Source: Blastocystis sp. Blastoise
Taxonomy: Eukaryota; Protista; Bigyra: Opalinata
NCBI GenBank assembly: GCA_039096225.1
Contig: JBBPEB010000020.1
Span: 310,001 to 374,000, forward strand
Length of the DNA stretch: 64,000 nt
Reading direction: 5' to 3'
Shown piece by piece: positions 1 through 64,000 of the stretch; position 1 is the first letter of the stretch; every line of letters starts with the position of its first letter. The notes below the pieces were generated by a model. That model searched no databases. It had not been told where the DNA came from and worked only from the letters and a program-made list of their open reading frames with translations. The translations under genes were made by a program, and so were the position numbers.

Positions 1-471
1 TTCGTATATGATACGAAATATCGTTGTTGAGTTAGATTCTGGTAACTTCGTTATTCGTCCTTTATTGTGCCAGGTTCTTTTTTTCTTACAAATTGAGGAT
101 ATGATGATTCTTAAGATACATAAGTACCAACAAGGTAATTTCAGCCAAACTAGATTATATGGCTATTTCGTGAATCCCTCTTCTCGTATAGCATCACTGA
201 TGGATGACGAGTATGAATACTGTTTACTTAACGAGATGAAGCCATATAACGTGATATCTCTCGACTTTGGCGTATCAAAAGAAATAGAAAGCCGCAATAA
301 TAATAATAATGTATATATATTATATATATTTGTTTTTAATATATTCATATATATATTTAGAATCCTGACGATGAATATATTCCGGCAAATGATCAAGTCA
401 ATCAAAATGACGTTTTCCATGTATCGGTCTTCACTTCATTCAAAGACGTTTTAGACGATGATTATATGTAA
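1..471 (+). CDS. 3' end of a spliced gene of unknown function (possibly a transposase C-terminus)
   Basis: Open frame to 310, phase-0 GT-AG intron 311-360, last exon NPDDEYIP...DDDYM ending at TAA 469-471. No recognisable domain. Confidence 0.5.
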
Positions 472-2309
472 TAAAAATATTACTTTATCATTTCATTAAC
501 TATTTATATATATAATTTTTATATATTTTTATATATATATTTCATTATTATTAATTATACAGTTTCCTTATATATATGCATATATATTATTTTATTTAGT
601 ATATTTTTACTAATTATGTGTTTGTATATATTCCATTACTAATGATAATAATTTACTAGTTTTTTGTTTTACACTAATAGTACATTATAATACACTATCA
701 GGTCAAAACTAATTTTTAAAGTGTTTTAATTGGTTGATTTTAGTTCAAGATTCGTTCCACCAATAGAAAGAGATTGACTTCAGCGACTTAGTCAAAAATC
801 GTGATTTTTGACAAAATTTTGACATTTTTTTTCAGTTGACTTTTTATTAGACTTTAAAAAGCATATTAGACATTTTGTATAATAAAATTGACATTAATTT
901 CTCTTTCTAGATGGTCACACAATATCCAAAACACTTTTCTTTATTTTAAAGTCACAATTCTCTTAAATATGGGGGTCAATATTTTAGAGTATTTATAGTT
1001 CTGTTTGGAGTCAAGACCCTCTAAGAGTCATTAATGTAATTAAAAGTGAATGAGCTGACCTCTATGACTTGAAAACAAAATTCAGCCAAAAAGTCAAAAA
1101 TTTATATTTTTTTTACACTGAAAAATTGAGCCGAGCCTATTTGTATCATGGACAGTCAGACCAGAATATTGAATTTTTAAAATATTTACGGGAATATTTT
1201 TCTTGTTCAAAACTGAGTCTATTTTTATTTTGCTCTATATTAGAGGACACAAAGGTTTTAAAAAGAATTTTTCAATTGATTTTATTATGACTTAAAAGTC
1301 TTCATCCAAAAAGTTTGTCAGAGGTAATAAAAAACAGTTTCTTTCTCAGAATCAAATAATAGTCTTTTAGAAAGTCACTTTTAGAGTTAATTATGTGAGA
1401 GACAACTGTTTTATGTTAAAATTAATAGTTTTTAAAGAAATATGTCAACAGATCAGAGAGTCCAAGAAAATGACTTATTTGTTAAAAGTTATCGTGATTG
1501 AGATACATTACTATTGTATTAATAAGGTTCTTTATGACTTGTTTTAGCCTCTAATTATAATAAGACACTCAAAAAAAATGAAAAGAACAAAAAGTGTATT
1601 TTTATGAAAAATTTTATTTCTTGACTAAAAAATTTGAATTAAAATATGAATACATTTTTATTTTTATTTTATTGCATGCAAGCAGACTCAGACACTGCTA
1701 TGCATATTCTCAATGTTTTTGATGCATGTATGTATTATCTAACTATTTACTGTTTTAATATTTTCTATTTTTTTATATAATTCTTTTAGGTTTTCTATTC
1801 TGGATTCCTGTTTGCTGCCAGAAAGTCTCTATGATTGATGTCAGTAATATTAGTCAAAAGGAATTGTTTATTCTATTTGTTTAACCAGGTATTTTATTAC
1901 ATTTTATTTTTTATTTTTTTAGGCTTTTTGATGAGTTTCAAACACAGTACAAACACACAGCAAGTTAACACATGGTTGGAGGTATATAAATATAGTATAT
2001 TTATTTTTTCCTTTGCATTAACTTTTTTTCACTTTTCATTTTTCCTATATAAAATATTAATTTGGTTCTTATTTTGTTTCATTTTACTATTTAAATATGG
2101 TTTCTACTTTTATATTTATAGAATGATGGTTTGGTCGTTGCCATTGTTGAATCTTTTGTTTCTCATGTCCTATCAGAACTTAATACCGAGTTTTGTTTTT
2201 GTATATATATATATATATATATATATATTTGATTATTTTTTGCTTTATAAATTTATATATATACATATATATCCTGTTTTTATTATGTTTTATATTTTTA
2301 TTTTTTTAT

Positions 2310-5100
<2,791 letters not shown>

Positions 5101-6744
5101 ACTCCCTCTCTTCACTTATCTATGTATGTATATACTATTATTATTATACATTATAATATATAGAACTTGAATATTTATAAGTTTATTATTAAATACAAAC
5201 GTTGATATAGGTACAGAACAAGTATATATGTATATATATATATTGTATTTAATTATGTGATATAATTATATATTTATAGTATTACAGAATCAATTATACT
5301 ATTAGTATTATATATAAACGGTATTCTAAAATCACAACCTATATGCTTCTATTCGCACTTATATCGTATATAAATATACATATATATATTATGATTAGTA
5401 TTCTACTTATTATTTACTTATTAGTTAGTATTAACATATTCTATCATATTCCATCCCTTCACAGTTTTTTTTTTCTTCTTTTCGGCAATTTTATTCGTCT
5501 CGTTATATCCCTCATATCCTCCTTTCGTTTCTCAATATATTACTCTCCCATACTCCTTATAGAACGTATACAAGAACTGAAGTAATTTACTTTTTTAAAT
5601 GTATATACATATATTATTTATAGCTATTATTATTATACTATTGTTGCTATTTAGTGTTATTATTAGTTATATATATAATTAATATGAATATTATCTAGAT
5701 TCTTCTAAATAGTATTTATTTATAATTCAAGACATACTTCTATATATATATGCTGGTCTTATCAGCAGGATAAAATAGAACAGAATAGTATATGTAAACT
5801 TTTAGATGATTCGCTTTTCCTATTAAGAATAATGATAATTCTTCCGTATATATATATTATGTAATACTATAACAACATATATATATTTAAATATTATTCA
5901 TAGTTTTATAATCATATATATATATATATAGGATAGAAAGAAGTTTAATACATATATGTTATCCATATTATAATGATATATTCCTTATATATATATAATC
6001 TGTTATCTTTTTTATCAATCTTTTATTGCCTTTTATTTCTTATATATTATTCTTTTTGTTTTGTATATATTTAGGAACGAAATTAATATAAAGAATTCTT
6101 TTCGAATAATAGAGAAATAGAGTTAAAATAATAGATTTATATTTTTATTATAATTACATTCTTTAATGTATTTGCGACAACTTATAAACTCTTCAAACCT
6201 TATCTATTTATTCATTCACTTATATTAATCATAATTCATTGAAATAAATTATATTATAAACAAAAGTTTGTAAATTGTGAGTTATGACTTTATGAATAGC
6301 TATACTAAATATATATTTTCATTTTCTAAGACCTTCATAGTATAAATCGAATATTATTATATAAATATAACTCACAAAAAAATAATAATTGCAATTATGG
6401 TTTGTTAAAAAACAGGTGTTTTGCTCTATTAAGTCCAGAAACATGTTCTAATTTAAATAATTAAGCTTAATAAAAGATAATATGTTTATAAAGCAATTTT
6501 ATATTCAAATACACGTTTTAGTAGAGAAACAGAGGAGAATTCTAGAATCCTAATAACCCCCCTGGAAACAAAAAATTTTATACAGACATTTTCTATGAAA
6601 AAAAAAGATTTTGTATAAGGGCTTGGTTGTGTTTTTTATAAATATCGGAACTTTCACATATTTATTTTTATTTTGGTTATTAACAACTATATATTATATA
6701 TTCTAAAATGTATATAATACTTTTCATATAGTTATTATTATATA

Positions 6745-7275
6745 GGTTTACTGATCTATCCAAATAGCTTCGAATAGGTCCCAATTGGTCTTCAGTTTTT
6801 TAAGGTATGCTTTTTTTATGGTTTTTTATCCTCTATAGCTAACTCATGAGTTGTGTGGTCTGAACGTGTTGAAACCTGGTAGTATTAAAGGTATATATTT
6901 TTAACATTCTCTTTGTTATTATTTTTTATTATCTTATATAGGTTCAAATGTCGTTGCAGGTGTTCCTGATACACGTCGTCATGGTTTAAAAGGTATATAT
7001 TATTATTATTATTTTTTTTTAAATTAATTAATTTTTATTTTTTATAGGTAATAGGTAGTTTCTGGTGTCCCTCTTGGTATAAACTGTTTGGATTTAAAAG
7101 GTATATTGTTATATTATATTTATTTTTATACATTCTCTTTTTATAGTTGTGGATTTACTTCATGGAGTAGCCTAGAAGTGTTTTCTTGAAGGTATTTATT
7201 TATTATTATTCTTATTTCTATCATTTTTTTATATAGTGACACAAAATGGTTCCCAATCTATTCAAAAATAATCAA
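6745..7275 (+). pseudogene. Run of ~50-nt exons with short introns, unidentified gene fragment (cargo)
   Basis: About six mini-exons bounded by AG/GT (e.g. LTHELCGLNVLKPGSIK, GSNVVAGVPDTRRHGLK). Stops appear when they are spliced in order. Confidence 0.5.
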
Positions 7276-10221
7276 AATATTTTATTTTTATTATTATTTT
7301 ATTGTTTTAATTATTATACTATTATTTATTTGTCTTTTGTTATTATATTGTTTATTATCATTCACACAACGATTCAATAAATTGAAAAAAGTGACGTTTC
7401 TAAAAGAATTCTGAACGAATGATAAGAAAGACCATATCCGAAAAAAATAACCTAATTTTTGGCTACTCTTCTCGCCTGGCTGAAAAAATACTTAAATTTT
7501 AGCAAGCAATAATTTGGATGTAATCGCCAAATTGTTTCATGGAAATGACCTGATAGTGATATACTAACATATACCATATTTAATTGCCATTCACAATTAA
7601 AATGATAATAATAGCATAATTAATATACTTATATGTTAATATGGCTATATATCACTTATACACAGATACAATTAGATATTCATGAAATTAATATATAAAA
7701 ATAATATATATATTCATTTATGGCGTTATAAATTATCCATATTATTAACGATATCACTATTGTTTTTCGAAAATGTGTGATAAAATAACAACATAATTTT
7801 ATTTCATTATGTTGGAAATAATTATTGTCAAAATAAAATATTTTCAAATATGCTTAACAAGCGAACCACGCCGCTAGAATGTTTACTCTCAATACTACGA
7901 AATAATTCTAATTCCTATTCAATATTTTCGTTTTATAATGAAAACAAGAATTTATCGTTTATAATTAATTAACTAATATCGATTTATACGAATTATTAAT
8001 ATGCTGCTAGCACGTATAGTCATTTCATAATAATCACGTTTATTTATAATTAATTCTTAAAATAATTTTCAAGCTTAGTAATAATAACTACAAAAAACAA
8101 ATTTTTGATAAGTCATGTTCACTCATTAATAAAGCGTTTATTATAATAATAACGTATTATCATAATTTAGACATATGTGCTACTCAGTTTACTCTATTTA
8201 AAATTATGAATAAGCACAATTGGCGCATGATTCCCAATATACCTAACTACTTTTTTATTTTAAATGCCATTAACATATTCAGAGGCATATAACACTGACT
8301 ACTGACATATTTAGAGCCAAAATAAATTTTTTGAGAAGTGAATCAGTTTGTAATTTTTACCCACTTTTTAAAAAAATTAGACACTGTCGAACTCCTGTTG
8401 TGTCATACAACGCATATTGATTATTTAGACCTTAAATACAAAAAAAGTCAAAAAATACAATGTCATGATTAGACGTATTTATTTTATATACTCATAGGTC
8501 AATACGCCTTTTAATTCCTTTTGAATTTTTTAGTTTTAAATATATATATAAAATATATATATAAATAAATAAAAAAATTAAAAAGAAATAAAACTTATTA
8601 TTATATATATAGACTATATTCAATAAATAAATTTATTATTTTTTGGCAAAAACCTATTTATTGTTGACTTTTTTATAATATTATATATTAGTTTATATAT
8701 ATGTCTATTAAAATTATTATTTTATTTTTAATTATGGGCGAAAGCGACAATTTTTCGGGTGAATCGCGATATCGCTTTTTGACGGTCTTTTATCATCGAC
8801 AAGTGTCGGTTATACGACGAGAATGCGGTATATGTCGAGTAATATAGGGAGGCGTGACAACGAGTATTAGCGGCATATATAAGTGGCGAATACTCGCAAT
8901 AATATAGGTATTCCCACATTTACTAGCTGAGTTGACCATACTACAAAAAAATATTTTTTTATTAAATAGATGTGTAACAAAAAGTAGTATTTAATTTAAA
9001 AACACATATATGATATATTCAAGTATATATCAAACAAATTAAAACAAAACAAGAAATAAAGACACACACGATTACAAACACATTTACTTTTTGGTTAACC
9101 ACCAAAGACATATTATATGAATATATCATATATATAATATATATAATATATCAATATACAAAAAATAAGTGATAATAATCACTTATACTGGTAAAAAAGT
9201 CATATATGATACTCTTATAAAGGATTTTTTAAAAAATATCTTCCCCATATATACTAGAGGCCCCTTTTAAGGATACTGCAAAAGTTTTTTTAAATAATTT
9301 TTCCATCCCGAGTGGACTCAACAGCTCAGGTTTGCTAGTATGGCTGCCAGAAAATTAAAAACACGGAAATTCGGCCTTCCCTTAGCTAAAAATAGAAATT
9401 AGAAGGAAAATGTTAAAAATGACTGACAACAATCAAATTAAAGTAAAGTCACTGAGAGTTTATATTATAAACAAATTGAGATTATAAGGTTAATCACAGA
9501 CATGTAAACAAGTGATAATTACAGTATAGTGCTTTTTAAAAAAATATTTCTCACCATTCTCGAACAAATGTTGCAAATAAAAGACCTAGTTTAAGATTTT
9601 GTTTTATATATTGATACAGGTAGTTATCAAATCAAAATCACGCTAATTTAAATATATAGTTTTAGTTCTGACTAGAGTTAATTGTGAAATGATGTATTGG
9701 TCTTATTAAAAACTACATTAATTATGTCATAGTAGATCATATATTTGTAATCAACAGCATCCAATAATAAAGAGTTTGAATTGTTGCAACATTACCAATT
9801 AATGCTGAGATTTCTTAAAAAAATATTTCTAAATGATTTCAATTCTATAAAATATCTTTATATAAAGCGTGTCTCAGATATATGTAAGAAAATATAAACA
9901 AAATTACTTTAAAAAATATTTTTAACAATTGAAAAATATAAAACCAAACATAAATTATTATTTAATAAAAAAAAATTATATTATATGAATAAAAATATAT
10001 GAAAACAATATAAAAATAGTATATATATATAGTATATTTTTATTTGTTGAGTTTGAATTCATGTATATAATGAAATATAAAACAATTTGAAAATAGTATA
10101 GTATTTTGATAATTGATATAAACTATTAGAAATCATAATTTATTATCTAGATAATATAATTCAATAAATATTTATAAATGGAGTGTTATATATTATTAAA
10201 AAAGTATATATATATATATAT

Positions 10222-10726
10222 AAAGTCCCTGGAAAAAACCGGTCCATTTTTTTTTTAATGTTATTTTCATGTAAATAAGGATTTTTTAACGGCAAAAAAA
10301 TATATAACCACGATTTTTAATTTTTTTTGTTTTATACACAGTTTTATTAACAACATCATTATTACGCGAGTCATCTATATTCCCTTCCATCACTTTTGCA
10401 GTACATACCATGATAATAGTTGATTGTCACTTCAACCTGACTTAAATTGACTTATCGAGAATAAATAAGATTACACTGTCAAAAATTAATATTATGTCGC
10501 AGATTTTGGTGATAATTACCACATAACAATTCTGTCAAGTGATGTGGGAAGTGGATGACATATATAGTAATGATTATATAAACAAAAATGTTTATAAAGC
10601 GAAAAAAATTGAAAAATCGTGGTTATCTTTTTTTGTCGTTAAAAAAAATTGTATTTACTTGAAAATAACATTAAAAAAAGAAATGGACCGGTTTTTTCCA
10701 GAGGACTGGTTTTTTCCAGGAACTTT
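10222..10726. mobile_element. Foldback MITE (~500 bp) with long imperfect TIRs, flanked by TA runs
   Basis: AAAGTCCCTGGAAAAAACCGGTCC at left and GGACCGGTTTTTTCCAG...CCAGGAACTTT at right. Arms pair imperfectly for ~170 bp. The core resembles the hAT MITEs at 42535 and 48290. Confidence 0.8.
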
Positions 10727-10771
10727 ATATATAGGGTAAATTCCCAATAGTCAAGAATTTAGGTAGTCAGT

Positions 10772-11290
10772 TTCCAAGTTGACACTTGATGTTTTAAAAG
10801 TTCCAAGTTGACAATTGATGTTTTAAAAGTTCCAAGTTGACATTTGATGTTTTAAAAGTTCCAAGTTGACACTTGATGTTTTAAAAGTTCCAAGTTGACA
10901 ATTGATGTTTTAAAAGTTCCAAGTTGACATTTGATGTTTTAAAAGTTCCAAGTTGACACTTGATGTTTTAAAAGTTCCAAGTTGACATTTGATGTTTTAA
11001 AAGTTCCAAGTTGACATTTGTTATTTTAAAAGTTCCAAGTTGACACTTGATGTTTTAAAAGTTCCAAGTTGACACTTCATGTTTTAAAAGTTCCAAGTTG
11101 ACACTTGATGTTTTAAAAGTTCCAAGTTGACATTTGATGTTTTAAAAGTTCCAAGTTGACATTTGTTATTTTAAAAGTTCCAAGTTGACATTTGTTATTT
11201 TAAAAGTTCCAAGTTGACACTTGATGTTTTAAAAGTTCCAAGTTGACACTTGATGTTTTAAAAGTTCCAAGTTGACATTTGTTATTTTAT
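10772..11290 (+). repeat. Left-TIR tandem array, 18 x 29 bp
   Basis: Unit TTCCAAGTTGACA(C/T/A)TTG(A/T)T(G/A)TTTTAAAAG, head to tail, no spacers. Confidence 0.95.
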
Positions 11291-12224
11291 TGAATCATTC
11301 AAATCTATATATTTTTAATTCTACATCAAAATATTTTAGTATATTTGTTTTAACTGTGTCTTTATAAAGAAAAACAAAGAAAAATAAGTTGGCATCATGT
11401 GTGTAATAGATAGCTAGTTTAAAATGTTGTGATTACATAGCAGTATATTTTGAATTATCAACTATAATATGTTTTTGACGAGAATGAGCAAAATACATGC
11501 ACTAAAAATTTATGAATCAACATACATTCACTGGTTTTATTTCAAATTCATAAGAATAAGCATGTAATCACTTATTACTTATTCATATTGCAACATAAAT
11601 ATGAAATCAACTTCTATCAATGGCATTAAAAGTAATAAATTAAAATATTATATATATATTCATAAATATTTAGTATTTTTGCAGTGATTAAACGTTTTAA
11701 TGACGGATTAGATATTTTTTGAAAAATACATCTGTATATTCTTTCAAACACTTGTTTAATACCATTATTAAAATCTTCATAAATTGTATATATAATGAGT
11801 GAATTGTTATTACTATCAAAAGGACTTCATGTACATTGGGAATGTTAGATTGTTGTATATTATGCGTCAATCATTATTATTTCTTCACATTATAGATACC
11901 ATTGTTGTCTATTTATATATATATAGTTTAATAATCTTGGATAAGTACATTTTCTTGCATTACTACGAGTTTATCTTAATAATCCAATACATGTTTTATA
12001 CTGTTCCTCGTATGTTTTGTGTATTATTCACTGATTTTCAATTTTATTTTACTTAGTTATTAATTTAATTATTTAAGAATCTGTGCAATTTGGGGTTAGT
12101 TTTTTAGGCATCTACATTATTCTATTATGATTAAAATATGTTTTTATCTTTGTGATATTAAATTTAATTATATTTTGATTTTAATAATATCTGCTGTACA
12201 CATTGACAACTCGTATATTTGACT

Positions 12225-12289
<65 letters not shown>

Positions 12290-13671
12290 ATTAATATTTT
12301 ATATTTATTGTTATTATTGTTATTATTGTTTTTATTATAAACATTACTATTATTCATATTACCATTATTAGATTTTATTAAGTTTATAGATACTGTAAAG
12401 TCAATAATAAGCAAACAAGTGGTGTCGTCTGTTTGTTCACCACTTACTTCATTGTATTTATTATTTCATCCTCTTATAATACCTTAATTAGTAATTTACT
12501 TCTTTACATAGTTGATACCTTCATCTGATATATGTGTATATGTTATGAAATTAATGTTTATTATATCAACTGATGGTATTAGTATCTTAATGAACGTATT
12601 TGGTCATAAAGACTATAGAATATTATAAAGGTAGAAATTATAATTATTTAATAGTTTTTGAATGAATATAGCTTAACAAATCGTATGATTTCTTTCGAAA
12701 TTGTTTTGTATGTTCTATTAGGTTTTAATAATAAATAGTACACCATTACACTGATTATATATATGTTGATGCTTAGCGTTATTAATTATTCTAGTTAAGA
12801 TAGACTAAATATTGTTTTCATAGATAAATTTGATGATATAAAACAATTGTAGATAATAATATTGGCTATTCAGATACTGATAAAAAAAATCAATTAATGG
12901 AAATCTACTATGTTACATTTTTATGGTATATTTATTATTTATTAGTGTATGGTTTTAGTCTGTTATATTTTTCTAGTTTTTAATTATGTTATATGGGAGC
13001 TATATGGAAGTGATGATAAGAAAGAATATATTGATCTAATAATTTATATGTTGTATGAATAATATAAGAATTATGTTTAGTTTATTTCCTATTTGTTAGT
13101 ATACATAGTGATTTTATGTATTATATTAAAATTTTATATTTGTAGCTATTATTGATTTATTTTTGTATTTTATTAAGTTTAATTTTATAAATTTTTTCTC
13201 AATTTAGACATTTTTATATTAGCACATTATTATAATTGGTTATTAGCATGTTGTATATATATCTATATTATTTCAGTTATGTGATTTTCTTACATAGTAT
13301 TCTTTCTATAATCATTTTTTATACATAAATGTTCTATTATTTTATAGCTTTAAGATTTTGTAATTATTTAACTAAAAAAACATTTGCCAATCCAATCGTT
13401 ATGTACTTTTTTTTAATATATCCTAAATATTATATTTAGCAGGCTTTGTTGTTTTACATTATTATATACTATGTATTATTGAAATTCTATTAGTTGACAT
13501 ATATTTTATTGTGTATTTTATAATTTATAAACTTTTTCCAACATCATTTTTAATTTATTTATTAACTAGTTCTACATTGTATTTATAATTTTAAGTAAAT
13601 ACTCATCAAATAGAGTTAATTACCAGATTATTTTATATTAATGGAAACACAACCTTTCAATACATTAAGGC

Positions 13672-14110
13672 CAGTGTCTTCCCTTGTCACTCTACGGAAT
13701 TGCCACGTGGCAATTGTCACAAAATTTTCTGAAAAAAAGTGACGATTGCTTATAACTTTTTTGTTTTTCATTTTAAGAATATTAAAAAAATATTTTCAAA
13801 CTCAGCTCATAAAGACGCATCGATTTACACACTTTTCATGAAAAAAAGACCAGGTGACATCAAAAAGTAATTAATTCATTGACTATTATACAAGGACATG
13901 ACAGTTTTTGACTAAAAACATATTGTTTTGATATATAATGTATGATTATTTGAAAATATGTCAAATAAAATGTTTTTTGTGACACATGTTGTGACAGATA
14001 CATGACTGAAAAGTGTATAAGTCATCAAATAACAACAAGTATGATTCCTATGTTTGACTATTTGTGCTAAGTTGAGTGACAAGCAAAAATAATTTTGTGA
14101 CAAAAGTCAA
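13672..14110 (+). mobile_element. hAT-family terminus nested in the MULE (partner end not confirmed)
   Basis: CAGTGTCTTCCC...AATTGCCACGTGGCAATTGTCACAAAATTTTCTGA matches the reverse complement of the right end of the hAT MITEs. Followed by TGAC/GTCA-rich subterminal sequence. Confidence 0.75.
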
Positions 14111-14589
14111 TTGCCTAATACATTCTTTTGTAGGTTTGTTAAAGAGTTTTATTTATGTTTATAATGAAGAATAATGTCAATAAAAACTTAAAAATATTAT
14201 AAAAAGTAATAATGTAATTAAAAAGTTTTTATTTTTATTAAATATCACGAAGTAGTCTTGTAGAGACTCTACAGATACATCCTGACTAGTAATAAAAATT
14301 AAATAAACAAAAAACATATTAAAATAATTTTTTTCAAAAACCAAACAAAAAACAACAATATGAACAAAAGTCAGATTTGAAAAAACAATACTTCAAACAA
14401 AATGATTTTTAATAACCTTTAAAAATGGTTTTAAAATGTATTTTATATGAAGAATAAGTCACACAACACATTTATAATATTTATATTATAAAATATATTA
14501 TTTTTATGTTTAAAAAGAGAAAAGTAAAAAAACGGTTAGTAGTCACTTGTTCTATAATTATTATATGATTATATGACATATAATATAAG

Positions 14590-14665
14590 GGAGTTGTTTG
14601 GTCGAGTGGTCGGTGCATATAAAATTTTTACATGGTCGACGGATCGATTCTTACGAGGAACTATC
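14590..14665 (+). other. Degenerate tRNA-like / Pol III box A-box B unit
   Basis: TGGTCGAGTGG ... GGATCGATTCT followed by a T-run. Stems pair poorly. Confidence 0.45.
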
Positions 14666-14959
14666 TTTTTTAAATTTTTTCTTTTGACTGTTATTTACAA
14701 TGATTTTATTTAAAATCAACTTTGTTTCATCTTTACTATTTGTAAACATGATTTACATCATTGATATCTGCTTTTTAGTTTAGAATCAACATATCAACAT
14801 ATAATTGTTTTCCAAAATTAAGTAATTTTTGTTTACAAACAATCCTGAGTATTTCTAGAATGTTATAAATGTAATAAAAGAGCATAAATATAATATTTGA
14901 AGATTTCAAATAAATGTAAACTTATTATATAGAACACATGAAAAACAAAATCGAGAAAA

Positions 14960-15035
14960 CAGTTGGTATAGTTGACCAGCGCTGTAGCTAATGTGGTTAT
15001 TGTCGCTGGATCGAATCTCGCTTGTGGCATTTTTA
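14960..15035 (+). other. Second degenerate tRNA-like / Pol III unit
   Basis: TGGTATAGTTG ... GCTGGATCGAATCTCGC followed by a T-run. Same layout as the unit at 14590. Confidence 0.45.
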
Positions 15036-15749
15036 TTTTTATTTCTTGGAAAAACATCTTTTTATGAAAATTGTTATTTTATATATTTATTTTGATTATC
15101 TCTTGATACGATTATTTATTTTGGTTTAATTTATTCAACTTAGTTTATCAAGAGTATTCGCCTTGAGTATTTATTATAATTTTTATAATCTGTTTTACTT
15201 AATTGCTTTCTTTCTTTAGGTATCAAGGCTTTTAGGTTTTAAACAACTCTTTATACTGTGAAATCAGGGTCCATAGCGTTTCAGATGGTTCAAATAGATC
15301 AACAAATATTTTTTGTATATAATTCATTTCTTCATTTTTATTATTTATTTGATTTATCTATATTTTATAGTTCAGGATGATTACTGTTTTTCAAGAGTAC
15401 TTATTGTACGTTATCTATCAGGTTGGAGTAGTATTTATATTAATTATTTTTTAATTGTCTTTTTATAATTATTATTTCATTGATTTATTTTTATATTAGT
15501 TTATTATATTGATCGTTATTTTCTTATTTATATTTAAAAGGAATATCATTTTTATTATATTTTTATGATAGCAAATTATATATATAGATATACGAGGTCA
15601 ATACTTTAATTGCGTGTGGAATTCGTTTTATATTTAGAATTATGTTTTGGTCCTTTAATGTATAAAAATATCAATGAGTATATACTTATTATTATTATTA
15701 TTATATTTATTAGTATATTTATGATATTTATGATTATTAAAATAAGATA

Positions 15750-20062
<4,313 letters not shown>

Positions 20063-21530
20063 GTATATATATATATATATATATATATATTAATTATAAT
20101 GAAACATAATACATTTTTATAGTAAAACATTTAAGTTCTTATTGCATATAAGATTAGTTCTATGTTCAAAAATTATTTATAGAATATGTATGAGATTTAT
20201 AGAAATCTATTTTGTAAGAATCTAGTTGTGAATATAGTTATTATATTGTGAAATATTTCATTATTAATGATAATAGTTATAAGTCTTTGATGTTTCATTA
20301 TGGTTTTTCGTTATATTTATGTATAATCCACTGTATTAAAGAATTTATTATATGGGACATTGTAAATTATCACTAATAGCATTCGTTGTTTTTTAATTAT
20401 TACATATCATTTATTTGATATCAAAAATGAACTGACCTAAATACAACTGCTTGCTAAACTACTATTATTTAATGTTTTTTCTTTGTAATCTAGACTATAA
20501 TACAAAACAGTATAATCATTATATCAACATAATACTTATAAACTTAAATAAGTTTTTATTAAATTGAAGTTTCAAGTTTATCATCTTATAAACAAAAAAG
20601 AGGCATGTAAAAGGCTTTAGAATGTGTCATTTAGTGCTATACAATTATGTTTAACTTATCATAAATGTTTTGTGAATAAGAGACTAAATATTCTTAATAA
20701 TATTATTATTGAAGCTCCATACATTATTCTTTTAAAAGATAATAAATACCTTAATATATATGTATATAAGTCAAATTGAACTAATTGAACTAATTCTTAC
20801 GTGAGATAGTTTATATATGAAATTAAAATGCTGATAATACAAGCTAAAAACGTACTCACGTTTTTGTAATAATAACTTAAGAAATTAATAAGTCTTTCCT
20901 TTGTGTGAATGCTATTATTCAAATTCAACTATTTTGAAGTAAAACATAAAAGAACTAAAGGCTGAAATAAAAACTGTAATGTTAAGGATGTATTGCTTTC
21001 ATTTCAGAAAAATATGTATAGACGAAATTTAAAATCGCTACCATTGCCATTTATTTGATGCAAAGAAGATTGTTCAATCATTTCTGATGTTATAATGAAA
21101 AACAATCATCAATTTTAGAAGAAATAGACTTATTAAAAGAGATAAAAAGAAAAATGATACAATATATAAAGTAAGAATAAATTCTAATAAGCTGAGCTGG
21201 TTTCAATTTAAATAGTTCAACATTATGAAACTCTGAATTCTTTTTTGAATCCAAAAAAGACGATTAATTTCTTTCATTCCACATTATTAAAGATTTTTTA
21301 AATAAACATATTCATCGTTTCCATTTTTATATAAGTTAATATTAAAAACAGAAGTTCTAGAGAATTATCATATTTCTGTCTGAAGGATCTTAAAATAAAT
21401 GTATCAAAAAACAAAATTTAAACAAGAATTTTATTGTCCCAAATGACAAATCTTGACTTTATTCTATAATTTTATTACCATTAGTTTCATTATTGTAAAC
21501 TTAGCCTTAAATATATATATATTATTTAAC

Positions 21531-25074
<3,544 letters not shown>

Positions 25075-25830
25075 ATATTATTATCTTAAAAAGTTATTCT
25101 TTTAGTTTATAAAATATTTTTATATCTAGTATGTTTTTTATCGATTATTTGTTTATATTTTATTTTTTAGCCTTGATTTTTTCATAATAGTTTATTTAGT
25201 TTTATCTTGTGTTATTTAATATAATTTTGCTTTTACAGATAAACCAAAACTAAACAAAGGAAATAATTGTTTCTATCTGTTTGCTTTTGACTAGTTTAAT
25301 ACAAACGATTGACAAGATGTTTCCATATTCTGTGATATCTGAAAACTGATGATGTTGTTGTGTTAAAACTAATATAGTATTTCTGCGTTAATGATTTATT
25401 ACATCAAAACTAGTAATGGCTCTTTATGTATAATATAAAAAACTTTTAAATAATGAATATAATCAATTAGATTTTTCTCATCTCTCAACAATACATATTA
25501 TTATAAAAAATAAATCTCTATATAAAGGATACACGTAATTTAAATAAATATTAATGGGATTAGTACCATAAATATATCTTATAAAACTAAATGAATTATT
25601 AATTGTAATTCTTTTAAGCTTAACTGACAATATTTTATATAAATTCCTGTATAATACATGTATATATGGTTTTAGTATATTTATATTTTTTCTACATATA
25701 CTTGCTACAATTCAATGTTGTGGTACATACCAAATATATAATAAAACATGACTATTGAATGATTAGTAGTTTACCAAAGCATAATAATTAGCATAACTTC
25801 TTTAAATAGTCAAACACTACACATTTAAAG

Positions 25831-26141
25831 ACATCAAGTGTCAACTTGGAACTTTTAAAATAACAAATGTCAACTTGGAACTTTTAAAACATCAAATGTC
25901 AACTTGGAACTTTTAAAACATCAAGTGTCAACTTGGAACTTTTAAAACATCAAGTGTCAACTTGGAACTTTTAAAACATCAAATGTCAACTTGGAACTTT
26001 TAAAACATCAAGTGTCAACTTGGAACTTTTAAAACATCAAGTGTCAACTTGGAACTTTTAAAACATCAAATGTCAACTTGGAACTTTTAAAACATCAATT
26101 GTCAACTTGGAACTTTTAAAACATCAAGTGTCAACTTGGAA
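25831..26141 (-). repeat. Right-TIR tandem array, 11 x 29 bp
   Basis: Reverse complement of the 10772-11290 unit. Confidence 0.95.
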
Positions 26142-27009
26142 ACTGACTACCTAAATTCTTGACTATTGGGAATTATCCCTTATATATATTCTAATCCAAA
26201 TAGGTAAAAAAGATTTCAAGAATACCGACATGTAATTTTCTACATGATTTGTTTACAGTTGAAGTACTTTTCCATTCTTATTGGTTTACAACTTATGTGT
26301 AGTGTTCAAATTGATGGTTTTCAAAAGAAAAACAGTATATATATTTTGAATTTCAGAATGTGATCCATTTTTATATTGTTATGTATCTTATATGTTTTTA
26401 TATCATTATATATTAATATACTAATGTTATTATGTTATTTACAACGTTTTATTTTATTATTTAAAAATAGATTAGGCTAATTATAGATTTATATATGGTG
26501 TAAATGTGTTATGTAGTTGATTGAAACGTTATCATGTGGTTTTAGTTTATAGATCAATCATTATGTCTTATACAATATTATTATTAGTAGAACTATATTA
26601 TTCTTTCTTCTAGTATATATATTTCATCTATTTACACTTTATCAATCTATACCGTATTATATATAAACATATTACTTTACTATTCTTATATATTCATAGA
26701 ATATGTTGCTATTATAATAAACAAGGTACTTAACAAACAATACTTTATAAAATAGGTATATATAAAAATGTATATAAAATGTGTATATAAAATATGCATA
26801 TAAAATATATATATATAATATGTGTATATAAAATATATATATATAATATGTGTATAAAAATAATATTAATAAAAAGTATATATAGTATCAATGATTACAT
26901 GAAATGGATTAATGTAAATATATTAATCAAATAGATAACTATATATAAATGATATTAATGATATATTGATTAATAAATATCAATTCTGTCTTCATAGTGA
27001 ATACTTCTC

Positions 27010-30000
27010 TTAACATATGGCACTCTCTTCTTCTCCTTCTCCATATTGATCTCTGCTTTGTTCTTACGTCTATTAATTATTGGTTTACCTTTAGATTGCA
27101 TTGAATATGAATGCTTCATTATTCTTACAATTGGTACTTGATCAAGGATTGATGCATCAAGTAACCTATATAAAGTATATATATATAATAATATAATAAT
27201 ATAATAATATCTATAAATAATAATAATTATATGTATAGATAGAATAGAAACAGGTAATATAGATTCTATAGAGTAAATGACATAAACTTATTAAACGAAA
27301 GTGAAAATAAGAATAGAGATATATAGTAGAGGTAAACCATAATATACATAGTAAATATAGATATTATTTATTATATATAGACTATAAAGACTATATATAG
27401 TATATATAAGTATGATATATATATATAGATTATATTGTCTCAATAGATTATATATAGTGTATATATAGTTTATATATAATATATAGATTATGTATACTAT
27501 ATATACTATATATACTATATATAGGCTATATATGCATTATATATAGACTCTATATATATATTATATATATATAGTATATATGTTCTATAAATAATCTGTA
27601 TATAGAATGTATATATATATTGATATTTTTGTATACAGTATATATAATATATGGTCTATATATATTCTTTATGGATATTGCTCAATTCCTATATAGTACT
27701 ATTGACTATTATATATAAAGCTTATAATGGTTCTTTGTAGTTATATAAACTATATATACTGTATACAAACATTGACTATATCTATACATTCTATATATGG
27801 ACTATATATATACTATATATACTATATATACTCTATATAATCTTTATAGAGACAATATAATCTATATATATCATACCTTTATATACTATATATAGTCTTT
27901 ATAATCAATATATAATAAATGATATCTATATATACTTATATATCATGGTTAACCTATATATATTAGCTTACTTTCCATCATAATTAGAATACTGTTTTGA
28001 ATACGTTTGAAAATTTTAGTTAGTTAATAGTTGAGGAAGAATTGCAGTATTAAGTGTTCCATTATTTTGTAAGTATTGAAGATATATAATTGCGTGTTTG
28101 CAAGGAGTATGCCTATTTTGAAACTCCTTGCAGTCACAAGTCATGGATATCAAATTGACTAGATAAGAAACACTATCATTAACGATAGCTGAGATCCCTT
28201 GAACTTTTTCTATCACAGTATAATTTTTATTCTTTATCTTATTATTCATCTTATCAAAGTAAGGTAAGTATATTATCTTTATAGGTAGTATATTTGATGT
28301 TCATTTGTTTTGTTATACCATAGTTATATAAAGGCAGGAACATTTTATGTATAGGAAGATTTCGATTTTTTTTAATAACTCTATTATAACTCTCGGAGAC
28401 GCTAGAAGCTATATACCACTTACATATAGATTCATAATGTTGAGTAGTACTATAATTCTTTTTCCATACATCAAGAACATCTTTACGTAGATCATCATCT
28501 TCTATTTTACTTGCTTTATCCTGTGCTTCTTCAAATGTTGAAGACTTATAACTATCTATTATATATTTTTTTGTAAGAGGATCAACCTTCAAATTGTCCT
28601 GTAATAAATGAAAGAAGCATAATATATGAGGAGAGTTAGGGAAGACCTTTGAAACAGCAGATTTGATACCTTTGGCCTGGTCTGAAATAAACGTAAATTG
28701 TTTATTACCATAAAGACTTATAAGGACTTTCTTTAATGGAGTTAGTATTGACATCCAAGCTTGTTCACTTTCTGAAGCAAAAAACTCAAATCCAAGACAT
28801 ATTGATTCGTGATTTATATTGACAGCTATATATAGTAATAGTAATAGTAATAGTAATAGTAATAGTAATAATAGTAATAGTAACAGTAATAACATATATA
28901 TTACCTGTTATAACTAATGTTACAGTACTTCCAAGACCCATAAAGGTTCCATCTAAGAATATAACAGGAGGAGATTGTGCTAATAGTTTTATATTCTCTC
29001 CAATTAAGGTACAGCAACATAATAAAGCATTATTTTTATTATCAACTTGTATTTCATCATTAACATAATCTATAGTATCATAATCTATACTATTATTAAC
29101 AACGTTTCCGTTGTATAGCATATAGAAAGCTTTATTATTATAATTTAAACTATTTATTTCTTTTACTATTTGAGGTATATAGGAATAAGATAAGTCATAA
29201 CTAGATAAATATCTAACTGTTGAGTAATGTATAAGATGCAGATTAATAGAAGGGAATAAAGACTTCAACTCATTTACAATATCTTTTAATACCATCTTAT
29301 TATACTTTTCATGACAAAGAAGATAATTATATATAAAGGTACTATTTAGAGGATTTTTAAATAACATTTTAATATTAGTTTTAATATAACATATATTATA
29401 ATTTTCTTTATTATTTTTAAGAACAGTTTCAAAATGATCTAAAGTAACAGTTCTTATAGGAGTAGTAATACCATTATATTTATCATTTAAAGCTTTCACT
29501 AATTCTTCATTATTAATACTATTATTATTATCATGATCAACTGGACTTTCTTCTTTATTTTTTCTATATCTTCTTCTTTATCTATATCTATATCTTCTTC
29601 TTCATCAATCTCATCGATATCTGGATATATAATAGTAGAATAATCAATAGTATTTTTACAGGATTCTATCATAGTTGATAATAATGAATCCATAGAAGAT
29701 GATATAAATGCTCTTTCATTATTAACTGAGTCTTCTTTATTTATTATTTCTAGTTCTTTATCACTTAATTGAAGAGAATAATGATCTACATCATGAATAT
29801 CATTTTGATTAATTTCTAACTCATTATTTATATTCGTATTTTGATTATTATTTATATCGTTTTCTAATAACTTCCATTTATTTAAATATATTCTTTCTTC
29901 TTCAATTTCTTTTTACTTATTAGACAATACATTTTGATTTATAGTATCATTTGTAATAGTATCTTTATTACTAGTATTCTTTTTCTCATAATAATCACAC

Positions 30001-30560
30001 ACTGATTTTTTTATCCTATCACCGTCTAGAAGTTCTATATAATGTGTCAAATACTTTGAACACTTCTATATATATATTTATTAAAATATTAATAAAAAAA
30101 TAATTCATTTTTCAAAAAGAGATAAAAGAGGATAAAAAGTACTATTTATAAAAACATATTTTTATTATAAAAAACTTAATAATATATTTATAATATTAAT
30201 ATACGTCTGTATCATGCTGGTGATAGTGTGATATATGATAATCACAATCTTTCAAGTTATATTGTAAAACGAAATTGCATTGCATGATGGCACACCTATA
30301 TCTCACAAATGACTTGGAACTCCTTTCAACAACGATAGAATAGCCTAACTTGTATTCCATTACTCTTAAAAAACTTCAAGTTCCTGTCTCGACGAGAATT
30401 TACTGGGAATTCCTAATAGTTTAATAATAGCTATATTCCTATATATTATGTAAGGATAGAGTATGTCTTTTACAAAGAACCCATTAAAATCGTTTTCATC
30501 TATCAGAGAGTCAAGATCTTTTCATTGATTTGTTGAAACATATAAAAAGTCGCTTTTGTC
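27010..30560 (-). pseudogene. Second MULE transposase with frameshifts
   Basis: Zn finger RYRCAIMQCNF...HQHDTD|KC, IFLDGTF, FISDQAKGI, CFFH, SVSESYN, SWIM CDCKEFQ..PCKHA. Introns 30066-30204, ~28827-28903, 27166-27971. Frameshifts near 30370, 29560, 28270 and 28020. Confidence 0.88.
27330..27955. repeat. Long imperfect palindrome inside a transposase intron
   Basis: AGGTAAACCAT...GACTATAAAGACTATATATAG...GATTATATTGTCTC pairs with GAGACAATATAATC...CTATATATAGTCTTTATA...ATGGTTAACCT. Confidence 0.8.
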
Positions 30561-31947
30561 AACGGATTCACTTTCTTATCATTCTCTTGTCGTCTCTAAA
30601 TATAATAATTCTTACTACAACTGAAAATACCTGTATGATGGAGGGAATATGTTGCAAATATTTAGAAAAACCCTCATTTTTTACTTGTTCATCTATCCTC
30701 TCAATATCTTGTCTATTTAATTTTATTATTAATTGTCAAATAAGCGAGTATTACAAGAAATAATTTTTATATATTATATTCAAGTTTTCTTGACTGGGAA
30801 TTTTTCTCTCTTTCATAACTTCAATTTAGTCGCTATTTTGTTTTCAATTCCACGGGACACTGGCATCCCTGTAAACTAGTATATACTCTGACTTTTTCAC
30901 AATTCTAGTGTCTGCCCTGATTTATTTCGAGTCAGCTATAATTTAAATATGGGAATAATCATTTTATTTTCAAAATAAACTCAAATACAGAATAAACTTA
31001 GCAATCATTAATTCTTTAAGCACCTAAACATATTATTATAAGCTGATTTCTTGTGAGTACAATTAGTTTAGCTAATTAAACATAATACTTACATATTCAT
31101 AACTTTTTAACAATATTTTACATTTCGATATTTACTTGATACAGAACAATATCTCCTCTCCTTTTGATGAAATATAGATGAATGTCTCTAACACATGTAA
31201 AAGTCAATAATATTTTGAATCTCAATCTATTAAATGAATTATTGCAAAAAATCTAAAAACTAGGCTTTAAGGGTGTACTTAACGGATTTCATATAAATAT
31301 TTACATTAATCACTCATAATTAAGTACTAATAACTGCATAATTACAAATATGTATTTAATTTCAATATTCTCTTGGTCTTCAAAAGTTGTTATATGAGTT
31401 TGAAATTTTGTATATTGACTGATTTTACCAAATTAAAAAGTACAATAGAAATAAAATCATACTATAAAAGAAATATTTAAAACTATTCTCATTATAAATT
31501 CAATAATTGGTTAAATTTCATTATTGCTGCATATTTTGTAATAAACTATGCAGTCTATTGTTTCAAAAGTATATAAACTCTCTTTTAACGGACTATTGAA
31601 AAATCCGATGTATAATTCTATATTAAAAGATAAATTTATCCGTTATACAGAATGTGTTGACATTCTATGATTCATTCAAATGGATTCAAATCATTTATTT
31701 ATATTAAATAAAATAAAAATTAAAAAAATATAAAAATTAAAAATAAAAGAAAAAATTCTCATGAATAATAAAGAAAAAGAAATGTAGAACTTCAAAAGAA
31801 TATAAGATAACAAATGATTGGATAATAAATTCAGAACCTAACAGCACAAAGCGACATATTTATCACTTATGCAAAAAAAAAAGACATACTTCTCAGAAGT
31901 AGACGTATTTAGGACATATTTATCATTTTCTCTTATTTTATTTCACT

Positions 31948-33054
31948 ATGCAAACTCTTGCTGATATTCCAACAGCTTCAGACGCAAAATATGAACAGGT
32001 ATACCAAGCATTCATAGGATATGAAAAGAAAATGGTTTTAATGATGAATCCTGATACTAAAAGTGAAGAACATCCTAACGTTCATGTAGATACAGTTATG
32101 ATATTGAAGTCTTACATCCGTGATTTAATGAATACGTATAAAGATGGTACTATAAAATATATATATAGCATTTTAAAGAAGAAATTATGGAATAAACGTC
32201 AGATTGTCGTCGATACTGAAGAAGATAATTTCATTAGAAATGGTTTCAAGCACTTTAGCAAAACCTGTGATCCAAGAAAACAGTCACCAATATTCTCAAA
32301 TGATGACATCCATGCATTTCTGTCGTTGAATAATAATTCGTTGGAGATACTTCAATTAAAGGTGTACTGTATAACTGTATACTATAGTGGCTTAAGAAGA
32401 TCTTAGTCTCATAATTTATTAAAAGGTGATTTGAAGGTATATATATATATGTATTATAAATAATATTTATTTAGTTTGAAGGTTCTTTTATTGAAATTTA
32501 TATAAACCATTCTAAAACAAATCAAAGAGGACAAGGTACAATCATGTATGTTCCAAAAGAGGTAAAATGTATTAATATTGAAAGTATAGTTTTAAATTAT
32601 TTAAAATATCATGAATACAATGATAAGCTACCTCTGTTCTTCACAATAAGAAAAAATACCTTAATTGCTTCTCCATGTGAAATTAATACTATCGCTACAT
32701 TGGCAAAGAAAATTGCAATCTTCTTAAATAAGCCTGAACCTGAAGGCTATACTGGTCATTCACTTCGAAAAACCCTTGCAACAACATTAGCAATTCAAGG
32801 TGCCAGTGAAATGCAAATTCGTGCTGCTGGTAGCTGGAAGAGTACTGGAGTCGCTTCTAGATATATTGAACAGTCTGGAGTTAGTCGTATGGAAGCAATG
32901 AAGCAAGTCACAGGTTATGATGATCAAGATCATGAAGTAAAAAGGTATGATTAGTTACGTTATTTCATTTATATATAGGTTTAAGGTTGATGATGCTACC
33001 ATTTTTAGTAAGTGTTCTTTTTCAAATTGCACCATTATGGTCAATCGTGATTGA
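31948..33054 (+). mobile_element. Crypton-like tyrosine recombinase gene, 3 exons, one in-frame TAG
   Basis: Catalytic set R (SGLRRS), K (HSKTNQ), HxxR (YTGHSLRK), W (AGSWKS), Y (SRYIE). Introns 32437-32474 and 32945-32978. C-terminal FSNCTI, stop TGA 33052-33054. TAG at 32404-32406. No RT nearby. Confidence 0.85.
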
Positions 33055-33471
33055 AAAGCTTTGGTTCCAGAAATTTGAATTTACGAAGCTCCAATTCCAC
33101 TGTCCAATAAAAATTGTTTAGAATATTAAGAAAAAATAGTTTTGCTACTAGTGTGGAAAATGATATTTTTTTAGTTGAAAGAAAACGACACAATTTGGTT
33201 TGAAATACACCCCTAGTTTGACAAAACTAAATTAAATTTGAATTAATAAATTTATAATAATGAATAGAAAGTTTTAAAAATAATACTTTCTTTTACTGTT
33301 ATAAAAATTCAAGCGTAGGCTGGCGTAGCCAGTCGTGAAACGCCTGTTATTATTAACCAGATATTTGATTTATATACGTATCAACCTATCCTTGATAAAA
33401 CCAGTTCTTCCTCTTCATACTGTAGTTTTGTTTAAACATGTTGAACAAATTAGAAATTAAATAATTAGATT

Positions 33472-35090
33472 TCAGCTATCGTGGTTATCGATAAGTAACT
33501 TCTTGAATAAAAGAATAGCATGTAGACATGGAAATTTCTGAAATTGATACATGCCACATGTAAATGTATTATTTTCATAATCAATTTTATATTCTTCTTC
33601 TACTGTTATGTTTCCAGCCTTTGTTGCATCGTCATATACATAGTGGCCTATATTAGTCATCATTGAGTTGGCGTTATCAAAAATATCTTGTATATAATCA
33701 AGGAATGGATTATTGCTGTTGGTTGCTGCTAAGTCTATTTGATATTGGTGACCATAGTTATATATTTCTATGAGCATTTGATGAACAGGAAGCTGCCTAT
33801 ACTTGTAGATTGCATTATTAAAAGACTCTGCTGGACTGGAAGATATATATCCATAGCGGTTACGTTTATCTTTCGGAAAGTCAATATTATATAGGGAACA
33901 TCCTCTATACTTATTAACCTTATCAATTTGTGTAGGAGATAGTAGTGACTCATTAATAATCTTATTCCATTCTTCTTCGTCATCTGCTAAAATTAATTGT
34001 GGCATAACAATGGATAATGGACTTCCTTTACGGCAGATCTTCTTTAAGACATGAAAGGCACACGAAAAGGGAATACATTCATTGAATACTTTTGGAATAC
34101 TGTTTTGTAGGCCTTTATCCATGTCTGAAAAGAATGATATATTATCCGTTGAACAATGTTCCTTCTCTAAAGATCTTTTGAGGTGTATCTGGAAGTTTTG
34201 CCACGTTGCAGAACATTCAACTGCATATAGACCAAAAGCTAGTAGCATTAACTTTCTCTCAATTGTAATCGTAACTACTGTCAATAAAGTTTGATTGGTT
34301 CTCTTCAAATGTGTTCCATCCAAGAAGATTATGGGCTGAGATATCTTTTTATATAGATCTATATTTGATTTTAAACTGACGAAGTAGTATAGAAATTCTT
34401 TTGATTCATTTTGATCATTAATATTAGTAGGAGTATCTTGTTCCGTACTTGCTTCTCTATTCTCATCGGTCTCTACATTATTACTGTGTCCTAATAGAAC
34501 TTCATCAAATAGATCATCACGAAAATCATCTATATTATTATTGTTAGAATTAATAATATTGCTTCTTTCTTTTTCGTATGTGGTATAATCTAAATAGTCT
34601 CTTGCATCATATGATGCTATATCCTTATAGTTCATACCTGATGGTAAACATCCATATACAGTATAGTTTCCTTTAGAATTGATTGCTTCTAGTATTCCTG
34701 GAATAAGGTTAAACTTATTATCTTCTTTGGGGCCATTTTTTTCTAGTACATATCTACATACTCCTATTGATGTATTCAATCCTTGTGTTTCTAAGTATTT
34801 CTTCATTTGAGTTGATGAATCGAAATATTTTGTTAAATTATTTTCCTTAAGATACTCTATTACTGTCTGTGAGGTGATATTCTTTTTAATTGATTTATTA
34901 GATTTATTATAAAATTAATAATTCATTGATGCAGATGAAGTCATTGCTTTAAACTTTTCAATCGTTATTCCATGAATCTCTTCGTATTCAAATATTACTA
35001 TTTCGTTATTACTATCTAAACTATAATTATTAAGTGGATTAGTATTATTAATATTATCGATGTTACTACCGTTTTCATGGCCATATCTGG
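33472..35090 (-). pseudogene. Third MULE transposase, frameshifted upstream and truncated after the SWIM domain
   Basis: IFLDGTH, FFSDMDKGL, CAFH, SSPAESFN, degenerate SWIM FTCGMYQ...PCLHA. Frame break near 34885. Confidence 0.88.
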
Positions 35091-35284
35091 ATTATTTTCA
35101 AAAACTTCATGTTAATTTTTGCTATATATAGAATTTTTTTTATAAAATTATATACAATACTTTTAATACAAATATATATATGGAATATGATGAATATGAA
35201 ATGTATATATATATATATGTAGGTTTTAACTATATATGTGTATAGGTGTGATTGAATACTTATGTAGGTATAAGTATAGATAAA

Positions 35285-35323
<39 letters not shown>

Positions 35324-36170
35324 TGTCATGCTGTAGGTCCAGTGCCTAACAACACAAGACCGCTGCTGCACAAAATTGCCAGTATTTAGTTTTTTAGTAT
35401 CTTTTATCTTTTATTATTTATTATTTATTATTAATTATTATTATTTATTATTTATTATTTATTATTATTTATTATTTATTATTAATTATTATTATTTATT
35501 ATTAATTATTATTATTTATTATTTATTATTTATTATTTATTATTATTATTATTATTTATTATTTATTATTTATTATTTTTTATTTATCACATTTCTTATG
35601 CTTGATTTGGAGAGTTTCAATCAATAAATGATTGTAACAAAGTTCAATTCATAGGGACTGGAAGAAAAATGGGCGAAATTTTGTTTATTTTCTTGTTAAT
35701 TCGAAGAATTTTTTGTTTTATTTTGGTGGAAAAAAGTTTTTTTGTTCATTTTTTGAGTTTAGACTATATTTTATGAATAATATGGAGATTCTAAAGGAGT
35801 TGCTGGTTCAATCTTTTTTATACACAAACCAGATGTACTGCCAGCATGCGTTTAGGCTAGTTATTAAAAATTATGGATAATTGCGACAGCCAAATCCATT
35901 AACTTAAAAGTATGATTGCTAAATACAATAATATATCTATTATATATAATATATAGACGATTTATAATACAAAAAGAGCAAAACAAGGTTTTTATCTAAA
36001 CAAATTAAGGTCATTTTGACCATAAAACAGTAAATAAATATAAATAAGATTACAATAAATATATTATTATATATAGGAAACGTTTTAGAGGATCTATAAG
36101 TAAATATATAAGTAAAATAAAGTAAATGTTGAAGAATTCTTAACACACTAATTATCTATTGGTTCTTGAA

Positions 36171-36727
36171 CTAAAGGTCAAATAACCATGATTTTGTGTT
36201 GTATGATTCATTTTCATCATTATTATATAGATTATCATTAATTCTTGAATAATTATAGTATTCAAACAAATAATATTTAATTCGTTGAAAACTCATATTA
36301 GATCTAGTTGGAGTTACTAAATTACTATAATATGAAAATACTCTTTCGGCTGGAGTATTCGAGACCGTTATATGAAGACTATCTAATCCAATATTAGATA
36401 TGTTCTTCAAACATGAAGGCATTGATTTACAAAATATCCTTATATCTTCAGAAGATAGGTACTTTTCTTGGTCTTCTAATGTTCTATCGTCTACATTATG
36501 TTCTATATTTAGCTTCTTTCTATATTCTTCCTAGTAATCAAAGTATGTATCTACTTCATTATTTGCTATCATATGCAATAAAGGATAAAATTTACAATAT
36601 TCTTGAAAGTCTTCTTTACTTTCTCTGTAATGCAAATAATTAAGAAAGTAATATTTTCTGTACAAATTGAACAAATCTTTATCTTTACCAAGATATTTTG
36701 AATATTTTTCATAAGCTTTATTAATTC

Positions 36728-36728
<1 letters not shown>
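36171..36728 (-). pseudogene. hAT transposase C-terminal dimerisation-domain fragment
   Basis: LHITVSNTPAERVFSYYSNLVTPTRSNMS fits the hAT S..ER.FS......R..L motif. Frame is broken. Confidence 0.8.
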
Positions 36729-36769
<41 letters not shown>

Positions 36770-36792
36770 CTTTATTATTATTTTTATTATTA

Positions 36793-36825
36793 CTAGCTGG
36801 TGGCATCGGCTTCGCCGATGCTTCG
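36793..36825 (-). mobile_element. Helitron-like 3' terminus
   Basis: Minus strand reads GCATCGGC-GAA-GCCGATGC (perfect 8-bp hairpin), CACCAG, CTAG, then T. Confidence 0.7.
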
Positions 36826-37269
36826 TATCCTTTAGAGTTATATTATTTATATAAATACTTTTTAAATATATACTATCATATAAATAATTAAAAATACTTT
36901 TAAAAAGATTTTTATGGTTTATAATAGTTTCATTAATGAAACATTTTTTAATAGTTCTCTAATAAAATTATATTTATCTAAGAAAGATATTATGATATGA
37001 AAATAAATAATAATTCTATTTATTATTTCAAGTTATTCTGCTTAAATTATTCTTTATGGAATGTTTATTTATTAATTCATATTTTTATTAGTTTTATATA
37101 AAAGAAATAATTTTATAATATTATGTATCATTGACTAAATCATAATATTTATATATATTCTTTATCTATTTACTCATTTATCATATATGATTTTATTGTA
37201 TCATGCATATATTCTATCTAAATAGATCTTATTTAGATTATATAGTTTTTAAATGAATATATATGTTTC

Positions 37270-37423
37270 GTGATATGAAATAGTAGTAGTTGAACTTTTG
37301 AATTTTAAAAATTTTAATTCTATTTTTTTATTATAAAAAACAACGCGTTGCTTTTTTATAGATAAAAAAAATAAATTAAAATTTTAAAAATTCAAAAGTT
37401 TAACTACTACTATTTCATATCAC
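37270..37423. repeat. 154-bp near-perfect palindrome (MITE-like)
   Basis: GTGATATGAAATAGTAGTAGTT... pairs with ...AACTACTACTATTTCATATCAC, centred on CAACGCGTTG. Confidence 0.85.
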
Positions 37424-37892
37424 TAATATCTACTTACTATATATAATAAAAATACATTATTGTTTATGAATAAAAATTTGTATTCATATTTTCTTCTCTA
37501 ATAACAAATAAGAATTTATTTCATAATAAAGATGTCTAAAAGTAATGGAACCAAAATTATGTCTGTTTATATATTTAAAAATTTATAAATGAAGTCATAA
37601 AATTCTTTTATTTTCATCTATAGTATAAATATGTAAGTACTTATTTAAAGCTACTTTTAAAGAGAATAAAAATGAATGAAAAATATATATATATTATCGA
37701 TTGTTTCAAATGAATTCTTATGATATGAAAATATATGTCATACTTATATATGTCATATATACTAAAAATAATTATTAGTATGACTAATATATTGTTTCAC
37801 TATTATAAATAAATATATATAATCGTTGTAATTAAAAAACAATTTTTTTTCAACCTATTAATAATATTTGTACGGGTACAATAATCAATAAA

Positions 37893-39420
37893 CAGTATTA
37901 AAAAAATATTCTTTTTTTGAGAGATATATCACTTTGAATTTTTATTTCTCAGTCAATTTTTAGTTTTTAAGAATTAATTCTTTATATATTATAATTAGAA
38001 TAAAACATATTATATATTATAAAAATATTGACTTTATTGATAGAAAAATGATGGTAGAAATAGACCTTAGTTGAAACGATAAAAACAAAAATTTTGAAAA
38101 AAATCAAAATTTTTTTTCATTTTTGACACCGAGATTCAACGATATTTTATATTTGGACTTCATATATATATGCAATATTATATTAACTATTAATATGACT
38201 TTTAAAAAGGTGTTAGGACGACGTTTTTTGGTATAAAGTCGCAATTAACTCTTTTTGACCTTTTTTAAAAAGACTTTAAAGGCAATAAATATCATAATGT
38301 AACCCTTAAGGCATCCTTACACCAAATATGAAGTCAAAAGTCGAAATTAAAGTGGTCGGAATCTGCCAATACACCAACTTTGTTGTCATAAATATGCAAT
38401 AATGACTGTTTGTGTATGATCAAGGTCACTGTATTCATAAATGTAGTCAAAAGTTGATTTTATGAGGGTCAGCCAAACAGATATCGACTCATTCTTGTCT
38501 TGAAAGAAACATGATGGGTTCAATGAGTGGCGATTTTGTCTAAATATCAGATATTAAGTCCAAATATTTTTATTAAAAGTGAAATGATTTCGATAACTCT
38601 TCGACCTTTTTATTTTAAAAATGTGTTCAAATAATTTGTAAATATAAACTGATAAAATAAAGTCTGTAACGTTTAAAATTTAATAAAATAAAAAATGTTG
38701 ACAGAACACGCAATTGAAGTTTTTTGTTAATTTTTCAACATGCTAAAAACAGGTTTTAATGACTTTTAGGATGGTTTCATGAGTTATCATGTTTATCCAG
38801 ATAGTTTTCATTAAAATTTAAAAGGGTCAAAAGAGAATGTGTCCGATATCTCAAAACTTTGTGGATCAATTTTTTTCAAAGCTTCATATATTATCATTAT
38901 TTAGGTTATTTTATGTATATAGGTTAAAATTAAGTCTATTGAGTCACTTTGATAACTGATTACTGGTCTAAATTGTTTCTAATATTTTAAAAGTTGTTTT
39001 TGTGTGTGGCGAAAAATGTTATAAATTATAAAATGAATTTATAAATAATAAATATAAAAAAATAAATAAAATATATAAAAAAAAGAAATTAAAAAGAAAT
39101 AAGAAATTTTAAAAATAAAAGATAAAAAAAATTGGATAAAAAAATTGCAAAATAAAGTTTTGCAAAAGAAAAAGAAATATAATTGAAATTTTTTTGGAAA
39201 AATGAAGACAAAATGATTAGAAGTATACACTTTGACCATGTCAATATATTTTTGGCGCGAAAATAAACAAAGATATTTGTGTTCTTTTTATCCAATAAGA
39301 ATGAGTTTTCAAAAATTTTTAATCGATTTCATAGGACGGCCAACTTGCTAACGGTCGGCAAAACTTCTCGGACAATTTTGAGGCCTTAGATATGGAATTT
39401 TTGAAAAATTAAAAAAACTA
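37893..39420 (+). repeat. Left arm of a ~1.5-kb inverted repeat (transposon arm, hAT-like start CAGTATT)
   Basis: Colinear reverse-complement similarity to 52680-54130, e.g. GAGAATGTGTCCGATATCTCAAAACTTTGTGGATCAA. Confidence 0.88.
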
Positions 39421-40537
39421 AAATAAAATTTGGAACATAATCTATAACATACTGAAAGAATATTATCGTAGCCTTAGCCATCATAGAATAAACGGTCCGT
39501 GAACTTGAGACACAAATGTCCAACTTCTATTGCCTTTATATATAAGATTTTGTTTACCTAAAGAATAAGTAAATAGTCAGATACATATGATAAGACATTT
39601 ATATGCATGCATCATTTCCTCTGGGTATATGAGGTACGTAAATACCTGGAGCTCTGGATCTTTTTTTTCCACATTAAAGCGTAGTACGTATGGGCGAAAT
39701 GAATTTAATATATCCAGCTGTATGAATACTATACATAAGGAATCACTTTTTTTTTCATCTATATATAATAATGAAATAAATAACGAAAGTGTAGAAACTA
39801 GTAGTTTCCACACCTCACTACTGCCACAATATGTTGAATAACAAGTTTTGTTCAATAACAAACATGGGACAAACCGAGAAATTTTGGCAGTTGTGATATA
39901 ACATGTTTTTTCTCTTTTTTAAAAAACAGGAACTACACTTTTCTTCATTTATCTTTATATTTCCTTTTATATTCATATGAGATATGTAATCCATATAACA
40001 TTAAAGTATCCTATTTTGTTATAATACTCACTGTTATAAGCGTTTTGTATTTTATTTGTTTCATAATTAACATCTGTTTTTCAGCATGTTGCCGAACACT
40101 TATAAAAAATAGTGAAATTTGTTAAATATAATAACTAAAACAAAGTCTATGTATTTATTTTTATTAAATATAAGTAATAAACAAATTATTAACAAATTAA
40201 AAAGTTATGTTTAATTTTGCTTTTTTTTTACAATTTCTTTATATATTTTTTTTTATATGTCTTTACAATTATTCTATTAATTAATGGATACTAAAATAAT
40301 TTTTGTATTTTTTATATATTAATAAACATTTTGAGATATATAATAATAAAGAAAAGAAAATTCAACTCAGCATTGCATTTTACAATTATATGAAAATGAT
40401 AATAACTGAATATGTTGTTTAAGATAATCTTTATAAAAAGGCTACTAAACTAATTTTAAAAAAAAAATATGTAACGAATTTATATAATATAACAAAACCA
40501 ATAATTTTAAAAAATATATATATACTTAAATATACAA

Positions 40538-40808
40538 TTAAAACTTACCATTTCTTCTTTGTATTTCATTACTAATAAACTTAATCAAACTTTGTTTTTG
40601 ATTTTTATTAACAAACAATCTACGTATATGACTTTCAATAGGTACGTCTTCTTGATTATATAAAGAAGAATTGCCAAACATAAATATTTTCATTTCATTT
40701 CTAAGTTTTTCGACAGTAGAATCCAATAACTTGTTTTGAAGAGCTTCTTCATTCAATTTAACTAAATCATCGAGACTAAGCCTATATATACTTCGTTTCA
40801 GTGCTTCC

Positions 40809-40851
<43 letters not shown>

Positions 40852-43455
40852 GTTAAAAATATTATAAATAAATATTATAAATAAATATTATAAATAAATA
40901 TTATAAATAAATATTATAAATAAATATTATAAATAAATAAATAAATAAATGAATAAATAATACATAAATAAATAAATAATACATAAATAAATAATAAATA
41001 AATAATAAATAATAAATAATAAATAATATAATCAATATTAAATAAAATGAATAAATAAAATAAATAAATATATTAATAAATATTATAATAAATATTATAA
41101 TAAATATAATAATAAATATAATAATAAATAAAATAAATAAATAAATATAATAATAAATAGAATAAATAAATAAATATAATAAATAGTAAATAAATAAATA
41201 AATAAATATAATCAATATATTAATAAATATAATAATAGATAAAAAGATAAATATAATATAATCAATATAAAATAAATAAATAAATATAATCAATATAAAA
41301 TAAATAAATATATATATATTAAATAAATAAATAAATATATATATATATTAAATAAATAAGTAAATAAGTAAATATATATTAAATAAATAAAATAATAAAT
41401 AAAATAATAAATATAATAATAAATATAATAATAAATATAATAATAAGTAAAATAAATAAATAATTAATTAATTAAAAAATATAAATAAATAAAATCAATA
41501 TAATAAATAAATAAATAAATAAATAAATATTAAATTAATAAATATAAATTAATAAATAAATATAATAAATAAATAAATTAAATAAGTAAATAAATATAAT
41601 AAATATAATAAATAAATAAATAAATAAAACAAATAAATATATAAATATATAAACAAGTAAATAATAAATATTAAACAAATAAATAATAAATATTTAATAA
41701 ATAAATAAATAAATATTAAATAAATAAATAAATATTAAATAAACTAATAAATAATTATTAAATAAATTAATAAATAAATATTAAATAAACTAATAAATAA
41801 ATATTAAATAAATTAATTAATACATATTAAATAAAATAATTAATAAATAAAAAATAAATATAATAAATAAGAAACAAATAAATATATAAATTAATAAATA
41901 AATGAATAAATAAATTATTAATTAGTAAATAAATCAATATAAACAGTAATAATGATAAGTAAAATAATAATAATAATAATACCAAAAATAAATATATACA
42001 TTTCTTTTATCATTTGTTGTTGATTCTATTACTCCTTCTTCTTGTTCGTATTTTAGTATCTTTGAAAAATTTTCTTTCATTATATTAGATAGTTCTGAAT
42101 TTCCCAGTGTACCATTTGTGATGGATTTATCGATAATATCTTGACATGTTGGAACTATAAGGATAAAAGGTATATATAATTTATTAAATACAAAATATAA
42201 TTTATAGAAAAAAAAAATTTAGTTAAATAATATTTTCTAATAATAATAATACTTAATTTAATACAAAATATATAGAATAAATATAACTATTTAATATTAA
42301 CATTATTTAACTTGAATTAAAGAAATATATAACATTACTGTTCAAATTTATATAAATATTATTTTATGAAAGATATATATTATACAAAATATAATTATTA
42401 TATTATCAAATAATTAATTAAAAAAATATTTTCTTCATATATAAAAGATAATTATAAAAGGGGATAAATTATTATTATAAATGTAAACATTATAAAAAAT
42501 GCTGGCTTAAAAAATATTAAAAATTAAATATATTCAATGTCTTCCCTGACTTTTGTGACAATTGCCATGACAATAGCTGACTGTCACTTTCAGCCAGACT
42601 TAAATTGACTTAGTCATAAAAATATAAAATTACACTGTCAAAAATAAATATTTTGTCAGAAAATTTTGTGACAATTGCCACGTGGCAATTTCGTCCAGTG
42701 ACAGGGAAGACACTGAATATATTAATCAACAAATAATATTTTACAATAACATTCAATACTAAATTGATAATAGAAAAATATTTTTATCAGAATTATAATA
42801 AAATATAAATAATAAAAAATGAATCAAATTAATATAAATATTTTAAAAGATATATGTAATTTATTTCAATATAGTATAAAATGTTTTACTCATAAAAGAA
42901 ATCTTATAAATAGGGTTATAATAAAATAAAATAAAATATATGGAATATATATAAAAAAGTTGCTATAAATATAATTATATATATACAATCAGTTCTATCA
43001 ACATTGTATCCTTTACAGCATAATTGAAATGACATCTCATTTGATATACAATTTGAAACATATATTGCAAAGAAATATGAACATTTTGATTTATCACTTT
43101 TTTTGTTGATAATACTTGAACGATTTTGATCAACTTGATTATTTTCTGTTGATATAATTTCTTTATTTCGTTCTTCACTAATTGGAGTTATATTTGATTC
43201 TAAACTAGTCGACTGTTTATCTATAAGACTCTTTTTGTTTTTCTTTAAATTTTTTCTGTTTGATTTTGCTTTTTTTTTCTTTTTTCTATTTATGGATATT
43301 TTATATAGAAATATAGATATATACTGAGTTTTTCTAACTGTTATTGATTCATCTTCAGAACTTGAAACATCATGAATAAGTATTTCCTTTCTTTTCAACC
43401 CACTTGGAAGAATACATGTATCATCTGAGTCAAAAGATTCTGTGCTTGAAGACAT
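40538..43455 (-). CDS. Spliced gene divergent from the CACTA transposase (possible TnpA-like accessory protein)
   Basis: Acidic/basic N-terminus MSSSTESFDSDD...KKKKK. Further exons at ~42000-42156 and 40538-40807. Long T-rich introns. Function inferred from position only. Confidence 0.5.
42535..42715 (+). mobile_element. hAT MITE, 181 bp
   Basis: TIRs CAATGTCTTCCCTG / CAGGGAAGACACTG. 8-bp TSD AATATATT on both sides. Confidence 0.93.
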
Positions 43456-43719
43456 TACTTAAGAAATGAAACTAGTAAAGTGATTAACAATTAATATTCT
43501 TACAAAGATATATATTTAACAAGATAATAAAAATGTTTTTAAAAAGTATACAGTTCGATTATTATTATACTGACGTCACCAATTTTCTCATAGGTCAGAA
43601 TATGAAAAATAGCCAATCAAATAAAATATGACAACTCCAATAGGTTTTTCACTAAAAGTTTATTAGTTATATAAATGGATCTTGAGTTATAGGTAATAAT
43701 TTATTCTTTAAATATATCC
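43456..43719. promoter_or_regulatory. Candidate bidirectional promoter
   Basis: 264-bp gap between divergent ATGs, containing TGACGTCA (43571) and three CCAAT boxes (~43579, 43613, 43638). Confidence 0.4.
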
Positions 43720-46599
43720 ATGCCAAAGAAAAAAAAGATAAAAGTTGAATCATTTACAGTTGATGTTTCGGAATCCAACAATACTTCAGAAGAACAGTCA
43801 CTTTTTTTACAAGAAGAATGTATATGTGTTGATATATTTAATACAATAAATGAATCCATAACAAATACGCATCATACTCAATTATTTGATACTGAAATAA
43901 AGTCTTTCAATGTAATATATAATATTTATTTTCATAATTATATAGATAAATTCATTATTACAAATAATATATGAAGATCTCAAAACACCTTTAATTTCTT
44001 CAGTCAACTTAATTAAGAATAATGAAGATATGTTTTTAATATGGTTACTATATATTAAATCAAAAAAAAGAATCTCCATAGAAACACTATCCTATATATA
44101 TAAAGCCCATATTCTTGGAATAAAGAATTTTAGTCAAGAATCATTTGATGAAAAACAAAAATCATATGAATTTAATATACGTAAAGTCATATACAAAACA
44201 CGTATGATATTGCAAAAGTTATTTGGATACACAATAAAAGTTATTTATAATACAAAAAATAATTCTATATTAAATTGTATTAGATATTATTCTGCAAATA
44301 ATGATATTGATATACGTCAGTGTAATAAATATAGTAATGGAAAATCAAGTTACATTTGTGTAAAAAGCATTATATTATATATAAAAAGTTTCTTCCAAAT
44401 AAATGGCTTACTTAAGAAATTAATATTTTGCAAAAATGAAGATATTAATCAAAGTGTAATACATCCAAAAAAATATCAAGAATCATTCTTTCAAGGATCA
44501 ACTTTCAGAAATTATTCTTCAAAAATACATGAATATGATTTTCTATTTTCATTTATGATGACAACAGATGGTGTAAATTTTGTAGACTTTGGTTATCATA
44601 ATAATGCTTCACAACTTTATCCAGTAATTCTTCAGTGTCTTAATTATTATTCAGAAAATAATAACAGTAATGAGCAACTTCATCTTTATTGTCTCTCTTC
44701 TCATCAATGCTTGAAAATTGGATTAAAATGTCTTATAGATGAATTTATTGAACTATATAATGGTATAGATATTCAATATATTGAAAATGATGTAGTTAAG
44801 TCATATAGAGTAAAAGCTATTCTTTGTGGTGTCGCAGGATATAATCCTGCATTATCAGAACTATTTGGATTTGTTGGTCATAATTGCTTATTATCATGTC
44901 CATTCTGTTTAGTTAATAGAAAAAAGAATCTTCTTATATATCATCATGTTTGGGTCTGTTATCAACTACTCATCTTCTCCATTTTATTAATGTAAAGAAT
45001 GATATACCTGTAATCGTAAATAATTGTCAAATTGAAGATTACATTCCTCGTGAAATGATACTATGTAGTTATGAAATTCAAGATGTAGAAAAGAGAAACA
45101 ATTTATCAATAGAAAAGGATAGAAAAACATGTATTCAAAACAATATAGCATATGAGAATGGTGTTTATCCAACTCACTTTCTTCAATATCAGCTTCTTCC
45201 ATATTTTTCAATAATAGATTCTTATATGATTGATCCATTCCATACAATTGGAAATGTAGTTAAACGAATTATTGAAATACTTATAAATGCTCCTCCAATT
45301 GAAAAGTTGATTAATAATAATAAAGGATGTATTAATTCATCATTATTAGATGATAATAATAATTATCCATTTCAGCTTGATATTGATACATTGACTATAA
45401 TACGAAAAGATCTTAAAGAAATGATATATATCTCTGGTAATGGAAAACATCATTTTACTGTAGATTGTCTTGATTATGATGTATTTAAACAATTAAATAT
45501 TATTGATAAAATTTACTTTTTCCTTTTTGTATTCACACCATTGTTGGTTCAAATTGAACCACAAGAATGTTCAATGATATCAGGAATAATGATGTTACGA
45601 GAATCAATTTATTACATAATGTATGGTTATAGGAATAATGAATGCACAAATGAATACAATATTGAAAGAAGATTGGCTGAATCAATATACTATATTAGTA
45701 TCTGTTTACCTTCTTTTCTTGTAACTCCTCATATGCACTTATTAATCCATATAAGTGATCAAATTAAAAAATTTGGGTCTTTCCAGATATCAATGTGTAT
45801 GAGATATGAGAGAAGATATAGAGACTTGAAACTTGCATCAAAGAATAAAAAAGAGCCTATTGTTTCAAGTTTTCTTGATATTTCTGATCAGAGTAGTTGT
45901 TCATACATTTTATCTACAATAAATATATCCGATAAATGGTGGATCAATGATTTGAATACTAATACTGATGGTAATAATAAAAAAACTAAAGAAAACATAT
46001 TAAAAATCGAGTTTAAAATTGAATATTCAAAATCTATTAATGCTTTCATAAAGAATGTATTACAAAGAAATATGAATGACTCATATTTACAAAATGAACT
46101 TCTTGATATATGTCATCATAAATCTTCATATTCTGATTTCTTTAATTATCTAGTTGAAAAAAATATAATTAAAACTATGAAGTCATATAAAGTGAAAAAT
46201 GTAGTTTTCAATATAAATAATCAATCCAATAATAAATTTTTTATGTTTAAAAATAAATATTACAATTTCTATAGATTTGGAAAAATTATTAGCATATTTA
46301 AATATGTAAACAAATATTTCTGTTTTGCTTTTATTTATATGTGTACTAAACATACAATATCTAGTATTTATTTAGATAGTATACAAGAAACCAGGATAGA
46401 TCTTGTAGCATTTGATAATATATTACCGAATAATATTCTACATTATGGAAGAACATATCAATTATTAGATAAACGAAATAATGAAGCTCAAAATATATAT
46501 AACAAAAAATACTCACATTTTGGAAGGAAACGTAAATGTCCTGAAGAAGAGTTAAATTATGGATATGTTGATGTATTTGTTTGTTTACCTAGTAATTAG
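43720..46599 (+). pseudogene. CACTA/En-Spm (TnpD/Tnp2-type) transposase, one frameshift and a probable catalytic substitution
   Basis: MTTDGV, LYPVIL.CLN, VAGYNPA...GHN....CPFC, IDPFHTIGNV, TPHMHLLIH.SDQIKKFG......MRYER. Intron 43912-43945. Frameshift in the A6 run 44920-44925. Confidence 0.88.
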
Positions 46600-48289
46600 T
46601 ATATATATTAATCATTATTGGTTTTAGTCTTATTATCATTATTATATTTATTTTTTTTTCCTTTCTTTCTTTATTTATTTCTTTATTATATTCATTCATT
46701 TATTAATTAATTAATTAATTAATTAATTAATTAATTTATATTTATTTGTTTATTATTATTTTATTTATTATATTTATTATATTATATTTATATTTATTAT
46801 ATTTATTATATTTATTATATTTATTATATTTATTTATATTTAGATTTATTTATTATATTTTTAGTTATTTTATATTTATTAATTTATTTATTATATTTTT
46901 AGTTATTTTATATTTATTAATTTATTTATTATATTTTTAGTTTTTTTATATTTATTAATTTATTTAATATATTTATTAATTTATTTATTATATTTATTTA
47001 TTATATTTATTTATATTTATATTTATATTTATTTATTTATTATATTTATTAATTTATTTATTATATTTATTTATTAATTTATTTATTAATTTATTTATTA
47101 ATTTATTTATTATATTTATTTATATTTATATTTATTAATTTATTATATTTATTATATTTATTTGTTTATTAATTTATTAATATATTAATTTATTATATTT
47201 ATTTATTATATTAATTGATTTATTTATTATATTTATTATATTTATATTTATTTATTTATTTATTATATTTATTTATTATATTAATTAATTTATTCTATTT
47301 ATTTTTTTATTTATTAGATTTATTTTTTTATTATTTAAATTATTATATTTATTTATTAATTATTTATTTTTCATTTGCTATGTATTTCTTACATTTATAT
47401 TTATTTATTTATTATATTTATTAATTATTTTTATTTATTTATAAATTATTATTATTATATTTATTTATTATATTTATTATATTTATTATATTTATTATAT
47501 TTATTAATTTATTATATTTATTATATTTATTAATGATATTTATTTATTTATTTATTTATTATATTTATTAATGATATTCATTTATTTATTAATGATATTT
47601 ATTTATTTATTATATTTATGTGCTTATTATATTTATTAATGATATTCATTTATTTATTATATTTATTATATTCATTATATTTCTTATTATAGGTTTAATT
47701 AGTTGCAGTATTTTCAATAATTTTGTGATTATACCAATTATTATTGTATGAAATCTCTGTGTTATTCTTGTGATCCTATTATTTATGTATATATATTTTT
47801 TATCATATAAATATTGTTTATATATATTTTTAAATTGTTAATTATTTTAGTCTTTAAGGTATCTACTGTAATTATGACTTGCTATAATAAATAAAGTACA
47901 ATGCTCCTCAAATTATATAGAATATAACTATAGTTACATTTAGAAATCTTTAGATTTGATCCTGTTATTGATGTAATTCAATATTTTTTTGTAAAATATA
48001 TCTATTTCTATTTATATGTATTTATGACTAATTTTTCTATTTGTTTAGCTGAAACTACAATAAAGAGCTATTTATTATTATCAGTCTTATTTGTTAACAT
48101 TTTATATATGTCATGATATCCTTCCATAATTTTTTATATATTATCTTATTAAATAAAAGTGATTAATGAGAATTTCTTTTATATCAATTAAATTGCATAT
48201 TCTTTTTCATATATTTCCTAAATTTATAATATTAGCATTTTTTCTTTTTTAATTTCTTTCTGTATAAAGTAATTATTTAATAATATAAA

Positions 48290-48470
48290 CAATGTCTTCC
48301 CTGACTTTTGTGACAATTGCCATGACAATAGCTGACTGTCACTTTCAGCCAGACTTAAATTGACTTAGTCATAAAAATATAAAATTACACTGTCAAAAAT
48401 AAATATTTTGTCACAAATTTTGGTGACAATTGCCACGTGGCAATTTCGTCCAGTGACAGGGAAGACACTG
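48290..48470 (+). mobile_element. hAT MITE, 181 bp, near-identical second copy
   Basis: Same TIRs. Its own 8-bp TSD AATATAAA. Confidence 0.93.
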
Positions 48471-49299
48471 AATATAAAATATATACTGATTTTTTTTCCA
48501 ACTATTTTTATTTCTCTTTTTGTTATTTATAATAGCTTTTTCATATTTTATTTTATGATATATTTCACAGTAATAATTTGTATATTCTTTTTTTTATTTT
48601 TTTGTTATGATATAATTTGCATTTTTTATATATACTTTTAGTTTCTTTTTATTTAATAATATTTGTTGCATGATTTTTTGATATCATTACTATTATAAAG
48701 CAAATAGGCAAAAAAATTCCCATTGGTCAGTTTTTGGAAAAACCATTTGATTGGCTACTATATACTATAGTTTGTACCCACAACTCCTCTAAACTTATGG
48801 GGAGTTAACTTTTGGTTGAAACACAGTTCAATACGATATAACGTGTAGTTGTGCACCGTATATTTGGTTAAGCGATATTATTAATAATTAAAAAGTTATT
48901 AATAAAAAAACAGAAAACATGATTTTTGAGTCGTTTTTGATTGGTTCTTTGGGATGACCCCGATAAAAATTGTTGACCAGACAATTGGAAAATAAACATG
49001 GGGTAAACTTGATTTTTTCTCAATCCCACAATATACGTTATCCGTGTTTATTCTTTATATTCATCTATTTTTTAATACTTTTTCATATTGAACACGTGAG
49101 GCCTTAACAGTCAAATTTAGATTCTCAATTTGACATCATATTCTGATTCAGGAGGTCTAAAAACCTAGGTGTACCAATTTTGAGCTCCTGAGGACGATTT
49201 TTGAGTGATCGATATTTTCATCGATCTTCTTATAATTGACTAATATTGTATCATAGTAATCAATAGGTCCTCAAACTACTATAGTTAAAACAAAGTCTT

Positions 49300-50650
49300 A
49301 AAATAATGAGTTTGAGTATGACAATTTTGAAAAATGTGAATTAAGTGGTCTTAGAGTAAGAGATTCAATATAATGACTTTTATTTAATAAACTAGAGATA
49401 ATACTCTATACTATGTCAAAAGGAGATTAAAAATTATGAAGGTCAAAGTGTATGACCAAATGACAAAATGTGTCTTAAAAAGTAAAAGGGTTTCTATATG
49501 TGTTCAAAGTGTTGAATCACGTCTATTCTTTGAATAAGAGCTTTAAATAAATAGTTTAAGGTTGTCAAATTCAAAAGAATGTATAAAACATAGTCTTAAA
49601 CTTTGAATAAAAAATTTAGAGATATTAATCAGTGTACAGCTGTAGTAGCTCTACAACATATCAAAAGTATAAAGAAAATAATTTTTCGAGAGTGGATGTG
49701 TGAAGTGTTGTGACTATTACTTAAAATTTATTTTTACTTCAGTTTGAGCAAAATCGTGAATTTCGTGCACTGTAGAAAAATTGAGTCAAAAAATTAACTC
49801 TAAGGGTCTTAAATTTAAAAAAATGTAAAAATGACTGACTTAGAGGACGAGATTCAAAATAAGAGTGTTTATTCATTAAACTAGGGTGTATGATCTATAT
49901 TATGTTTAAAGGAGGGACGAAAATATGTTGATTAAAGTGTATGACCAAATGGTAAAGTGTCTTTAAAAAGTCTAAAGTGATGACTAATGTGTTCATATTG
50001 TCATATAAAGTCTACTAAGTAAATATTAGCTTTTAAAAATATGTTTAAGCCTTTCAATTAGTAAAAATATGTTCAAAGAGAGTCATAAAATGAGAATTTT
50101 AAGAAACGAGATATTGTTCAGTATACACTAAGAGACACTCTACAACATATCAAAAATATAGCAAAAACTATTTTTAGAGAGTGGATGTGTGAAGGGTTGT
50201 GTGAGTTATTGAAAAAATATTTTTCACTCAGTTTATCCAAAATTGTGTTTTTGGAACACTGTAGAAAAGTTGATTTAAAAAATCAACTCTAAGGGTCTTA
50301 ATTTTGAAAAATGTAAAAATGATTGACTTAGAGGACGAGATTCAAAATTCCCCCCTCACTTTCATATAACTAGACCACACACTCTATATTATATCAAAAG
50401 AAGGGACGAAAATATTTTGGTCGAAGTAAATGAGCAAATGCAAAAGGTTTATAAAATGTCTTAAAGTGATGACCAATGTGTAGCTAACGCTATACTGAGT
50501 ATAGTGTGTAAATATTAACTCTTACAAATGAGTTTAAGTGTCTTAACCTTTCATAATGTGTCAAAAAGGGTCTTTAAGAAAGAGATTCAAAACATTTACT
50601 TTTATTCAATAAATAGTGTGATTAACTCTATACTATATCAAAAGACTGAC
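49300..50650. repeat. Diverged tandem repeat of ~490 bp (about 2.5-3 units) in a transposon arm
   Basis: AACTCTAAGGGTCTTAA..AAAAATGTAAAAATGA.TGACTTAGAGGACGAGATTCAAAAT at ~49796 and ~50285, with a weaker copy at ~49320. GAGAGTGGATGTGTGAAG at 49688 and 50177. Confidence 0.8.
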
Positions 50651-51211
50651 GGAAACTGTTTTGATACAGTGGATCTTGAATGTTGGGCAGCAAATATTCT
50701 GCTAATTCATTTTGTCGGTTCTGGCTATATTTTTAAACCAGAAAAATAACGATTATTTTTCCCACAATTTATTCGTTCAATTTATGATTATTTGAATATT
50801 TTAGTAGGAAAATATAAGTCAAAAATCAATAGCAGAAAGTATATTTTGAGTTGTTTTGAGTTTACTATAAAGAATCAGATTAAATTAAACATTTTTTATT
50901 AAATTAAAAACTCTCAAGTATATGTAAAAACCATAAAATATATATATATAAGTATTATTAAGGAGATAATTTAAAAAATGTGAATAATATAGTGAAATAA
51001 TGATTTATAAGAGGAAAATAGTTTAATATTTACGGTAATTTCATAGAACACCTTTAAGTTACACCTTACTTATTTATACTATTTATTATTGATTTATAAC
51101 TAATTTCAATATTAATTGTTTAAGTATACAATAGAGATAGTCAGAGAGTGGTTAGGATATATTATAATAAGATTTTAAAACAATTTTTTAGAAGATTCAA
51201 AAATTATAGCA

Positions 51212-51637
51212 ATGGAAGAAACTAGGATACAAAATAATGAAAGTACGGTTGATGGAGGCTATGATAAGGGTATGTAATGAGTCATAAGTTACTTATAACG
51301 TGTTTAGCTATTTTAAGTATAATGATTTCTCCTCCAAGAGCTCTTCCAATAGTCCGTGGTCCTCCACCAAGGTTCGTGATGCCTGGTATAATTCATATTT
51401 CATTCTTTTAATTTTAATTTAAATAGATCAAACAGATTCTGAAGTTCAAACAGCTTCACAAGTTTCAAAACCATCCTGTAATCGTGGGAAACCTGGTCGT
51501 CCACCAAAAAAGAAAAGAGGTCCAAAACCAAATCAATTAAGTAAATAATTTCGTTTATTTTTTTCTATTCGATTTTAGAAACATCAAAAATAACCGTAAA
51601 TGAGAGAATAGAAAATAAAGCAAAAACAACAACGTAA
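51212..51637 (+). CDS. Small 4-exon basic, Pro-rich protein (~102 aa) with an AT-hook-like motif
   Basis: Splices through three GT-AG introns without a stop: MEETRIQ...SPPRALPIVRGPPPR...RGKPGRPPKKKRGPKP...KTTT, TAA. Absent from the ORF track. Confidence 0.6.
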
Positions 51638-51806
51638 CTAATATTCTAAATAATTTTTAAATAAAAAATATATAGATACAAAAACATCTAAAAAAATCGA
51701 TGCTTCATTTCGGAAAGAACTTCTGAAACGGCAATATAAAAATAAACCAAATTTAATTATATATTATAATTTACTATATATATTTTTTTCATATACAATT
51801 TTTTTA

Positions 51807-52312
51807 TTATAAACCCATTGTATTTCTTTTTAATATGTCGCTTTTGGTTTTACTATTAGAATTTAACGCGATAATCATTTCATTAAATTCTGTAGTATCT
51901 GATATAGATAATCTTTTGTTATTTAGGTATTGTTTATATACTGAAAAAGATCTTTCCACATATGAAGAGCTAGAAGAATAATGAAGATATGTAATAGCAA
52001 TATTATACACTGACGGGATTTGTTCTTTAATACTTCGATAGAATAATAAATAATCTTTTTTAGTAATCAATTGACATATAGAATTTGATGGATTCGAAGT
52101 AGTATATAATTTGCATTGAGTAATAAAGGCCTCTATATCATCATTTGAAACTCGTTTAAAAATCTTATTTTTCTTAAAGCAATAACTTGATAATTGTGCA
52201 GTAGCGTAAGGATTCAAGACTTTTGTAAATCTAAAGAGATCATAACTGTTTTTATGAACACCTTCCTTATTAAAACAATGTTCTTTTAGAACGTTAATGA
52301 CATTCTCTAATC
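51807..52312 (-). pseudogene. hAT transposase last exon (dimerisation domain)
   Basis: KVLNP...IPSVYNIAITYLHYSSSSSYVERSFSVYKQYLNNKRLSI. Upstream exons are missing. Confidence 0.82.
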
Positions 52313-52361
52313 CTATATATAAATAATTAAAGTTATAAAACATAATAAGTTTATGATATGA

Positions 52362-52472
<111 letters not shown>

Positions 52473-52482
52473 GATATATCTT

Positions 52483-52550
<68 letters not shown>

Positions 52551-52679
52551 CTTATATATAAAAGGGATAAGTAAGCACGAAATTGTACTGATATAAATGG
52601 ACCGATTACTTTTTTGTGTTACACATCTGTGTTACACTTACAAAAGATTCAGAATCTATATCAAAAACGTATTCTGACA

Positions 52680-54130
52680 CGCTTTTAAAATTTTCAGAAA
52701 TTCCACGTCTAAGGGCCTAAAACGGTCCCACAAAGAAGTGACTTAACCGACTTGGCCACTAAAATGCAATAAAATTCAAAATTTGAGTTTTTATCCAATA
52801 AACATATTTCGTACATAAAATTCCTATTTATTTTTCATTTTCTCAGAAATTTCTTCATTTTTTACATTTTTCTACTTAAAAATTTCTTTTTATATTTTTT
52901 CTTTAAATAATTTTTATATATTTTTTTTTACTTTTATTTTTCTTTATGATGTACTTTATATTTGTTATTAATTATCAATATATTTTATTTTAAATACATA
53001 ACATTTTTCGCCACACCTATAAACTATTTCTAAACTTTAAAAAGACAATTAGACAAGAATCCTTTGCTCTAAGTGACTTTAATTGATTAAAATTAACTTA
53101 TATACATAAAATAACCTAAATAATGATAATATATGAAGCTTTCAAAAAATTTGATCCACAAAGTTTTGAGATATCGGACACATTCTCTTTTGATCATTTT
53201 AAATTTTAATGAAAACTATCTGGATAAACATGACAACTCATAAAACCATCCTAAAAGTTATTAAAACCTGTTTTTGACATGTTGAAAAATTGACACAAAA
53301 CTTCAATTGCGTGTTCTGTCAACAATTTTTATTTTATTAAGTTTTAAACATTACAGAGTATATCATAGATGTTTATATTTATAAACTATTTGAACACATT
53401 TTTAAAATAAAAAGGTCGAAGAGATATCGAAATCTTTTCACTCTTAATAAAAACCTTTGTACTTAATATTCGTAATATAGACAAAAATCGCCACTTATTG
53501 AACCATTCAAGTCATTTTAAAGACGAGAATGAGTGGATATCTGTTTGGTTGACCCCTACAGAATCAAATTTTGACTACATATATGAATACAGTGACCGTG
53601 ACAATACACAAATATGTCATTATTGCATATTTATGACAACAAAGTTGGTGTATCGGCTGATTTTGACCTCTTTAATTTCGACTTTTGACTTTATATTTGG
53701 TATAAGGATGCCTTATATGTTACATTATGATATTTTATATCTTTAAAGTCTTTTTAGAAAAGGTCAAAAAACGTTAATTGCGACTTTGTACCAAAAAAAG
53801 TCGTTCTAACTCACTTTTTAAAAGTCATATTAATAGATAATATAATATTACATATATATATAAAGTCAAAATATAAAATATCGTTGAATCTCGGGTTCAA
53901 AAATGAAAAACAAATTTTGATTTTTTTCAAAAATTTTATTTTTATTGTTTTAACTAAGGTCAATTTCCACCATCATTTTTCTATTAATAAAGTAATTTAT
54001 TTTATAATATATAATATATTGTTTTCTGATTGAAAAATAAAAAAAATTAATTTTTAAAAATAAAAATTGACTGAGAAATAAAATTTCAAAGTGATATGTC
54101 TCTCAAAAAAAAAATATTTTTTTAATACAG
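52680..54130 (-). repeat. Right arm of the ~1.5-kb inverted repeat
   Basis: Reverse complement of 37893-39420 with scattered substitutions. No shared TSD found. Confidence 0.88.
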
Positions 54131-54317
54131 TTCTACAATTAACTCGTTTTTTTCAAAATTATGACTCGTTTTTGGTTATTTTAAGGTTTTTTATTTTTTG
54201 CTAATAAACCACAACTTAAACAAAAGAATTAAAAAAGATGTTTAAATCGATAGACAATAACGATAGGTAAGACTTGGCAACAATAAATTAAAAAGATATT
54301 GTCACATTTTATTTAGG

Positions 54318-55706
<1,389 letters not shown>

Positions 55707-55733
55707 GTATGGCTTGACTTATTATTATTATTA

Positions 55734-57000
55734 GAGGCATTGTTAGAAATACCCAAAAAAACCATAATTATTTTAACCTGCCCAAAAAAAAATCGAATTG
55801 TTAGAAATACCCAAAAATATTCAAAAGTTTTGTTAAAATACCCAAAATTTTTACAAAATTGGTAGAAATACCCAACTGTTTATTTTAGAATCTAAACGAT
55901 TGGTGGCTTGAAAACACAAATTCTTCATAGCCAATTAAAATTCTTTTTATTTCTTTTGTCATTATTAGAAAAAAATATACTCAAGAATATATTTTTATTT
56001 TCTTTATAAAGCTTACATAAAATTTTTGTAGTAATTAAAACATAAGAAATATTTTAATAGATTATTATAATAATTTAGAAAAGTAGTTATTTAATTTAAG
56101 AGAAGCATTTTTATTTACAAATTAAATATAATTATGTCAAATTTTTAAATTAAGGATAGTATAAATACTTCAGACACTTATATCGACTGATTAGTGTCAT
56201 TTATAGTGTAATAATATATTGTATTGCTCTCGAATAAAGCTTTTAAAAACTACAACGTAATTTTTCATGATTTTTCATTTATTAATCACTATAAAAATGA
56301 AATTTGTTGTCCAGAATCACAAAAATATACTTTATTTTAATTTTGACATATTTAGACAATTAAAGCTTTAATTACTGCATATTTAACAACAAAGATATCT
56401 GTAAATCAATATTAGATTCATGTAGACTATTTTTATGTTATAATTTGGTAACTGATTCAGTTCAGCCACAACAAGAAGTGGAAATATGTTTTTGTTTGAT
56501 TAAGGTGAACTATCATAAGTTTAAAGATAGTGAATAAATAACAAAATTTGAGACTGTAAAAATATATGGAGTCAAAATTATGTATGTAAAAAGTTTCAAC
56601 TAGAGAATGTAGTTTTACTATAAATGTAAAAGCTAGGGTATCGAATAAAAAAACAAAAAACCCCAAAAAAGAAGACTTGCTTACAGATGTTACATTTCAA
56701 ATTATCCGTTTATGTTCCATTTCCAAGGTGATGATGTTTCTGGATGGGTAGTCAAAAGATATTGTTGTCACGACTCTTCTGAGCAAACTTAAATAAATAA
56801 ATTATATTCTTATATTAACATATTTATAGAAATGCAATCGTTTGTATATATTATATATCAAATGAAACAAAAAGCAAAAAATAGATTATAAGTTGTTAAA
56901 AAAAGTGTTAAAAATAAATTAAATGATTTAAAAGATAATACTAAACAATATATAGTGCTAAAAGAAAGAATAAAAGAAAACAAATTAGACATATCATATG
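55734..57000 (+). mobile_element. Left end of a fourth MULE inserted in a piggyBac intron
   Basis: Starts GAGGCATTG. TTGTTAGAAATACCCAAAA-like motif recurs about every 30 bp (55740-55876). Decayed Zn-finger exon RRLAYRCYISNYPF...GWVVKRYCCH at ~56670-56770. Other end not in the window. Confidence 0.65.
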
Positions 57001-57228
57001 AACTATTAATATTTTTAATCAAGAATATATATATATATATTACATGATTCTACATAAATATATTAATATATTAGAATTTCTATTTTCTACACAATATTTA
57101 ATATATATAAATTTATATATATATGTATACATGTATACTATTCAATACATATGTATATCTATTCTATATACATATACAATTCTATATATATATATATATA
57201 TATATTGATATATATATATATATATAGA

Positions 57229-57283
<55 letters not shown>

Positions 57284-57589
57284 CATTCTATACATATGCT
57301 TATTTATAATATATTATAGAATTCTAATATATCCGATTAAGTATATATATATGTTCAATATATATATAATATATGTTTTTCTATATATGTTATTCTTCAT
57401 ACTAATAAAAGTAACATATATACACAATTCTATTTATTGTTTTATATATCAATATATATATAATTCAATATATCAAATATTGTGTATAGCGTTTTAAAAA
57501 ATGAGAATTCAACTTCAATTGAATGAAGAAAACGATTCTTAGAATAATAGGAATAGGAAATTTATAATAAGAAGTGGTAGTAATATACG

Positions 57590-60500
57590 TAGATGAAGAA
57601 TGATAATAGAAGTTGATAAAAAAGTAGCAGCAGAAGTAAAATGAGAAAGAGAAAAAGTAGAAGTAGAAGGACAAGGAGATATAGAAGAACAAGGACAAGG
57701 ACAAGGACAAGGACAAGAATAAGATGAGGGAGAAGGAGAAGGACAAGAAGGACAAGAAGGACAAGAAGAATAAGAATAAGATGAGGGAGAAGGACAAGGA
57801 CAAGGACAAGGACAAGAAGAAGAAGAATGACAAGGACAAGGACAAAAAGAAAGACAAGAAGAAGGACAAGGACAAGGACAAGGACAAGGACAATGAAAAT
57901 GGCAAGAATAAGAATTAAAAGGATAAGGACAAGGACAAGGACAAAAAGAAGAAAGACAGGAGAAGAAGAAGGAGAAGAAGAAGAACAAGGAGAAGGAGAA
58001 ATATAATGATAAGAACATGAAAGAGAAAGATAAGCACGAGAAGAAGAAAAAGAAGAAAGAGAAGAAAAAAAGAATAAACCAAGAATAAGCATAATAAGAA
58101 AAACATCAGTAGAAGGTAGGAATAAGTAGAATGAGAATGATTAGAAGTAGAAGTATAAGGATAATATAAGAAAAAGCAGACGGAGAAGGGAAAATATGTG
58201 GATGTAGAAGATGAAAATGAGAATAAAAGTGGAAGAAGAAGAGAATAAAAAGATAATAGGAAGGAGAAGGATAATAAGAGAATAAGAATGGCAAAGTGAA
58301 GGAGGGAAAAAAGAAAGAGAAGAAGAAAAATTATAAGAAGAAGACAAGAAGGAAAAAGAGAATAGAAGGAGAGGAACAAAATATGAATAAGAAGGAGAAT
58401 GACAAGAAGGAGAAGGATAAGAAGGGGAAGAGGAAAATAATGACAAAGAGAAGGAGGAGAAGGAAGAAAGAACAAGAAAGAGACGAATGGAAAAAGGAAA
58501 GAGAAGAGAAGAATAGCAAAGAGAAAGAGAAGTAGAAGTAGAAGTAGAAGAGGGAGAAGAAGGAGAAGTAGAAGAGGGAGGAGAAGGAGAAGGAGAAGGA
58601 GAAGGAGAAGGAGAAGGAGAAGGAGAAGGAGAAGGAGAAGGAGAAGGAGAAGGAGAAGGAGAAGGAGAAGGAGAAGGAGAAGGAGAAGGAGAAGGAGAAG
58701 GAGAAGGAGAAGGAGAAGGAGAAGGAGAAGGAGAAGGAAAAAGAAAAAGAAAAGGAAAAGGAAAAGGAGAATAAGAAGGAGAAGGAGAAGGAGAATGACA
58801 AGAATAAGAAGGAGAAGGAGAATGAAAAGGAGAAGGAGAAGGAAAAGGAGAAGGAGAATGACAAGAATAATAAGGAAACGGAGAATGAGAAAGAAAAAAA
58901 GAAAGAGAAAGAGAAGGAGAAGGAGAAGGAGAAGGAGAAGGAGAAGGAGAAGGAGAAGGAAAAGGAAAAGGAAAAGGAAAAAGAAAAAGAAAAGGAAAAG
59001 GAGGATAAGTAGAAGGAGAATGACAAAGACAAGGAGAATGAAAAGGAGAAGAAGAAGAAGGAAAAGGATAATAAGAAGAAGAATAAGGAGAAGGAGAAGG
59101 CGAACAAGAGGAAGAAGTAGAAGTAGAAGTAGAAGTATAAGGACAAGAATAAGAATGACAAGGACAAGGACAAAGACAAGAAGAAGAAGAATGACAAGGA
59201 GAAGGACAAGAATAAGAATAAAAATAAGAAGGATAAGAAGAGAAGGATTAGGACAAGAATAAGAATGATAAGGACAAGGACAAGAAGAAGAATGACAAGG
59301 ACAAGGACAAAAAGAAAGACAAGGATAAGAAGAAGACGAAGGACAAGATGAAGGGCAAGAAGAAGAGCAAGAGGAAGAAGAAGAAAGAGAAGTAGAATGA
59401 CAATGACAATGACAATGACAATGGCAAGGACAAGGACAAGAAGAAGAAGAAGAAGTAAAATAAGAAGAATAAGAAGAATAATAATAAGAAGAAGAAGAAG
59501 AAGAAGTAGAAGGAGAAGGAGCAGGACAAGATAATGGACAAGAAAAAGAAGAAGAAGAAGAAAAAGAAGAAAAAGAAGAAAGAGAAGAAAATAAAAATAA
59601 ACCAAGAATAAACATAATAAGAAAAACATCAGTAGAAGATAAGAATAAGTAGAATGAGAATGATTAGAAGTAGAAGTACAAGGATAAGGATAATATAAGA
59701 AAAAGAAGACGGAGAAGGGATAATATGTGGGTATAGAAGAAGAAATATGAGAATAAAAGTGGAAAAAGAAGAGACTCAAAAGAGAATAGAAGGAGAGGAG
59801 CAACATATGAATAAGAAGGAGAATAGGAAAGAGAAAGAGAAGAAAGAGAAGAAGAAGGAGAAGGATAAGAAGATAAGAATGACAAAGAGAATGAGGAGAG
59901 GAAAGAGAAGAACGAGAAAAAATGAAGGAAAAAGAAAGAGAAGAATAAGGAAAAGTGAAATTATAAAGCGAAGAAGAAGCAGAAAAAGAAAGAAAATGAT
60001 AAGAAGAATGAGAAGAAGAAGAAGAAGAAGAAGAAGAAGAAGAAGACAGAGAAGAATATATGGAGCAAGAAGAAACATGAGAATAAAATGTGTAGCAAGA
60101 AGAGAATAAAAAGATGGAGAAGGAGAGGAGCAAAGTATAAATAAGAAGGATAATAGGAAAGATAAGAAGGATAAGAAGGATAAGAAGGATAAGAAGGATA
60201 AGAAGGACAAAGAGGAGGAGGAGAAGAAGAACAATTATAGGAAGAAGGATAAGAAGGAAAAAGAAAAGTAGGGGTAAAAGAGGAAAGAGAAAGAGAAGGA
60301 CAAGAAGGAAAAAAAGAGGAGAAGAAGAAAAATTATAAGAAGAAGGATAAGAAGGACAAAGAGGATAAGGAGAAGAAAGAGAATAAAGAGAAGAAAGAGA
60401 ATAAAGAGAAAGAAAAGAAACAGACGAAGGAGAAGGACAAGAAGAAGGATAAGAAGAAGGATAAGAAGAAGGATAAGAAGAAGGACAAGAAGAAAGACAA

Positions 60501-61800
60501 GAAGAAGAAGAAGAAGAAGAAGAAGGACAAGAAGAAGAGGAAGGAATGCCAAGAAGAAGAAGAGCAAGAACAAGAAGAACAAGAAGAACAAGAAGGATAA
60601 GAAAGAGAAGAAGGACAAGAGGAAGGATAAAGAAAAGTAAAAGTATAAATAGAAGGAGAATATAGAAAAGGAGATAGAGATGAAGACAAAAAAGTAGACG
60701 TAGAAGGAGAAAAATAAATAAATAAAAGTATAGTAGTAGAAACAGAAGTATAAATAGAAGTATAAATAGAAGTATAAGAATAGGAAAATGAGAATTATTA
60801 GAAGAAGAAAAATGAGAAGAAGAATGAGAAGAAGAATAAAAATAAGAATAAGAATAAGAAAAAGTGAAAAAGAAGAAGAAGAATGAGAAATTGAATATAG
60901 AAAAAAAGAAGAAGATGAAAGAGAAAGAGAAAGATAATAGCAAGAAGAAGTATAAGTACAAGAAGACTGAGAAGAATAAGAAGTAGTAGAAGCAAAAGCA
61001 CGAGTAGGAGTTGGAGTAAAAGCAGAACTACAAGTAGATATATAAGCAGAAATATAAGTAGAATAATAAGAAGTATTATCAGTAGTAGTGTAGCTGTAGA
61101 AATAGAAGAAAAAATAAAAGAGTAAGTAGTAGTAGAAGAAATATGAGTAGAAGTACAAGTAGAAATAGAAGAATGAAGGAAAGAAGGAAAAAAGGAAGAA
61201 GCTAAAGGAGAAGAATTGCAAGGAGAATAAGGAAAAAAGGAACAAAATGGAATGGAAATGATAACGAGAGAAAAAAGAAAAGAAGAAGAAGAAAAGAAAA
61301 AATAAGAATAAGAAGATGTAGAAGGATAATAAAAGAAGAAACAACAATAATAATGAGAACAAGAAGTAAATCTATAATGAGAGGAGAAGTGGAAAGGAAG
61401 TATAGTAGAGAAGAAGTATAATGAAATGTAAAATAAGATGTAAAGGTGAAAGAAGCATAAGAAGAAGTAAAGTAGAAGAAAAAGAAGAATCATGAAAGGA
61501 TAAGAAGAATGAAGAATAATGAAAAGGATAGGGATAAGAAGTATAATGAGAAGGACGAAGAAGTAATAGTAGAATTTGTGAAGAGGTAATAGTAAAGAAA
61601 AGAAAAGTTTATATCTATACATAAAAGAAGAAAAACTAGAGTAAGATGTACAGTAGAATTAAGAATGAAGAATTAACAATAAAGAATGAAGAATTAAGAT
61701 TAAGAATGAAGAATGAAGAATTAAGATTAAGAATTAACAATAAAGAATGAAGAATGAAGAATGAAGAATGAAGAATGAAGAATGAAGAATGAAGAATTAA
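57590..61800. repeat. Purine-rich low-complexity tract with internal duplication
   Basis: (GAA)n, (GAAGGA)n, (GGACAA)n, (GAAGAAT)n. Block ~58040-58440 recurs at ~59565-59890. Confidence 0.92.
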
Positions 61801-62797
61801 TACCAATAAATCTAAAGAATATATAATATTATAAAAATGGAATAATAATTATTATTATAAAGAAAAAAATAACAAATATATTATTAATAGTCAGTGTAAA
61901 CAAACTAAATATACTATTAAATACATATATACCTTATTAAAGACTTGAATCATTGCAATCTGATTCCCAGGTTGTGCTTCAGTTTGATTGGTTTCACTAA
62001 AGAAATAAATAGAATAAATAAATTAAATTCATAAAAGTATATATATATTAAAGAAACAACAAGATAGAAAAATAGGAGCTAATTCAATTATAAAAATAAT
62101 AATACTAATGAAAACAAAATAAATATGTTATGAGAATGATAAGAATATACTAATAGCATAGAAATAAAATAGATATAGCAAAGAATAAACAAAATGAGAA
62201 AATGTAAAATAATTATATACCTTAGATTCATTAGTATTGTTTACCAAGACCTTTAGAGTTGATTTGAAACCATATGAAGCTTGTTCTGAATATCTAAACA
62301 ATATGTAACCAATTGATCAACTAATTACTATATAAAACAAAATATTTGAAGAGAGTAAACTATATAATATATAGATTTATGACTAGGAAACATACGTAGA
62401 TTCATTTTATATGTCTATAATGACAATATATGAAATAAAACAGTATTTGAGTTTCAAGAAATAATCATTCTGAGGATGGAAACAGGGTTAAAACAGCCTA
62501 AATAGCGGAAGCAACCTCTTTGATAAAAACTGTTTTGTGATTCAGTGAACAAGTTTTAAAAATAATTTCTAGAGATTCAAAGTATGGGATAAAAAGTCTT
62601 CTTTGATATGGTCCCTATTCTTAAAGTTTTTCAGAATTACTTCAATCCGTGAAAGTCTTATTCAGCATCAGCTTAAATGAACTGCTGAAAGAAGTATATT
62701 TTTTAAATATTATTATATGGATTATTTGTTTATTTAGAAGGTTATTTTATACTTTATAATTATATTATATTTTATATGCATATTATTATAGATTAGG

Positions 62798-63392
62798 AAT
62801 GAAATAAATCCAAATAATAAGCCAATTGGTGATTCATTCTTTCAGGTATATGTTTATTTGAATTAGTATTATATATATAGGTTTGGAAACATGATTTAGA
62901 GAGCCTGATGACGTTCGCTATTTAATATTGGAAGAAACTATATTTGTCATAATTTCTTGATTGGCAATTTTGGTTTTAGTGTGATCTGGTAGTATATTGT
63001 TTTATATTTTGTTTCTATATTTAATTATTATATAGTGAAGAATTTGAAAGAAAAAATTAAATGAATTACATTTACTGAGAAGAATGTTACCTAGGTCTTT
63101 TTATTATTTTAATGACTTCTCTCATGATCTTACAAGTATATATTTTTATTATTATCAATATACCTCATATTATTATATAGAAATGGTGAATGATCAGTTG
63201 TTTGAAGTTTTATTATCTTTCAAATTCATAGTATCATTGAATTATTGAAGGTATATATATATATAATAATTATCATATCTTTTATAGGTATAACAGAAAC
63301 AAAACAATGATTATGTCAAGATTATTTTAATATATATTCAGTTAAAAGTATATATATTTATTAGAACTTAAACATCATCATCAATAGTTGAT

Positions 63393-63434
<42 letters not shown>

Positions 63435-64000
63435 TATTTATCATTTTTATTCCTTTTATTCATTATATATATATAATATTATTTATTATATATTATCATA
63501 TATAGACGTATTAATGATCACTTGGATAATCAACTCATTATATACATATAGTATATATATCTACATATATTCTTGTTTATATATGTATATATATATATAT
63601 TTATATTAATAACATATGTATATAGATTACATTATTTATTATAATATTTAAGTATTATCTTATTAGCAATCACACAATGTATATATAAATATATATTCCT
63701 ATTTATTAATTTATATTTTAATAATTTGTCTAGAATATTTTGTATATAATATAATATTATGTTATACATTTTCTTTTTCTTTTTATAATCTATTGTTTTT
63801 TATTCTTAAACTTATATATATATATATAGAATTATTACTGCCATTGAATGGTTTGCTTTCTATAATCGATATTACTACATAATACATATTCTTTTTATGT
63901 AAATATATATGTTATATTACTTTTCTATTATTCTTTATCTCTTATTAGTATTATGTTGTTTATTATCTTTTATTTTATTTTTAAACAATGATTATATATA
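62798..64000 (+). pseudogene. Intron-rich gene fragments, unidentified
   Basis: Series of short AG/GT-bounded exons, with stops when spliced in order. Confidence 0.35.

Follow-up and report, generated by a model that had tools for sequence, protein, structure and literature searches.

A Pack-CACTA transposon of a tortoise Blastocystis carrying a decayed Ig-repeat gene fragment that lacks one intron exactly

Introduction

The locus described here raises the question of how the interior of a transposon came to be filled with pieces of spliced genes that all point in the same direction. It lies in a 64,000-nt stretch of DNA, hereafter the window, on contig C28 of the 33.3-Mb, 34-contig genome of Blastocystis sp. 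Blastoise from the tortoise gut. Gene capture by CACTA elements is familiar from plants; what sets the present case apart is that copies of one family also appear to lose whole introns cleanly, as if they had been rewritten from spliced RNA. The Tpn1 element of Ipomoea was reportedly described by Kawasaki and Nitasaka in 2004. Pack-CACTA transposons are known from Arabidopsis, soybean and Ipomoea, named cases being Pack-CACTA1 of Arabidopsis (PMC6379663) and Tgm-Express1 of soybean (PMC1947982; see also PMC8903248). In the literature searched, we found no paper joining Blastocystis and CACTA elements or describing Pack-CACTA in a protist, and the Blastocystis genome paper reports only the total TE content (PMC12129017). 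The known range of Pack-CACTA gene capture, so far that of plants, now includes a stramenopile protist.

A CACTA element without a transposase

The element is delimited by the following features:

690..692, no strand: left target site duplication (TSD), ATA, matching the right TSD
693..705, + strand: 5' terminal inverted repeat (TIR), 13 bp, CACTATCAGGTCA, starting with CACTA (motif search of the window)
7546..7558, - strand: 3' TIR, reverse complement of CACTATCAGGTCA (motif search of the window)
7559..7561, no strand: right TSD, ATA

As originally predicted, the element of about 6.9 kb (693-7558) has perfect TIRs, which are the only two matches to CACTATCAGGTCA and its reverse complement within the window, and ATA on both sides. 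A 3-nt TSD match has a chance of 0.033 per copy; 14 of the 16 sister copies with both ends inspected carry their own exact 3-bp TSD, and the 3-mers differ among copies. Relatives with similar ends, for which a search had been proposed, do exist: degenerate patterns retrieved 47 5' ends genome-wide (1 in the control) and 49 3' ends (5 in the control), corresponding to about 47 relatives of the window element whose cargo differs by subfamily. Both CACTA and CACTG variants of the TIR are present among these sister elements, which split into subfamilies with common ends and differing middles. The window element itself is a singleton, its ends being at most 78% like those of any other copy.

A profile search of the genome placed Transposase_21 (PF02992) above the cut-off in four open frames of 744-758 aa, with modest scores of 31-32 bits, these transposase copies being known here from coordinates and profile scores alone. 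Three of the four frames precede, by 6.5-20 kb and on the same strand, 3' ends that are 75-76% like that of the window element; the + strand of the window is therefore the sense strand of the element. Inside the element, there is neither a PF02992 match nor a long ORF, and a repeat scan of the window, whose output was mostly simple repeats, recognised no subterminal TnpA-binding repeats. The stretch 693-7558 is a real CACTA (En/Spm, CMC) transposon of the non-autonomous kind, which is presumably mobilised in trans by TnpD-type transposases from relatives in the same genome.

Several members of the family have been noted in passing. A 5' end whose TIR is followed by an AAAAC signature, as it is in the window element, lies about 110 kb away on the same contig (C28:427326) and is possibly the closest relative of the window element. 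Two members stand in direct tandem with about 650 bp between them (C15:650563-653968), and a 7.9-kb subfamily B copy is nested in a 25-kb element (C15:760025-785582). Paired ends 14-36 kb apart (C8:58383-83455, C15:1019301-1052225, C34:544136-580391 and others) suggest that much larger members exist. Moreover, the copy L029 (C29:586877-593729) is a recombinant with the TIRs and 3' end of subfamily B and a middle that is 95-100% identical to subfamily A.

Backbone and inherited cargo

Apart from the captured gene piece, the interior consists of the following segments:

706..2152, + strand: 5' backbone, 74-76% similar to subfamilies A, B and C; comprises the subterminal region and, at about 1681-2190, short leader exons that are spliced
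2254..2887, + strand: older cargo piece with 4 exons, 88-93% like about 13 D-type elements and 9 loci near contig ends
4940..5372, + strand: older cargo piece with 3 exons, 73-81% like subfamilies A and D
5381..5638, + strand: exon rich in pyrimidines together with parts of the adjoining introns, 74-77% similar to subfamily B
5640..5790, + strand: short exon-like segment, no match among the copies examined
5791..7545, + strand: 3' backbone with short spliced exons, 72-78% similar to every subfamily, among them copies that follow Transposase_21 frames

The interior had been read as about 5.5 kb of host-gene pieces. Exon/intron pieces, probably from several unrelated sources, are indeed present on the + strand; however, their extent was overstated, because 693-2152 and 5791-7558 are family backbone and match dozens of dispersed loci at 72-78%. 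The larger part of the mosaic was inherited from sister subfamilies, three of which (A, B and D) have been amplified together with their cargo. The Ig piece described below is present in one element only.

No conserved reading frame was seen when the 5' backbone (706-2152) was compared with subfamilies A, B and C. A coding role for the 3' exons was considered and ruled out, as 1-nt indels between subfamilies break any frame. The conservation of their splice sites, but not of their frames, between subfamilies suggests that the 3' exons belong to a spliced non-coding transcript. Scans for tRNAs and Rfam RNAs, starting at 600 or 693 and ending at 7270, returned none.

Concerning the origin of the older cargo, the 9 loci that match 2254-2887 lie within about 110 kb of contig ends, and a similarity search placed no element ends next to them. 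Known from coordinates alone, they are likely the host donor family of this piece. For the A/D piece (4940-5372), neither a host donor nor a Pfam match was found, spliced models being searched one exon at a time, and its database matches are gene models of sister elements only. Indeed, GenBank contains spliced gene models laid across sister elements: the hypothetical proteins KAK8810561.1, KAK8815247.1 and KAK8792035.1 are modelled over sister transposons, the last one belonging to a D-type copy and overlapping 2254-2887. Some 'hypothetical protein' models of the Blastoise genome are thus chimeras of transposon cargo.

The captured Ig-repeat piece and its donor

3121..4895, + strand: captured piece with 8 exons and 93% identity to a single donor locus, a surface-protein gene with He_PIG (putative Ig) domains

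This piece of about 1.8 kb matches one locus only, on the minus strand of another contig (C26:738808-740851, L011), so that the mapping to an intact donor that had been proposed succeeded here. The alignment is colinear over eight exons with 94 mismatches in 1362 positions. The exons of the donor are intact (467 codons without a stop) and encode He_PIG domains, and the coding sequence runs on beyond the captured exons on both sides. The donor gene is single-copy, the next paralogs reaching at most 49% aa identity, and no family ends were found in the 20 kb of sequence examined around it. Of the host loci behind the cargo, this donor was read and the second, that of 2254-2887, was inferred from coordinates only. 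Frameshifts at 3135, 4056, 4133 and 4185 and a stop at 4425 identify the piece at 3121-4895 as a decayed fragment of a host gene; one of its introns (4445-4466) has shrunk to 22 nt. The element thereby has the features of a Pack-TYPE transposon, with no transposase inside and an interior derived from a host gene that has an intact donor elsewhere.

The comparison with the donor also revises where the pieces are joined. Two joins had been placed inside exons. The one at about 3150 is a frameshift, since the donor exon runs on without a break and the copy has lost 1 bp at 3135/3136, and the one at about 4650 is no join at all, as WLSRIE-x-SSTTT is the donor's own sequence. Colinearity with a single locus, which had been named as the outcome that would speak for simple decay, holds for 3121-4895 and not for the cargo as a whole.

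The hexamer CCGCGG occurs six times in the element (window 3162-4615; 0.02 expected) and nine times in the donor locus (0.06 expected). It stems from the donor coding sequence (Pro/Thr-Ala-Gly codons) and is odd for a genome with 23% GC. About 80 Ig-repeat protein matches represent the He_PIG family in the genome. Many of them lie in uninterrupted open frames of 1000-8800 aa, in contrast to the donor gene with its many introns.

Exact absence of introns

3823..3956, + strand: 134-nt exonic run identical to the donor and spanning the lost intron (alignment)

The introns of the cargo had been described as retained. This is true for six of the seven internal introns of the Ig piece; however, a 77-nt donor intron is exactly absent at 3847/3848, with 0 nt of microhomology, a loss that the original prediction did not contain. 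Given the norm of 7% divergence, an identical run of 134 nt has a probability of about 0.0007. The intron next to the lost one has been kept and has diverged.

Similar losses are found among the sister elements. Six copies of subfamily A are 99.4-99.7% identical, and each of them lacks 4-7 whole introns. Among eight copies, exact GT-AG introns account for 178 of the 236 pairwise gaps of at least 30 nt. Microhomology at lost introns amounts to 0 nt in 13 of 19 cases, 1 nt in four and 2 nt in two. Adjacent introns have been lost together in 13 pairs, as compared to 7.3 expected (P=0.016), a generous estimate in which shared losses are counted repeatedly. Moreover, the same three introns are absent from three copies on three contigs (L014, L015 and L018), while three other copies retain them. 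The A copies also contain short allele tracts from other subfamilies; a link between these alleles and lost introns, with 10 of 15 within 150 columns, is not significant (permutation P=0.10).

The losses point to conversion of the elements by spliced RNA or cDNA. As an alternative, the capture could be real and the exact losses could be artefacts of assembly or polishing, caused by spliced reads in short-read polishing or by consensus errors in repeats. Such an origin would fit the length of the 134-nt tract, which is about that of one short read, and the description of the POLCA step only as 'short-read polishing' (PMC12129017). However, the methods name nanopore and Illumina DNA polishing (PMC12129017), and the donor, the best mapping target of its own mRNA, keeps the intron, so that spliced RNA or cDNA as the source of conversion is likelier than an artefact. 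Moreover, the three losses common to L014, L015 and L018 are absent from the three other copies, as descent predicts. We therefore consider an artefact unlikely and the intron losses probably real. A closer paralog that could have served as an intron-less donor was also sought, and the assembly contains none; an unassembled allele might have played this role.

Seams and mechanism of capture

2878..3120, + strand: left seam, a hybrid intron with an (ATT)n run of about 220 nt (alignment)
4896..5009, + strand: right seam, a hybrid intron with a (TA)n run; A/D-type homology begins at 4926-4958

The donor exons adjoining the captured ones are missing from the element, which confines both seams to introns or their edges; the donor introns flanking the captured exons are also ATT-rich. 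Between the same two flanking pieces, the D-type copies carry 1.45-1.55 kb of other sequence, as judged from coordinates and alignments only, and the Ig piece thus replaced that segment. Within simple repeats the switch points can be located only roughly, and the D-type copies (e.g., C16:1433800-1441500 and C4:453000-459000) are known from coordinates only. The alignment partner also changes at 2256, 5372/5381, 5638 and 5791, and these positions are again intronic, although alignment ends tend to fall in introns anyway and a few A/D ends are exonic. Introns account for about 35% of the donor span that was captured. The similarity of the 5' backbone to A and B stops inside an exon, at about 2152. 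The middle of subfamily B is colinear with another single locus (C25:593279-596918, 82-88%), known from its coordinates, where both alignment ends fall in ATT-rich introns, and the internal deletions of this subfamily also end in introns. On the sense strand of introns, ATTATT outnumbers AATAAT by 46:5 in the donor, 42:2 in A and 69:9 in B.

On balance, we favour, as probable rather than certain, the view that the window harbours a non-autonomous Pack-CACTA whose middle was swapped by DNA template switching between AT microsatellites in introns, and from which one intron was removed separately via spliced RNA or cDNA. The Pack-CACTA nature, the same-strand mosaic and capture at the DNA level by template switching had all been predicted and are supported; the joins offered in their favour were wrong, the true seams lying in introns at AT microsatellites. 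The element would keep the 5' and 3' ends of the family and one spliced transcription unit on the + strand, with the middle as a replaceable cassette. In a D-type ancestor, about 1.4-1.5 kb of the middle would have been exchanged for 1.8 kb of genomic DNA of the C26 Ig-repeat gene, as alignment and spacing indicate, most likely during gap or break repair with template switching between intronic AT microsatellites. Switching from intron to intron would keep exons whole. After capture, the Ig piece would have decayed, as its frameshifts and stop attest; separately, and apparently later, one intron was exactly removed, most likely through gene conversion in which spliced transcripts of the donor gene, or cDNA made from them, served as template. 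Microhomology-guided template switching is also the model for animal Pack-TIRs (PMC8277862). Since the intron repeats are strand-biased, with ATT on the sense strand, repeat-primed switching would favour sense-strand capture, although selection for spliceable cargo could yield the same orientation, for which about four pieces are the evidence. Exchange between intron microsatellites with such a strand bias offers a testable rule for cargo with intact exons on the sense strand.

Capture may also have occurred at the level of RNA, by reverse transcription of a chimeric or partly spliced pre-mRNA into the element. The sense orientation of the cargo, the fading of donor similarity a few nt past the outer exon edges (3121-3129 and 4893-4895) and the one exactly lost intron would all agree with exon-bounded cargo that had already shed an intron. 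However, six of seven introns have been kept, and the 134-nt donor-identical run around the lost intron suggests that the loss is later than the capture, which renders an RNA intermediate quite unlikely. Alternatively, two copies inserted in tandem could have flanked the Ig exons in the C26 gene and, after aberrant excision, have been left as one hybrid element (Catoni et al. 2019). This route has been shown for Arabidopsis Pack-CACTA1a (PMC6379663), and closely spaced direct tandem copies are known in the genome (C15:650563-653968). For the window element it is distinctly improbable, as the donor is intact, with neither element ends nor remnants in 20 kb of sequence, the two seams correspond to introns that D-type copies also have, which speaks for a replacement, and the route would call for two insertions plus two deletions, each with its end in a microsatellite. 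It is highly improbable that the whole element is a misassembly of unrelated loci joined at simple repeats: the seams do sit in (ATT)n and (TA)n runs and the copy is a singleton, but the assembly is based on nanopore reads, the TIRs are paired and accompanied by a TSD, the Ig piece is a separate sequence, set apart from the donor by five indels and by changes at 7% of exon sites, and run X1, whose short reads are of uncertain type (DNA or RNA), contains 0.47 of the words of 3110-4900, of which the donor alone explains 0.126, so that the derived copy is present in the short-read data. The poly-A run X2 contains 0.13 of these words, as the donor alone would give.

Relation to known systems

Like the Pack-CACTA elements of plants, the window element has CACTA ends, a 3-bp TSD, no transposase and conserved 5' and 3' parts around a replaced middle, and it carries pieces with introns that come from one host gene and probably from others and that could be spliced in as cassette exons. 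It differs from them in its stramenopile protist host, in seams that lie in intron microsatellites and in near-identical copies that differ by exactly removed introns, which the consulted passages of the plant papers do not report. [quoted passage not shown] However, microhomology in these animal elements has a median of 2 bp and the donors are mostly nearby (PMC8277862), whereas the Blastoise element shows long AT repeats at its seams and a donor on another contig.

The intron losses also resemble a second process. Intron loss mediated by reverse transcripts in yeast, fungi and nematodes is characterised by exact removal without microhomology, by loss of adjacent introns and by conversion tracts that are confined to exons. 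The Blastocystis elements share the exact removal, the runs of adjacent introns and the exon-confined tract. Unlike in the known cases, the Blastoise copies are less than 0.6% diverged, the substrate is non-coding transposon cargo and the window copy has apparently been templated in trans by the mRNA of the host donor. In a wider and more tentative view, to which we give somewhat less than even chances, the DNA transposons of the tortoise Blastocystis act as cassettes that shuffle exons from intron to intron and are, in addition, rewritten in trans by spliced RNA, be it their own, that of a sister or that of the host donor, at a rate comparable to point mutation. If this is true, RNA-templated repair has been caught in the act in a class II element, where several whole introns distinguish copies that are 99.5% identical. 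Should raw reads bear out the losses, the copies would form a dated series for measuring the rate and the template of intron loss, a long-standing question. The introns of human-associated Blastocystis lineages are much shorter.

Other features of the window

Two arrays of a 29-bp unit in opposite orientation (10772-11289 and 25824-26141) are probably the ends of another transposon. Finally, a 3.3-kb purine-rich repeat with AGA/GGA units (57650-60992) is probably a Glu/Lys-rich coding region.
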